Shown here: piece by piece, positions 1 to 52,390 of the stretch
Numbering within the stretch: the first letter of the stretch is position 1
Layout of the letters: each line of letters begins with the position of its first letter
From: Lachnospiraceae bacterium
Lineage (GTDB): Bacteria; Bacteroidota; Bacteroidia; Bacteroidales; Bacteroidaceae
Reading direction: 5' to 3'
NCBI GenBank assembly: GCA_963604545.1
Contig: CAVCRI010000001.1
Location: 1 to 52,390 of the forward strand
Length of the DNA: 52,390 bases
The notes under the pieces: generated by a model
Seen by the model: the letters and a program-made list of their open reading frames with translations, nothing else
What the model was told of the DNA's origin: nothing
Databases searched by the model: none
Translations under genes and position numbers: made by a program

Positions 1-19
1 TTTCTACGATTGCGTACAT
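1..19 (-). CDS. rplU: 50S ribosomal protein L21, 5' end only (runs off window)
   Basis: Reverse complement reads ATG TAC GCA ATC GTA GAA = MYAIVE, the typical Bacteroidota L21 N-terminus. A TAATTTTG -7 box lies at 141-148 on the minus strand. Confidence 0.75.
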
Positions 20-247
20 TTAATTATTTATATAAACGGGTTTTTCCGCGAGGCGCCCAGCTTCGTGCCAGGTCTTGTTCGAGCCCCAACGAACTTAACT
101 TTTTCTGTAATATTTGCCCAATCCATGAGCATTCGGTGTGCAAAATTACAAACTTTCTTTGAAATATCCTATTGTTTATGCTTGAAATAGATATTATTTA
201 TGAAGAATTAACAATACGAGAGGAATTTATGGTTGGATTGATGGGGA

Positions 248-326
248 CTTTCGGAATAAAGATGGCACTTTCGAAATAAAGACGGGGTGCTTTCGAAATA
301 AAGATGGGGTGCTTTCGGAATAAACC
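248..326. repeat. Imperfect tandem repeat, 4 copies of CTTTCG(G/A)AATAAA core
   Basis: Cores start at 248, 268, 290 and 312 (spacing 20, 22, 22). Confidence 0.85.
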
Positions 327-334
327 GGGATAAA

Positions 335-426
335 AAGAAAAAAGCGATGACCTTCACAGGCTACCGCTCCAAATCTTCAATAGGTATTAGTTTCCTTAAG
401 GTAAAAAGATTGTTTTCTGGATAACG
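335..426 (-). ncRNA. Putative small RNA, copy 1
   Basis: Minus-strand promoter with TTTG (459-462), a 20-nt spacer and TATCTTTG (431-438). Terminator hairpin 344-367 followed by a U-tract. A ~51-nt core is nearly identical to 34751-34802. Confidence 0.65.
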
Positions 427-665
427 GTTACAAAGATACTCCTTTATTCTCATTCCACCAAATATTTATTTGACTTTTTTCAATACTATGTTGCTGTGTG
501 GGCACACAAGGATGGTAATTAACCTTTGTTAGTATAAATTCGTGTGCAATTGTTTGCAAATTAACATTATCGAGGCGTTTTTTGTAAATATTAAAAAGGC
601 AGGGTGACCCTTTCGTTTGCGATGGTAATCGGTGGAAAATAAAAAATGGAATCGGTGGAGACAAT

Positions 666-704
666 AAAAAAAGAGGCTGCGGCAATCTGCTGCAGCCTCT
701 TTTG
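666..704 (-). terminator. Intrinsic terminator of maeB
   Basis: AAAGAGGCTGC...GCAGCCTCTTT hairpin flanked by A/T tracts. Confidence 0.8.
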
Positions 705-736
705 CTGATTATCTTTTCTAGATGTATATGCTAGCC

Positions 737-3028
737 TTACTTCTTGCTCTGCTTGATTTTGTCAACGTATGCATCGATTACGGCTACTGCTGTAACGTTC
801 ACGATGTCCTGTACGCTGCTCTCAGAGTCGGTGAAGTGGATAGGTTTGTTAAGACCCATCTGGATAGGACCGATGATCTCTGCCTCTGGGCTCAATGCCT
901 GGAGGAGCTTGTAAGCACCGTTAGCACTGCTCAAGTTAGGGAACACCAAAGTGTTGACATCCTTGCCCTTGAGGCGAGAGAATGGGTACTTCTCGTCGCG
1001 AAGGTTCTTGTTGAGGGCATAGTTGACCTGCATCTCGCCATCGATGGCAAGCTCAGGGAACTCCTTCTGCATCTCTTCCACAGCCTTCTTTACCTTTACA
1101 GGTGAGCCCATGGTGTCGGTACCAAAGTTGGAGTAGCTCAACATCGCCATCACTGGCTCGTCGTTGAAGAACTTCACGGTGCCGGCTGCCAACTTGGCAA
1201 CATCGGTCAACACATCCTCGTCTGGGTGACGGTTAATCAATGTATCTGCTATGTAGTAGATACCCTTCTGGGTGTTGAGGATGTGCATGGTTCCGAAAGT
1301 CTTGTATTCCTTGCGGATGCCGATAACGTCCTTGGCTACCTTGATGGTGTTGCTATACTTGGTGTAGAGACCAGTGATGAATGCGTCGGCATCACCCTGT
1401 TCTACCATTGACATACCGAAATAGTTGCGCTCGTACATCTTGTCGTAAGCCTCCTCGAAGCTGTATCCCTCGCGGGCGCGCTTCTCTGCCAAGTGCTTGG
1501 CGAACTTGGCGCGGCGACCCTGCTCATTGTCTGCACGCATGTCCACAATCTCGATGTCGCTCAAGTCGAGCTTCAGGCGAGAAGCCACGCGCTTCAAGCG
1601 GTCTGGGTTGCCCAAGAGGATAGGCTGGCAGATGCCTTCCTGCTTAGCCTGTACGGCAGCCTTCAGCATGGTAGGGTTGCCACCCTCGGCGAATACCACG
1701 CGCTGTGGGTGGAGGCGAGCAGTATCGTGGAGCTTGCGGGTGAGCTTGGTCTCCTGGCCGAGCAGCTGGCGCAATCCCTGCTTGTACTTCTCCCAGTCGG
1801 TGATAGGGGTGCGGGCTACGCCACTCTCCATGGCAGCCTTGGCAACGGCAGCTGAAACCTCTGTAATCAAGCGTGGGTCAACTGGCTTTGGAATGAAGTA
1901 CTTAGGACCGAAGGTGAGGTCGTTGACATGATATACATCATTTACGACATCTGGCACAGGCTGCTTTGCCAAGTCGGCGATGGCGTGAACGGCAGCCATC
2001 TTCATCTCCTCGTTGATGGCACGGGCGTGAACGTCGAGGGCACCACGGAAGATGTAAGGGAAACCGATTACATTGTTGATCTGGTTAGGATAGTCGGAGC
2101 GACCTGTTGACATCAGTACGTCAGGACGGCTGTCCATCGCATCCTCATAGCTAATCTCAGGAACTGGGTTGGCGAGGGCGAATACGATAGGGCTGGCAGC
2201 CATGGAGCGAATCATGTCCTTGGAGAGCACATTGCCCTTGCTGAGTCCTACGAACACGTCAGCGCCCTTGATGGCCTCTTCCAATGTGTGGACATCGCGG
2301 CGGTCGGTGGCGAAGAGCTTCTTCTGCTCGGTCAAGTTCTCACGGTCGCTGGTGATGACACCCTTGGAGTCGAGCATCACGATGTTCTCGACCTTTGCGC
2401 CGAGGGCGACATAAAGTTTTGTACAACTGATGGCTGCGGCACCAGCTCCGTTTACGACGATCTTGACATCTTCGATCTTCTTGCCTGCTACCTCAAGTGC
2501 ATTCTTCAATCCTGCAGCAGAGATGATGGCTGTGCCATGCTGGTCGTCGTGCATCACAGGGATGTCGAGGGTCTTCTTCAAGCGCTCCTCTATATAGAAA
2601 CATTGTGGCGCCTTGATGTCCTCAAGGTTGATACCACCGAATGTTGGGGCAATCTTCTCTACAGTCTCGCAGAACTTCTCTGGGTCCTTTTCGTCGATTT
2701 CGATGTCGAATACATCCACGCCGCCATAGATCTTGAAGAGCAATCCCTTGCCCTCCATCACTGGCTTTCCGCTCATGGCGCCGATGTCGCCAAGACCGAG
2801 CACGGCGGTACCGTTGCTGATTACGGCAACCAGGTTGCCCTTGTCTGTGTACTTGTAAACATCGTCTGGGTTCTGCTGAATCTCAAGACATGGGAATGCC
2901 ACGCCTGGAGAGTAAGCCAAGCTCAGGTCTGTTTGTGTGTGATAAGGTTTTGTTGGCTTAACCTCAATCTTACCTGGACGGCCATTCTCGTGATAGCCGA
3001 GAGCCGCCTCTTTTGTAATTTTTACCAT
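737..3028 (-). CDS. maeB: NADP-dependent malic enzyme with C-terminal phosphotransacetylase-like domain
   Basis: Motifs [22 protein letters not shown] and GAGAA; PTA-like C-terminal part (RVVFAEG, IDGEMQ, GPIQMG); 763 aa. Confidence 0.95.
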
Positions 3029-3201
3029 AACAATATATTGGTTTAAAGTTTCTTGTTCTTACGATTTCGTGCAAAAATAGCCCGATTGCTAAAAGTTTTT
3101 GCAAAGGTAATAAAAAACTTAGGAAAAAAGGATGGTTTTTTGTTTTTTTTTGTATCTTTGCACAAAAATAGTCTACAAGAACGTTGAATTGACATATAGA
3201 T

Positions 3202-3822
3202 ATGGCAGAAATAAATCAATATAGGCAAGAACTTAAGAGCAAAATAGTGGCTTACGCCATGAAGGAATTTTATCAGAGAGGCATAAAGGCCGTCAAGATG
3301 GATGAAATATCACAGGGACTTCATGTGTCTAAGCGTACCGTTTATGAAATATTTGGTGACAAGGAGGAACTCCTTCTCGCTGGCATGAAGGCTCAGCGAG
3401 AAGAGGAGCGCATTTCCCTGGAGCGATATGCTGTTACCTCGGCTCGCAATGTCATCGACATCATCAGCTTTGTATATAAGCAGCAGATGAAGCGGAACGA
3501 GCAGGTGGGTGCGGTCTTCTTTGAGGAGATACATAGGCTGCCGCGCATCGTGGAGTATCTCAAGCAATGCCATGCCTCCGAGCGTGAGGACAGCAAGCGC
3601 TTCTTCGAGGCGGGTGTCAAGGAGGGGCTCTTTCGCAGGGACATCGATTATGGATTGATGATGGAGATAGGGCGTATCGCCATGGAGGAAATTATGCACC
3701 GCCAACTCTACAAGGAGTATTCGATGCAAGGCCTCTTCGACAATTACTTCATGGTCATCATCCGTGGTATATGTACAGAGATGGGACTGGAACTCCTCAA
3801 CAAGGCTATTCCGGAAGAGTAG
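3202..3822 (+). CDS. TetR/AcrR family transcriptional regulator
   Basis: N-terminal HTH: GIKAVKMDEISQGLHVSKRTVYEIFGDKEELL. Confidence 0.9.
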   Translation: MAEINQYRQELKSKIVAYAMKEFYQRGIKAVKMDEISQGLHVSKRTVYEIFGDKEELLLAGMKAQREEERISLERYAVTSARNVIDIISFVYKQQMKRNEQVGAVFFEEIHRLPRIVEYLKQCHASEREDSKRFFEAGVKEGLFRRDIDYGLMMEIGRIAMEEIMHRQLYKEYSMQGLFDNYFMVIIRGICTEMGLELLNKAIPEE

Positions 3823-3823
3823 G

Positions 3824-4798
3824 CTATTGCTTGTATATCCATTTCAGAACCTTGTTGAACAAGCGGGAACTTACCCGAAACCATCTCAGCTTGGCTTCGG
3901 GCTTGCCGCCGAAGCTGAGGAAGAATTCTCGCAGAGGGTTGTTCTTCCATGGCAAGCCTACATCCATGAAGCGGATGTGCCGGCAGCCCTGTGACTGCGC
4001 ATATTTGATGGCGTGCCATACCGTCAAGGTGTCGGGGTGCAACAGGGCATAGCACTTGCGGCGAGAGGCTAGGTGCCAAAGGTAGGCATTCTCGTTGGTA
4101 AATACGCAGGTGCAGCCGCCTATCACCTTGTTGCCCTTGGTGGTGATGAAGAGCTTGGCGTGCTCGGCCTTGCTCATCTCCTCGAAGTACTCCTTGGGAG
4201 GAACGTATCGGCGAGGTTTCAGACGATAGTAGTTCTTGTAAAGCCGCTGAAACTTCCTGATTTCCTCTTCGTCTCTAGCCTCGTGGCAGTCCACTTGCTT
4301 GGACCTCTCATGACGGACTTGTTGCATGGCCTTCTCGGAGATTCTTTCCTCGGGCTGCTTGCTGTGAAGTGAGTTGAATATTTCTTGCCATGCCACGGGA
4401 AAGTATCCCTCCTTGCGAAAATGCCGATAGCCAAACATCTTCTTGCTGATATCCGAGAACTCTATGTAGAAGCATGTGGTATGACGCAGGTAGCGGGTTA
4501 TGGCATGGAGCAGAAGAGGAAATAGGGCGTTGATGTCTTCTCCTGGGCGATAAGTCCCCTCTCCATGGGCATGGGCATGGGTATAGATAAAAGGTGGAAA
4601 GAATGTCTTGTGGTGATGAAGGGCCACAAACAATTGACCCATGATTTCGCCATGTTTGGTAGCGACGGCCATCAAGGGGGTATCGCTTGGCACTCGCTCT
4701 GTTATCAGAAAGAGTTCCAGGCTATGGAAGAAGTTGCCAGGCAGTAGCGTCGGCAAGTCCTTGCTTTCCTTGTATATGGATATGATGTATTCGTTCAC
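3824..4798 (-). CDS. GNAT/FemAB-like family protein
   Basis: C-terminal LTVWHAIKYA...FMDVG...FFLSFGG pattern typical of FemABX-like GNAT proteins. Confidence 0.7.
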   Translation of the reverse strand: MNEYIISIYKESKDLPTLLPGNFFHSLELFLITERVPSDTPLMAVATKHGEIMGQLFVALHHHKTFFPPFIYTHAHAHGEGTYRPGEDINALFPLLLHAITRYLRHTTCFYIEFSDISKKMFGYRHFRKEGYFPVAWQEIFNSLHSKQPEERISEKAMQQVRHERSKQVDCHEARDEEEIRKFQRLYKNYYRLKPRRYVPPKEYFEEMSKAEHAKLFITTKGNKVIGGCTCVFTNENAYLWHLASRRKCYALLHPDTLTVWHAIKYAQSQGCRHIRFMDVGLPWKNNPLREFFLSFGGKPEAKLRWFRVSSRLFNKVLKWIYKQ

Positions 4799-4973
4799 TT
4801 TCTTCGTTCACCTTATTATATTATATAGATGCGTCCTTTGTTGTTCGTAGGTACATCCTTCATTGTATGGAGAACCATCCGTATGGCGATTCCTCTGCAA
4901 AAATAATAAATTAATTATAAAAAAACAAGAAGAATGCCATCTCTCTCGCCCTTTTTTAGTATTTTTGCACATT

Positions 4974-5750
4974 ATGAAGATAATATTGATAGGTGCAGGC
5001 AATCTTGCCACCAATTTGGGTAAAGCTTTGCGGGACATCGGCATCGACATCCCGCAGGTGTACAGTCGCACGATGGAGTCGGCTTCGGCTTTGGCGCAAA
5101 TCGTGGGAGCCGAGGCAGTCGACGACATCGCCCGTGTGCGTGATGACGCCGACATGTATGTGCTGTCCGTAAAGGACAGTGTCCTGGCTTCATTGGTAGC
5201 CGCTCTTTGCCCAGGCAAAGAGGATAAGTTGTTTTTTCATACGGCGGGATCCATGCCGTTGGAAGTTTTCGAGGGTAAGGCGCGGTACTATGGTGTGCTT
5301 TACCCGATGCAGACTTTCTCGAAGTCGCGGGAAGTCGATTTTACTGAGATTCCTTGTTTTGTTGAGGCTAACGATGAGGAGACGCTGGCAAAGGTCGAGG
5401 GCTTGGCACGCAGGCTTAGCCAAAAGGTTTATCGCCTGGCTTCCGCCGACCGTAAGTATCTGCATCTCTCCGCAGTCTTTGCTTGCAACTTTGCAAACCA
5501 TTGCTTTGCCATCAGCCAGGATCTGTTGGAGAGTCATGGCATTCCTTTTGATGTGATGTTGCCGCTTATCGACGAGACGGTTAGCAAGGTGCATCATCTC
5601 AAGCCCTTGGGCGCGCAGACTGGTCCTGCTGTAAGGTATGACGAGAATGTCATTGGAGCCCAAAGCAAGCTCTTGGAGTCTACCCCCTTGTGGAAGGAGA
5701 TCTACGACAGCATGAGCCGCGACATTCATCGCATGGCAGAGGAAAAATGA
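4974..5750 (+). CDS. Rossmann-like and DUF2520 domain protein
   Basis: MKIILIGAGNLA dinucleotide-binding motif, HTAGS, YPMQTFS and QTGPAVR. Start moved to ATG 4974, just after a TATTTTTG box. Confidence 0.88.
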   Translation: MKIILIGAGNLATNLGKALRDIGIDIPQVYSRTMESASALAQIVGAEAVDDIARVRDDADMYVLSVKDSVLASLVAALCPGKEDKLFFHTAGSMPLEVFEGKARYYGVLYPMQTFSKSREVDFTEIPCFVEANDEETLAKVEGLARRLSQKVYRLASADRKYLHLSAVFACNFANHCFAISQDLLESHGIPFDVMLPLIDETVSKVHHLKPLGAQTGPAVRYDENVIGAQSKLLESTPLWKEIYDSMSRDIHRMAEEK

Positions 5751-5780
5751 AGCATAAAGGATATAACATAAAGAATAGAT

Positions 5781-6299
5781 ATGATCAATTATGACTTAGA
5801 TAAGGTGAAGGCCATCATCTTTGATGTGGATGGTGTGCTCTCCCGACAGACCATCACGCTATCCAGTAGTGGCGAACCGCTCCGAACGGTGAATATCAAG
5901 GATGGGTATGCCATCCAGCTGGCCCAGAAGTCAGGACTTCGCATCGCCATCTTGACGGGAGGAAAGTCGGAGGCTACCCGCATCCGCTATGCCGGCTTGG
6001 GCGTGGAAGACTTGTACCTGGGATGTGCCGTGAAGATAAAGGCTTATGATGAGTTCTTGGAGAAGTATTCGTTGACGGATGCCGAGGTTATCTATGTGGG
6101 TGACGACATTCCAGACTATGAGGTGATGCGTCGCTGCGGGTGCCCATGTTGCCCTGCTGATGCTTGTCCTGACATCAAGGCGATTTCTAACTATGTGTCC
6201 TCTCTCAATGGAGGCGATGGAGTGGGGCGTGATGTGGTGGAACAGGTGCTTAGGGCACAAGGCAAGTGGCTTTCGGATGCCAAGGCTTTCGGGTGGTAA
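5781..6299 (+). CDS. kdsC: KdsC-like HAD phosphatase (3-deoxy-D-manno-octulosonate 8-phosphate phosphatase family)
   Basis: [21 protein letters not shown] and GGDGVGRDV motifs. Confidence 0.85.
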
Positions 6300-6311
6300 T
6301 CTCATCTTAAT

Positions 6312-6349
6312 AAAGTTACTGATAAAGATTTAAAAAGTTACTGATAAAG
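6312..6349. repeat. 16-bp direct repeat AAAGTTACTGATAAAG x2
   Basis: Copies at 6312-6327 and 6334-6349 (period 22). Confidence 0.8.
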
Positions 6350-6373
6350 GAAAAATAGCAAGAACCAAAGGAT

Positions 6374-7027
6374 ATGTATAAGATTATATTGGCGAGCAAT
6401 TCGCCACGTCGCAAGGAATTGTTGGCAGGACTGGATGTACCTTTCGAGGTGAAGGTTATCAAGGGAATCGACGAGAGCTATCCCGCTTCGCTCGATGCCT
6501 ATCAGGTGGCTGAGTTCATCTGCAAGAAAAAGGCAGAGGCGTATCGTGTCTTGTTTGAGGAAAGAGGCGATGCTCATGGGGATGGAGAGGCTTTGAAGAA
6601 TGTTCCATCTTCAGGGGACAGTCTCTTGGTCCTCACTGCCGATACCGTCGTGATAGCTCCCACTGCTGATGAACAGAACGACAGGGAGGGAAAGGGCGTG
6701 ATATTGGGCAAACCAAAGGATACCGATGATGCCCGAAGAATGTTGCAGATGTTGAGCGGTAAGACTCACCATGTGGTTACAGGTGTGTGTCTGACCACCC
6801 AGGACAACCAACGCTCATTTTCTGTGGCAACAGAGGTAACCTTTAAGGAGTTCTCGGCTTCGGAGATAGACTATTATGTCGAGCATTACAAACCATTCGA
6901 TAAGGCAGGGGCCTATGGCATCCAAGAGTGGATAGGCTACATCGGGTGCACTGGCCTAAAGGGCAGTTACTATAATGTGATGGGCTTGCCTGTGCAGCGT
7001 ATCTATGCAGAGTTGCAGAAAATGTAA
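6374..7027 (+). CDS. maf: Maf family nucleoside triphosphate pyrophosphatase
   Basis: ILASNSPRRKELL, ADTVV, ILGKP, DKAGAYGIQ and NVMGLP motifs. Confidence 0.93.
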   Translation: MYKIILASNSPRRKELLAGLDVPFEVKVIKGIDESYPASLDAYQVAEFICKKKAEAYRVLFEERGDAHGDGEALKNVPSSGDSLLVLTADTVVIAPTADEQNDREGKGVILGKPKDTDDARRMLQMLSGKTHHVVTGVCLTTQDNQRSFSVATEVTFKEFSASEIDYYVEHYKPFDKAGAYGIQEWIGYIGCTGLKGSYYNVMGLPVQRIYAELQKM

Positions 7028-7214
7028 GATGCATATTGCTGGGCAGGATAAGTGGTCTGGTCTCATGGAGAAAGCCTGTATGGTGTGCCGTTTCGCTGCC
7101 AATGTGTAAGAAAATGGCCGCAAAAGCATGTAATTTAGATTTTTTAAAATTACTTTTTCTCTCATCTCGTAAATAATGAGTACCTTTGTGCGTTTTATGT
7201 AACTAACAAGGATT

Positions 7215-7679
7215 ATGACAGAAAAAATACAAGCCAAAGTCAGGGAGATTTTGGACAATTACCTGGAGTGCAATCATCACAGAAAAACTCCAGAGCGCTA
7301 TGCCATCCTCGATGCGGTATACAGCATTGGAGGCCATTTCACATTGGAGGAATTGGGTGACATGCTGGCACGTAGAAATTTCCGCGTGAGCAGAGCGACG
7401 CTATATAATACGATGCATCTCTTCATCGAGTTGAGGCTCGTGATGAGACATAGTTTGGTAGACGGCACCAAGTATGAGGCTTGTTATAGCAACGAGAACC
7501 ATGTGCATCAGGTGTGCACGGTATGTGGCAAGGTGACGGAGATTAGCGCTCCCCTCGTAACCAATGCCATCAGCGAGACCAAAATGTCTCGATTCCGCAA
7601 GGATGCCTTCGCACTCTATATCTATGGGGTGTGCAGTTCCTGCCAGGCGAAGATAACTCGCAAGAGAAACGTGAGGTAG
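7215..7679 (+). CDS. fur: Fur family transcriptional regulator
   Basis: RKTPERYAIL, VSRATLYNT, H-x-H-x-x-CxxC and a C-terminal CxxC; lies upstream of purA. Confidence 0.85.
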   Translation: MTEKIQAKVREILDNYLECNHHRKTPERYAILDAVYSIGGHFTLEELGDMLARRNFRVSRATLYNTMHLFIELRLVMRHSLVDGTKYEACYSNENHVHQVCTVCGKVTEISAPLVTNAISETKMSRFRKDAFALYIYGVCSSCQAKITRKRNVR

Positions 7680-7755
7680 CCTGGTGAATGCAGCGGGATG
7701 ACACTGCTGAGAGATTACAAGAAAAGAAGTTTCATATAATAACATTATATTCAAA

Positions 7756-9030
7756 ATGAACACAGGTAAAGTAGATGTCCTGCTCGGTTTGCAGTGGGGC
7801 GATGAAGGTAAAGGTAAGGTGGTTGATGTGTTGACCCCTAAGTATGATGTCGTTGCTCGTTTCCAGGGTGGTCCTAACGCTGGTCATACCCTTGAGTTCG
7901 AGGGACAGAAGTACGTGCTTCGCTCTATCCCTTCTGGTATCTTCCAGGGTGGTAAGGTGAACATCATCGGTAATGGTGTGGTTTTGGCTCCAGACCTCTT
8001 CATGCAGGAGGCGAAGGACTTGGAGAAAAGTGGCCATGATCTCAAGAGCCGTCTCCATATCTCTAAGAAAGCACATCTTATCATGCCTACTCACCGTGTG
8101 CTCGACGCAGCCATCGAGGCTTCAAAGGGTAAGAACAAGGTGGGTACCACTGGTAAGGGTATCGGTCCTACATACACTGACAAGGTAAGCCGCACGGGTC
8201 TTCGCGTGGGCGACATCCTTGAAAACTTCCAAGAGAAGTACGAGGCTCATAAGGCTGCTCACCTCAAGCAGATTGCTGCTCTCGGCTACACAGACTTCGA
8301 TATCACTGAGGTAGAGAAGACTTGGATGGAGGGCATCGAATACTTGAAGCAGTTCCAGATTGTTGACAGCGAGGTGGAAATCAACAAGATTCTCCGCTCT
8401 GGCAAGAGCATCCTCTGTGAGGGTGCGCAAGGTACCATGCTCGATGTTGACTTCGGTTCTTATCCATTCGTAACTTCATCCAACACCGTTTGCGCTGGTG
8501 CTTGCACAGGTCTAGGCATTGGCCCTAACAAGATTGGTAACGTATATGGTATCATGAAGGCTTATTGCACACGTGTGGGTGCAGGTCCTTTCCCAACAGA
8601 GCTCTTCGATGAGACTGGTGCGAAGATTCGTGACCTTGGTCATGAGTATGGTGCGGTTACAGGCCGTGAGCGTCGTTGCGGTTGGTGCGACCTCGTTCAA
8701 CTCAAGTACTCTATCATGGTGAACGGCGTAACCGAGCTTATCATGATGAAGAGCGACGTGCTCGATGGCTTTGAGACCATCAAGGCTTGCGTGGGCTATA
8801 AGTTGAAGGACGGCTCTGTTACAACAGACTTCCCTTACGAGATTGACGATGTGGAGCCTGTTTACAAGGAGTTCAAAGGTTGGAATGTAGACATGACCAA
8901 GTTTACCTCTGAGGATCAGTTCCCACAGGAGTTCAAGGACTACATCGCATTTGTGGAGGACTTCCTGGAGACCAAGATTGGTGTCATCTCAATCGGTCCA
9001 GACCGTGAGCAGACTATCGTGAGAAAATAA
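7756..9030 (+). CDS. purA: Adenylosuccinate synthetase
   Basis: QWGDEGKGK, GGPNAGHT, GTTGKGIGP and EGAQG motifs. Confidence 0.98.
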   Translation: MNTGKVDVLLGLQWGDEGKGKVVDVLTPKYDVVARFQGGPNAGHTLEFEGQKYVLRSIPSGIFQGGKVNIIGNGVVLAPDLFMQEAKDLEKSGHDLKSRLHISKKAHLIMPTHRVLDAAIEASKGKNKVGTTGKGIGPTYTDKVSRTGLRVGDILENFQEKYEAHKAAHLKQIAALGYTDFDITEVEKTWMEGIEYLKQFQIVDSEVEINKILRSGKSILCEGAQGTMLDVDFGSYPFVTSSNTVCAGACTGLGIGPNKIGNVYGIMKAYCTRVGAGPFPTELFDETGAKIRDLGHEYGAVTGRERRCGWCDLVQLKYSIMVNGVTELIMMKSDVLDGFETIKACVGYKLKDGSVTTDFPYEIDDVEPVYKEFKGWNVDMTKFTSEDQFPQEFKDYIAFVEDFLETKIGVISIGPDREQTIVRK

Positions 9031-9037
9031 TATTTTA

Positions 9038-9128
9038 TAGTGTTTAATGTTTAGTGTTTTATGTTTACTTAGGAGAGGTAAATGTTGCGCTAGGCATTAA
9101 ACATTAATCATTAAACAATAAACATTAA
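9038..9128. repeat. Inverted pair of heptamer arrays (TAATGTT-like / AACATTA-like)
   Basis: The run tagtgtttaatgtttagtgttttatgttt is followed by the complementary run cattaaacattaatcattaaacaataaacattaa, between purA and hisS. Confidence 0.7.
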
Positions 9129-9130
9129 TA

Positions 9131-10495
9131 ATGGCTCAGAAACCAAGTATTCCAAAGGGTACACGTGACTTCGGTCCTGTGGAGATGGCCAAGCGCAACT
9201 ACATCTTCAATACCATCAAGGATGTGTATGCCCTCTATGGATTCCAGCAGATTGAGACCCCAGCTATGGAAACCCTTCACACCTTGATGGGTAAGTATGG
9301 CGAGGAGGGCGACAAGCTGCTCTTCAAGATATTGAATTCAGGAGATTACATGAACAAGATAACCGATGAGGACATCCACTCGCTGGGTTCTCTCAAGCTA
9401 GCTGCCAAGCTCTGCGAGAAGGGATTGCGCTACGACTTGACCGTGCCTTTCGCTCGTTACGTGGTGCAGCACCGAGAAGAACTCCAGTTGCCTTTCAAGC
9501 GTTATCAGATTCAGCCAGTATGGCGTGCTGACCGTCCACAGAAAGGTCGCTATCGTGAGTTCTATCAGTGTGATGCCGACGTGGTTGGCTCAGACTCTCT
9601 CCTCAACGAGGTGGAGTTGATGCAGATTGTTGACACAGTATTCACCAAGTTTGGTGTGCGTGTTTGCATCAAGATCAACAATCGCAAGATACTTACCGGT
9701 ATTGCTGAGGTCATTGGTGAGGCAGACAAGATTGTTGATATCACTGTGGCTATCGATAAGCTCGACAAGATTGGACTCGACAATGTGAATGAGGAACTTC
9801 GCAGCGATGGCATCTCTGAGGAGGCTATCGAGAAGTTGCAGCCAATCATCTCACTCTCAGGCTCTAACGATGAGAAACTGGGAGTAATTGCCAAGGTGCT
9901 CGAAAGTTCTGAGATTGGCTTGAAGGGCGTGGAGGAAACCAAGTTTATCCTCGATACCTTGAAGTCGGTAGGCTTGAACAATGAGATTGAGCTCGACCTT
10001 ACCTTGGCTCGTGGCTTGAACTATTACACTGGAGCCATCTTCGAGGTAAAAGCACTCGATACTCCTATGGGTAGCATCACGGGCGGTGGTCGTTATGATA
10101 ACCTTACCGGCATCTTCGGCTTGCCAGGCTTGAGCGGTGTGGGTATCTCTTTTGGTGCCGACCGTATATATGATGTGCTCAATGCCCTTGACCTCTATCC
10201 TAAGGAGGCTGTGAACTCTACCCAGGTATTGTTCATTAACTTTGGTGAGAAAGAGACCGCTTACTGCTTACCAATCGTGGGTAAGGCACGCCAGGCTGGC
10301 ATTCGCACTGAAATCTTCCCAGATAAGGCGAAGATGAAGAAGCAGATGAGTTACGCCAATGCCAAGAACATTCCATTTGTAGTTCTAGCAGGTGAGAATG
10401 AGATGGCGCAAGGCAAGGTTACATTAAAGAATATGGAGAGTGGTGAACAGACCTTGGTAACTGCCGAGGAACTGATTGCCGCTATCAAGAAATAA
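9131..10495 (+). CDS. hisS: Histidine--tRNA ligase
   Basis: [35 protein letters not shown] and GGGRYD motifs. Confidence 0.98.
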
Positions 10496-10500
10496 TTTTT

Positions 10501-10538
10501 CACCCCCATTTCATCATCTAATGGGGGTGTTTTTTTAG
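10501..10538 (+). terminator. Intrinsic terminator after hisS
   Basis: CACCCCCATT...AATGGGGGTG hairpin followed by a T-tract. Confidence 0.85.
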
Positions 10539-10642
10539 GGCGCTTGGTCTGCGTGATGCAGCCTAAGCGCTTCTATTTTATAGAAAGAATTGGCTAATCG
10601 CTGGATATATAACTATTTAATAAACTTTTATCTTAAAAACAA

Positions 10643-11635
10643 ATGAAGAAATACGTATTATTTTTCTTTTGCTTGGTCATCGCTTTGATGATGACCTCTA
10701 GTTCGAAGACTACGACCATCTTTGTGATCGGTGACTCCACAGCTGCCGAGAAGAGTCACCCGGAGCGTCAGCCTGAGCGAGGGTGGGGCATGATGTTGCA
10801 AGGGTGTTTTGATGATAAGATTATCGTGGACAATCATGCCGTTAACGGCCGTAGCTCAAAGAGTTTTATTGATGAAGGCAGATGGCAGAAAGTGCTCGAC
10901 AAGATGAAGCCTGGTGACTATGTGTTCATTCAGTTTGGACACAATGACGAGAAACCTATGCCAGACCGCCATACCGACCCGGGCTCAACCTTCGATGCCA
11001 ATCTGGCTAGGTTTGTGAATGAAACTCGTGCCAAGGATTGTTTCCCTGTGATTTTCAATTCGGTAGTACGCCGTTGCTATTATTCTGCAGACTTGGAAAA
11101 CGACGATGACGAGAAATTGAGGACCAAGACTTATGATGGTGAGGAGAAAATCAATAGTGATACCCTCATCGACACTCATGGTGCTTATGCGGTGGCTCCC
11201 CGTAATGTGGCTAGGAAACTTAACGTTCCGTTTATTGATGCAACCAAGGTAACCCACGACATAGAGAGTAGCCTGGGTGTCATTGGCAGTCGTAAGTTGC
11301 ACATGTGGTTCTTGCCTGGTGAGAATCCACAGGTGCCTAAGGGTAAGCAAGACAATACACACTATAATGTCTATGGCGCTCGTGTCGTTGCCAATGCTTT
11401 GGCTGATGCCGTCGGTGAGCAGGTGCCAGCATTGAAGAAGCATGTGCGCCATTTCGATTATGTGGTGTCTAAGCAAGGAAGGGGCAACTTTATGGATTTG
11501 CAGGCTGCCGTGGATGCAGTCCCTAGTGGCAAGATGACCGATATACTTGTCTTGGGTGATTCCTGGAAGAGACCTGTAGTAGCCAAGGATAAGAAAATAA
11601 AATTCGTGAGATACTTTGGCGCAACCATCAGGTGA
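10643..11635 (+). CDS. SGNH/GDSL esterase (rhamnogalacturonan/pectin acetylesterase-like), secreted
   Basis: Signal peptide; IGDST, GWG, NGRSS, QFGHND and DNTH motifs. The short C-terminal tail resembles the start of a pectinesterase domain. Confidence 0.88.
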   Translation: MKKYVLFFFCLVIALMMTSSSKTTTIFVIGDSTAAEKSHPERQPERGWGMMLQGCFDDKIIVDNHAVNGRSSKSFIDEGRWQKVLDKMKPGDYVFIQFGHNDEKPMPDRHTDPGSTFDANLARFVNETRAKDCFPVIFNSVVRRCYYSADLENDDDEKLRTKTYDGEEKINSDTLIDTHGAYAVAPRNVARKLNVPFIDATKVTHDIESSLGVIGSRKLHMWFLPGENPQVPKGKQDNTHYNVYGARVVANALADAVGEQVPALKKHVRHFDYVVSKQGRGNFMDLQAAVDAVPSGKMTDILVLGDSWKRPVVAKDKKIKFVRYFGATIR

Positions 11636-11652
11636 TGAATCCCCCACACAAT

Positions 11653-11737
11653 GGTGATAGTCAATAAAAGAGCAGTTAGCCAATAAAAAGGTGATAATCA
11701 ATAAAAAAGGTGCTAGTCTATAAAAAGGTGCTAATCA
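11653..11737. repeat. Imperfect 18-19 bp tandem repeat, about 4.5 copies
   Basis: GGTG(A/C)TA(G/A)TC(A/T)ATAAAAA-type units start at 11653, ~11671 (degenerate), 11690, 11709 and 11727. Confidence 0.8.
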
Positions 11738-11747
11738 CTCAAAACGA

Positions 11748-11780
11748 AGAGGGTGCGACATGTACGATGTCACACCCTCT
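11748..11780. terminator. Hairpin between convergent genes
   Basis: AGAGGGTGCGACAT...ATGTCACACCCTCT inverted repeat; similar in style to 47004-47050. Confidence 0.7.
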
Positions 11781-11841
11781 AATAAGAACTAATACTATTA
11801 AAATTATATTTACTTCTTACTCCCGAAGAAGATGAAGCCTT

Positions 11842-12402
11842 TTACTTGAAGAATCTCTTGTAAAGACCTGCGAAGCCAGCAGCATGGCGAGCCTCATCCT
11901 TTGCCATCTCGTGAACAGTATCGTGGATAGCGTCAGAACCCTGCTCCTTAGCCAACTTGGCGATACGGAACTTGTCCTCACAAGCACCCTTCTCGGCTGC
12001 GATACGTGCCTCGAGGTTACTCTTGGTGTCACCCAAAACCTCACCCAGCAACTCTGCGAAACGAGAAGCATGGTCAGCCTCCTCATAAGCGTAGCGCTTG
12101 TAAGCCTCGGCAATCTCTGGATAGCCCTCACGGTCTGCTTGGCGTGCCATGGCGAGATACATACCAACCTCACCGCACTCACCGTTGAAGTGATCCTTCA
12201 AACCCTTGATGACATCCTCATTGACGCCATCTTTGTAAGCCTGGCCGAGAACGTGTACGGTAGCGAATGTCAAGTCATCGTCTACGGCATTCTCCATCTC
12301 CTTGAATTTGCTGGCTGGAGCCTTGCAGATAGGGCACTTCTCTGGAGCTTCTGTTCCCTCATAGATATAACCACAAACGGTGCAAATAAATTTTTTCTTC
12401 AT
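11842..12402 (-). CDS. Reverse rubrerythrin / NADH peroxidase (N-terminal rubredoxin plus ferritin-like diiron domain)
   Basis: CTVCGY...CPIC rubredoxin domain, then EExxH and DExRH diiron motifs. Start taken at MKKKFIC. Confidence 0.92.
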
Positions 12403-12470
12403 AATTCCTGTATTTTTAATGTTATTGTATAATAATGTTGTTGTATAATTCCTGATTGTAAGGTGGTTGC

Positions 12471-12902
12471 CTAAGCGTCCGCTTTCATCTTCTTGGCACA
12501 TTCAGCGCAGATGCCTTTGTAGTAAAGTTGTTCCTCTTGCACAATGTTCCCGCCCACCATTTTGCCTTCCTCAAACTGAGGAGCTTGTTCCTCGAAGAGG
12601 TCTATTACCTTGCCGCATTTCTTGCAGTAGAAATGTATATGGTTGTTGATGTTCCCATCGTAGCACACGCGGTGGTCATCGATGGTAATCATCTGGGCAG
12701 CTTGCTCCTCACTGAGCATACGCAACGTATTGTATACCGTCGTACGGCTCAAGGTTGGAATCTTATTGCACAACCCCTGATATACATCATCCACTGTAGG
12801 ATGGATAGGGTGGTTGATAAGATAGTCCATAATGGCCAATCTTTGCAGAGATGGACGAATTCCTCTCTCGATGAGTCTATTATAGGCTTCTGTCTGTTTC
12901 AT
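12471..12902 (-). CDS. perR: PerR-like Fur family regulator
   Basis: [28 protein letters not shown] and CAEC motifs; directly upstream of rubrerythrin. Confidence 0.8.
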
Positions 12903-13139
12903 GCTTTTATTCCTTTATAATTATTCTCTGGCAGTCCTTGCTCTTTCCATGTCTTGTGATGGTCGAGCTTGACGGTCTTTCTTAATTCTGATGCAAAGGT
13001 AACTATAATATTTGTAACTACCAAACAAATTTGGAATAAATACAATGTATTTTTGTATTATTTACAATATTATACTTCTTTTGCGTTAAAATGTATCCGC
13101 AGCGGCTAACTGTAGCATACGAGGTGCATTTTTGCTTGG

Positions 13140-13739
13140 TTATCTCAAGTCTACGACTTCTGCAGAAGGGAATTCCTTGCTATTGAAAGTAAAGGTACTG
13201 TTGGATATGTTCTTGCTCTTGAAGCCTGAGATGTCTATCGTACTCCATGTATTGCCTTGGCGCATTTTTACTTGTGACGGTACATGGGTATTCTTGTTGA
13301 CGGTGATATACATTTCAGCCACGCTGCGCTTTTGGTTGTTGGCAACCAAATGAACCTTATAGTTGCTCCCCTCTGTTGTGAGTGTTGACTTATAGCCAGT
13401 CTTATATATATTAATAAAGGTATAAGGGTTCATCGACATCTGCTGTGCCTGTGTTGGGTTGCTAACGTTCACCTCGTTGGTTTTCTTCATATAAGTCCAC
13501 TGGGTCTTCCCATTGTACCATACGATGGCCTGGCCCGTGCGAGCGTTAAACTTGTTGCCCTTGATGGCTATGGTTCCACTTGCCGCCCCATATTTAGGGC
13601 TGGACATCTTGAAGTTGGCACTAGCGCCGCCCTTGTTGCCGATGACGGCTGCCGTCTTGTCAAGTACTTGCTGGGCAGTTTGAGCCATGGCTCCCATGCC
13701 CATCATCATAAAGAATGCTAAACTTAAAATCTTCTTCAT
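13140..13739 (-). CDS. lolA: LolA-like outer membrane lipoprotein chaperone
   Basis: Signal peptide; WYNGKTQWTY...NEV pattern; C-terminal FPSAEVVDLR; downstream of ftsK. Confidence 0.8.
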   Translation of the reverse strand: MKKILSLAFFMMMGMGAMAQTAQQVLDKTAAVIGNKGGASANFKMSSPKYGAASGTIAIKGNKFNARTGQAIVWYNGKTQWTYMKKTNEVNVSNPTQAQQMSMNPYTFINIYKTGYKSTLTTEGSNYKVHLVANNQKRSVAEMYITVNKNTHVPSQVKMRQGNTWSTIDISGFKSKNISNSTFTFNSKEFPSAEVVDLR

Positions 13740-13871
13740 CTCTTATGTTTCCTTTCTTATTAAAAATCTTTATATATAAATATGAGAGCCGCAAGTAGCG
13801 TCGGCTTTCTTAAGCTAAGACGCTCTTGCGGCTCCATGGTTTAACCCCTAGAGCCTGAACCCTAGGCATAT

Positions 13872-16511
13872 TTAACTATTTCTAAGTGCCATTAACAGGC
13901 TGTTGAGTTGATTCTCGTCTTGCAGGAGGACTTCGCGAGGCTTGCTACCTTGCGCAGCCCCCACAATGCCCGCTGCCTCCAACTGGTCCATCAGTCTGCC
14001 CGCGCGGTTATAGCCGATGCTGAATCTGCGTTGGATCATGCTCGTGCTGCCCTGCTGGGAGAGTACGATGGCATGGGCAGCTTCCTCGAAGTATGGGTCC
14101 AGGTTGCGGGCATCCACATTGCCACCAGAGCCACCGCCCTCATCGTTGGCAGGCTCAGGAAGTTCCATAGGCTCAATAGGGCCAGGCTGGTTGCTGATGT
14201 ACTCGTTGATGCGCTCAATTTCTGGTGTGTCGACAAAGGCACATTGTACACGTACTGGCTCATTGCCGTTCAAGTAGAGCATATCACCACGACCTATCAA
14301 CTGGTTGGCACCTGTTCGGTCAAGGATGGTCTTCGAGTCGATGGCTGAAGTCACCTTGAATGCGATTCGGCCAGGGAAGTTGGCTTTGATGTTACCCGTG
14401 ATGATGCTGGTGGTTGGACGCTGTGTGGCGATGATCATGTGGATGCCAACGGCACGTGCCAACTGGGCTATGCGGGCGATAGGAAGCTCCACCTCCTTGC
14501 CGGCAGTCATAATCAGGTCGCCGAACTCATCTATGATAACCACGATATAAGGCATGAACTCATGTCCATCGGTCATCAACTTATGGTTGATATACTTCTG
14601 GTTATATTCTTTGATGTTACGTGCGCCAGCCTTCTTGAGCAAGTCGTAACGGCTGTCCATCAGGACGCAGAGGCTGTTGAGCGTGCGAACCACCTTGGTA
14701 ACATCGGTGATGATAGGCTCATCCTCGTCAGGCACAGCTGCCATAAACTTGTTGCAGATGCGAGCATAGACACTGAACTCCACCTTCTTTGGGTCAATGA
14801 GCACCAACTTCAACTCGTTAGGATGTTTCTTATATAATAAGGAGGTGATGATGGCGTTCAGTCCTACAGACTTACCCTGTCCCGTGGCACCGGCTACGAG
14901 CAGGTGTGGAATCTTTGCCAGGTCGACCATGAACACCTCGTTGGTGATGGTCTTGCCCAGTGCGATAGGTAGTTCCATTTTAGTCTCCTGGAATTTCTTG
15001 GAGTTGAGGATACTCTCCATGCTCACGATCTTAGGGTTGGCATTTGGTACCTCGATACCGATGGTGCCCTTGCCTGGTATAGGGGCGATGATGCGGATGC
15101 CCAGTGCGGCGAGGCTCAAGGCTATGTCATCTTCCAGGTTCTTGATTTTGGAGATGCGCACTCCTTCAGCTGGCTGAATCTCATAGAGTGTGATGGTAGG
15201 TCCGACGGTGGCGCGGATAGTCTTGATCTGCACGCCAAAGTTGTTCAGCACTTCGATGATGCGGTTTTTGTTGGCGCGCTGTTCCTCTTCGTCGATGCTT
15301 ACCCCGTCGTCCTCATACTTTTTCAGCAGGTTGAGGGTAGGGTATTTGTATCGTGTGAACGGTTCCTTTGGGTTGATTGGTGTGTTGAGCACCTCAGCGT
15401 TGCTTACGGTGTTGCCCGTAGCTTTCTCGTCGCCCACTGCCACAGAGATGTCCATGCCGATATGTTCTGAAGCCATGGCTACTGCGGCTGCCTCCTGTCG
15501 CTCACGCTCTGCACGTTCGGCACGGAGCTGTCGTTGCTCTTGTAGGAAACTTGGGGCAGAAGTAGCTGGGGTTTCTGCTTCTGGAGTGCCTGCTTCAAGG
15601 GCCGTGCTTGGATTCTTTTCGTCCAAGGCTTGTTTATTTGCAGTTTCTGTGGCCGTCGTGCCGTCAGTTTCTGTAGTAGGATTGAGGTCGAGGTCGATAA
15701 CGGCAGCCTTTTCATCCTTTTGTGGCTCCTGCTGGCTTTCTGGGATGCCCGCCTCTTCTTTAGGGCTGTCCTCTTCGTCAGCTTCACCTCCCATGGCAGC
15801 ATCGTTGTATGCCTTTTGGATGGCATCGTTTTCCTGTCCGGCAGTCTTGTTGTGGTTGGTAATCTCAAATTTCACCTTATTAGATATATATCCTATTGGG
15901 TTGAGAGCCTTGCGCACCACGGTGATAGTCTCTGTGGTGAGATAGGTGAGAAAGGCAATGGCTGTAAACAGGAGGATGGCTGTGAGTCCAGGAGGCCCGA
16001 TGACATTCTCGAGAGTTTGTACTATATAGAGGCCGTGGTTACCGCCAGGATTGACGATGAGGTCGCCCGTAAGAGGGGTGAGGAACTTGGCGAAGGTGAT
16101 GCTCGACCATATCATGACCACCATCATGCAAAAGAACCATTTCCAAAGGTTGATGTTGTAGACATGCATCAGTTGGAATCCTGCCATGGCGATGAAGCAT
16201 GGCAGCAAGAAGGCCGGGAATCCGAAGTTGGTGGCCATGAGCCAGTAGGAGATGATGGCTCCTAGCGAACCGCAGTAGTTCTGGAACTGCTGTTCCGTAT
16301 TGGTCCATTCTCCTGGTCTGAGGTTCTCGAGCAGGCTTTGGTCTGCTGCTCCCGTGTTGAGGAATGAAATCATCGCAATGATGATGACGATAGCTCCCAC
16401 CACCAATGCTAGCCCTAGGAAGAAGTCAGTGATAGTATTGTTGAAAATATATTGTAAGCCAATCGCTTCGCTAAAAGATTTAGCTCTGCTTTCTTTTCTT
16501 TTCTTTGCCAT
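13872..16511 (-). CDS. ftsK: DNA translocase FtsK
   Basis: N-terminal TM segments, Walker A GATGQGKS, IIDEFGDL, ATQRP, and a gamma domain (STSMIQRRFSIGYNRAGR). Start taken at MAKKRK. Confidence 0.97.
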   Translation of the reverse strand: MAKKRKESRAKSFSEAIGLQYIFNNTITDFFLGLALVVGAIVIIIAMISFLNTGAADQSLLENLRPGEWTNTEQQFQNYCGSLGAIISYWLMATNFGFPAFLLPCFIAMAGFQLMHVYNINLWKWFFCMMVVMIWSSITFAKFLTPLTGDLIVNPGGNHGLYIVQTLENVIGPPGLTAILLFTAIAFLTYLTTETITVVRKALNPIGYISNKVKFEITNHNKTAGQENDAIQKAYNDAAMGGEADEEDSPKEEAGIPESQQEPQKDEKAAVIDLDLNPTTETDGTTATETANKQALDEKNPSTALEAGTPEAETPATSAPSFLQEQRQLRAERAERERQEAAAVAMASEHIGMDISVAVGDEKATGNTVSNAEVLNTPINPKEPFTRYKYPTLNLLKKYEDDGVSIDEEEQRANKNRIIEVLNNFGVQIKTIRATVGPTITLYEIQPAEGVRISKIKNLEDDIALSLAALGIRIIAPIPGKGTIGIEVPNANPKIVSMESILNSKKFQETKMELPIALGKTITNEVFMVDLAKIPHLLVAGATGQGKSVGLNAIITSLLYKKHPNELKLVLIDPKKVEFSVYARICNKFMAAVPDEDEPIITDVTKVVRTLNSLCVLMDSRYDLLKKAGARNIKEYNQKYINHKLMTDGHEFMPYIVVIIDEFGDLIMTAGKEVELPIARIAQLARAVGIHMIIATQRPTTSIITGNIKANFPGRIAFKVTSAIDSKTILDRTGANQLIGRGDMLYLNGNEPVRVQCAFVDTPEIERINEYISNQPGPIEPMELPEPANDEGGGSGGNVDARNLDPYFEEAAHAIVLSQQGSTSMIQRRFSIGYNRAGRLMDQLEAAGIVGAAQGSKPREVLLQDENQLNSLLMALRNS

Positions 16512-16624
16512 TTTTATATGTCTTGAATTATTTTCCTGCAAAATTAGCGAAAAAATATGAGAAACAATCTCTTTTTCTCGCTTTTTTTTCTTAATTTTGC
16601 AACTTGTAATGAATAAATATAAAA

Positions 16625-17236
16625 ATGAAGGTAATTTTCACTAGTTTTGACAAGCGTACGGTCAACTCCCTGCCGAGGGTGCTTTTCCCTGGTAAGGTGA
16701 TCGTTATAGATAAGCCGGAGGACACGGATGCAGCCGTAGACTTCTTGCTGGCAAGCGATGTTCTGGGCGTGGACACAGAGACCCGTCCGTCATTCTCCAA
16801 GGGACAACATCACTACGTGTCGTTGCTTCAGGTTAGCACCCGTGAGACGTGCTACCTCTTCCGACTCCATTTGACGGGCATGACCCCTGCCATCATTCGA
16901 CTCTTGGAAGATAAGGCGGTGCCTAAGATTGGTCTCTCCTGGCATGATGATCTCTTGCAGTTGCACCGCCGTAGCCAGTTTGATGCGGGCAATTTCGTTG
17001 AGCTTCAGGAGGTGGCCAAGGAGTTTGGCATCAAGGACATGAGCTTGCAAAAACTTTACGCCAACCTCTTCCATCAGAAGATAAGCAAGGCGCAGAGGCT
17101 AAGCAACTGGGAGGCCAAGGAGCTGAAGGAGTCCCAGTGCCTTTATGCGGCTACCGATGCTTGGTGCTGCATCAATCTATATGAGGAGTTTAAGCGACTC
17201 GCCGAATCGGGGGATTATGAGCTTGATGAGCTCTAG
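16625..17236 (+). CDS. DEDDy 3'-5' exonuclease (RNase D/WRN-like)
   Basis: GVDTET, SNWE and YAATDAW motifs. Confidence 0.9.
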   Translation: MKVIFTSFDKRTVNSLPRVLFPGKVIVIDKPEDTDAAVDFLLASDVLGVDTETRPSFSKGQHHYVSLLQVSTRETCYLFRLHLTGMTPAIIRLLEDKAVPKIGLSWHDDLLQLHRRSQFDAGNFVELQEVAKEFGIKDMSLQKLYANLFHQKISKAQRLSNWEAKELKESQCLYAATDAWCCINLYEEFKRLAESGDYELDEL

Positions 17237-17285
17237 CCTTTTAGATTGATTAGGTAGAAATGTGATAAGAGTAATAAATAGGAAA

Positions 17286-18467
17286 ATGTATAAAAGCATA
17301 TATTTGAAGAAAGGCAAGGAGGAATCTCTCAAGAGATTTCATCCATGGATATTCTCGGGTGCCATCCAGGCTATGGACGAAGGCATCGAGGAGGGAGAGG
17401 TCGTTAGAGTCTTCACTCGTGGCGGTGACTTCATCGCCGTGGGGCATTACCAGATAGGTTCCATCGCCGTGCGAGTGCTCTCGTTCAGCGATGTGGAAAT
17501 CAACGATGAGTTTTGGCACTCGCGTTTGGAGTCGGCTTATCGGATGCGCTTGGCTGTGGGCATAGCTGGCAATCCAGACAACAATACTTACCGCTTGGTG
17601 CATGGCGAGGGTGACAACCTGCCAGGGCTCGTCATCGACTGCTATGGTCCTACCGCCGTGATGCAGGCTCACAGTGTGGGCATGCATGTGTACCGCATGG
17701 AAGTGGCGCGCGCGCTTAAGGAGGTGATGGGAGATGCCTTGCAGAATATCTATTACAAGAGTGAGACCACCCTGCCTTACAAGGCGGACTTGCGACAGGA
17801 AAATGGTTTCATCCTGGGTGGTGATGCCGATGATGTGGCTGTAGAGAACGGCCTCAAGTTTCATATCGACTGGTTGCGTGGGCAGAAGACGGGATTTTTT
17901 GTCGACCAGCGTGAGAACCGCTCTTTGCTGGAACATTACGCCAAGGGCAAGAGTGTGCTCAACATGTTCTGCTATACGGGAGGCTTCTCCGTTTATGCCA
18001 TGCGAGGCAATGCCAAGGCTGTGCATTCTGTGGACAGCAGTGCCAAGGCCATCGAGCTGACCAATGAGAACATTGCGCTCAACTTCCCTGGCGACCCTCG
18101 CCATGAGGCCATCTGCGAGGATGCCTTCAAGTATCTCGACGAGCACGACCAGCAGTATGACCTCATCATCCTGGACCCACCAGCCTTCGCCAAGCATCGT
18201 GCCGCCCTGCGCAATGCCCTGAAGGGATACACCCGTCTCAATGTGAAGGGATTGCAGCGCATCAAGAAGGGGGGAATCCTCTTTACCTTCAGTTGCTCCC
18301 AGGTGGTTACCAAGGACAACTTCCGTAATGCCGTCTTTACGGCTGCGGCCCAGGCAGGTCGCAAGGTGCGTATCTTGCACCAGTTGCACCAGCCTGCCGA
18401 CCATCCTATCAACATTTATCACCCAGAGGGTGAGTACCTGAAGGGCCTCGTGCTCTATGTGGAATAA
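17286..18467 (+). CDS. rlmI: RlmI/RlmK family SAM-dependent rRNA methyltransferase
   Basis: PUA domain (HPWIFSG), GEGDNLPGL, GQKTGFFVDQRENR, ILDPPAF and TFSCS motifs. Confidence 0.9.
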   Translation: MYKSIYLKKGKEESLKRFHPWIFSGAIQAMDEGIEEGEVVRVFTRGGDFIAVGHYQIGSIAVRVLSFSDVEINDEFWHSRLESAYRMRLAVGIAGNPDNNTYRLVHGEGDNLPGLVIDCYGPTAVMQAHSVGMHVYRMEVARALKEVMGDALQNIYYKSETTLPYKADLRQENGFILGGDADDVAVENGLKFHIDWLRGQKTGFFVDQRENRSLLEHYAKGKSVLNMFCYTGGFSVYAMRGNAKAVHSVDSSAKAIELTNENIALNFPGDPRHEAICEDAFKYLDEHDQQYDLIILDPPAFAKHRAALRNALKGYTRLNVKGLQRIKKGGILFTFSCSQVVTKDNFRNAVFTAAAQAGRKVRILHQLHQPADHPINIYHPEGEYLKGLVLYVE

Positions 18468-18468
18468 A

Positions 18469-19395
18469 ATGACGATGAAGAATATTTCGATGATGATAGT
18501 CTTGGTCTCTGGTATCCTGTTCGGTATGGCTAGTTGTGGCCCGTCCAAGCAGGAGCGCCATAGGCTGAGCAAGTTGGAGAAGGCACGCCAGGACAGTCTA
18601 GACAGCGCTGCCCTCAAGGTGGCGGTGCTGCCTACGCTTGATTGCCTGCCTGTCTATGTGGCTTACGACGATAGTCTGTTCAAGTCGCAGGGCGTGTTGG
18701 TTCATCTGCGTCGCTATACCGCCCAGATGGACTGCGATACGGCCATTGCCCGCAAGAGGGTAGAGGCGACGGTGAGCGATCTCTTCAGGACCGCCAGGCT
18801 GGAAAGGAAAGGCGTAGGCTTGTTCTATCCGATTTCGACCAATCTCTATTGGCAGTTGATAACCAACAAGAAGGCTCGTATCTCAGACCTCAAGCAACTG
18901 TCAGACAAGATGATAGCCATGACCCGCTATTCGGGCACCGATTATCTTGCCGACCTCGCTGTCGAGACAGCCAAGCCTAAGTATGATGTCTATCGTGTGC
19001 AAATCAACGACCTGGGCATTCGCCTTCGCATGTTGCTCAACAACGAGATGGATGCCATGTTGCTGCCAGAGCCACAGGCTACCAAGGCGCGCCTTGCCCA
19101 GCATGTCGTGCTGATGGATAGTCGTGATAAGAACCTTCAACCGGGTGTCATCGCCTTTCGCGATGTCGTGAGAAAAAATGCCAGCCGTCAGCAACAGCTG
19201 AAGCTCTTCTTGAAGGCATACGATGCTGCCGTTGACAGCATCAACAAGAATGGCCTCCAGCATTATGCCGATCAGGTAATAAAATATTGTGGGGTGGATG
19301 CCCAGACGGTTAAGCAGCTTCCCCGCCTCAAGTACGAACATGCCATGGAACCTCGCAAAAGAGATTTAGACTTAGCTCGCAGTTGGGTAAAATGA
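18469..19395 (+). CDS. ABC transporter substrate-binding lipoprotein (SsuA/NMT1-like)
   Basis: Lipobox MASC; LKVAVLPTLDCLP and DAMLLPEP motifs. Confidence 0.7.
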   Translation: MTMKNISMMIVLVSGILFGMASCGPSKQERHRLSKLEKARQDSLDSAALKVAVLPTLDCLPVYVAYDDSLFKSQGVLVHLRRYTAQMDCDTAIARKRVEATVSDLFRTARLERKGVGLFYPISTNLYWQLITNKKARISDLKQLSDKMIAMTRYSGTDYLADLAVETAKPKYDVYRVQINDLGIRLRMLLNNEMDAMLLPEPQATKARLAQHVVLMDSRDKNLQPGVIAFRDVVRKNASRQQQLKLFLKAYDAAVDSINKNGLQHYADQVIKYCGVDAQTVKQLPRLKYEHAMEPRKRDLDLARSWVK

Positions 19396-19423
19396 TGTTT
19401 CATGTTTATTAAATAATATTGAT

Positions 19424-21925
19424 ATGAGTGACGATAGCAAAAAACTTAAATTTGAAGAAGTGTGTGATGCTGATGATACAGTGTTGCATTCCTTCCAGCA
19501 AATAGTCCGCCTAATGGGGGAGAATCCAGAGGTTAAGGCTAAGTATTCGCCAGAACTAGATGAGGCGGCTTCCCATGTGGAGGAACTCAAGGTAATGCAG
19601 GATGCAGAGGGTTCCGAAAGGTTGGTGCTTGATGCTGAGGTGATTGCAAAGATTTATGATAAGCTGGATCTCAAGCTCTGTGCATTGCTTGGCAAGTGCT
19701 TTTTTGATACAGTCAAGCCGAACTCTGCAAACCTACAGCAGTACTTGGAGATAGCTAGTGAGGTGCCTGTCAGTGGACAACCAGACAAGCTGTTGGATGC
19801 CTTTGCGCAGTTCGTGTCGGATGAAGCGATGGTAAGTTTGCAACCTGGTACGGAAAAGCAGAAGATGCAGGCGCTTGCCAAGTTGAGAAAGAAGCAAGAC
19901 AAGTTGCGCAAGTGCGCATTCTATGCACTCTTGTGCAATTATGGCTGGAGCGAAGCAGAGCGTGATGCTTACGAGCGTCTCTTGTTGTCGCCACTTGTCG
20001 ATGAGCTTACGACCCTTCAGTTGGTGGGGGCGATAGTGGTGTCTGGCACGACATTCTTTGATTATGGCAAGTTTCATTGTCTCTTCGAGCTTTATCAGAA
20101 AGCAGAGTCTGAGACCTTGAGACAGTATGCCTTGGTGGGATTCTTGCTGATTAGCTCAGGGACGATTAGCATCACGGCTCTTAGATTGATAAGACAGGCG
20201 TTCTCTGATAAGCTTGACCAGGAGGAGCGAGAGGGCTCCCATCAGTTCTTGAAAGATGTTTTGGGAGTGCAGAAGCTGCTTACCCTCAGCGTGGCCAGTG
20301 AACCACTCAGCAAGAAATTGGCTCGCGATATGCACCATGCCATGGGAAAGTCTATGTTTAGAGGTATCCAGCAAAAGATAGAAGATTTAGAGAATGGCCT
20401 CACGCCTGATGACGAGTATGATGAGTATGATGATGCTGACGATGCTGATGATGCAAACGATGAAAGTGGTGACATTGATGAGCTTTTTGAATTGCCTGAT
20501 AGTTTGCTTGATGAGGAGACCAACAATCTCTTGGACGACATGAGTGAACAGGGCGTCGATTGTTCCATCGCACACTTCCCCAACCTCGCCAGTGCCAAGT
20601 TCTTTGATGAGATGGTCAATTGGCTCTTGCCTTTCGACCCTAACCATCCTATGGTGCTCAATGTGGAGAAACTCTTAGGTTTCAAACTTTCGCCAGCCTT
20701 CTTCCGCAGGGCTTTGACGATGAGCAATCTGGATGCATATGGCATACTCTCTTTGGCAGAGGAACACCCAGAAGACAGCATGGAGTTTTTTCAATCTTTC
20801 CGTATGAGCGACGATGAGGATGTCGATGATGCATCTGGGGATGAGACGATAAATAAGATGGACGACGCGAAGAGAGTCATGTTGATACGTCGCTCCTTCA
20901 TCCGCAGTCTTTATCGCTTCTATCGCTATTCAAGGTTTGCTGATGACTTCTTAGACCCGTTCAATCAGAAGAATGTTCCCAATAAAGATGGTTATCAGCT
21001 TTATTCCTTCCTGTCATTCCCAGTCTTTAAGGATCCACGGCTCAAGAATTTGCGCCTCTATGCTGCTCGTTATGCCTGCAAGTTGGAGAACTATAAGCAA
21101 GTGCCGTGGTTGCTGAAGAATTTTGGACAGGAAACGGTAGAGGTTCATTTTATGCTTGCAATGGCTTATCAAGTCCAGAATGAGTTTGATGTTGCTTTGC
21201 TTCATGCACGACGTGCATTGGACATGAAGCCTGACTCTATGATTTTGCGTAAGCTCTTCTGCTACTGCAATAAGTGTGATGGGCACGGCGAGACCTTCGT
21301 GGAGCAGGGGCTGCAACTTGCCAAGGAAATCAAGGATCCCGTGGTGCTCTATAACCTGCAGGTTGACATCATCAAGGTTCTCTTGGAGATGGATGAGGTG
21401 GAACGAGCTGTCAATCTATGTTATGAGGTGGAGTATAAGAACCCAGACAGGCAGTACATCAAGGCTTTGCTATGCCTGTGCTTGTTGAGACGACAGGGCG
21501 AACACTACGAGGAATCTGTGGCTAAGGCTAAGAAGCTGATGGATGAAGACGACGGCATCTTTGGCGGTCTCGATGATAAGGGGACAAAGAAGATTGATTC
21601 CATGGCTACCTTTTTTGAGATCATTGGCACCATGATGGAATCCGACCCAGAGGCGATGGCTTTGTTCTCCTATTGCCATGGCTTGGTGGCACTCATGGAG
21701 AGTAAGAGTGCCCTCGCCATCGAGTTCTTCTGCAATGCTTATGGGGCATGGTACAACCAGAAACAGCAGCATTACTTGGGATTCCTCTTAATCAATCATG
21801 ACTCCAAGTGGCTCATCGAGAAGTACCATTACTCGCTTCAGGGACTCATGTTTATGCGCACTACGGTGGCCATCAATCATGATAAAATGGTAGAGAAAAT
21901 AGAGAAATATGCCAGCAACGAATAA
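19424..21925 (+). CDS. Large helical/TPR-repeat protein with acidic insertions
   Basis: 833-aa ORF with TPR-like segments in the C-terminal third; overlaps the dnaB start. Confidence 0.65.
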   Translation: MSDDSKKLKFEEVCDADDTVLHSFQQIVRLMGENPEVKAKYSPELDEAASHVEELKVMQDAEGSERLVLDAEVIAKIYDKLDLKLCALLGKCFFDTVKPNSANLQQYLEIASEVPVSGQPDKLLDAFAQFVSDEAMVSLQPGTEKQKMQALAKLRKKQDKLRKCAFYALLCNYGWSEAERDAYERLLLSPLVDELTTLQLVGAIVVSGTTFFDYGKFHCLFELYQKAESETLRQYALVGFLLISSGTISITALRLIRQAFSDKLDQEEREGSHQFLKDVLGVQKLLTLSVASEPLSKKLARDMHHAMGKSMFRGIQQKIEDLENGLTPDDEYDEYDDADDADDANDESGDIDELFELPDSLLDEETNNLLDDMSEQGVDCSIAHFPNLASAKFFDEMVNWLLPFDPNHPMVLNVEKLLGFKLSPAFFRRALTMSNLDAYGILSLAEEHPEDSMEFFQSFRMSDDEDVDDASGDETINKMDDAKRVMLIRRSFIRSLYRFYRYSRFADDFLDPFNQKNVPNKDGYQLYSFLSFPVFKDPRLKNLRLYAARYACKLENYKQVPWLLKNFGQETVEVHFMLAMAYQVQNEFDVALLHARRALDMKPDSMILRKLFCYCNKCDGHGETFVEQGLQLAKEIKDPVVLYNLQVDIIKVLLEMDEVERAVNLCYEVEYKNPDRQYIKALLCLCLLRRQGEHYEESVAKAKKLMDEDDGIFGGLDDKGTKKIDSMATFFEIIGTMMESDPEAMALFSYCHGLVALMESKSALAIEFFCNAYGAWYNQKQQHYLGFLLINHDSKWLIEKYHYSLQGLMFMRTTVAINHDKMVEKIEKYASNE

Positions 21926-23447
21926 TAACAATAGGAACAATAAGCCCCAGATAGACCAGAATTACGCTCATCTCCAACCTCAGGCGGTGGAGCTGGAGCG
22001 TGTGGTGCTGGGCTCATTGATGATCGACTCGGATGCCTTCTCCATGGTGTCAGAGGTCTTGAAGCCTGAGACCTTCTATGACCCTCGTCACCAGAAGATA
22101 TACCAGGCTATCCAGACCATGAACATGGAGGAGCGACCTGTCGACATCATGACGCTCACCGACGAGCTCTCCAAGATGGGAGAGATAGAGAAGGTGGGAG
22201 GTGCTCAGTACCTGATGGAGATTTCCTCGGCGGTGGCCTCGGCTGCCCACGTGGAGTATCATGCCCGCATCCTGGCACAGAAGTATCTGCAGCGTCAGCT
22301 CATCCACTATGCTGGTGAGATCGAGACTGAGGCTTTTGACGAGAGCGTGGATGTAGACGAGCTGATGCAAAAGGCGGAGGGTGACCTCTTCCAGCTCTCG
22401 CAGAACAACATGAAGCAAGACTATACCCAGATAGACCCTGTCATCCATGAGGCTGTGGATATCTTGCAGAGGGCTGCCGCCAACAAGGGCGGACTCACGG
22501 GTATCCCTACGGGCTACCAGGGACTGGACGACATGACCTCTGGTTGGCAAGCGTCCGACCTCGTCATCATCGCCGGTCGACCTGCCATGGGTAAGACTTC
22601 CTTCGCGCTGAGCATCGCCAAGAATGTGGCGGTGGATTACCATATCCCCATCGGCTTCTTCTCTCTTGAGATGAACAACGTTCAGCTGGTAAACCGTCTC
22701 ATCAGCAATGTGTGTGAGATTTCGGGTAAGAAGATCCTGAACGGACAGTTAGACCCTAGCGAGTGGGAACAGCTTGACAGCAGGTTGCGCAACCTCACCG
22801 GAGCTCCCATCTTTGTGGATGACACGCCGGGTCTCTCGGTGTTCGAGCTTCGTACCAAGGCTCGCCGACTGGTGCGAGAGAAGGGCGTCAGGTTGATCAT
22901 GATCGACTACCTGCAGCTGATGAACGCCAACGGCATGAAGTTTGGCAGCCGTCAGGAGGAGGTGTCTACCATCTCTCGTTCGCTCAAGGGTCTTGCCAAG
23001 GAGCTCAACATCCCTGTGCTCGCCCTCTCCCAGTTGTCTCGTAACGTTGAGAACCGTGAGGGTCTGGAGGGCAAGCGACCACAGCTGAGCGACCTTCGAG
23101 AGTCGGGTGCCATCGAGCAGGATGCCGATATGGTGCTCTTTGTGCATCGCCCGGAGTATTATCACATCTACCAGGACGAGAAGGGAAACGACCTCCACGG
23201 CATGGCGCAGATTATCATCGCCAAGCACCGTAAGGGTGCCACGGGCGATGTGCTCCTCAACTTCCGTGGCGAGTTCACCCGATTCCAGGACCCTACCAAT
23301 TCTTATGCTCCGATGGAGCAGGGGGGCGAGATCATCGGCTCCAAGATGAATGGGGGCGAGAACGGCAACGTTCCACCGCCTCCTCTCGGTGGTGTGGACG
23401 GCCAGATGCCTCAGCCCCCTAACCCTAACGAGCAGCCGCCTTTCTAG
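21909..23447 (+). CDS. dnaB: Replicative DNA helicase
   Basis: AGRPAMGKT, FSLEM, IDYLQLM, LSQLSR and SDLRESGAIEQDAD motifs; no intein apparent. Confidence 0.98.
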   Translation: MPATNNNNRNNKPQIDQNYAHLQPQAVELERVVLGSLMIDSDAFSMVSEVLKPETFYDPRHQKIYQAIQTMNMEERPVDIMTLTDELSKMGEIEKVGGAQYLMEISSAVASAAHVEYHARILAQKYLQRQLIHYAGEIETEAFDESVDVDELMQKAEGDLFQLSQNNMKQDYTQIDPVIHEAVDILQRAAANKGGLTGIPTGYQGLDDMTSGWQASDLVIIAGRPAMGKTSFALSIAKNVAVDYHIPIGFFSLEMNNVQLVNRLISNVCEISGKKILNGQLDPSEWEQLDSRLRNLTGAPIFVDDTPGLSVFELRTKARRLVREKGVRLIMIDYLQLMNANGMKFGSRQEEVSTISRSLKGLAKELNIPVLALSQLSRNVENREGLEGKRPQLSDLRESGAIEQDADMVLFVHRPEYYHIYQDEKGNDLHGMAQIIIAKHRKGATGDVLLNFRGEFTRFQDPTNSYAPMEQGGEIIGSKMNGGENGNVPPPPLGGVDGQMPQPPNPNEQPPF

Positions 23448-23570
23448 CCTGTGAAGGCCGGATGCGGCTCAAATTGCGCCTTGATATTGCACATTTCTTA
23501 CGGATTTGGGTAATGAAAGATGAAAGAAATAAGAAATTGTTAGTATATCTATTAAAAAAGTTATAAATTG

Positions 23571-23602
23571 TTTGCGTATATCAAAGAAATATATTACCTT
23601 TG
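23571..23602 (+). promoter_or_regulatory. Bacteroidota primary-sigma promoter of the leu operon
   Basis: TTTG (23571-74), 20-nt spacer, TACCTTTG (23595-602). Confidence 0.8.
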
Positions 23603-23641
23603 CAAGCGAATTAATAAACATAACAATTAATAGACAGAGAA

Positions 23642-23728
23642 ATGGGAACAATATCTTTGAACATTACAAGCATTATCATTCGACGTCGACTACAGCACGT
23701 GGGCGGAAGTGACAAGGTGTGCGTATAG
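23642..23728 (+). CDS. Leader peptide of the leu/cimA operon (28 aa)
   Basis: MGTISLNITSIIIRRRLQHVGGSDKVCV*; overlaps the antiterminator arm. Confidence 0.75.
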   Translation: MGTISLNITSIIIRRRLQHVGGSDKVCV

Positions 23729-23793
23729 TTCATGGATAGAGATATATGAAGCCTTTCTACACTTCCGCCAGAGGAGTGGGAAAGGCTTTTTCT
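23702..23793 (+). promoter_or_regulatory. Transcription attenuator (antiterminator/terminator)
   Basis: GGCGGAAGTG (23702-11) is perfectly complementary to CACTTCCGCC (23760-69), which overlaps terminator AAGCCTTTCTACACTTC...GGAGTGGGAAAGGCTTTTT. Confidence 0.85.
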
Positions 23794-23827
23794 CTTCTTA
23801 ATGGAAAATTAAAACATTAATATAGAT

Positions 23828-25330
23828 ATGAGTGACAGATTATTTATTTTCGATACGACCCTTCGCGATGGCGAACAGGTGCCTGGGTGTCAGTTGAACA
23901 CAGTAGAGAAGATTCAGGTTGCCAAACAGTTGGAGCAGTTGGGCGTGGATGTCATTGAGGCGGGATTCCCTATCTCCAGCCCAGGCGACTTCAATTCGGT
24001 GGTAGAGATTTCTAAGGCCGTCACATGGCCTACCATCTGCGCGCTGACACGTGCGGTGGAGAAGGATATCGATTGCGCTGCTGAGGCCTTGCAGTATGCC
24101 AAGCACAAGCGTATCCATACGGGTATCGGTACCAGCGATAGCCATATCAAGTATAAGTTCAACTCTACCCGTGAGGAAATCATCGAGCGTGCGGTGGCTG
24201 CTGTCAAGTATGCCAAGAAGTATGTCGAGGATGTGGAGTTTTATGCCGAGGATGCTGGTCGTACCGACAATGAGTACTTGGCTCGTGTCGTAGAGGCTGT
24301 CATCAAGGCTGGAGCCACCGTGGTTAACATTCCTGATACCACTGGCTATTGCCTCCCGGATGAGTATGGTGCCAAGATTAAGTATCTGATGGAGCACGTG
24401 GACGGCATCGAGAACGCTCGACTGTCTACCCACTGCCATAACGACCTGGGCATGGCTACCGCCAACACCTTGCAGGGCGTACTGAATGGTGCGCGCCAGG
24501 TGGAGGTTACCATCAACGGTATCGGTGAGCGTGCTGGTAACACTTCGCTTGAGGAAATCGCCATGATCCTGAAGTGCCACAAGGGCATCAACATTGATAC
24601 CAATATCAATACCACCAAGATTGTGCCTACCTCTCGCATGGTGAGCAGCTTGATGAATATGCCTGTGCAGCCTAACAAGGCTATCGTGGGACGTAATGCC
24701 TTCGCCCATTCTTCTGGCATCCACCAGGATGGCGTGCTGAAGAATGTACAGACTTACGAGATTATGGACCCTAAGGATGTGGGACTGGATGATAACGCTA
24801 TCGTCTTGACTGCTCGCTCGGGTCGTGCTGCCTTGAAGTATCGCCTCCACGTTAATGGCGTGGATGTTGAGGACGAGGTGAAGCTCGACAAGATTTACAA
24901 GAAGTTCCTCCAGTTGGCTGACAAGAAGAAGGAAGTGACAGACGAGGATGTCCTGATGCTCGCTGGTGCCGATTCAGCCGACCATCACGGCGTACAGCTC
25001 GACCACCTCCAGGTAACCACTGGCAAGGGTGTGAAGAGCGTGGCTAGCATCGGCCTTGACATCGCTGGTCAGAAGTTTGAGTCTGCCTCTTCAGGCAATG
25101 GTCCTGTGGATGCAGCCATCCGTGCCCTCAAGAAGATTATCACCAAGGAGATGAACCTCAAGGAGTTTACCATCCAGGCCATCGACAAGGGCTCCGACGA
25201 TGTGGGTAAGGTTCACATGCAGGTGGAGTACGATGGTCATGTATATTATGGCTTCGGTGCAGACACGGACATCGTCACCGCTTCCGTGGAGGCTTACATC
25301 GACTGTATCAACAAGTTCAAGATAAGATAA
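23828..25330 (+). CDS. leuA: 2-isopropylmalate synthase
   Basis: [22 protein letters not shown] and HSSGIHQDG motifs; regulatory domain GNGPVDA. Confidence 0.96.
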
Positions 25331-25382
25331 GTAGCCCCAATAGGCAAATAGATAAAGACAAAACATATAACATTAAGATATT

Positions 25383-26777
25383 ATGAATACATTATTCGAC
25401 AAGATTTGGGACAAGCATGTTGTCCAGATTGTTCCAGACGGTCCTACCCAGCTTTACATCGACCGTCTCTACTGTCACGAAGTAACATCACCTCAGGCAT
25501 TTGCAGGAATGCGTGCGCGCGGACTCAAGATGTTCCGCCCAGACCAGATTTTCTGCATGCCAGACCACAATACTCCTACCCACGACCAGGACAAGCCTAT
25601 CGAGGATCCTGTGTCTAAGAAGCAGGTTGACACCTTGGCAAAGAACACCGCCGACTTCGGTGTCACTCACTTTGCCATGAACACCAAGGACAATGGCATC
25701 ATCCACGTGGTAGGTCCTGAGAAGGGACTCTCCCTGCCAGGCATGACCATCGTGTGCGGTGACTCTCATACCTCTACCCATGGTGCGATGGGTGCCGTAG
25801 CCTTTGGTATCGGTACCTCTGAGGTGGAGATGGTGATGGCTTCTCAGTGTATTCTGCAGAGCAAGCCAAAGTCTATGCGCATCAGCATCAATGGCAAGCT
25901 CGCCAAGGGCGTTACAGCCAAGGATGTGGCTCTCTACCTGATGAGCCAGCTCACTACCAGTGGTGCCACCGGTTACTTCGTGGAGTATAGTGGCGATGTA
26001 GTGAAGGACATGAGCATGGAGGGTCGTCTTACCCTTTGCAACCTCTCTATCGAGATGGGTGCCCGTGGCGGTTTCGTAGCTCCTGATGAGACTACGTTCG
26101 AGTACATCAAGGGTCGCGAGTACGCTCCTAAGGGCGAGGAGTGGGACAAGGCAGTGGCTTACTGGAAGACCTTGAAGAGCGGCGATGACGCTGTGTTCGA
26201 CAAGGAGCTTACCTTCGATGCCAAGGACATTGAGCCTCGCATCACCTACGGTACCAACCCAGGCATGGGTATCGGTATCACCGAGAGCATCCCAACTCTC
26301 GACCAGATTCCTGAGGAAGAGCAGGCTGGATTCAAGAAGAGCCTCAACTACATGGGCTTCCAGCCAGGCGAGAAACTGGAGGGTCATCCTATCGACTACG
26401 TGTTCCTTGGTGCTTGTACCAATGGCCGTATCGAGGACTTCCGTGTCTTTGCTTCCATCGTTAAAGGTAAGAAGAAGGCAGACGGCGTAACTGCTTGGCT
26501 TGTACCAGGTTCATGGTTGGTGGATAAACAAATACGTGAAGAGGGTATTGATAAGATTGTTGAGGCCGCCGGCTTCGAGATCCGTCAGCCAGGATGCTCT
26601 GCTTGCTTGGCAATGAACGATGACAAGATTCCAGCAGGCAAGTACTCCGTAAGTACCTCCAACCGTAACTTCGAGGGTCGCCAGGGACCAGGTTCCCGCA
26701 CCATCCTTGCCAGTCCATACGTGGCTGCTGCAGCTGCCATCACTGGTAAGATTACCGACCCACGAGAGTTTATGTAA
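25383..26777 (+). CDS. leuC: 3-isopropylmalate dehydratase large subunit
   Basis: [31 protein letters not shown] and [12 protein letters not shown] motifs. Confidence 0.98.
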
Positions 26778-26810
26778 TGTTAAGTGTTCAATGTTAAATG
26801 CTAAATTGAG

Positions 26811-27401
26811 ATGAAACAGAAATTCAATGTAATCACATCAAGCTGCATCCCTCTTCCTTTGGAGAATGTAGATACCGACCAGATAATTCCAGCCCGCTTC
26901 CTCAAGGCCATCGACAAGGAAGGCATGGGCGACAACCTCTTCCGTGACTGGCGCTACAACGCCGATGGCACGCCAAAGCCAGACTTCGTGATGAACGACC
27001 CTTCTTACAGTGGCGTCATCCTCGTGGCTGGCAAGAACTTCGGTTCCGGCTCTTCTCGTGAGCACGCTGCCTGGGCTATCGCCGGTGCTGGCTTCCGTGT
27101 GGTCATCAGCTCTTTCTTTGCTGATATCCACAAGAACAACGAGCTCAACAACCTCGTATTGCCAGTGGTAGTGAGCGAGCCTTTCCTGAAGGAACTCTTC
27201 GAGAGCATCGACAAGGACCACAAGACAGAGGTGAAGGTGGACCTGCCTAACCAGACCGTTACCAACCTGGCGACCGGCAAGAGCGAGCACTTCGAAATCA
27301 ATGGCTACAAGAAGCATTGCTTGGAGAATGGTCTTGACGACGTAGATTTCCTCGTTCAGAACCGCGACAAGGTTGAGGCTTGGGAAGCAAAGAATAAGTA
27401 A
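26811..27401 (+). CDS. leuD: 3-isopropylmalate dehydratase small subunit
   Basis: NVDTDQIIP and NFGSGSSREHA motifs. Confidence 0.98.
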   Translation: MKQKFNVITSSCIPLPLENVDTDQIIPARFLKAIDKEGMGDNLFRDWRYNADGTPKPDFVMNDPSYSGVILVAGKNFGSGSSREHAAWAIAGAGFRVVISSFFADIHKNNELNNLVLPVVVSEPFLKELFESIDKDHKTEVKVDLPNQTVTNLATGKSEHFEINGYKKHCLENGLDDVDFLVQNRDKVEAWEAKNK

Positions 27402-27423
27402 GGAAAAGAGCAGCTGGCGTTTA

Positions 27424-27593
27424 GCCACTATATCGATAGGCGCCAATGCCTATATCGGAATGGGGTAACGCTTATATCGGCATGTGTACATGCTTATATC
27501 GGCATAGGCCAATGCCTATATCGACATGTGTAATCGCTTATATCGGCATTCGCAATCGCCTATAGGAGAATCGGGCGATGCCGATATAGGCAT
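27424..27593. repeat. 22-bp-period repeat array with terminal inverted copy
   Basis: TATATCG cores at 27429, 27451, 27473, 27495, 27517 and 27539, a partial at 27561, and an inverted ATGCCGATATAGGCAT at 27578-27593. Confidence 0.9.
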
Positions 27594-27661
27594 ACACTTC
27601 TTTCGATATCGGCGCAGGTACCATTGCACACAGCTGCTCGGAATGTAAGATAATAAAGGAA

Positions 27662-29263
27662 ATGAAAGTTAACGGAAAGAGAGAAAACACTCGTATCAGG
27701 GAGATCGAAATCATGGACTCCACGCTGCGTGACGGCGAGCAGACCAATGGCGTTTCGTTCTTGCCCCACGAGAAATTGATGATAGCAAGGATGCTGTTGC
27801 ACGACATCAATGTGGATCGCATTGAGGTGGCTTCGGCACGAGTTTCGGAAGGTGAAAAGGATGCTGTCGCTCGAATTTGCCGTTATGCTAAGACGATAGG
27901 TAAGCTAGATGCCGTCGAGGTATTGGGATTTGTGGATAACAACAAGAGCGTTGACTGGATTGCCGAATGCGGCGGCCATGTCATCAATCTCCTAGCCAAG
28001 GGTAGCTACAAGCACTGCACACAGCAGCTCAAGATGTCGCCTGAGGAGCATTTGGCTCACATCAAGCAGACCATTGATTATGGCTTGGGCAAGGGGTTCA
28101 CCATCAATCTGTATCTGGAGGATTGGTCGAGTGGCATGCGCGACTCCCGTGATTATCTCTTCATGATGATGGACGAGTTGGTGAAGCTGCCAATCAAGCG
28201 ATTCCTCTTGCCTGATACACTCGGCATCCTGAACCCATTGGAGTGTGTGGAGTATATACGCCTGATGGTGCGCCGTTATCCTGAGAGCCATTTCGACTTC
28301 CATGCCCACAACGACTACGACCTTGCCGTGAGCAACTCGTTGGCTGCCGTGCTGAGTGGTGCCAAGGGACTCCACGTTACGGTCAATGGACTGGGCGAGC
28401 GTTGTGGCAATGCGCCACTCGCCAGTGTGCAGGTTATCCTGAAGGACATGTTCCATGCCAAGACCAACATCAAGGAAGACCGCCTGAACGACATCTCCCG
28501 CCTCGTGGAGGGATACAGCGGCATCGCCGTGGCCCCTAACACGCCTGTGGTGGGAGAGAACGTGTTCACCCAGGTGGCTGGCGTACATGCCGATGGCGAC
28601 AACAAGGACAAGCTATATTGCAACGACTTGATGCCTGAGCGCTTCGGCCGCCATCGTGAGTATGCACTCGGCAAGAACTCCGGCAAGGCGAACATCATCC
28701 AGAATCTCAACGAGCTGGGATTGGAGCTGACCCCTGAGCAGACCAAGGCGGTGACCAAGCGTATCACCGAACTGGGCGACCGTAAGGAGCTCGTCACCCA
28801 AGACGACCTGCCTTACATCGTGAGCGATGTGCTGAAGCATAACACGCCAGAGGATAAGGTGAAGCTGGTGAGCTACATGGTCTCTACATCCTACGGTCTG
28901 AAACCTATCGCCAGTGTGAAGGTGGAGATAAACGGCAAGGAATATGAGGACCAAAGCACGGGCGATGGCCAGTATGATGCCTTCGTGCGTGCCCTTCGCA
29001 ATATCTACAAGGTGAAGCTGGGCAAGACATTCCCGCTGCTTGACAATTATCAGGTGAGCATCCCACCAGGTGGCCGTACCGATGCCCTCGTGCAGACCGT
29101 CATCACATGGCGTGAGGGCAACCGCATCTGGCGCACACGTGGTCTCGATGCCGACCAGACCGAGGCTGCCATCAAGGCAACGCTCAAGATGATCAACATG
29201 TATGAGGCTGATGAGAGCGACGAGCAACCTACTTCGCCTCGCAACCTCGACATGGAAAGTTAG
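27662..29263 (+). CDS. cimA: (R)-citramalate synthase (second LeuA-family enzyme)
   Basis: DSTLRDGEQ, YLEDWS, HAHND, GERCGN and GDGQYDAF motifs; lies between leuD and leuB as is usual in Bacteroidales. Confidence 0.85.
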   Translation: MKVNGKRENTRIREIEIMDSTLRDGEQTNGVSFLPHEKLMIARMLLHDINVDRIEVASARVSEGEKDAVARICRYAKTIGKLDAVEVLGFVDNNKSVDWIAECGGHVINLLAKGSYKHCTQQLKMSPEEHLAHIKQTIDYGLGKGFTINLYLEDWSSGMRDSRDYLFMMMDELVKLPIKRFLLPDTLGILNPLECVEYIRLMVRRYPESHFDFHAHNDYDLAVSNSLAAVLSGAKGLHVTVNGLGERCGNAPLASVQVILKDMFHAKTNIKEDRLNDISRLVEGYSGIAVAPNTPVVGENVFTQVAGVHADGDNKDKLYCNDLMPERFGRHREYALGKNSGKANIIQNLNELGLELTPEQTKAVTKRITELGDRKELVTQDDLPYIVSDVLKHNTPEDKVKLVSYMVSTSYGLKPIASVKVEINGKEYEDQSTGDGQYDAFVRALRNIYKVKLGKTFPLLDNYQVSIPPGGRTDALVQTVITWREGNRIWRTRGLDADQTEAAIKATLKMINMYEADESDEQPTSPRNLDMES

Positions 29264-29318
29264 GAGCTTTTTAAGTTAGGAGTTAGAAGTTAGAAGTTAG
29301 AAGTTAGAAGTTAGGAGT
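29258..29318. repeat. Heptamer tandem repeat AGTTAG(G/A)
   Basis: About 6 tandem copies at 29274-29318 plus one overlapping the cimA stop codon. Confidence 0.9.
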
Positions 29319-29374
29319 CTTCTTCTGCTGCTGACGGTTTTTGATAGGATATAAACATTAAAATAATAATAAAG

Positions 29375-30436
29375 ATGAAATTAAACATTGCAGTTCTCGC
29401 CGGTGATGGTATCGGACCAGAGATCATGAAGCAGGGTGTGGCTGTCATGGACGCTATCGCCCAGAAGTTCAACCACGAGTTTACTTACAACGAGGCTATC
29501 TGTGGTGCCCATGCCATCGACGAGGTAGGCGACCCATTCCCAGAGGAGACTTTCCAGACCTGTATGAAGGCTGACGCTGTGCTCTTTGCTGCGGTAGGTG
29601 ACCCACGTTTCGACAACAACCCTACAGCCAAGGTTCGTCCTGAGCAGGGCTTGCTCGCCATGCGTAAGAAGTTGGGCTTGTTCGCCAACGTTCGCCCTGT
29701 GGCTACCTTCGATTGCTTGCTCCACAAGAGCCCATTGAAGGACGAGCTCCTCAAGGGTGCAGACTTCGTGGTAATCCGTGAGTTGACCGGTGGTATGTAC
29801 TTCGGTGAGAAGTACCAGGACAATGACAAGGCATACGATACTGATATCTACACTCGTCCTGAGATAGAGCGCATCCTGAAGGTTGCCTTCGAGTACGCCA
29901 TGAAGCGCAACAAGCACTTGACCGTGGTAGACAAGGCAAACGTGTTGGCTTCTTCTCGCCTCTGGCGTCAGATTGCCAAGGAGATGGAGCCACAGTATCC
30001 TGAGGTGAACGTAGACTACATGTTCATCGACAACGCTTCCATGCGTGTGTTGACCGAGCCTACCTTCTTCGATGTCATTGTGACAGAGAACACCTTCGGC
30101 GACATCCTGACTGATGAGACCTCTTGCATCACAGGTTCCATGGGCTTGCAGCCATCCAGCTCTCTTGGTGAGCACACACCATTGTTTGAGCCTGTACATG
30201 GTTCTTGGCCTCAGGCAGCTGGCAAGAACTTGGCTAACCCTGTGGCACAGATTCTCTCAGCAGCCATGCTCCTTGAGCACTTCGGCTTGAACGAGGAGGG
30301 TGCTTTGATTCGCAAGGCTGTTGACGCTTCTCTCGATGCCAATGTTCGCACACCTGAGATTCAGGTGGAGGGCGGTGCCCAGTATGGCACTACTGAGGTT
30401 GGCGAGTGGATTGTCAACTACATCAAGAACGCATAA
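29375..30436 (+). CDS. leuB: 3-isopropylmalate dehydrogenase
   Basis: [33 protein letters not shown] and EPVHGS motifs. Confidence 0.98.
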
Positions 30437-30468
30437 GCGACCTCTGAAATATTTTTAAAATATCTTAT

Positions 30469-30512
30469 AAAAGGCAACTTTTCTATTTATTTAATAGGAG
30501 GGTTGCCTTTTT
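30469..30512 (+). terminator. Terminator of the leu operon
   Basis: AAAAGGCAACTTTTCTAT...ATAGGAGGGTTGCCTTTTT. Confidence 0.8.
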
Positions 30513-30541
30513 GTTGTTATAAAATGCGTACCTTTGTAGCC

Positions 30542-31273
30542 ATGAAGAAGAATGTATTATTATTAGCTATGGGTGGGTTGCTGGCTTGCCCCTTGTCGGT
30601 GGCAGCCCAGCAGAGCAGTCGTGAGCACACTGTCCAGCAGAAGGAGCAAAACAAGGCATTGCGTGACTCGCTCGCCGAGGCTACGCAGGTCTTGGCCTAT
30701 CATCCCGACAGCATTGACCTCCGGCTGAAGAAGGCGGCGTGGAACATACAGTTGGAGCAATGGCAATATGCCAAGGACGACCTCGACAAGGTGTTGTTCC
30801 TCAACAACACCAACATCGCCGGTCTCTTTTATCGTGCCTTCGTCAATGAGAAGCTGTTGCGCTATAACTTTGCCCGCCTCGATTACCAGAACCTCCTGGT
30901 CTTGGTGCCGGGCAACTTCCAAGCACAGCTGGGCTTGGCACTGCTCAATGAGAAGGACAAGCATTACACCGAGGCATACGACGGCATCAACAACCTGATA
31001 GAGCAATATCCCGACAGTGCTGCCGCTTATGCGGCGCGTGGGGGCATCGAGAAGGAGAGGGGCAAGCTGGAACTTGCCGAGTACGACTATGCCAAGGCCA
31101 TCACGCTCGACGATGACAACCAGGACTATCGCATCAACCATATCGACTTGCTCATCCTGCTGGGCAGGAAGCTCGATGCTTACGATGAGCTGGATGCCTT
31201 GCAGCGCAAGGGCGTGAAGGCAGGGCAGCTACAGGAGTTTTACCGACGGCTGAGAGCCAAGGGCAAGAGATAA
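30542..31273 (+). CDS. Secreted tetratricopeptide repeat protein
   Basis: Signal peptide MKKNVLLLAMGGLL followed by several TPR motifs. Confidence 0.85.
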   Translation: MKKNVLLLAMGGLLACPLSVAAQQSSREHTVQQKEQNKALRDSLAEATQVLAYHPDSIDLRLKKAAWNIQLEQWQYAKDDLDKVLFLNNTNIAGLFYRAFVNEKLLRYNFARLDYQNLLVLVPGNFQAQLGLALLNEKDKHYTEAYDGINNLIEQYPDSAAAYAARGGIEKERGKLELAEYDYAKAITLDDDNQDYRINHIDLLILLGRKLDAYDELDALQRKGVKAGQLQEFYRRLRAKGKR

Positions 31274-31414
31274 TGGCTCTTATGTCTTAAAAGATGTCAA
31301 AAGAAGAAAACTATTTGCGCATGTCTGGTTTTATTCGTACCTTTGCACAGGCTTTAGGCGACTTGTCGTCTGCCTGCCAGTATCAACGGATTAACTCGCA
31401 AATAGTTTTTTTAT

Positions 31415-32250
31415 ATGTATAAAGTAAGTAGCAGCCCCATGTGGGGAAAGTGTTTTGTGCTTGTGGCATGCCTCTTCTTGCTAGTGGCATGCGACACGGT
31501 GTTCGATGTGCATCCCTATGATGTGCGTGTAAAGGGAAAGACCAAGCTGAATGCCTCAAACGTGGCTCGCATCGAGGCGAGCGTGAAGTCGAAGGATACC
31601 ATCCGCTTTGCTTTCATCAGCGATTCCCACCAGTGGTTGGATGACTTGAAAAAGGAAGTAGCCCATATCAATGGAAAGGGAGATAGCATCGATTTCGTGA
31701 TTCATGGAGGCGATGTGAGCGATTTTGGGGCAACGAGAGAGTTCTTGTGGACACGTGATGAGTTGCTCAAGCTGAAGAAACCCTTTGTTGTTATGTTGGG
31801 CAACCATGACTGCCTGGGCACGGGTGAGGAAACGTATGAGGAAGTATTCGGCAATCCCGACTTTAGCTTTATCGCCGGCAGGGTGAAGTTTTTGTGCCTC
31901 AACACCAACGCGATAGAGTATGATTATTCTCGACCAGTGCCCAACTTCGAGTTTATGGAGGAACAGGTAACGGCAGATTCTGCCGACTTTGACCGCACCG
32001 TGGTTTGCATGCATGCCGAGCCTTATTCGGAACAGTTTAATAACAACGTGGCGAAGGTGTTCAATTACTACATACACACCAGTTGCCCCGTCTTCAGTTC
32101 TGCCTGGCTGGGCATGGTCACCACATCCGCATCAATGACCTCTATGATGATGGCACGTTGTTTTATATGACGGCGAGCAGCCATTTCCGTCAGTATTATA
32201 TATTCACTCTTACTCCATCGGGCTATAACTATGAAATCGTTGACTTTTAA
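31415..32250 (+). pseudogene. Metallophosphoesterase lipoprotein, frameshifted near 32071-32080
   Basis: Lipobox LVAC, SDSH, GGD and GNHD are in frame 1. The final GHxH motif (CLAGHGHH) and C-terminus (...YNYEIVDF*, stop 32248-50) continue in another frame after CATACACACC. Confidence 0.8.
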
Positions 32251-32968
32251 ATATCTCCAGCTTTTCTTGAGCATTTTTCCCTTGATGAGTGTTGCGCAGA
32301 CAAAGGAAGCGAGTGGGAACTCAGGTATGATGCCCAAGGTTTCATCTGCTCCTTCAGCTGTTGCTCCTACTTCTTCAGATTCTGTTTCTTTGGATTTAAA
32401 TCTAAGTAAGTACGACAAGCATTCTATGCGCTATCGGGCGCATTGGAACCTGCTGATTCCTACACAAGGCGTGATTCAGACTTGTGGCAACATGGGCATA
32501 GTTTCTCTAGGTGTTGGCTGGGATTATGGGCGTAAGCGCAAGTGGGAAACCCACTTGATGTTGGGCATTATCCCGAAGTATGACTCTTCAAGCATGAAGT
32601 TTACACTTACTCTCAAGGAGAACTTTACGCCTTGGCGCTCTGACATGGGTAAGGGTTGGACATTTGAGCCGTTGGAGTGCAGCCTTTACTTTAATACGGT
32701 GTTTGGGCATGACTTCTGGACCAAGCAGCCTACCAAGTATGAGAGTGGTTATTACCCGTTCTCCACTCGTGTCCGCCCAAATCTGGCGTTGGGCGAGCGA
32801 TTCAAATATGAGATACCTAACAGCCGTCGCAAGAGCATCAAGAGCGTAACATTCTTCTATGAGTTGGGAACCAACGACATCTATTTCATGCGTTTCTTTC
32901 GCAATGGCAATGCAGGCTTCTGGGATGTCTTCGGGCTCTCACTGGGCGTCAAGGTGCAATACTTGTAG
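32231..32968 (+). CDS. Hypothetical outer-membrane beta-barrel-like protein
   Basis: Signal peptide; aromatic alternating beta-strands; C-terminal SLGVKVQYL. Confidence 0.6.
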   Translation: MKSLTFKYLQLFLSIFPLMSVAQTKEASGNSGMMPKVSSAPSAVAPTSSDSVSLDLNLSKYDKHSMRYRAHWNLLIPTQGVIQTCGNMGIVSLGVGWDYGRKRKWETHLMLGIIPKYDSSSMKFTLTLKENFTPWRSDMGKGWTFEPLECSLYFNTVFGHDFWTKQPTKYESGYYPFSTRVRPNLALGERFKYEIPNSRRKSIKSVTFFYELGTNDIYFMRFFRNGNAGFWDVFGLSLGVKVQYL

Positions 32969-33030
32969 TGAAGACTAGTCCTTGCAAACATGGTATGTTT
33001 CTGTGAAGGCTAGTCCTTGCAAACATGGTA
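32968..33030. repeat. 28-bp direct repeat x2
   Basis: GTGAAG(A/G)CTAGTCCTTGCAAACATGGTA at 32968-32995 and 33003-33030. Confidence 0.9.
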
Positions 33031-34152
33031 GGTTGCATGGAACTCATTGATGAGCTTCGCCACTCGCTCCACATCTGTCTTGTCCATGGATTGGTTGCAA
33101 GGCAGGCTGAGCTCTTCCGCATGGATGCGCTCCGTGATGGGGAGCTTCAGCTGGTTCCAGGAGTGGTAGCATTGCTGCTGGTGGGGTGGGATAGGATAAT
33201 GGATCATCGTCATCACACAGTTGGCATGCAGGAATCTCTGCAGCTCGTCACGCTGCTTGGATAGGATTGGGAAGATGTGGACCACGTTTTCCTTGATGGG
33301 CGCATACATTTGCCTAGGGATGTAGAGGTGGCCGTTGGGCTCTATGCATTCCAGGTAGTGGAGCGCCAGCTCCTGTCGCCTCAAGTTGATTTCGTCGAGA
33401 TGGGGCAGCTTGACATCCAGTACCGCCGCCTGTATCTCGTCCATTCTCGAGTTTCTTCCTTGGTAGTCGAACACGTATTTCCTCGAACTGCCATAGTTGC
33501 CTAGTGCCCTGATGGCGCTGGCGAGCTCATCGTCGTCGGTGGTCACGGCACCCGCATCGCCCAGTGCTCCCAGGTTCTTGCCAGGGTAGAAGCTGTGGGC
33601 GGCGGCATCGCCGATGCTTCCAGTTCTCCGTCCCTTGTAGAGGCATCCGTGAGCTTGGGCGTTGTCCTCGAATAGCATCAGGTGATGCTTCTTGCAGAGG
33701 TATAGCATCTGTTGGGTGATGCTGCACTTGCCGTAGAGATGCACCGTCATGATGGCGCGTGTCTTCTGGGTGATGCGCTTCTCGATGAGATTGCAGTCCA
33801 TCTGCATGTTCTCCAGGGTTGGCTCGATGAGGACAGGGGTGAGTCCTGCGCTGGTGATGGCAAGGATGGTTGCGATGTATGTGTTGGCGGGTACGATGAC
33901 CTCGTCGCCATAGTCCAGCCTGCCCAGTTCTATCTCGGCTTGCAGGATGAGCTTGAGTGCGTCGAGCCCATTGCCGCAACAGATGCAGTTGCGGGTACCG
34001 ATATATTCTGCATAATGTTTCTCAAAGGCATCTATGGCCTTGCCTTGCAAGTACCATCCGCTGTCCACCACTTCCTCCATCGCCTTCATGATGTCTTTCT
34101 CGTAGGGCGCGTTGATGTCCTTCAGATTCAGATAACTTATTTCTTTGTTCAT
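33010..34152 (-). CDS. DegT/DnrJ/EryC1/StrS family PLP-dependent sugar aminotransferase (FdtB-like)
   Basis: [27 protein letters not shown] and [15 protein letters not shown] motifs. Confidence 0.93.
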
Positions 34153-34181
34153 TTTCTTTCTTGATGTTGAGTGTTACTGTG

Positions 34182-34565
34182 CTATCTTCGGGGGAGCGTG
34201 TTGCTTCCTTCCCTGATGATGAGTGCCACTGTTCCGTTGGAGCAATTGCAAATTTGATGCCAAATTCCCTTGCCGATGATGAGGGCTTTGTAGGGATGGT
34301 TGAGGTGGAACCTTATCGCCTGTTGCTGCGTGCTGTTGGAACCTTGGCTTGTCGTGATGTCAAAAGAGCCCGACAGTGCCACAATCATCATCTTCCCCTG
34401 CGCATATCGTTCTGCCGGACAATCCTCGCCTGCCGCCATTTCATATTCCCATTCCACCGTGCCCAGCTCGAAGGGTGCGTGGATGTTTTCCTCGGCGACA
34501 GTCAGGCTGCCACGAGGGTCGTATATCTTGGGTAAGTCTATGAGATAAGCTATTTCTTTTTTCAT
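34182..34565 (-). CDS. FdtA/QdtA (WxcM-like) cupin, apparently degenerate
   Basis: LIDLPKIYDPRGSL, VALSGSF and LNHPYKALII..GIW motifs; the RGxHAH motif is not seen. Confidence 0.7.
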   Translation of the reverse strand: MKKEIAYLIDLPKIYDPRGSLTVAEENIHAPFELGTVEWEYEMAAGEDCPAERYAQGKMMIVALSGSFDITTSQGSNSTQQQAIRFHLNHPYKALIIGKGIWHQICNCSNGTVALIIREGSNTLPRR

Positions 34566-34568
34566 ATA

Positions 34569-34626
34569 TATGTGCTATTGGGGCATTGTATGTGCTATTG
34601 TGGCATTGTATGTGCTATTGTGGCAT
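34569..34626. repeat. 20-bp tandem repeat x~3
   Basis: TATGTGCTATTG(G/T)GGCATTG at 34569, 34589 and 34609 (partial). Confidence 0.92.
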
Positions 34627-34715
34627 CTGCCTTTGAATAATAACGTAGGGTTGGGGAAATTATTTTATGGGGAACGCAAAAAATAGGTGCAGGGCTTGGG
34701 GATGGGTGGAAAAGC

Positions 34716-34802
34716 AAAGAGCAGCTATCTTCTCAGACAACTGCTCTACATTCAATAGGTATTAGTTTTCTTTAAGGTAAAAAGATTGTATTCAGGATAA
34801 CG
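34716..34802 (-). ncRNA. Putative small RNA, copy 2
   Basis: TATCTTTG -7 box at 34807-14 (minus strand); core shared with 376-426; terminator AGAGCAGTTGTC-TGAGAA-GATAGCTGCTCT-TT. Confidence 0.65.
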
Positions 34803-35113
34803 CTTGCAAAGATACTAAAAATAATCGGTTTAAAAAAATAAAAATGAAACTATTTTGTCTTAAACACGTATTTTTCTGTCTATTTGTATGTCTAAGGGCT
34901 TATTTTGTAAATGATTCTTCATAAAAGCTAACGTTTAGCCAGTTTGGGTACAATAAAAGCAGTAGTCTAGCAGGGGCGCATCCTGTAAACTTAAACAAGG
35001 GAAGGATAAGTCTTGCGTGTGCATGTCCTATAGCTAAAACAAGGGAAGGGGGGAGGATTATGGATGGTGTAAAAAAATATAAGGAAGCCCTAAAAGTAGG
35101 ACTTCCCTATAAG

Positions 35114-35184
35114 AGGTGTCTAGCGGAGTCGAACCGCTCTACACGGTTTTGCAGACCGTTACCTAACCGCTCGGTTAAGACACC
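35114..35184 (-). tRNA. tRNA-Cys (GCA)
   Basis: GGTGTCT acceptor stem, anticodon arm ACGGT-CTGCAAA-ACCGT, T-loop GGTTCGACTCC. CCA is not encoded. Promoter boxes at 35223-30 and 35251-54. Confidence 0.97.
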
Positions 35185-35325
35185 TTGTCTTTATTGAAGT
35201 AATCATTTCTGATTTGCGGTTGCAAAGGTACTACTTTTCTTTGGTTCCACCAAATATTTTCGTGACTTTTTTCAAAAAAAGTTGCATTTTCTTGCATTTT
35301 CCTTGTTTTTCGCCCATGTTAGGCC

Positions 35326-35496
35326 CTATCTCTGCACCCTTTTCTTCTTGTTCTGTTCACATTTCTGGTAGAACGGGCATCCTGCGCATTTATAGTCCTT
35401 GCACTGGCTCACGCCATGCCATGCCTTATAAATGCGAATGGCGGCATACACGATGCATGCCGCCACCACCAATCCGATAATCAAATATTGGATCAT
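35326..35496 (-). CDS. Small Cys-rich membrane protein (FeoB-associated Cys-rich membrane protein-like), 56 aa
   Basis: MIQYLIIGLVVAACIVYAAIRIYKAWHGVSQCKDYKCAGCPFYQKCEQNKKKRVQR*; not in the ORF track. Confidence 0.75.
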   Translation of the reverse strand: MIQYLIIGLVVAACIVYAAIRIYKAWHGVSQCKDYKCAGCPFYQKCEQNKKKRVQR

Positions 35497-35538
35497 CCTT
35501 GCTAATGGGTTATGTGATTAACCTATCGAATGTCAACC

Positions 35539-35760
35539 TTAACCTACGGCATTGTAGCCATTGGTTGAGTTCTTGCGCATGATGTCACGGATGTTCATTT
35601 CCTTGAATCCGTTGGCACGATGAGCCGCCTCCAGTTCTTCCTCCTCCTCGATGTCCTTCTCAGAACGAGTGAAGGTGAAAGCCTTGTACTTAAATTCTGC
35701 AATCATCCAGCCTACGAGGGCTACGACGATCAATGCGATAAATCCTACTAATGCGTTCAT
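35539..35760 (-). CDS. Small single-pass membrane hypothetical protein
   Basis: N-terminal hydrophobic helix and charged tail; AT-rich start context. Confidence 0.7.
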   Translation of the reverse strand: MNALVGFIALIVVALVGWMIAEFKYKAFTFTRSEKDIEEEEELEAAHRANGFKEMNIRDIMRKNSTNGYNAVG

Positions 35761-35822
35761 TGTCTTGTTTTATCTTATTGTTATTTTTGTATTGTCCTAC
35801 ACCTATATTATATAATAATGTG

Positions 35823-35855
35823 TAACTCCTAACTTCTAACTCCTAACTCCTAACT
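35823..35855. repeat. Heptamer tandem repeat (reverse orientation of AGTTAG(G/A))
   Basis: TAACTCC TAACTTC TAACTCC TAACTCC TAACT immediately after the stop of a minus-strand gene. Confidence 0.85.
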
Positions 35856-35856
35856 A

Positions 35857-36675
35857 TTAATAGTCATCGTCTGCCACATCCTCTGCATCGTCGAGCCCCA
35901 GGTTCTCAGGGTCCTCGAAGGTAGTGCGGTAGCTTTCCTCGGTGAGCTTGTCGTCGTCGAAGGCATCGTCGTCCTCGTCAGGGTCATTGTAGTGATCCTC
36001 AATCTCTGGTGCGTCCTCGTCGTCATCCTCCTCGTCGTCACGGTCGCGGAGCTCATCCTCATGGTCCAGTTCGTCCTCGTCCATGAATTTCATGCGAATC
36101 TTCTCCTGCTTTGGCTTCTCCTTGGCGAAGATAGCCTCCACCCATGTACCCTTAGGTACGACGAGCACCTCATAGTCGTCGGCGAGCTTCTTCTCATAGA
36201 GACCTCCTGGTTTCTTGAGGCGATCCTTAGGCAGGGTAGTGGTGCTGATGTCGAATCCACTCTCTATGATGTCCTGGATGCTCTGTGGCAAACTCTCCCA
36301 TCCACCACCGAAGTTGCGCTCCAGCACCTCGATGAGCTTGGTGGCAGTGATGTGGCTGATGTTCTCGTAGGTCAGGTCGGTTACTCGCATGATAGGACGC
36401 TTCTTGATGGCGTACTTCACGTTGGCATCGTCGATGCGGAAGGTACCTACCTTGAATCCGCGCTGGGTCAGTTTCTCGATGACCTCAGGACGGTCTACCT
36501 GTACTTTCTCCACCTCGAAGGCACTGCGTATGATGTCTAGGTATCTGCGCTGGTTGTCCTTCAGGTCGTTGTCCTTCTCTGCTTGTTCCCAGAGGCGGAA
36601 CACATCGTTTTCCTGTATATCCCAGACACTGCTCTTGGAGAGTGTCTTGAGAGTGATTGCTTTTTCCTTTTTCAT
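35857..36675 (-). CDS. Hypothetical protein with long acidic C-terminal tail
   Basis: Strong codon bias; the last ~75 aa are Asp/Glu-rich. Start taken at MKKEKAIT. Confidence 0.8.
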   Translation of the reverse strand: MKKEKAITLKTLSKSSVWDIQENDVFRLWEQAEKDNDLKDNQRRYLDIIRSAFEVEKVQVDRPEVIEKLTQRGFKVGTFRIDDANVKYAIKKRPIMRVTDLTYENISHITATKLIEVLERNFGGGWESLPQSIQDIIESGFDISTTTLPKDRLKKPGGLYEKKLADDYEVLVVPKGTWVEAIFAKEKPKQEKIRMKFMDEDELDHEDELRDRDDEEDDDEDAPEIEDHYNDPDEDDDAFDDDKLTEESYRTTFEDPENLGLDDAEDVADDDY

Positions 36676-36828
36676 TGTCTTTCCTTTTTTATATGCAAAA
36701 GTAAGTACTTCTTTTTTAATATCCAAATTTTCGAGCCTCTTTTTATGTTTTTATACGCATTTTCTTTGTCTTTCCTATTTTTTTCATTACCTTTGCACTA
36801 TAATGATAATAGAAACTGAATAATACGA

Positions 36829-38103
36829 ATGAGTGAACCATTAGCAGAAAGAATGAGGCCTCGCACGCTTGCCGAGTATGTGGGGCAGAAGCATTTGGTG
36901 GGCGAGGGAGCCGTGTTGCGCAAAATGATAGAGGCGGGGCGAATTTCCTCCTTTATCCTCTGGGGACCTCCGGGAGTGGGCAAGACTACGCTCGCCCAGA
37001 TTGTGGCGCAGACCCTCCAGGTGCCTTTCTTCACGCTCTCGGCGGTGACCAGCGGCGTGAAGGATGTGCGTGAGGTGATAGAGCGTGCCAAGAACGGACG
37101 CTTCTTCAACTCGGCTTCGCCAATCCTCTTCATCGATGAGATACATCGCTTCTCCAAGAGTCAGCAAGACTCGTTGCTCGGGGCGGTGGAGAAGGGCATC
37201 GTCACCCTGATAGGCGCCACTACCGAGAATCCATCGTTCGAGGTGATTCGCCCATTGCTCTCTCGCTGCCAGCTCTACGTGCTCAAGTCCTTGGGCAAGG
37301 ACGACCTGGAGGAGCTCCTGCACCGTGCCATCACCCAGGATGTGGAGCTCAAGAAACGTGACATCCAGTTGAAGGAGACGGGGGCGATGATGCGCTTCAG
37401 TGGCGGCGACGCTCGCAAGTTGCTCAACATCCTGGAGCTGGTGGTTGAGTCTGCCGGCACCGACCCCGTTGTCATCACCGACCAGATGGTGGAGGAGCAG
37501 TTGCAGCAGAATCCGCTTGCCTACGACAAGCAGGGCGACATGCACTACGACATCATCTCCGCCTTCATCAAGAGCATCCGTGGCAGCGACCCGGATGCGG
37601 CGCTCTACTGGATGGCACGCATGATAGAGGGAGGAGAGGACCCGCAGTTCATCGCTCGTCGCGTGGTGATCAGTGCCAGCGAGGATGTGGGCTTGGCCAA
37701 TCCCAATGCCCTCCTGCTCGCCAACGCCGCCTTCGACACGGTGATGAAGATAGGTTGGCCCGAGGCTCGCATCGCTCTAGCCGAGGCAGTGGTCTATCTC
37801 GCCACCAGTCCGAAGAGCAACAGTGCCTATCTGGGCATCGATGCCGCCTTGGCAGCCGTCAAGCGAACCGGCAACCTGCCGGTGCCCCTTCATATTCGCA
37901 ATGCGCCAACCAAGCTCATGGCAGAGTTGGGTTATCATGATGGCTATAAGTATCCCCATGACTATCCGGGCCATTTCACCGAGCAGCAATATCTGCCCGA
38001 TGACTTGAAGGATGCCCGCTTCTGGCATGCGCAGCACTCGCCAGCCGAGGAGCGACTCTACAACTGGATGGTAACCTGCTGGGGAGAAAGGTTTAAAAGT
38101 TAG
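36829..38103 (+). CDS. rarA: Replication-associated recombination protein A (RarA/MgsA)
   Basis: PLAERMRP, GPPGVGKTT, DEIHRF, GATTENPSF, SAFIKSIRGSD and SPKSN motifs. Confidence 0.96.
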   Translation: MSEPLAERMRPRTLAEYVGQKHLVGEGAVLRKMIEAGRISSFILWGPPGVGKTTLAQIVAQTLQVPFFTLSAVTSGVKDVREVIERAKNGRFFNSASPILFIDEIHRFSKSQQDSLLGAVEKGIVTLIGATTENPSFEVIRPLLSRCQLYVLKSLGKDDLEELLHRAITQDVELKKRDIQLKETGAMMRFSGGDARKLLNILELVVESAGTDPVVITDQMVEEQLQQNPLAYDKQGDMHYDIISAFIKSIRGSDPDAALYWMARMIEGGEDPQFIARRVVISASEDVGLANPNALLLANAAFDTVMKIGWPEARIALAEAVVYLATSPKSNSAYLGIDAALAAVKRTGNLPVPLHIRNAPTKLMAELGYHDGYKYPHDYPGHFTEQQYLPDDLKDARFWHAQHSPAEERLYNWMVTCWGERFKS

Positions 38104-38120
38104 TAATACGAGAAAGAAAT

Positions 38121-38759
38121 ATGAGTATACAAAACGATCCGCAATTCGTGATTACGCTACAGCGTGTCATCGAGTTTATCGGTACTTTTACGTTTGCCCT
38201 CTCGGGCATCCGTCTTGCCGCCAGCAAGCATTACGACTGGTTGGGTGGCTTTGTTTGTGGTGTGGCTGTCGCCATCGGTGGCGGTACTATCCGCGATGTG
38301 TGTCTGGGCGTGCGTCCATTCTGGATGCTCAGCCCTATCTATATGATATGTACGTTGTTTGCCCAGGTGGTGGTCATCGCATGCCATCATTACCTCAAGC
38401 GCCTCGACAACACCTGGTTCCTCTTCGACACCTTGGGATTGGCGCTCTTCAACATTGCCGGTATTCAGAAGACGCTCGACTGTGGCTTCCCTTTCTGGGT
38501 CGCCATCATCATGGGGTGCATCACGGGTGCGGCAGGCGGTGTCATCCGTGATGTGCTGCTCAACGAGGAGCCGGTCATCTTCCGCAAGGAGATTTATGCC
38601 ATGGCATGCATAGCCGGCGGCTTGGCTTACTGGCTGCTCAGTTATCTGGGCGTGAGTCTGTATGTCACGGTCATCGTGGCGTTTGTGGTGGTTTGCGCCA
38701 TCCGTCTCTTGGCTGTGCGCTATCATATCTCGCTGCCAAAGTTGAGGGATGAGGCGTAG
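38121..38759 (+). CDS. Trimeric intracellular cation channel (UPF0126/YadS) family membrane protein
   Basis: Duplicated GGGTIRD / GGVIRD motifs, FDTLGL, and about 7 TM helices. Confidence 0.9.
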   Translation: MSIQNDPQFVITLQRVIEFIGTFTFALSGIRLAASKHYDWLGGFVCGVAVAIGGGTIRDVCLGVRPFWMLSPIYMICTLFAQVVVIACHHYLKRLDNTWFLFDTLGLALFNIAGIQKTLDCGFPFWVAIIMGCITGAAGGVIRDVLLNEEPVIFRKEIYAMACIAGGLAYWLLSYLGVSLYVTVIVAFVVVCAIRLLAVRYHISLPKLRDEA

Positions 38760-38775
38760 TTCGACTTATATATTT

Positions 38776-38792
38776 GCGGATTTGCAATCCGC
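38776..38792. repeat. Short REP-like palindrome
   Basis: GCGGATT-TGC-AATCCGC intergenic hairpin. Confidence 0.55.
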
Positions 38793-38813
38793 CTTAATCA
38801 AATAAAACAATAG

Positions 38814-40322
38814 ATGAAACAACTGAAGACAATCTTGATGCTTGTCTTGGCGATGACACTGCTGTCTGCCACGACGATGAGAGCACAAAACAAGCGTGAG
38901 TTCCGTGGTGCCTGGATACAGTGCGTCAACGGTCAGTATCTGGGCAAGAGTACCCAGCAAATCCAGGGGATGCTTACCCAGCAGCTCGACGAGTTGCAGC
39001 GGGATGGGGTCAACGCCATCATCTTCCAGGTACGTGCCGAGTGCGATGCGCTCTATCAGAGCGACCTGGAGCCATGGAGCAAGTTCCTTACCGGAGTCCA
39101 GGGCAAGGCTCCCAATCCCTACTGGGATCCCTTGCAGTGGATGGTGGAGCAGTGCCACAAGCGTGGCATGGAGATTCATGCGTGGATTAACCCTTACCGT
39201 GCCAAGCATGGTTCTACCTCGATGGAGCAGGTGTCGCCTAAGAGTGTGGTGAAGAAACGCCCTGGGCTCTGTTTTAGCTATGACAACCTCGTGCTCCTCA
39301 ACCCGGGCTTGCAAGAGGCTGCCGACTATATATGCACCGTGGCTGCCGACATCGTGAACCGCTATGACATCGACGGCTTCCATATCGACGATTATTTTTA
39401 TCCTTACCCTGTCGCAGGCAAGCAGATTCCCGACCAGCAGCTCTATAGCCAGAACCCTCGTGGATTCCGTAACATTGGCGACTGGCGACGCGACAATGTC
39501 ACCATGTTTGTCAAGCAGCTGGGCGAGACCATCCATCGCATCAAGCCTTGGGTCAAGTTTGGCGTTTCTCCTTTCGGCATCTATCGCAACAAGCGAACAT
39601 CTGCAATAGGCTCCAATACTTTCGGTCTCCAGAACTACGACGACCTCTATGCCGACGTGCTGCTCTGGGTGAACAATGGACTAATCGATTACTGCGTGCC
39701 ACAGCTCTACTGGGAGATAGGCAACAAGGCCGCCGACTACAAGACCCTCATCACCTGGTGGAACAAGTATGCGGGCAACCGTCCGCTCTATATAGGTGAG
39801 GACATCGAGCGCACCGCCAAGTTTGCCGACCCCGTGAATCCACGCAGCCATCAGCTTCCAGCCAAGCATCGCCTGCACCAGCAGATGAACAATGTGAAGG
39901 GCACTGTGCTCTGGTATGCCAAGACGGCTGCCGACAATGTGGGCAACATAGGTCATACCCTGCGCGACTATTACTGGAAGTACCCTGCCTTGCCTCCGTT
40001 GATGCCTTTCCTCGACGACAAGGCGCCAAAGGATGTGAAGGGGCTCAAGATGGAGTGGACGGCTGAGGGGCCTGTGCTCACCTGGAAGGCACCGAAGGTG
40101 AAGGCGAAGAAATGGGGCGATGTGGTCAACCGCTTCGCCGTCTATCGCTTCGAGAAGGGAGCAGACCTCAATGTCAATGATGTCGCCGCTCTTCAGGCTG
40201 TCACCTATGCCGAGCACTTCAAGTTGCCATACGTGAAGGACAAGAAGTATGTGTACGTGGTCACTGCGCTCGACCGTGTGGGCAACGAGAGCAAGGGCAA
40301 GAAGATAAAGGTCAATCTTTAG
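38814..40322 (+). CDS. Glycosyl hydrolase-like 10 (YddW/DigH family) protein with C-terminal Fn3-like domain
   Basis: REFRGAWI, WDPL, IHAWINPYR, DGFHIDDYFYPYP, FGVSPFG and PQLYW motifs. Confidence 0.9.
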   Translation: MKQLKTILMLVLAMTLLSATTMRAQNKREFRGAWIQCVNGQYLGKSTQQIQGMLTQQLDELQRDGVNAIIFQVRAECDALYQSDLEPWSKFLTGVQGKAPNPYWDPLQWMVEQCHKRGMEIHAWINPYRAKHGSTSMEQVSPKSVVKKRPGLCFSYDNLVLLNPGLQEAADYICTVAADIVNRYDIDGFHIDDYFYPYPVAGKQIPDQQLYSQNPRGFRNIGDWRRDNVTMFVKQLGETIHRIKPWVKFGVSPFGIYRNKRTSAIGSNTFGLQNYDDLYADVLLWVNNGLIDYCVPQLYWEIGNKAADYKTLITWWNKYAGNRPLYIGEDIERTAKFADPVNPRSHQLPAKHRLHQQMNNVKGTVLWYAKTAADNVGNIGHTLRDYYWKYPALPPLMPFLDDKAPKDVKGLKMEWTAEGPVLTWKAPKVKAKKWGDVVNRFAVYRFEKGADLNVNDVAALQAVTYAEHFKLPYVKDKKYVYVVTALDRVGNESKGKKIKVNL

Positions 40323-40347
40323 GATTGGCCTTTTTTATGATTTTTTT

Positions 40348-40429
40348 ACCTGTACGGTTGGAATCGACTATACGCCCTGTAAGGGCAAAAGCGTGAATGA
40401 GAACTTGCGCTTTTGCTCTTACAGGGCGT
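40348..40429. repeat. REP-like element: ACCTGTACGGTTGGAAT motif plus 22-bp inverted repeat
   Basis: ACGCCCTGTAAGGGCAAAAGCG (40372-93) pairs with CGCTTTTGCTCTTACAGGGCGT (40408-29). The motif at 40348-64 recurs inverted at 46985-47001. Confidence 0.75.
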
Positions 40430-40489
40430 TTTTTATAACTTTTATTTCTCTTTTATTTCTTTATCTCCTTTTATAGCTTTAATCTCTCT

Positions 40490-40942
40490 TTATTCCTCCT
40501 TGAGCAAGTCGTCGAGGAAGTCATCGAGGTCGTGGTCAAGGCCCTCCATCAGGTCGCCACCCACGATGATGGTATCGTCGTCGGCGAGATAAAGCTCGCC
40601 CAGATTCTCCTTGTCGTCGTCTTCCAGCACAAAGCTGTATGGCTTAAGGATGGCCATGCTGTCTACCGTGCTGGCATTCTTGCGCAACAGGTCGCGCAGC
40701 GACTTTGCCACCTCGTCGTAGAAGTTCTCATCCTTGTTGTCTATCCATTGCTCCACCACGCAACGGGTTATCTCGTTGTCGTCGTCGTCGAAGGCAAGCA
40801 GCTCGCCGCTGTCTTGTGATACCCTCACGTGGATGTCGGTCAGCACGCTGGTCTCTTCCTCTGAGGCTGGTGCCGGAAATTTTTGAGCCACCTTTCTGAT
40901 GAAGCGCTCAACTTGCTGGATCGTCTGTTCTGTCATTTCCAT
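40490..40942 (-). CDS. Acidic hypothetical protein
   Basis: 150-aa ORF with host-like codon usage and an upstream TATCTTTG box. Confidence 0.8.
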   Translation of the reverse strand: MEMTEQTIQQVERFIRKVAQKFPAPASEEETSVLTDIHVRVSQDSGELLAFDDDDNEITRCVVEQWIDNKDENFYDEVAKSLRDLLRKNASTVDSMAILKPYSFVLEDDDKENLGELYLADDDTIIVGGDLMEGLDHDLDDFLDDLLKEE

Positions 40943-41152
40943 AATGTTAGTTTTATGTGTTGCTTGCCGTCCGATGAGCGGGCGCAGCTTTTCTTACTGC
41001 AAAGATACACAAAATCACGATACCTAGCAAACATTTAGGTGAAAATTTGACTAAATGGCCCCATAAATCCTGATAGGATGATAGGTTGGGGCTACATTTC
41101 GGTTACAAGAAAACGTTTACGCCCTTTTTTGTTTATTTTCTTTTAGATTTTG

Positions 41153-41183
41153 TTTGCTATTTATTAGATTTGTAGTATCTTTG
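41153..41183 (+). promoter_or_regulatory. Promoter of the rseC-rnf operon
   Basis: TTTG (41153-56), 19-nt spacer, TATCTTTG (41176-83). Confidence 0.75.
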
Positions 41184-41217
41184 CAAACGATTAGAATTGT
41201 AAACTCGACTTTGCATA

Positions 41218-41661
41218 ATGAGTAATAAGATAAAACATAAGGGAGTCGTTGACCAGGTGGAACCTGGCCGTGTCGTGGTGCGCATCCTCCAGTCGTCGGC
41301 ATGCAGCGGTTGCAAGGTGGCAAGCCATTGCAATGCCGCCGAGACCAAGGAGAAGCTCATCGAGGTGGCGACCTCGCGGGCGGATGCCTATCAGGTGGGC
41401 GACCCAGTGACGGTGGTAGCCGATGCGGTGGTGGGATTCCGTGCCAGCCTCTATGGCTACCTGTTGCCACTGGTGGTGATGGTGGTCACGCTCGTGGTGG
41501 TGCTGGCGGCGACCCATAGTGAGGGGGCGGCAGCCCTCTCGGCGCTTGGGGTGCTTATACCTTATTATATAGTACTCTACCTGATGCGCCACAAGCTGAG
41601 CAACCGACTCAGTTTCGACATCGAGCTTGGCCAAGGCCTTATTCTCCCGAGAAGAGGCTAG
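41218..41661 (+). CDS. rseC: SoxR-reducing system RseC family protein
   Basis: SACSGC...C motif, VGD.V.V, YLLPL and two TM helices; first gene of the rnf cluster. Confidence 0.88.
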   Translation: MSNKIKHKGVVDQVEPGRVVVRILQSSACSGCKVASHCNAAETKEKLIEVATSRADAYQVGDPVTVVADAVVGFRASLYGYLLPLVVMVVTLVVVLAATHSEGAAALSALGVLIPYYIVLYLMRHKLSNRLSFDIELGQGLILPRRG

Positions 41662-41703
41662 GTGAACAAGAGAGAATATTAACAAAAACAAATACAAACA
41701 ATT

Positions 41704-42552
41704 ATGAATTTCATTTTGATTGCTATCTTGGTGCTCGGAGCCATCGCCCTCATCGCGGCGCTTGTGCTCTTTGGGGTGTCCAAGAAGTTTGCCGTCGAAG
41801 AGGATCCTCGACTGGGACAGGTGAGTGAGATTCTGCCTGGTGCCAACTGTGGTGGCTGTGGCTTTGCCGGATGTTCGGGCATGGCCGCCGCCTTGGTGAA
41901 GGGTGCCGACAATGGCAGCATCGAAGGCTTGATGTGCCCGGTGGGTGGAGCCGATGTGATGGGGCAGGTCGCCGACCTCCTGGGCATCGCCGTTGCCAAT
42001 ACGGAGCCTAAGGTGGCGGTGGTTCGCTGTAATGGTTCTTGCGAGCATCGTCCTCGCATCGCCGAGTATGATGGCTTGCACACTTGTGCGGCAATGAACG
42101 CTTGCGGTGCGGGCGAGACTGGCTGTGGATTCGGCTGTCTGGGCTGCGGCGACTGTGTGGCTGCCTGCCAGTTTGGAGCCATCTCCATCAATCCTGAGAC
42201 AGGTCTGCCAGAGGTTGACGAGGAGAAGTGTGGCGGCTGCGGTGCTTGCTCTCGTGCCTGCCCACGACACATCATCGAGCTTCGCAAGAAGGGACCTAAG
42301 GGTCGCCGTGTCTACGTGCAGTGTGTCAACAAGGACAAGGGTGCCGTGGCAAAGAAGTCTTGTAGCGTTGCTTGCATCGGTTGCGGTAAGTGCCAGAAGG
42401 TCTGCAAGTTCGAGGCTATCACCATTGAGAACAATGTAGCCTATGTAGACTTCAACAAGTGCCGCATGTGTACCAAGTGTGTCGACGAGTGCCCAACAGG
42501 TGCCCTCGTCAAGGTTAACTTCCCAATTAAAAAGAAGGAGGAACTAGCATGA
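41704..42552 (+). CDS. rnfB: Rnf electron transport complex subunit B
   Basis: N-terminal TM, LPGANCGGCG and multiple CxxCxxCxxxC clusters. Confidence 0.95.
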   Translation: MNFILIAILVLGAIALIAALVLFGVSKKFAVEEDPRLGQVSEILPGANCGGCGFAGCSGMAAALVKGADNGSIEGLMCPVGGADVMGQVADLLGIAVANTEPKVAVVRCNGSCEHRPRIAEYDGLHTCAAMNACGAGETGCGFGCLGCGDCVAACQFGAISINPETGLPEVDEEKCGGCGACSRACPRHIIELRKKGPKGRRVYVQCVNKDKGAVAKKSCSVACIGCGKCQKVCKFEAITIENNVAYVDFNKCRMCTKCVDECPTGALVKVNFPIKKKEELA

Positions 42553-43904
42553 ATTTGAGAACTTTCAGAATAGGTGGTGTACACCCAGAAGAGAACAAGA
42601 TTACCGCCGAGATGGCTACCCAGGTGGCAGCCCTCCCTAAGCAGGCCATCTTCCCGCTCGGTCAGCACATCGGTGCGCCAGCCAAGCCTGTCGTTGCCAA
42701 GGGTGACAAGGTGAAGGTGGGTACCTTGATAGCGGAGGCTGGCGGCTTTGTCAGTGCTCCTATCTATAGCTCTGTGTCGGGAACTGTATTCAAGATAGAC
42801 ACCTCTATCGATGCCACTGGCTATCGTAAGCCTTGCATCATCATCAACGTGGATGACCAGGATGAGTGGGAGGAGAGTATCGACCGCTCCGACAAGTTGG
42901 AGACCCTGGTGAATCATCCCGAGTTGACCCCAGAGGAAATCGTCAACCGCATCAAGGTGGCTGGTGTCACCGGTATGGGTGGCGCAGGTTTCCCTACCTT
43001 CATCAAGCTCTGTCCTCCTCCGGGAGCCAAGGCTGAGTGCGTCATCATCAATGGCGTGGAGTGTGAGCCATACATCACCGCCGATTACCGACTGATGATG
43101 GAGCATGCCGACGAGATTCTCGTGGGCTTGGACCTCCTCATGAAGGCTGCCAAGGTGGAGAAGGGCTACATCGGTATCGAGGACAACAAGCCTGCTGCCA
43201 TCAAACTCTTCGAGGAGAAAACTGCTGGAGACGCGCGCATCGAGATTGTGCCTCTCGCCAAGAAATATCCTCAGGGAGGTGAGAAGCAGTTGGTTGATGC
43301 CGTGATTCGCCGTCAGGTGCCAGCTCCTCCAGCCATCCCTGTCAACGTTGGAGCGATTGTTCAGAACGTGGGTACTGCCTTCGCTGTTTATCAGGCAGTT
43401 ATGAAACATAAGCCTCTCTTCGAACGCTATACAACCGTCACTGGTAAGCAGGTGAAGCAGCCAGGCAACTTCCTCGTTCGCATGGGCACGCCATTCTCCC
43501 AATTGATTGATGCCTGCGGCGGATTGCCAGAGGGTGACAACAAGGTTTTGGCAGGTGGCCCGATGATGGGCAAGGCAGTGCTGAGCCTCGATGTGCCAGT
43601 GACCAAGGGCACCAACTCCATCACCATCCTGACCGATGCCGATGCCCATCGCAAGAAGGCACAGCCATGTATCCGATGCGCCAAGTGCGTGGAGGCATGT
43701 CCGATGGGCTTGGAGCCATACCTGCTCGCCACCCTGAGTGTGATGAAGGACTATGAGCGACTGGAGGCGGAGGATGTCACCTCGTGCATCTCCTGTGGCT
43801 CCTGCCAGTTCACCTGTCCGTCCCACCGCCCAATCCTCGACAACATCCTTGCCGGCAAGGGTGCCGTGATGGGCATCATCAAGGCTCGCAACGCCAAGAA
43901 GTAA
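42549..43904 (+). CDS. rnfC: Rnf electron transport complex subunit C
   Basis: QHIGAPA, GMGGAGFPT, NGVECEPY, YPQGGEKQL and two 4Fe-4S motifs. Confidence 0.96.
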   Translation: MNLRTFRIGGVHPEENKITAEMATQVAALPKQAIFPLGQHIGAPAKPVVAKGDKVKVGTLIAEAGGFVSAPIYSSVSGTVFKIDTSIDATGYRKPCIIINVDDQDEWEESIDRSDKLETLVNHPELTPEEIVNRIKVAGVTGMGGAGFPTFIKLCPPPGAKAECVIINGVECEPYITADYRLMMEHADEILVGLDLLMKAAKVEKGYIGIEDNKPAAIKLFEEKTAGDARIEIVPLAKKYPQGGEKQLVDAVIRRQVPAPPAIPVNVGAIVQNVGTAFAVYQAVMKHKPLFERYTTVTGKQVKQPGNFLVRMGTPFSQLIDACGGLPEGDNKVLAGGPMMGKAVLSLDVPVTKGTNSITILTDADAHRKKAQPCIRCAKCVEACPMGLEPYLLATLSVMKDYERLEAEDVTSCISCGSCQFTCPSHRPILDNILAGKGAVMGIIKARNAKK

Positions 43905-43928
43905 CTTCCCAATATAACTAAGATAAAA

Positions 43929-44930
43929 ATGAGTAAATTAATCGTTTCACTTTCGCCACATGCCCATGGCAACGAGAGCGTGGAGAAGAATATGTACGGG
44001 GTCATCATTGCCCTGGCACCTGCCATCCTCGTCTCGCTCTATTTCTTCGGGCTGGGGTCGGCAGTCGTACTGCTCACCTCCGTGGCGGCCTGCGTTTTCT
44101 TCGAGTGGGCCATTACTAAATATCTCCTGAAGGCAGAGCCTAGTCTCACCGATGGTTCCGCCATCATCACGGGTCTCTTGCTGGGCATGAACCTGCCTAG
44201 CAACCTGCCGCTCTGGATTATCATCATCGGTGCCCTCTTCGCCATTGGCGTGGGCAAGATGACCTTTGGCGGACTGGGCAACAATCCCTTCAACCCAGCG
44301 TTGGTGGGCCGTTGCTTCCTGCTCGTCAGCTTCCCTGCCCAGATGACCTCTTGGCCAGTGGCAGGACAGATGCTGAGCTATACAGATGCCACCACGGCAG
44401 CCACTCCGCTTGCCATCATGAAGACCGCCATCAAGACTGGCGACAGCAGTCTCCTCGACCAGCTGCCAGACTCCCTGAGCCTGCTCTTCGGTACGACGGG
44501 TGCGGGCTTCGGTGCCGGTACGACGGGTGAGGTTTGCGCCTTCGCCCTCTTGCTCGGCTTGGCTTACATGCTCTGGAAGAAGGTCATCACCTGGCACATC
44601 CCGGTGAGCATCATCGCCACCGTCTTCGTGTTCAGCGGCTTGATGCATCTCGCCAACCCAGTCTATGCCAACCCGTTCGCCGTTATCCTGAGCGGTGGCT
44701 TGATGCTCGGTGCCATCTTCATGGCCACCGACTATGTCACCTCGCCAATGACCCACAGGGGCCAGCTCATCTATGGTGTCTGCATCGGCCTGCTGACCAT
44801 CATCATCCGCAACTGGGGTAGCTATCCAGAGGGTATGTCGTTCGCCATTCTCATCATGAATGCGTTCACCCCTCTCATCAACACATACGTCAAACCAAAG
44901 CGCTTCGGTGAGAAGCCTGTAAAGAAATAA
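43929..44930 (+). CDS. rnfD: Rnf electron transport complex subunit D
   Basis: SPH, FGGLGNNPFNPALVG, TAATPL and FMATDYVTSP motifs. Confidence 0.96.
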   Translation: MSKLIVSLSPHAHGNESVEKNMYGVIIALAPAILVSLYFFGLGSAVVLLTSVAACVFFEWAITKYLLKAEPSLTDGSAIITGLLLGMNLPSNLPLWIIIIGALFAIGVGKMTFGGLGNNPFNPALVGRCFLLVSFPAQMTSWPVAGQMLSYTDATTAATPLAIMKTAIKTGDSSLLDQLPDSLSLLFGTTGAGFGAGTTGEVCAFALLLGLAYMLWKKVITWHIPVSIIATVFVFSGLMHLANPVYANPFAVILSGGLMLGAIFMATDYVTSPMTHRGQLIYGVCIGLLTIIIRNWGSYPEGMSFAILIMNAFTPLINTYVKPKRFGEKPVKK

Positions 44931-44942
44931 GGAGGACGAGAC

Positions 44943-45644
44943 ATGCAGAAACTAGAATCATCATTGAAGAACATGGTGCTCGTGCTCGTGGGCGTGGCGC
45001 TCATCGTGGGTGCCATCCTCGCATGGATCAACCATGTCACTGCCGGTCCTATCGCCGAGAAGGCTGAGAAGTCGCTCGCCGCTGGCATCAAGAGCGTGAT
45101 GGGCACCGACGACCTCCAGGTGGCTGAGCCAGAGCAAGTGGAGCAGACCATCGACGGCAAGCAGGTAACCTTCACCATCCACAAGTGTTCCGACAAGGAC
45201 GGCAAGCTGCTTGGTGCCGCCGTGGAGAGCACTACCGGCGGATTTGGTGGCGACCTGAAGGTGCTCGTAGGCTTCGATGCCGACGGCAAGATATTGGGCT
45301 ACACCATCCTCCAGACCTCCGAGACCCCGGGTCTCGGTGCCAAGGCTGCCACTTGGTTCCAGAAGGACGGCAAGGGCAGCGTGATAGGCAAGAGTCCTAA
45401 GGACGGCGACCTGCACGTGAGCAAGGACGACAAGGGCGGCAATGCCGTGGATGCCATCACTGCCTCCACCATCACCAGCCGTGCCTTCCTCAAGGCCATC
45501 AACCAGGCTTACGCAGCCTATGTAGGCAAGGGTGTTGACGCAGAGAGCGGTGCCACCCAGGTGAAGGCCAATAACAAGGCCACCGAAAGTACTGGCGCAG
45601 AAAACAAGACTTCTAACGAAGAGAAAGGAGTAGACAATGAGTAA
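44943..45644 (+). CDS. rnfG: Rnf electron transport complex subunit G
   Basis: N-terminal TM, GFGG, ETPGLG and VDAITASTITSRA motifs. Confidence 0.94.
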   Translation: MQKLESSLKNMVLVLVGVALIVGAILAWINHVTAGPIAEKAEKSLAAGIKSVMGTDDLQVAEPEQVEQTIDGKQVTFTIHKCSDKDGKLLGAAVESTTGGFGGDLKVLVGFDADGKILGYTILQTSETPGLGAKAATWFQKDGKGSVIGKSPKDGDLHVSKDDKGGNAVDAITASTITSRAFLKAINQAYAAYVGKGVDAESGATQVKANNKATESTGAENKTSNEEKGVDNE

Positions 45645-46221
45645 TATAAAGATTTTGATGAACGGACTCATCAAGGAGAACCCAACCTTCGTGTTGCTCC
45701 TCGGCATGTGTCCTACCTTGGCAACCACCACGAGTGCCATCAACGGTCTCTCCATGGGACTCGCCACGATGGCGGTGCTGGTATGTACCAACTTCGTGAT
45801 TTCTTGCATCAAGAAGATGACGCCCGACATGGTGCGCATCCCAGTGTTTATTGTCGTGATAGCCGCCTTCGTCACCATCCTGCAGATGCTGATGAGCGCC
45901 TATGCCCCAGACAGCATCAACCAGGCTTTGGGCATCTACATCCCGCTGATTGTGGTCAACTGTATCATCCTGGGTCGTGCCGAGAGTTTCGCCGCCAAGA
46001 ACTCTCCAGTGGCAAGTTTGGTGGATGGAGTAGGTTGCGGCCTTGGCTTCACCCTCGCCCTGACCCTCTTGGGATGCGTGCGTGAGATATTGGGAGCAGG
46101 CAGCCTCTTCGGTGTGGCTCTGTTGCCAGAGACCACCAACATCCTGGTGTTCATCTTGCCTCCTGGTGCTTTCCTCACCCTTGGCTATCTCATCGCTATA
46201 TTTAATAAAGTTAGGAGTTAG
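45637..46221 (+). CDS. rnfE: Rnf electron transport complex subunit E
   Basis: ENPTFVLLLGMCPTLA, LIVVNCIILGRAE and LPPGAF motifs. Confidence 0.96.
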   Translation: MSNIKILMNGLIKENPTFVLLLGMCPTLATTTSAINGLSMGLATMAVLVCTNFVISCIKKMTPDMVRIPVFIVVIAAFVTILQMLMSAYAPDSINQALGIYIPLIVVNCIILGRAESFAAKNSPVASLVDGVGCGLGFTLALTLLGCVREILGAGSLFGVALLPETTNILVFILPPGAFLTLGYLIAIFNKVRS

Positions 46222-46239
46222 GAGTTAGGAGTTAGGAGT
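46209..46239. repeat. Heptamer tandem repeat AGTTAGG x4
   Basis: Overlaps the rnfE stop; same unit as at 29274 and 35823. Confidence 0.9.
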
Positions 46240-46285
46240 CTTTCCTGCTCCTGGTCTTGGTTCCAGTTATAAAATACAGAATATA

Positions 46286-46888
46286 ATGGAATATTTATTG
46301 ATATTTATCTCGGCGATATTCGTCAACAACATCGTGTTGTCTCAGTTCCTCGGTATCTGTCCGTTCCTGGGCGTATCGAAGAAGATTGATACCGCCATCG
46401 GCATGGGTGGTGCCATCGCCTTCGTCTTGACCTTGGCCACCATCATCACCTGGCTCGTGCAGAAGTACGTGCTCGATCCGTTTGGCTTGCAGTATCTTCA
46501 GACGCTGTCGTTCATTCTCGTGATAGCGGCATTGGTCCAGATGGTGGAGATTATCCTCAAGAAGGTTTCGCCAGCGCTTTACCAGGCACTGGGCATCTTC
46601 CTGCCATTGATTACCACCAACTGTGCCGTGCTGGGTGTAGCCATCCTGGTTATCCAGAAGGACTTCAACCTGTTGGAGAGCGTGGTCTATGCCTTCTCCA
46701 CCGCCCTTGGCTTTGCCTTGGCACTCATCGTGTTTGCAGGCATCCGAGAGCAGCAGGCGTTGGTTCGCATTCCTAAGGGCATGCAGGGCATGGCCATCGT
46801 GCTCGTCACCGCATCGCTCCTGAGCCTCGCCTTCATGGGATTCTCTGGTGTAGACAGCGGTCTCAAGGCCTTGTTCGGGTTGGAATAG
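46286..46888 (+). CDS. rnfA: Rnf electron transport complex subunit A
   Basis: NNIVLSQFLGICPFLGVS and LPLITTNCAVLG motifs. Confidence 0.96.
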   Translation: MEYLLIFISAIFVNNIVLSQFLGICPFLGVSKKIDTAIGMGGAIAFVLTLATIITWLVQKYVLDPFGLQYLQTLSFILVIAALVQMVEIILKKVSPALYQALGIFLPLITTNCAVLGVAILVIQKDFNLLESVVYAFSTALGFALALIVFAGIREQQALVRIPKGMQGMAIVLVTASLLSLAFMGFSGVDSGLKALFGLE

Positions 46889-46890
46889 GA

Positions 46891-46932
46891 CAGCTTTGTG
46901 AATCAGGCAGCTTTGTGAATCAGGCAGCTTTG
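46891..46932. repeat. 17-bp tandem repeat x2.5
   Basis: CAGCTTTGTGAATCAGG at 46891 and 46908, partial at 46925. Confidence 0.9.
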
Positions 46933-46953
46933 AAACTATAGGAATAAGATGCT

Positions 46954-47050
46954 ACCTGTATGGTTGAAACGGGCTGAAAGGGCAATTCCAACCGTACAGG
47001 TTGAGAGGATGTGTCATAAGCCTTTTGAGACTTATGGCGCATCCTCTTTT
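46954..47050. terminator. Two hairpins between convergent rnfA and the rep-like gene
   Basis: ACCTGTATGGTTG...CAACCGTACAGGT (46954-47001) and AGAGGATGTGTCATAAG...CTTATGGCGCATCCTCTTTT (47004-47050). Confidence 0.75.
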
Positions 47051-47078
47051 GTTTGATGGACTGTTGGTGTCGGTTACT

Positions 47079-48173
47079 CTAGCATCCGTGGTCCTTGAAG
47101 AACCCATCGAGCCCCTTGACGATGTAGCCAGCCACGTTTAGTGGCTTCTTGAACTTCTTGCATCGGGCGATGAAGTAGTCCTTTCGCAAGAACCAGATGT
47201 GCAAGTCGCCCAAATCACAGAGGCGTAGGCGATGGCAAAGCAGGTGCGCCGTCTTCTCTTCCACCTGGTAGATTACCTTGAGCTTCACGCTTAGCTGTAG
47301 CTGATAGCCTTTCAGCTGCTCCAGTCGCTCACCCTTCGGGGCGATGTCCTGGCGGTCATTCACCGTGAATATCACGTGGATGTGATTGTCGTCGTCCGGC
47401 TTGGTGTAGGGCTTGTAGTCGATGTACTGGTCGATGATCCCCTTGTCATAGAGGCTCTTCAACTCCTGCTTCGCCACGAGCAGCACATGGTTGTTTAGCT
47501 CGCTGAAGTGCTTGTAGACTAGGGGATTGCCCTTCATGAGCTCCGTCACCTTCTGCATGGTGAGGTCTCTGTAGCCTCTGCACAGCAGGAACTTCATGAT
47601 GAGGTACATCTTTCTTGTGAAGATGCTTCTCATCTTGCCCAGTTCCGCGAGGTCAACCTTGGCATAGCCCTTGTCGAGTGACATGAGCGTGACCCACACG
47701 TCGAGGTCGAACTTCAGGCAGACATACTGCAGCTTTTGCTTGCTGTAGGCATAGACGGTGAATAGCCGCGGAAACTGCGTGAAGCTCGTAACCTCGCCGT
47801 TGACGATGGGGATTCTGACCTCCATCTTCGACATCTCTTCCATTTGGCATTTCAGTCGCGAGTAGTGCTGCGGCTTGACGCCAAAGGCCTTGAGCGGCAC
47901 CCATAGCAGCACGCCCTTGCGAGCCACTTGTTCGGGTGTGAGGGGGTACTTCCCATGATACACCTTGGCATTGATGACCGTAGGCTTGATCCATACTTCC
48001 ATGTACTTGGCAAGCATCATGAGTACCTTGAAATGAGCACAATTGTAGTTAGACTGCATGAGTGCCCAAGTGCCCAGCAGCACGAACATGTCGTGCTGGG
48101 GCGTGCCTTCTGCTTCAGAGAGAAGAACAAGAGATGGTTTTTGTTCCAATGCTTCTTTCCTTGTTTGATTCAA
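47079..48173 (-). CDS. Rep_3/RepB-like replication initiator protein (divergent)
   Basis: MRSIFTRKMYLIM and YKHFSELNNHVLLVAKQEL resemble the second winged-helix signature of Rep_3 initiators (L.S.Y..RLY..L / Y..F..F...VL..A..EL). TTG start. Confidence 0.65.
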   Translation of the reverse strand: MNQTRKEALEQKPSLVLLSEAEGTPQHDMFVLLGTWALMQSNYNCAHFKVLMMLAKYMEVWIKPTVINAKVYHGKYPLTPEQVARKGVLLWVPLKAFGVKPQHYSRLKCQMEEMSKMEVRIPIVNGEVTSFTQFPRLFTVYAYSKQKLQYVCLKFDLDVWVTLMSLDKGYAKVDLAELGKMRSIFTRKMYLIMKFLLCRGYRDLTMQKVTELMKGNPLVYKHFSELNNHVLLVAKQELKSLYDKGIIDQYIDYKPYTKPDDDNHIHVIFTVNDRQDIAPKGERLEQLKGYQLQLSVKLKVIYQVEEKTAHLLCHRLRLCDLGDLHIWFLRKDYFIARCKKFKKPLNVAGYIVKGLDGFFKDHGC

Positions 48174-48250
48174 TTTGTTTAAATTAGTTGTTTATATATT
48201 GTCCAGAAACCGACAAGCAAGGGGATGTGGAGAATAAGGAATGGCAAACT

Positions 48251-48441
48251 TAGAATAAAATATTCTCTGATAGGAATGTCTGCCATCCTTTAACACGATT
48301 CCATACTCCTGCTATGCCAGTCCCTGTGAAATATTCCTTATCTAATATCTATATCACAAGTCTAGCACAACCATAAATTCTTAGAATCGTGTTAATCCAT
48401 GACATGCTTCCTATGCACAGAAATGGAATATTCTTATTCTA
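48251..48441 (-). ncRNA. Long rod-like structured RNA in the leader of the rep-like gene
   Basis: Six nested helices, with G-U pairs that work only on the minus-strand transcript; downstream of the promoter at 48504-48535. Confidence 0.65.
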
Positions 48442-48503
48442 TTAATTAGAGTTGCACAAGCACTCAGCTAGTGATTAGCTGTGTTTCTTGTATTATGTTG
48501 CTG

Positions 48504-48535
48504 CAAAGTTACGAATTTATTATGAAACCACCAAA
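48504..48535 (-). promoter_or_regulatory. Promoter for the structured leader and rep-like gene
   Basis: Minus strand: TTTG (48532-35), 20-nt spacer, TAACTTTG (48504-11). Confidence 0.75.
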
Positions 48536-48881
48536 TGTTTTTGGTATTTTATTGCGAAAAACATGAAAAAAGTTATGTTTTAATGTCGAAGAGCATGTTT
48601 TGGTGGCAAAATGTACCCGTATATATGGGTCCAGGGCTTATTTTTCGGAGATATTTGCATACCATGCGCCAAAGTTACTACACCTTATTATATATAGGAA
48701 CTAATGCCATGTGTGTTTCCTTGGCTATTCAAAACCAATGTTGAGAGAAAAAAAGATGACACTCTCACGTATACGTATATTACTATAGTTATAAATTGTA
48801 TATAATAGTATATTAGGTTAAGCCAATTTTCTTCGTAAGTGACTGATGGATAGCGAGATGCGAAAAATGTCGTTTCTGAGG

Positions 48882-48974
48882 TGGTAACTTATGGGGGCTG
48901 GATTTGATGGATATGGTAACTATTATGGGTAGAAGTGGTAACTTTGGAGGGGTGATTATCTAAATTGGTAACTT
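48882..48974 (+). repeat. Four TGGTAACT boxes (iteron-like)
   Basis: At 48882, 48914, 48936 and 48966 (spacing 32, 22, 30), next to an AT-rich tract at ~48770-48815. Confidence 0.7.
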
Positions 48975-48993
48975 GGGCGTTCGGTGACAGGTG

Positions 48994-49122
48994 CTTACGC
49001 TTATATCAGCATCATCTTACGCCTATATCAGCATCATCTTATGCCTATATCAGCGTTCGCTTACGCCTATATCAGTGTTGCCTCGTGCCTATATCGGCAT
49101 TGCCTTACGCTGGTATAGGCGT
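48994..49122. repeat. Five 22-bp direct repeats plus inverted copy
   Basis: CTTACGCCTATATCAGCATCAT-like units at 48994, 49016, 49038, 49060 and 49082, with an inverted partial copy at 49104-49122. Confidence 0.92.
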
Positions 49123-49175
49123 TGCGTTCTTCCTATATAAGCAGGCTAGTTCTTCCGCTATCGGCGTTGTCTGAT

Positions 49176-49271
49176 GTGGATGGAAGTGGATGAAGATGGC
49201 TCAGGATGGTCAGAAGTGGTGGGAAGTGGGGAGGAGTGGAAGAATGGTGGGGGAGAAATGTCGTATCTTTG
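49176..49271 (+). promoter_or_regulatory. Seven (G/A)TGG boxes at exact 10-bp period upstream of a TATCTTTG -7 box
   Basis: Boxes at 49176, 49186, 49196, 49206, 49216, 49226 and 49236; -7 box at 49264-71. Confidence 0.7.
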
Positions 49272-49337
49272 CAAATGTGATTCGGAAGTGACGGTCACAC
49301 AACTAGAGTTTATTAATCATTTAAAAGTTTATGTATT

Positions 49338-50003
49338 ATGGCAGTAAGTTACAGTGTATCTAAGATGAATTCAAACTTCGGCGACAAGACCGACGGCAAG
49401 TTCTACGCCCATGCGCAGATCAACGGCACCACCTCGCTCAAGCAGTTCTCCCAGCTCATCGCCTCTCAGACCACCGTGTCGCGTGCTGATGTGGCAGCCG
49501 TGCTCATCAGTTCGGTAGAGAACCTCGTGATGGAGCTTCAGCGTGGCAACCAGGTGGAGTTTGGAGAGCTGGGCAAGTTTCGCCTGCAGATTACCAGCAA
49601 GGGTGCCGAGACGGCGGCTGACTTCAAGTCGGACACCAACATCACGGGTGTGAACGTGCAGTTTGTGCCAGGTGAGGACCTCAACGATCTCTTCTCCAAA
49701 CTGGAGTTTACACCTGTCGCCTCTCGTCTCATCCAGAAGGCTGCCCTCAAGGCTGAGAAGGAGCAGGCAAAGACCCTCGACCTCGATGCCATCAAGGCGA
49801 GCGGCAAGAAGAACAACGGCAATGATGACTCTGACAAGGGTGGGTCTACCACTGGCGGCTCTACTTCGGGAGGCTCAGGCTCATCTACCGGTGACTCTGG
49901 CTCATCTACCGGTGACTCTGGCTCATCAACCGGTGACTCTGGATCATCTGCCGGTGGCTCAGGCAGTTCCAGCAGTGATGGCGACGATGTAGGCATCGGA
50001 TAG
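49338..50003 (+). CDS. Bacteroidales HU-related DNA-binding protein (HU-HIG type) with Gly/Ser-rich tail
   Basis: KFYAHAQ, TTVSRADVAAVL, GNQVEFGELGKFRLQI and VNVQFVPG motifs; GSSTGDS repeats. Confidence 0.88.
   Translation: MAVSYSVSKMNSNFGDKTDGKFYAHAQINGTTSLKQFSQLIASQTTVSRADVAAVLISSVENLVMELQRGNQVEFGELGKFRLQITSKGAETAADFKSDTNITGVNVQFVPGEDLNDLFSKLEFTPVASRLIQKAALKAEKEQAKTLDLDAIKASGKKNNGNDDSDKGGSTTGGSTSGGSGSSTGDSGSSTGDSGSSTGDSGSSAGGSGSSSSDGDDVGIG
49878..49961 (+). repeat. In-frame 21-bp repeat x4 encoding GSSTGDS
   Basis: GGCTCATCTACCGGTGACTCT units at 49878, 49899, 49920 and 49941 (degenerate). Confidence 0.9.
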
Positions 50004-50071
50004 CCCCCGGCGAGAGGGCTGTCCGGGCCCTCTCGGAAACGAATAGTATTCACCTTTAAATAACGACAATT

Positions 50072-50173
50072 ATGGCAGCAAAGAACAAGCAAACTTGGAA
50101 TGAGATTATCAAATTTTTAGTGACGGTATTGACCGCAGTCCTCGGTTCGTTGGGCGTGGCTTCTTGCCAGTAG
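50072..50173 (+). CDS. Smalltalk-family small membrane peptide (33 aa)
   Basis: MAAKNKQTWNEIIKFLVTVLTAVLGSLGVASCQ*; lies between the HU-like and amidase genes; not in the ORF track. Confidence 0.85.
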   Translation: MAAKNKQTWNEIIKFLVTVLTAVLGSLGVASCQ

Positions 50174-50186
50174 GGGAGGGTGGCGT

Positions 50187-50612
50187 ATGAGAGAGATCAA
50201 TATGATTGTGGTGCATTGCAGCGCGACTCGCTGCAATCGCCGATACACCCTGGAGCAGTTGCGACACGACCATGTGATGGTGAACCACTGGCGTGACATC
50301 GGCTATCACTACTACATCACCCTCGATGGCATCGTGCATCCCTGCCGACCGGTGGAGCGCATGGGTGCCCATGCCCGTGGCTACAATGGCCACTCCATCG
50401 GAATCTGCTATGAGGGCGGGCTCAACGAGAACGGATGCATCACCGATACTCGCACGCCTGAGCAGAAGGAGGCGATGCGGCGACTCATCATCGACCTGCA
50501 TCGTCGCTTCCCTTCCATCCGAACGGTGCTGGGGCATCGGGACTTGCCGGGTGTACAGAAAAGTTGCCCTAGCTTCAATGCCTGGCAACTGCAATCCTTG
50601 CTGAAGGATTGA
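50187..50612 (+). CDS. N-acetylmuramoyl-L-alanine amidase (Amidase_2, T7 lysozyme-like)
   Basis: IVVHCSAT, WRDIGYHY, AHARGYNGHSIGICYEGG, GHRD and KSCPSF motifs; no signal peptide. Confidence 0.93.
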   Translation: MREINMIVVHCSATRCNRRYTLEQLRHDHVMVNHWRDIGYHYYITLDGIVHPCRPVERMGAHARGYNGHSIGICYEGGLNENGCITDTRTPEQKEAMRRLIIDLHRRFPSIRTVLGHRDLPGVQKSCPSFNAWQLQSLLKD

Positions 50613-50660
50613 GACGAGGGGTGGCGGTGGTTACCTACTCGTAAAATAATGAGGAAAAAG

Positions 50661-50701
50661 AAAAAAGTGCGGCCATGGGTCGCACTTTTTTCGTATCTTT
50701 G
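50661..50701 (+). terminator. Hairpin/terminator after the amidase, abutting the -7 box of the next gene
   Basis: AAAAAAGTGCG...CGCACTTTTTT followed by TATCTTTG (50694-701). Confidence 0.7.
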
Positions 50702-50735
50702 CACTATCAAACAATCCTCTAAATAGAATCGAATA

Positions 50736-50996
50736 ATGATGTGTAAACCAAGTGATTATGAAGCTACGGCGAGCAGCTATCCTGCTCGCATGTATAGCAA
50801 GATAGAGCTGTCTCTGCTCTACTTTCCGCAGACCGACGACAAGGCGGTAGCCCGCCATCATCTGATGGCTTGGATCAAGGGATGTCCCGAACTTTGGACG
50901 AAATTGCAGGAGCTGGGGTATCGCAACCGTTGTCAATTCTTTTCGCCACGCATGGTGCGGCTCATCATGGATTACCTAGGTGAGCCCAGCCGATGA
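50736..50996 (+). CDS. DUF4248 family protein
   Basis: YSKIELSLLYFP...L.AWI...L...L..LGY...FSPRMVRLIMDYLGEP; usual neighbour of HU/smalltalk/amidase. Confidence 0.85.
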   Translation: MMCKPSDYEATASSYPARMYSKIELSLLYFPQTDDKAVARHHLMAWIKGCPELWTKLQELGYRNRCQFFSPRMVRLIMDYLGEPSR

Positions 50997-52212
50997 GTTG
51001 GTCGCATCGGTCGCCCGTGCCTCGGTAGTAGATGAGGGCATCGTAGCGGTTGGAGGTCTGGAAGAAATCGCCCTCCGTGCCAACGTGCTGGGTGGTGCCG
51101 TCGGGCTTGACGACCAGGTACTGGTAGCTGTAGTAGCCCTGCTTGAGCAAGACGGTGGCTTGGTAGCTGCCGCTGGCTTCGTCATACTCCAGGCGGTAGG
51201 GCGGCAGGAAGCTGTCTAGCGTCCAGTCGCCGTTGAGGTAGACCTCGCCCGGTTGTCGAGGGGCTTGCAGCCGGAAGTGCACCTGGGCATAGTCGCAGGT
51301 GTAGTGGCTCTTCTGGTTGTCGCTGTTGCGGATATAGAAGGAGCCCTTGGCTCCCTCGTCGTGCACGTAGCTTGGCCTTGGCTGGTCGGGCATCACGTAG
51401 GCGTGGAAGTCGTCGCCGTCCCATCGTATCTCGTCGATGCCCATCGTGGGGTGGTCGAGGTCGAGCATCTCAAACTTGCGATATTCGTTGCCCGCCGAGA
51501 TGATGAGCTGTCGGTTGTGGCGCCACTCCATGCCGTCGGCACTCAGGTAGTCGGGCTTGGCATTCCAGACGGCGTTGTCCCACCTGCCGTTTTGCAGCAC
51601 TACGGTTTTTACCTGCTGCTGGGGGTTGGTGATGTGCAACTGGTCGTACTTTAGGTTGAGGCTCACCTGCTGGTGGCTCTTGTTGATGTCGATGTCGGTG
51701 TTCGTGGTGTATGCCATCGCCACCTTCACCTTGGGTTCCACCACCATGAAGCAGGCGGTGAACATGCGGTTGTCTCCCTCGCCGGCATTGTCGTCGTAGA
51801 CAGTGAGGCGATAGTTGCCGCTCATCGTGAGCTGGCAGTGCTCGTTGGGGATGCTGAGGCTGTAGTGGGTGTAGAGGTGGTTGGTGTTGAGCGACTGCTC
51901 GGTGTCGTCGATGGTCAGCTCGCCGTTGAATCCTCTCATGTAGTCAGACTCGAAGAGTCCCTCCGACGGTTGCCAGTTGGCATCGCAGTGCTCCAGCCTA
52001 TAGCTGTAGCGGTGGTAGTCGTGGGTCATGTCGTCGAAGTCGATGTGAATGGCGTTTCCTCCGAGTTGGGTGATGGGCATGCCAAGCCAGTCAGTTCCCG
52101 CCACCACCTGGAGGGTCATGATGCGGGAGTTGACGATCTCGTGCCGCTGAGCCATCGATGGGACGGCATTGAGCGCGAGGGCAAGTGCGAAAGTGTATAG
52201 CAATCTCTTCAT
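50965..52212 (-). CDS. DUF5103 / type IX secretion system plug-like protein
   Basis: Signal peptide; HCDANW, YTHY, SGNY, QNGRWD, AGNEYR, LKQGYYSYQY and EGDFFQTSNRY motifs. Start taken at MKRLLY. Confidence 0.8.
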   Translation of the reverse strand: MKRLLYTFALALALNAVPSMAQRHEIVNSRIMTLQVVAGTDWLGMPITQLGGNAIHIDFDDMTHDYHRYSYRLEHCDANWQPSEGLFESDYMRGFNGELTIDDTEQSLNTNHLYTHYSLSIPNEHCQLTMSGNYRLTVYDDNAGEGDNRMFTACFMVVEPKVKVAMAYTTNTDIDINKSHQQVSLNLKYDQLHITNPQQQVKTVVLQNGRWDNAVWNAKPDYLSADGMEWRHNRQLIISAGNEYRKFEMLDLDHPTMGIDEIRWDGDDFHAYVMPDQPRPSYVHDEGAKGSFYIRNSDNQKSHYTCDYAQVHFRLQAPRQPGEVYLNGDWTLDSFLPPYRLEYDEASGSYQATVLLKQGYYSYQYLVVKPDGTTQHVGTEGDFFQTSNRYDALIYYRGTGDRCDQLIGWAHLGNP

Positions 52213-52336
52213 GCGTGCAAAGGTACATGAAATAGGGGAGATGACCAAGGAAAAGGGCAAAAAAATAACTTGCAGTAGTCTTGAGATGACTAAATGCAAG
52301 CTTATCAACAATAACTAATACATGAAAAACACTTTG

Positions 52337-52390
52337 TAGTCGATAGGGGAATCGAACCCCTATGCCAAGATTGAGAATCTTGTATCCTAA
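52337..52390 (-). tRNA. tRNA-Glu (CTC), 3' part (5' end off window)
   Basis: Anticodon arm CAAGA-TTCTCAA-TCTTG and T-arm AGGGG-TTCGATT-CCCCT. Confidence 0.92.

Follow-up and report, generated by a model that had tools for sequence, protein, structure and literature searches.

The block analysed here, about 4 kb long, lies between rnfA and a T9SS plug gene in a Prevotella-like genome; the window is the whole 52,390-nt stretch of DNA that was examined. The features of the block are listed in Table 1. ORF calling recovers the layout proposed by the sequence-only reading, namely, a rep gene on the minus strand, a 1164-bp spacer and four genes on the plus strand. Three of these, encoding an HU-HIG family protein, a DUF6486 peptide ("smalltalk") and an Amidase_2 enzyme, follow each other in this order on one strand, and a DUF4248 gene stands next to them. 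The same reading had noted the absence of integrase, transposase, relaxase and capsid genes, and indeed no ORF of the block matches such families in Pfam; domain and profile searches likewise found no integrase or recombinase, relaxase or transposase among the five ORFs or in the flanks.

Table 1. Features of the block and its borders (positions in the window)
Feature	Position	Strand	Basis and remarks
rnfA	46286..46888		Left neighbour
Left junction	46986..47003		Diverged copy of what was originally the 3' end of the plug gene (TTCCAACCGTACAGGTTG); minus strand reads ..LYGWNC..; aligns to the empty site of G232/G210
Terminator-like hairpin, 20-nt arms then T-run	47004..47047		Between rnfA and the rep stop; inverted repeat I3, 85% complementary
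Rep3-type (RepE/pi-like) replication initiator, 364 aa	47079..48173	-	Pfam Rep3_N, phrog_4402, structure model, Foldseek
Long imperfect hairpin in predicted rep mRNA leader	48285..48398	-	112-225 nt upstream of the start codon
Predicted rep promoter, TTTG-N20-TAACTTTG	48504..48535	-	Match to Bacteroidetes-type -33/-7 consensus
AT-rich block, 28-40% GC	48536..48860		Candidate unwinding region, from composition
Four TGGTAACT(T) boxes, 22-32 bp apart	48882..48976	+	Candidate -7-like promoter boxes or initiator-binding repeats
22-bp tandem array, 6-7 units (CTTACGCCTATATCAGCATCAT), last units inverted	48994..49147	+	Repeat scan; genome-wide class
-7-like box (GTATCTTTG)	49263..49271	+	67 nt before HU start; predicted HU operon promoter
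HU-HIG family DNA-binding protein, Gly/Ser-rich tail	49338..50003	+	Pfam HU-HIG 1.6e-31; TIGR01201 HU_rel 9e-21
Smalltalk, 33-aa peptide	50072..50173	+	PF20096 DUF6486 6.2e-12; conserved beside HU and amidase
Amidase_2 N-acetylmuramoyl-L-alanine amidase, 141 aa, phage endolysin type	50187..50612	+	Pfam 1.8e-18; phrog_822 amidase (lysis) 2.6e-48
Terminator-like hairpin and T-run, then -7-like box (GTATCTTTG) ahead of DUF4248	50660..50701	+	Inverted repeat I14, 93% complementary
DUF4248 small protein	50736..50996	+	Pfam 3.6e-26; overlaps the new 3' end of the plug gene by its last codons
T9SS plug gene	50965..52311	-	Right neighbour
Right junction	50985..51001		Within the plug gene 3' end; the other of the two diverged copies of the target segment

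In two close species (G232 and G210), rnfA directly adjoins the plug gene, with about 100 bp between them, so that the block is, by this comparison, an apparent ~4-kb insertion relative to the empty site. The C-terminus of the plug protein is altered, from ..GWNSCQ(stop) in the relatives to ..GWAHLGNP(stop) here. The segment at the left junction could be an att-like target duplication; the two flanking copies are alike at only about 10 of 18 positions, and neither an inverted-repeat scan nor the junction alignment revealed clear terminal repeats or clean att repeats at the block ends. Relatives at about 95% nucleotide identity have their modules in the same sites, suggesting that mobility is slow at best; between species, the position of the module differs.

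The rep ORF encodes, by sequence and predicted fold, a true RepE/pi-type initiator, in agreement with its earlier assignment as Rep_3-like. Pfam Rep3_N (PF01051; WH1) matches residues 95-194 (E 2.2e-7, 31.8 bits vs a cut-off of 22.4), and phrog_4402, a replication initiation protein, matches at 7e-5. The winged-helix fold expected of a Rep_3 protein is found in the structure model (pLDDT 90.7), which Foldseek aligns to whole RepE54 chains over ~260 columns (E 2e-7, TM (target) 0.69-0.71) and also matches to pi (8.5e-4) and RctB (4e-3). The model places two winged-helix domains, WH1 and WH2, at residues ~30-275, followed by an extra helical C-terminal domain at 281-361. Rep3_C has no sequence match in the window Rep (Pfam), and the presence of WH2 is read from the model; among the 31 members of the family, 24 match Rep3_N and 7 match Rep3_C. 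The N-terminus is conserved from residue 9 on in a relative (P0002) that is 71% identical.

Like the initiators of iteron plasmids (mini-F RepE, R6K pi, pPS10 RepA; PF01051, PF21205), the window Rep combines Rep3_N with a double winged-helix fold, and an AT-rich region and direct repeats lie near its gene. However, it is only about 12% identical to RepE and, unlike RepE, is chromosomal and has the extra ~80-aa helical domain. It further differs from these plasmid systems in the ~325-nt predicted leader with a long hairpin, in candidate repeats that lie 700-900 bp away and are part of a genome-wide array class, and in its fixed partners, DUF4248 and HU-smalltalk-amidase. Distant relatives of the Rep are encoded on plasmid-like contigs of the same genus (2.9, 4.1, 6.4 and 4.6 kb) and on ~37-kb contigs of G472. 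On the 2.9-, 4.1- and 6.4-kb contigs, rep is preceded at 250-310 bp by direct repeats of 21-22 bp (2.2-2.9 copies, 95-100% matches); the 4.6-kb contig is without such a repeat upstream of rep.

The HU/small transmembrane peptide ("smalltalk", family 350024)/amidase neighbourhood with VirE has been described in Bacteroidales, and cell-cell channels and DNA translocation have been proposed for it (Sberro et al., bioRxiv 10.1101/494179); the accessible part of that preprint makes no mention of Rep, an origin-like spacer or DUF4248. The window has the same three genes in the same order, adjoined by DUF4248 and a replication-type gene, and the cassette is multi-copy in this genome, with about 20 HU-HIG paralogues. 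It differs in that a Rep3-type initiator stands where a VirE/VapE-like primase-helicase is usually found, and none adjoins the trio here. The cassette is thus already known but uncharacterised; its Rep-type version is new. The smalltalk peptide shows one hydrophobic stretch when its sequence is read by eye. The DUF4248 model comprises four helices (pLDDT 82.6), with no PDB fold match in Foldseek.

The association of Rep with the cassette recurs in other genomes and at a second locus of this genome, and is not the chance juxtaposition that would have undone the proposed coupling. On a quick IQ-TREE tree, the window falls in a 19-row Rep clade (SH-aLRT 99), and cassette-linked and cassette-less groups separate. 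Across the 19 loci of other genomes counted for clade A, DUF4248 directly follows Rep in 16 and lies 1.3-5.2 kb away in the other 3, and the HU-smalltalk-amidase trio is present in 12; of the remaining 7, 4 lack it and 3 are cut short by a contig end. The order of the trio is identical in 11 of the 12, with one locus (L097) rearranged. In clade B, every cassette gene is absent from all 22 loci. One Rep clade is thus tied to DUF4248 and, usually, to HU-smalltalk-amidase. In this genome, VapE-like genes precede DUF4248 on three contigs (C24, C39 and C273), with HU-smalltalk-amidase following on C24, and Rep-like genes occupy the VapE-like position on C1 and C8; about 10 places other than the block and C8 have VapE-like genes. 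Judged by gene order, the block is the Rep-type form of a cassette that Bacteroidales carry in multiple copies, others of which have a VapE-like primase-helicase in that position. The dN/dS values in close pairs (Rep 0.22-0.40, DUF4248 0.07-0.13, HU 0.20-0.25, amidase 0.18-0.46) point to purifying selection on the module genes in close relatives.

The Rep-HU spacer has a GC content of 33-38% over 48250-48999, vs 52-56% in the rep gene. It had been characterized as packed with structure, and one strong, positionally conserved hairpin does lie upstream of rep: the rep (minus) strand of 48260-48409 folds with an MFE of -50.1 kcal/mol (z -6.68, a stability reached by 0 of 200 shuffles), and the other strand at -24.8 kcal/mol. 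The remaining 17 of 18 tiles are unremarkable (z between -2.4 and +1.8), so that the description overstates the spacer as a whole. A hairpin is found at the equivalent position in 9/9 modules examined, with double changes in 4 of 22 pairs and an invariant U-G pair in 10/10 sequences from 4 lineages. Because a covariance model built on the 4 lineages missed the hairpin of the window itself, with E values up to 10 allowed, we consider the hairpins alike in position and shape and do not claim homology. Rfam 15 yielded no gathering-score match; none fell in the Rep-HU spacer, the best being MicX (27.2 bits vs 75) in the amidase-DUF4248 gap.

The predicted rep promoter is one of 10 full matches to the Bacteroidetes-type -33/-7 consensus in the 52-kb window (0.6 expected), and 8 of 9 modules have a full match 297-374 nt upstream of Rep. 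What is new here is the recurrence, at a constant position in each of the nine modules examined, of a promoter-like site with a stable, long hairpin after it, within the predicted leader of rep. In each of the 8 spacers profiled, the 100 bp richest in AT are 300-500 bp away from the Rep start. A scan with the DnaA box consensus found one DnaA-box-like site in the window spacer, with 1 mismatch. The sequence GTAACTTTG occurs exactly 3 times in the window, each time within the Rep-HU spacer. The order of putative elements (promoter-like site, leader hairpin, AT-rich block, short repeats, 22-bp array, HU gene) is conserved, and is kept across modules with Reps about 30% identical.

The 22-bp arrays are associated with HU genes rather than with Rep genes, which speaks against reading them as origin-like repeats specific to the module. 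Genome-wide, 115 arrays of 21-23 bp are counted after merging, of which 94 are intergenic, and the unit family of the window array also occurs, at a distance from any cassette, between ordinary genes at 27420-27600 and on three contigs (C12, C96 and C122). Of 8 independent modules, 7 have the array in the spacer, and it lies 700-900 bp from the Rep start vs 40-250 bp from HU; at one locus (L091), it stays with HU, 3.5 kb from Rep. Arrays are located upstream of 5 of the 18 HU-HIG genes, mostly without Rep, vs 59 of 2589 crude genes overall, and in clade B, a 22-bp array is missing from the 1.5 kb around Rep at 18 of the 22 loci.

The block is best explained, with a probability of roughly 0.45, as a chromosome-resident, integrase-less replicon module (an intact Rep_3 gene plus HU-HIG/smalltalk/amidase/DUF4248), rather than a decayed plasmid. 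Under this scenario, rep would be transcribed with a ~325-nt leader, the hairpin of which would set the Rep level, and Rep would bind the spacer repeats, open the AT-rich block and start local replication. Host IHF and HU bend DNA at iteron origins, and the HU-like protein might similarly bend the spacer DNA. The cell wall would be the target of smalltalk and the signal-less, phage-type amidase, with lysis or release as the outcome. Amplification plus lysis, as suggested from the sequence alone, is a hypothetical function. Islands of the integrase-less or satellite type can have an initiator and an iteron origin of their own, as in the pri-rep-ori modules of SaPIs and PICIs. The block resembles them in being small and chromosomal, with an initiator gene beside an AT-rich region flanked by repeats, but has no integrase, repressor, packaging genes or known helper, and carries a lysis-type gene pair instead. 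A much wider conjecture, and a long shot, is that Bacteroidales chromosomes keep families of selection-maintained integrase-less mini-replicons, each with an interchangeable initiator (Rep3 or primase-helicase), an HU-type protein that shapes its origin, a hairpin in an RNA leader that controls copy number and a minimal, capsid-less lysis pair. Such mini-replicons would replicate one patch of the chromosome in excess and lyse a subpopulation of the cells to release DNA, and the genome-wide 21-22-bp arrays would be landing sites of cassette DNA-binding proteins.

Several other explanations are to be weighed against a replicon module. It is conceivable, although unlikely, that Rep no longer initiates and instead represses or organises the divergent HU-smalltalk-amidase operon, as winged-helix Rep dimers do at their own operators, the host keeping the cassette as a housekeeping unit for the cell wall or nucleoid. 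The stable chromosomal position among close relatives, the purifying selection, the arrays and boxes surrounding promoters, and the multi-copy state of the cassette, with its numerous HU-HIG paralogues, are all compatible with this. DNA binding alone is, however, hard to reconcile with two unrelated initiators (Rep3 and VapE-like primase-helicase) sharing one cassette position; moreover, the block is missing at this site in the closest species, and the full double-WH fold with the extra C-terminal domain has been kept. Quite unlikely is a satellite-like or phage-related element, a minimal hitch-hiker that would bring an initiator, an origin, an HU protein of its own and a phage-type lysis pair, but would depend on a helper phage or conjugative element for mobilisation or packaging and on a recombinase of the host or helper for integration. 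The amidase, of the phage endolysin type, is 42-50% identical to Bacteroides phage enzymes and is also present on 5-6-kb records of microvirus size, and the block is an insertion without its own integrase whose position varies between species; yet two query sequences found no Rep relative in IMG/VR, the block has no packaging, capsid or regulatory switch genes, and clean att repeats are missing.

A role in defence, which had also been suggested, is very doubtful. Iteron plasmids or phages entering the cell would be titrated or handcuffed by the chromosomal Rep and the repeat arrays, the amidase pair would serve as an abortive lysis arm, and HU-HIG would intercept foreign DNA, a conflict idea found, along with lineage-specific expansion of HU-HIG, in the accessible part of Burroughs et al. 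2017 (PMC5499826). The HU-HIG paralogues of this genome fit such an expansion, and Rep diverges much faster than its neighbours (34% identity between the window and one locus, L087, vs 79% for the amidase) and has the highest dN/dS of the conserved genes. Against this, PADLOC-DB 2.0 matches 0/5 window proteins (E <= 0.01) and so gives no support, the block encodes no sensor or effector of a known defence type, and a comparison of this genome with the iterons from small plasmid-like contigs of the genus gave no array-like match, matches being at control level. Finally, a decayed integrated plasmid without present function, another option raised from the sequence, is highly improbable. The lack of integrase or mobilisation genes would agree with decay, as would the fragmented Rep copies with internal stops in some relatives (G736, G689 and G755). 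This option is nevertheless disfavoured because all five window genes are intact and dN/dS is 0.07-0.46 in close relatives; the Rep model is confident, and the spacer architecture has been retained across modules with strongly diverged Reps.

The block between rnfA and the T9SS plug gene contains five genes, all of them present where the sequence-only reading had placed them (see the table), and, as that reading also held, integrase, transposase, relaxase and capsid genes are missing: domain-family scans of the block matched none of these families. We interpret the block as a Rep3-type version of the initiator-DUF4248 / HU-smalltalk-amidase cassette of Bacteroidales and, most likely, as a resident, integrase-less replicon module with putative replication and lysis functions. 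The cassette itself is known but uncharacterised, the HU-smalltalk-amidase set being one of the most frequently repeated gene sets of unknown function in Bacteroidales of the gut and mouth; the Rep3-type variant is new. PADLOC matched 0 of the 5 block proteins, and an Rfam scan of 46800-51100 gave nothing near the gathering score.

Table. Features of the block, with dN/dS ranges for its genes
Feature	Position in window	Strand	Description	dN/dS (close pairs)
Plug 3'-end segment, first copy	46986-47003			
Rep-like ORF	47079-48173	-	364 aa	0.22-0.40
Rep-HU spacer	between rep-like ORF and HU-HIG gene		1164 bp	
Rep leader hairpin	48260-48409	-		
Predicted rep promoter	48504-48535			
HU-HIG protein	49338-50003	+		0.20-0.25
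Smalltalk peptide	50072-50173	+	33 aa; PF20096, E 6e-12	
Amidase_2	50187-50612	+	141 aa	0.18-0.46
DUF4248 protein	50736-50996	+		0.07-0.13
Plug 3'-end segment, second copy	50985-51001			

The block is an insertion, because in the two closest sampled species (G232 and G210; tblastn identities of 96% for RnfA and 67-69% for plug) rnfA is only about 100 bp from the plug gene, with one hairpin in between, whereas the same gap in the window spans about 4 kb. Part of the plug 3' end, which in the empty site reads TTCCAGCCTACCAGTCTG, is present twice in the window as diverged copies, and the plug C-terminus changes from GWNSCQ-stop to GWAHLGNP-stop. The two copies resemble a target duplication, with a likeness limited to about 10 of 18 positions; the repeat search of the window found no convincing terminal repeats of the insert, inverted or direct. 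The rnfA stop codon is directly followed by three 17-bp direct repeats (GAATCAGGCAGCTTTGT, 46883-46933), which are missing from the empty site of both species.

The rep-like gene does encode a RepE/pi-type initiator. Its product scores above the Pfam Rep3_N cut-off (31.8 versus 22.4 bits) and matches PHROG 4402, 'replication initiation protein' (7e-5); among the 31 aligned members of the family, Rep3_N is matched by 24 and Rep3_C by 7. The AlphaFold model built from the 31-member alignment is confident (pLDDT 90.7) and in Foldseek resembles mini-F RepE54 (E 2e-7, TM on target 0.69-0.71, about 260 columns), followed by Rep-DUE complexes, R6K pi (8.5e-4) and RctB (4e-3), so that the proposed Rep_3 fold stands; residues 281-361 form an extra helical domain in the model. 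A PDB sequence-profile search with the family returned a single chance match at E 0.02. HMMER against 1.84 billion representatives gave only 84 clusters at E <= 1e-3; the window Rep as query retrieved none from genome, viral or metagenome contig collections, nor did the Rep of L075, a clade-A locus, retrieve any from viral contigs. The long ORF is probably the correct reading, given that the N-terminus is conserved from residue 9 on in a 71%-identical relative.

The linkage between Rep and the cassette, also part of the original proposal, is not due to chance. A second Rep-like gene of the same genome, on contig C8 and 25% identical, is flanked by an amidase and an HU-HIG gene. Of 300 further species in the genus, 73 match the Rep family profile at E <= 1e-10, as do 5 of 400 in the wider order. 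From about 70 strong full-length matches, 40 loci were fetched with flanks of up to 6 kb (those skipped were mainly at contig ends), locus L007 was added, and gene content was scored with local HMMs. These loci split into 19 of clade A, which includes the window, and 22 of clade B; the two are apart on a quick IQ-TREE tree, in which the 19-row clade with the window has an SH-aLRT of 99 and the window is a long branch. Within clade A, DUF4248 directly follows Rep in 16 of the 19 loci and lies within 5.2 kb in the other 3. Of these 19 loci, 12 have the HU-smalltalk-amidase trio and 4 lack it; in the remaining 3 a contig end cuts it off. With about 95% nucleotide identity between them, many of the loci are orthologues, and only about 8 modules are independent (the window, the L007/L074 group, the L075 group, L087, L099, L107, L091 and L097).

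Clade B (L008, L009, L082-L109; 22 species) is a second chromosomal Rep3 clade that stands alone, with cassette genes in 0 of its 22 loci. Its Rep, which in L008 matches both Rep3_N and Rep3_C, is highly conserved within species groups and might be a secondary-replicon initiator, since several of the genomes that carry it consist of two large replicons. Within clade A, L074 (7914-11286) carries CBM26/alpha-amylase genes in place of the HU-smalltalk-amidase-PDDEXK_2 genes of L007 (9660-12250); the two loci come from close relatives, are otherwise syntenic and both have Rep, DUF4248, the hairpin and the 22-bp arrays. L075 contains an element of about 270 bp twice (4702-4974 and 10442-10714), one copy being inside the Rep-HU spacer; the element, possibly a small foldback repeat, is found in L095 and L070 as well, with matches in both orientations.

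The genome of the window has 7 DUF4248, about 20 HU-HIG and 10 Amidase_2 matches in total, and an HMM scan finds in it about ten genes for VapE-like primase-helicases (BT4734-like_N plus VapE-like_dom). On contigs C24, C39 and C273, DUF4248 comes after VapE, and in the case of C24 it is itself followed by HU, smalltalk and amidase; on C8 and on C1, the contig of the window, the VapE position is taken by a Rep3-type protein. The initiator slot of the cassette turns out to be interchangeable between two unrelated replication initiators. This occupation of one slot by two unrelated replication proteins is the best argument for a replication module, and, from the swap together with the conserved spacer layout of the Rep version, we argue that the cassette is at heart such a module. 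In the excerpts of Sberro et al. (bioRxiv 10.1101/494179), the trio of HU, small TM peptide and amidase is described with VirE nearby, and its proposed role involves channels and DNA translocation; those of Burroughs et al. (PMC5499826) describe an HU-HIG expansion, largely without operon links, for which a role in conflict is proposed. The Rep3 variant is mentioned in neither set of excerpts. Literature searches on Bacteroides sets of VirE, DNA-binding protein, amidase and primase, on Prevotella iteron plasmids and replication initiation proteins, and on Prevotella intergenic 22-bp tandem repeats found nothing on the present module, and a search on DUF4248 found nothing on its function in the cassette context. 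One HU-smalltalk-amidase copy of the same genome (L023, on C162) has a PDDEXK_3 gene between smalltalk and amidase; a series of minus-strand ORFs comes after this copy, and the one that was scanned encodes a glycosyltransferase.

The Bacteroidetes-type promoter consensus is TTTG-N17-21-TAnnTTTG. In 8 of 9 modules, the full consensus is present on the rep strand, 297-374 nt upstream of the Rep start; in the window, the predicted rep promoter is one of 10 matches in 52 kb, versus 0.6 expected. Downstream of the promoter, at about -110 to -245, all 9 of 9 modules have a long stable hairpin, which bears out the structured element that had been noticed upstream of rep. The window hairpin folds at -50.1 kcal/mol (z -6.68) on the rep strand versus -24.8 on the opposite strand, which, along with the G-U pairs, points to an RNA rather than a DNA element. 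Four lineages share the hairpin core AUUCUAUGCC...GGCAUGGA, the apical stem being variable; a U-G pair in the core is invariant in 10/10 sequences, and 4 of 22 pairs show double changes. A covariance model of these lineages found only orthologues of its own training lineages and missed the hairpins of the window and of L006, L091 and L097, so that for the window hairpin we can claim a position and shape shared with the other modules, not homology. The strict motif TTCTATG..CATGGAA is no commoner in the genome than in the control, and 8 of 9 VapE upstream regions are without a comparable hairpin. Beyond the promoter, the AT-richest block comes first, followed by short dispersed repeats, then a 22-bp array and finally the HU gene. 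The dispersed repeats (TGGTAACT, four times in the window spacer; ATTCGCCCTGG, four times in L007) may simply be promoters, because the exact word GTAACTTTG, whose 3 occurrences in the window all fall within the Rep-HU spacer, also fits a -7 box.

Of the initial interpretation, the Rep fold, the linkage and the structured rep leader hold, and the specific claim of an origin does not: repeats of this kind are not particular to the module, and the reading of the arrays as 22-bp iterons largely fails the genome-wide control. Across the genome, TRF gives a sharp peak of 76 rows at period 21 and 125 at period 22, compared with 23 and 31 rows at periods 20 and 23, respectively. Merging yields 115 arrays of 21-23 bp, 94 of them intergenic, though only about 12% of the DNA is, and their density per kb of gap is somewhat higher in convergent than in divergent gaps; unit sequences vary by site, and many hold 12-16-bp palindromes. 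In other species of the genus (408 kb), 22 is likewise the commonest period among those of at least 15 bp. The unit family of the window spacer array recurs on C12, C96 and C122 and at 27420-27600, none of these near a cassette. The last of these arrays (GCYTATATCGGCAT, 22-bp period, about 8 units, the last ones inverted) is flanked on both sides by ordinary plus-strand genes (26811-27401 and 27662-29263); further window arrays of the 21-22-bp class include 247-324 and 34569-34626.

Within the modules, the arrays keep to HU: present in 7 of 8 independent spacers, they lie 40-250 bp from HU and 700-900 bp from Rep, and in L091 the array is with HU, 3.5 kb from Rep. An array is located within 400 bp upstream of 5 of 18 HU-HIG genes, versus 59 of 2589 crude gene calls, and in 18 of the 22 Rep loci of clade B no 22-bp array lies within 1.5 kb. 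Plasmid-like contigs with a distant Rep come from three species of the genus (L110, 2873 bp; L111, 4140 bp; L112, 6399 bp; L113, 4595 bp); L110-L112 carry 2.2-2.9 direct repeats of 21-22 bp, with 95-100% matches, 250-310 bp upstream of rep, and L113 has no such repeat there. The idea of a decoy for plasmid iterons found no support, matches to such iterons in the genome being equal to the control. Rep, HU-HIG, DUF4248 or some other factor may bind the array; to Rep we give about one chance in three. In such genomes, 22-bp arrays are not readable as iterons without a genome-wide control.

Judged by the substitution ratios in the table, the module genes are working genes, not debris. Rep diverges fastest (identities between the window and L087 are 34% for Rep, 49% for DUF4248, 57% for HU and 79% for the amidase), and some relatives have broken Rep copies. 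The amidase belongs to the phage endolysin type (phrog_822, 2.6e-48) and shares 42-50% identity with amidases of Bacteroides phages as well as with enzymes encoded on 5-6-kb records; the smalltalk peptide would be its putative holin-like partner. A Foldseek search of the PDB with the DUF4248 model found nothing at E <= 0.001. Prevotella genetics is short of tools, and the module could supply it with a native replicon and a copy-control RNA. In the window HU-HIG protein, the Gly/Ser-rich tail comes from about 4-5 tandem 21-bp units (49857-49982), so that its length could vary by slippage.

Follow-up and report, generated by a model that had tools for sequence, protein, structure and literature searches.

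Replicons built around a Rep3 initiator and iterons are controlled at the level of DNA, through autorepression and handcuffing, and the attenuators of the pT181 and pIP501 plasmids are leaders of initiator genes with mutually exclusive folds, one of them terminator-like. In an excerpt of PMC5415839, antisense-induced attenuation is listed for the pT181/pIP501 plasmids, and an excerpt of PMC4825925 describes phage P4 immunity as an arrangement of seqA, CI RNA and seqC, with premature termination before the replication genes. The locus considered here lies on the minus strand of a 52,390-nt stretch of DNA (the whole of it is called the window below). We propose, with a probability of about 0.55, that a rod-shaped RNA at 48251-48441 belongs to an attenuator, a cis-acting switch with two states in the leader of a Rep3 initiator gene embedded in the chromosome, and that the rod is the state that lets transcription read through.

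The rod is a real, selected RNA structure. On the minus strand it folds with a minimum free energy (MFE) of -71.0 kcal/mol, which 0 of 200 shuffles equalled (z -8.28), against -44.3 kcal/mol on the plus strand (z -5.82); the minus-strand fold is far stronger, so the strand asymmetry is real, as the original prediction of a strand-specific rod with G-U pairs had held. The MFE structure is unbranched, with 73 bp of which 10 are G-U. Its outermost helices are 48251-60/48432-41 (10 bp) and 48261-65/48426-30 (5 bp), followed by 48266-69/48418-21, 48270-76/48408-14 and 48281-86/48399-404, then by the inner helices 48290-303/48382-95 (14 bp), 48305-08/48375-78 and 48311-20/48362-71 (10 bp), and at the top by 48323-29/48354-60 and 48330-35/48344-49. 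The nested pairings first drawn from the sequence all recur in this fold, except that the innermost (48323-33/48350-60) is split into the two short helices at the top. What the original prediction missed is that the 3' arm of the rod can also pair with a conserved segment further downstream, which makes the rod one of the states of a switch with three segments, all on the minus strand: A, the 5' arm and proposed antiterminator strand (48361-48391, core 48371-62); B, the 3' arm, which can pair with A or C (48295-48326, core 48320-11); and C, the second partner of B (48246-48203, core 48219-10). When the leader is folded in full, the outer third (48251-86 with 48399-441) proves to be just one of several near-equal options (energy -85.4 for the pure rod vs. 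-88.1 for the MFE), and the inner rod (48290-48395) is kept in every full-leader MFE in which A is free and B:C is not forced.

The placement of the rod between a consensus promoter and a TTG start was likewise confirmed. A Bacteroidetes-type promoter occupies 48504-48535 on the minus strand, with a -33 TTTG (48535-32) and a -7 TAACTTTG (48511-04) separated by a 20-nt spacer, and its score of 27.9, from a matrix built from this genome, is the highest among 20 leader promoters. Transcription would begin near 48497, which puts the rep leader at about 330 nt (~325-350). A short inverted repeat (48524-48545) spans the -33 box and is a possible operator. At the 5' end of the leader lies a hairpin (48456-48491, minus strand) whose fold is strand-symmetric and whose plus-strand reading (48465-48481, with a U-rich tail to 48490) resembles a terminator. 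Such a site could end a counter-transcript. Ten of the 20 leaders, vs. 10.5% of 200 controls, have a terminator-like antisense site near the 5' end with an energy of -7 kcal/mol or better, which would suit a classical antisense-controlled attenuator of the pT181/pIP501 type, in which an RNA that covers the 5' leader or A switches the structure to B:C; the logic of A, B and C is compatible with this as well. However, no antisense promoter was found at a common position in the 20 leaders (best antisense score at most 9.5 vs. 19.8-27.9 for sense), the excess of hairpins may merely mirror structured 5' ends, and the G-U-rich rod folds worse on the opposite strand in 12 of 12 leaders, so that we consider antisense control decidedly unlikely. 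A conserved leader peptide was ruled out because frames and stops differ among leaders. Separately, an in-frame AUG 36 nt upstream of the A core recurs in several alignment rows.

The same plan was found in the leaders of related rep genes. Leaders were taken from promoter to start for 72 loci, giving 41 distinct leaders; 5 loci were dropped because the promoter was missing from the stored DNA. A:B and B:C duplexes are both present in all 41 distinct leaders, most of which are close Segatella copri sequences and therefore not independent. Segment B starts with GGCA or GGCG and forms, with its upstream partner A, a rod with a variable top hairpin; the downstream segment C repeats A, likewise pairs with B and is usually followed by a U-rich tract. 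Among 12 representatives the energy of A:B was reached by 0-11 of 500 shuffles (0 for the window) and that of B:C by 0-25 of 500 (14 for the window). At equilibrium B pairs with C in five representatives and with A in seven, and the energy gap when each fold is forced (B:C minus A:B) runs from -6.7 to +12.4 kcal/mol, is +3.5 for the window and lies within 7 in 10 of the 12.

Covariation supports the claim that the structure is selected at the RNA level. It was counted on structure-blind MAFFT alignments, with shuffle counts that ignore kinship. For A:B, across 15 homologues and with the window excluded, both partners had changed in 10 of 24 pairs, a number that 0 of 500 shuffles reached, and 89.5% of cells were paired compared with 29-42% in slid controls. 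For B:C, with 16 rows of which two are misregistered, 86.8% of cells were paired and the covariation score was reached by 0 of 500 shuffles; the number of pairs with both partners changed (6 of 17) is weak, with 19 of 500 shuffles reaching it and a slide by +1 giving 7. A motif-blind test sought, for any 26-mer, the best duplex on either side and took the less stable of the two as its score; the controls were 150 of the 1167 promoter-following stretches of this genome, with coding DNA left in. Eighteen of 19 leaders, including the window, were matched by six or fewer of the 150 controls (one for the window), whereas locus L124 fails, with 25 of 150 controls matching it; the best B started at +165 to +192 in 18 of the 19 leaders. 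By computation, then, A:B and B:C both exist, are mutually exclusive, covary and are close in energy, and a rep leader with exclusive antiterminator and terminator-like folds, a mark of the pT181/pIP501 type, is what was found. In the leaders of L123-L128, a GGGGG-rich B is followed by two tandem C-like elements, both CCCCC-rich and each close to a U-rich tract, and the L009 leader has an extra B-like copy toward its 5' side that is able to pair with C.

The window leader belongs to this group by its plan. MAFFT puts its B and C in register with the homologues, B stands at +179 compared with +168 to +191 in most of them, and the distance from B to C is 100 nt compared with 88-124 nt in the 15 homologues. 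Window B reads AGC where its relatives have GGA, and A and C both pair with the altered bases. Nevertheless, the covariance model built on the 15 homologues (R1) and three homologue DNA profiles (nhmmer, window excluded) all missed the window leader, and a degenerate family pattern did not match it, so far has its sequence diverged. Its kinship would thus be carried, rather than by sequence similarity to the homologue models, by the protein tree, position, architecture, a core of ~10 nt and the three-way compensation, and the leader family as a whole is held together by architecture, not sequence. The window leader folds into A:B in preference to B:C at every transcript length tested at equilibrium, and refolds into B:C when A is blocked.

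How could two such folds control rep? In the attenuator that we favor, the strong promoter would yield a leader of ~330-350 nt in which A is made before B, so that the A:B rod forms first and masks B. With the rod formed, C would remain single-stranded and RNA polymerase would continue into rep. If A were occupied, or if C ousted A by strand exchange during a pause, B:C would form just before the U-rich tract as a long-loop hairpin, and transcription would stop 30-70 nt upstream of the start codon. B:C is thus the predicted terminator and A:B the presumed ON state, and the outcome would be a low supply of initiator for an origin-like region within the chromosome. In favor of this reading, the 8 nt past C contain 4-7 U in all 12 representatives. 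The predicted loop of the B:C terminator, ~50-100 nt, counts against termination, as do the weak U-tract of the window and the preference of its leader for A:B. As to the trigger, our ranking is a matter of judgement: a protein of the module, such as Rep or the DUF4248 protein, binding the rod seems the most plausible, although short of an even chance; an RNA acting in trans, either antisense or the leader of another copy, comes second as a tentative candidate; and pure folding kinetics is the doubtful third.

The same switch could instead act on translation or mRNA stability, with B:C masking a pyrimidine/U-rich stretch that the ribosome needs upstream of an A-rich start, or with a nuclease cutting one of the two folds. 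Protein S1 is the ribosomal factor that needs such a stretch. The U-tracts are modest, with only 4-5 U in those 8 nt in eight of the 12 representatives, and that of the window is weak (48209-02, 4 U in 8) and can join the B:C helix, which in its extended form reaches 48203 (48196 in one duplex), ~25-30 nt upstream of the first TTG. In most homologues, however, C ends 60-70 nt upstream of the AUG, beyond the ribosome footprint, and the U-rich tract follows directly on the helix as in a terminator; an output of this kind is therefore unlikely, although it is the alternative that we rank first. In a further alternative, RNase III or RNase P would process the leader, and the small RNA released would have other leaders as its targets in trans, comparable to CI RNA or the short form of IsrK; this is less probable than either an effect on translation or stability or antisense control. 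The seqA/CI/seqC plan of P4 also has a central element with complementary sites on both sides, one upstream and one downstream (excerpt of PMC4825925), many genomes hold two or three leader copies with near-identical cores, and the rod has candidate features of an RNase III substrate in its 14-bp helix and stacked shorter helices; yet B is fully paired in both folds, so that a cut product would stay on A (duplex strength -22 to -31 kcal/mol in the leaders), and no Rfam family of this kind matches.

The RNA is tied to the gene that follows it. The covariance model gave 17 sense matches in 12 of 151 genomes, many of them training rows, and 15 of these precede an intact rep, one precedes a broken rep and one has no rep, which bears out the earlier suggestion of a cis role on the Rep gene. 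A further proposal of the original prediction, a stand-alone non-coding RNA that would mimic a promoter in the manner of 6S or serve as an RNA partner of Rep, was not supported. It draws on the size (~190 nt) and shape of the rod, and one leader (L118:964-1062) is retained where rep has been lost. Against it, the rod is the middle of the ~330-nt rep leader, its outer ends are not fixed, its internal loops measure at most 4 nt per side with no large central bubble, and the conserved C would be left unexplained. The true Bacteroidales-1/6S gene of this genome (RF01693, 115.9 bits) is on another contig, at C102:10319-10534. Rfam gave no relevant match in the window or in 16 loci at the gathering threshold (one tmRNA only), nor in 9 loci when matches were admitted up to E 0.5, and the P4 CI, C4 and IsrK models matched neither the window nor the homologous loci. 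We regard an independent RNA as very improbable, the least credible of the readings weighed here.

The gene (47079-48173, minus strand) encodes a replication initiator of the Rep3/RepE fold to which a helical domain is added at the C-terminus. Its Rep3_N (WH1) domain matches PF01051 at 31.8 bits (cut-off 22.4), and its structure model has the fold of two winged helices, aligning with R6K Pi over 208 residues (Z 10.5, rmsd 4.8) and with RepE over 197 residues (Z 8.8, rmsd 9.6); a Foldseek search gave E 7.7e-5 among its RepE/RctB matches. Agreement with R6K Pi, F RepE and RctB covers Rep residues 26-276. Residues 280-364 (47082-47340, minus strand) form a conserved, confidently modelled helical domain that is absent from RepE/Pi; its structural matches within the complete model were confined to generic helical bundles, and when folded alone its pLDDT was 48.6. 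Translation may start at TTG 48173 or, more likely, at TTG 48149, which is favored because it aligns with the start of the 71% identical relative P0002 and with the start context of the homologues.

Matches to Rep at E 1e-10 or better were found in 71 of 401 genomes of the genus. A near group with 30-41% identity comes mostly from Segatella copri and its relatives, and a quick protein tree unites the window, P0002 and P0013 with this group at a support of 98. In complete genomes the near-group rep lies on the largest contig, often in two copies, and decay is seen: the rep of L117:601-1348 is internally deleted and frameshifted, and that of L135 is truncated at its 5' end, apparently by an insertion element. 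Because of this location, duplication and decay a chromid origin was ruled out for the near clade. A distant group with ~25% identity includes L044:5842-7008, beside smpB on a 568-kb P. nigrescens replicon labelled a plasmid; many genomes of the genus have a single-copy relative of this rep whose leader is short, and the smpB-adjacent rep is likely a chromid initiator. Eight more distant reps of the module type, L009 among them, have structured leaders of 343-376 nt (z -5.1 to -9.7), whereas leaders measure 21-68 nt at 11 loci of other clades, most of them chromid-like, and two more have no promoter motif. The module-type rep of L134 is an exception with an apparently short leader (76 nt from the -7 box), and L132 is ambiguous. 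Model R1 matched neither the L009 leader nor the chromid-like loci, and it found nothing in 121 genomes from the phylum, a draw that held no positive control and shows little. Scans of genome and metagenome contigs, with the window protein or A3 as query, gave no DNA of a close relative, nor did a second draw of 351 genomes of the genus. Viral sequence scans gave no match, and in plasmid and phage collections the matches were limited to distant Reps and a single 122-aa fragment.

The rep gene belongs to a module with an origin-like region. An AT-rich, TA-alternating stretch that resembles an unwinding element (48760-48818) has counterparts upstream of homologous promoters, and it is followed by spaced GGTAACT repeats, which are candidate iterons (48875-48974) and are replaced by spaced ACCA-type repeats in the homologues. 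Next comes an array of 22-bp repeats (48972-49147), seen as seven overlapping 44-nt copies at 22-nt spacing. Together the repeats upstream of rep may form an origin. Period-22 arrays also lie upstream of several homologous reps; however, there are seven in this genome, including that of the window, so the array is not specific to rep, and since unit sequences also change fast, differing even between near-identical Reps, the origin role of the repeats is uncertain. The other six stand between unrelated genes (C3:25646, C122:562, C124:5252, C174:1280, C249:2468 and C273:3102), and the C122 array is 71% like that of the window. Divergent from rep, on the plus strand, are genes for an HU-HIG DNA-binding protein (49338-50003; PF18291, TIGR01201), an Amidase_2 protein (50187-50612; PF01510) and a small DUF4248 protein (50736-50996; PF14053). 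The Gly/Ser tail of the HU-HIG protein is encoded by 21-bp repeats (49857-49982), and three 17-bp tandem copies (46883-46933) lie at the left edge of the module, directly past the last rnf-type gene. Housekeeping genes (rnf-type operon, T9SS plug) stand on either side, and the module itself has no phage or integrase genes.

Similar neighbors surround the relatives. A survey of 39 loci (L057-L095) included 26 with at least 2.5 kb upstream, among which HU-HIG and amidase genes were present in 16 and DUF4248 in 24, and none matched the single integrase query; at L048 an integrase lies ~7 kb from rep. Variable neighbors include fimbrillins, SusC-like genes, glycosidases, PD-(D/E)XK nucleases and IS elements. 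The window genome as a whole has ten amidase and seven DUF4248 matches, with further modules on G000 contigs C24, C39, C273, C126, C162, C218, C307 and C340. In several modules a 690-750-aa gene, called primase-like by resemblance, replaces Rep3, and those of this genome have promoter motifs 36-70 nt upstream of the start. A second Rep3 module (G000:C8:33360-34379; L009, L056) encodes a protein 25% identical to the window Rep; its leader measures 376 nt (z -6.1), and it too includes an amidase, HU-HIG and 22-bp repeats. At its most speculative, and unlikely to hold in full, our model would have antisense-free attenuators gating dormant, integrase-less replicons (origin, Rep3, HU-HIG, amidase and DUF4248) in Segatella/Prevotella chromosomes. 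Flipped by a module protein or by the leader RNAs of sister copies, they would open to local replication that amplifies or releases adjacent variable cargo such as fimbrial and glycan-use genes.

A switch family on chromosome-embedded Rep3 genes of Segatella/Prevotella is apparently undescribed, and our literature search found no description of such a leader or module. The text of an S. copri dRNA-seq preprint (10.1101/2024.04.05.588293) reports, in the portion available, 63 ncRNAs, 30 of them derived from mRNA, and does not mention the rep leader, which its tables may list. In excerpts of PMC6231650 and PMC10434189, DUF4248 is without assigned function, and its mentions are confined to expression tables or a deletion study. 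Supplement files 1-6 of PMC8040213 gave no match to the core motifs, and a candidate motif in its alignment archives is possible. These results suggest that Prevotella/Segatella, which are abundant in the gut, have a family of cis RNA switches that has apparently gone undescribed. Such switches would add iteron-type Rep3 initiators to the genes under RNA attenuation and offer a handle on the poorly understood HU-HIG/amidase/DUF4248 modules, of which this genome holds many. One member of the family (L088) comes from S. copri HDD04, a genetically tractable strain for which dRNA-seq data exist.

Several known systems invite comparison. The 6S RNA of Bacteroidales-1 (RF01693) is of similar size and rod-shaped, whereas the window rod has no match to its model and no central bubble. 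IsrK of Gifsy-1 (PMC4825925) likewise has two near-equal leader folds and a terminated short form that could act on the long form, but it switches translation of a conserved uORF, while leaders of the window type have neither a conserved uORF nor an Rfam match. With P4 immunity the locus shares a central element complementary to one upstream and one downstream site; here, however, the pairings are intramolecular and 17-30 bp long, B is not exposed in loops, and the module has no phage or integrase genes. The CI RNA of P4 is a processed small RNA, whereas processing of the window leader would be hypothetical. The pT181/pIP501 attenuators offer a similar logic, an initiator-gene leader with exclusive folds of which one is terminator-like. 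No test of sequence similarity to them was positive, and they differ from a chromosomal Bacteroidetes module with a Rep3/RepE-fold protein, a long-loop B:C and no antisense promoter found. Finally, the iteron replicons (F RepE, R6K Pi, pPS10 RepA, Vibrio RctB) share the protein fold and the upstream repeats with an AT-rich stretch, whereas the locus described here adds a proposed 350-nt RNA switch, an extra C-terminal helical domain of Rep and a location on the main chromosome.
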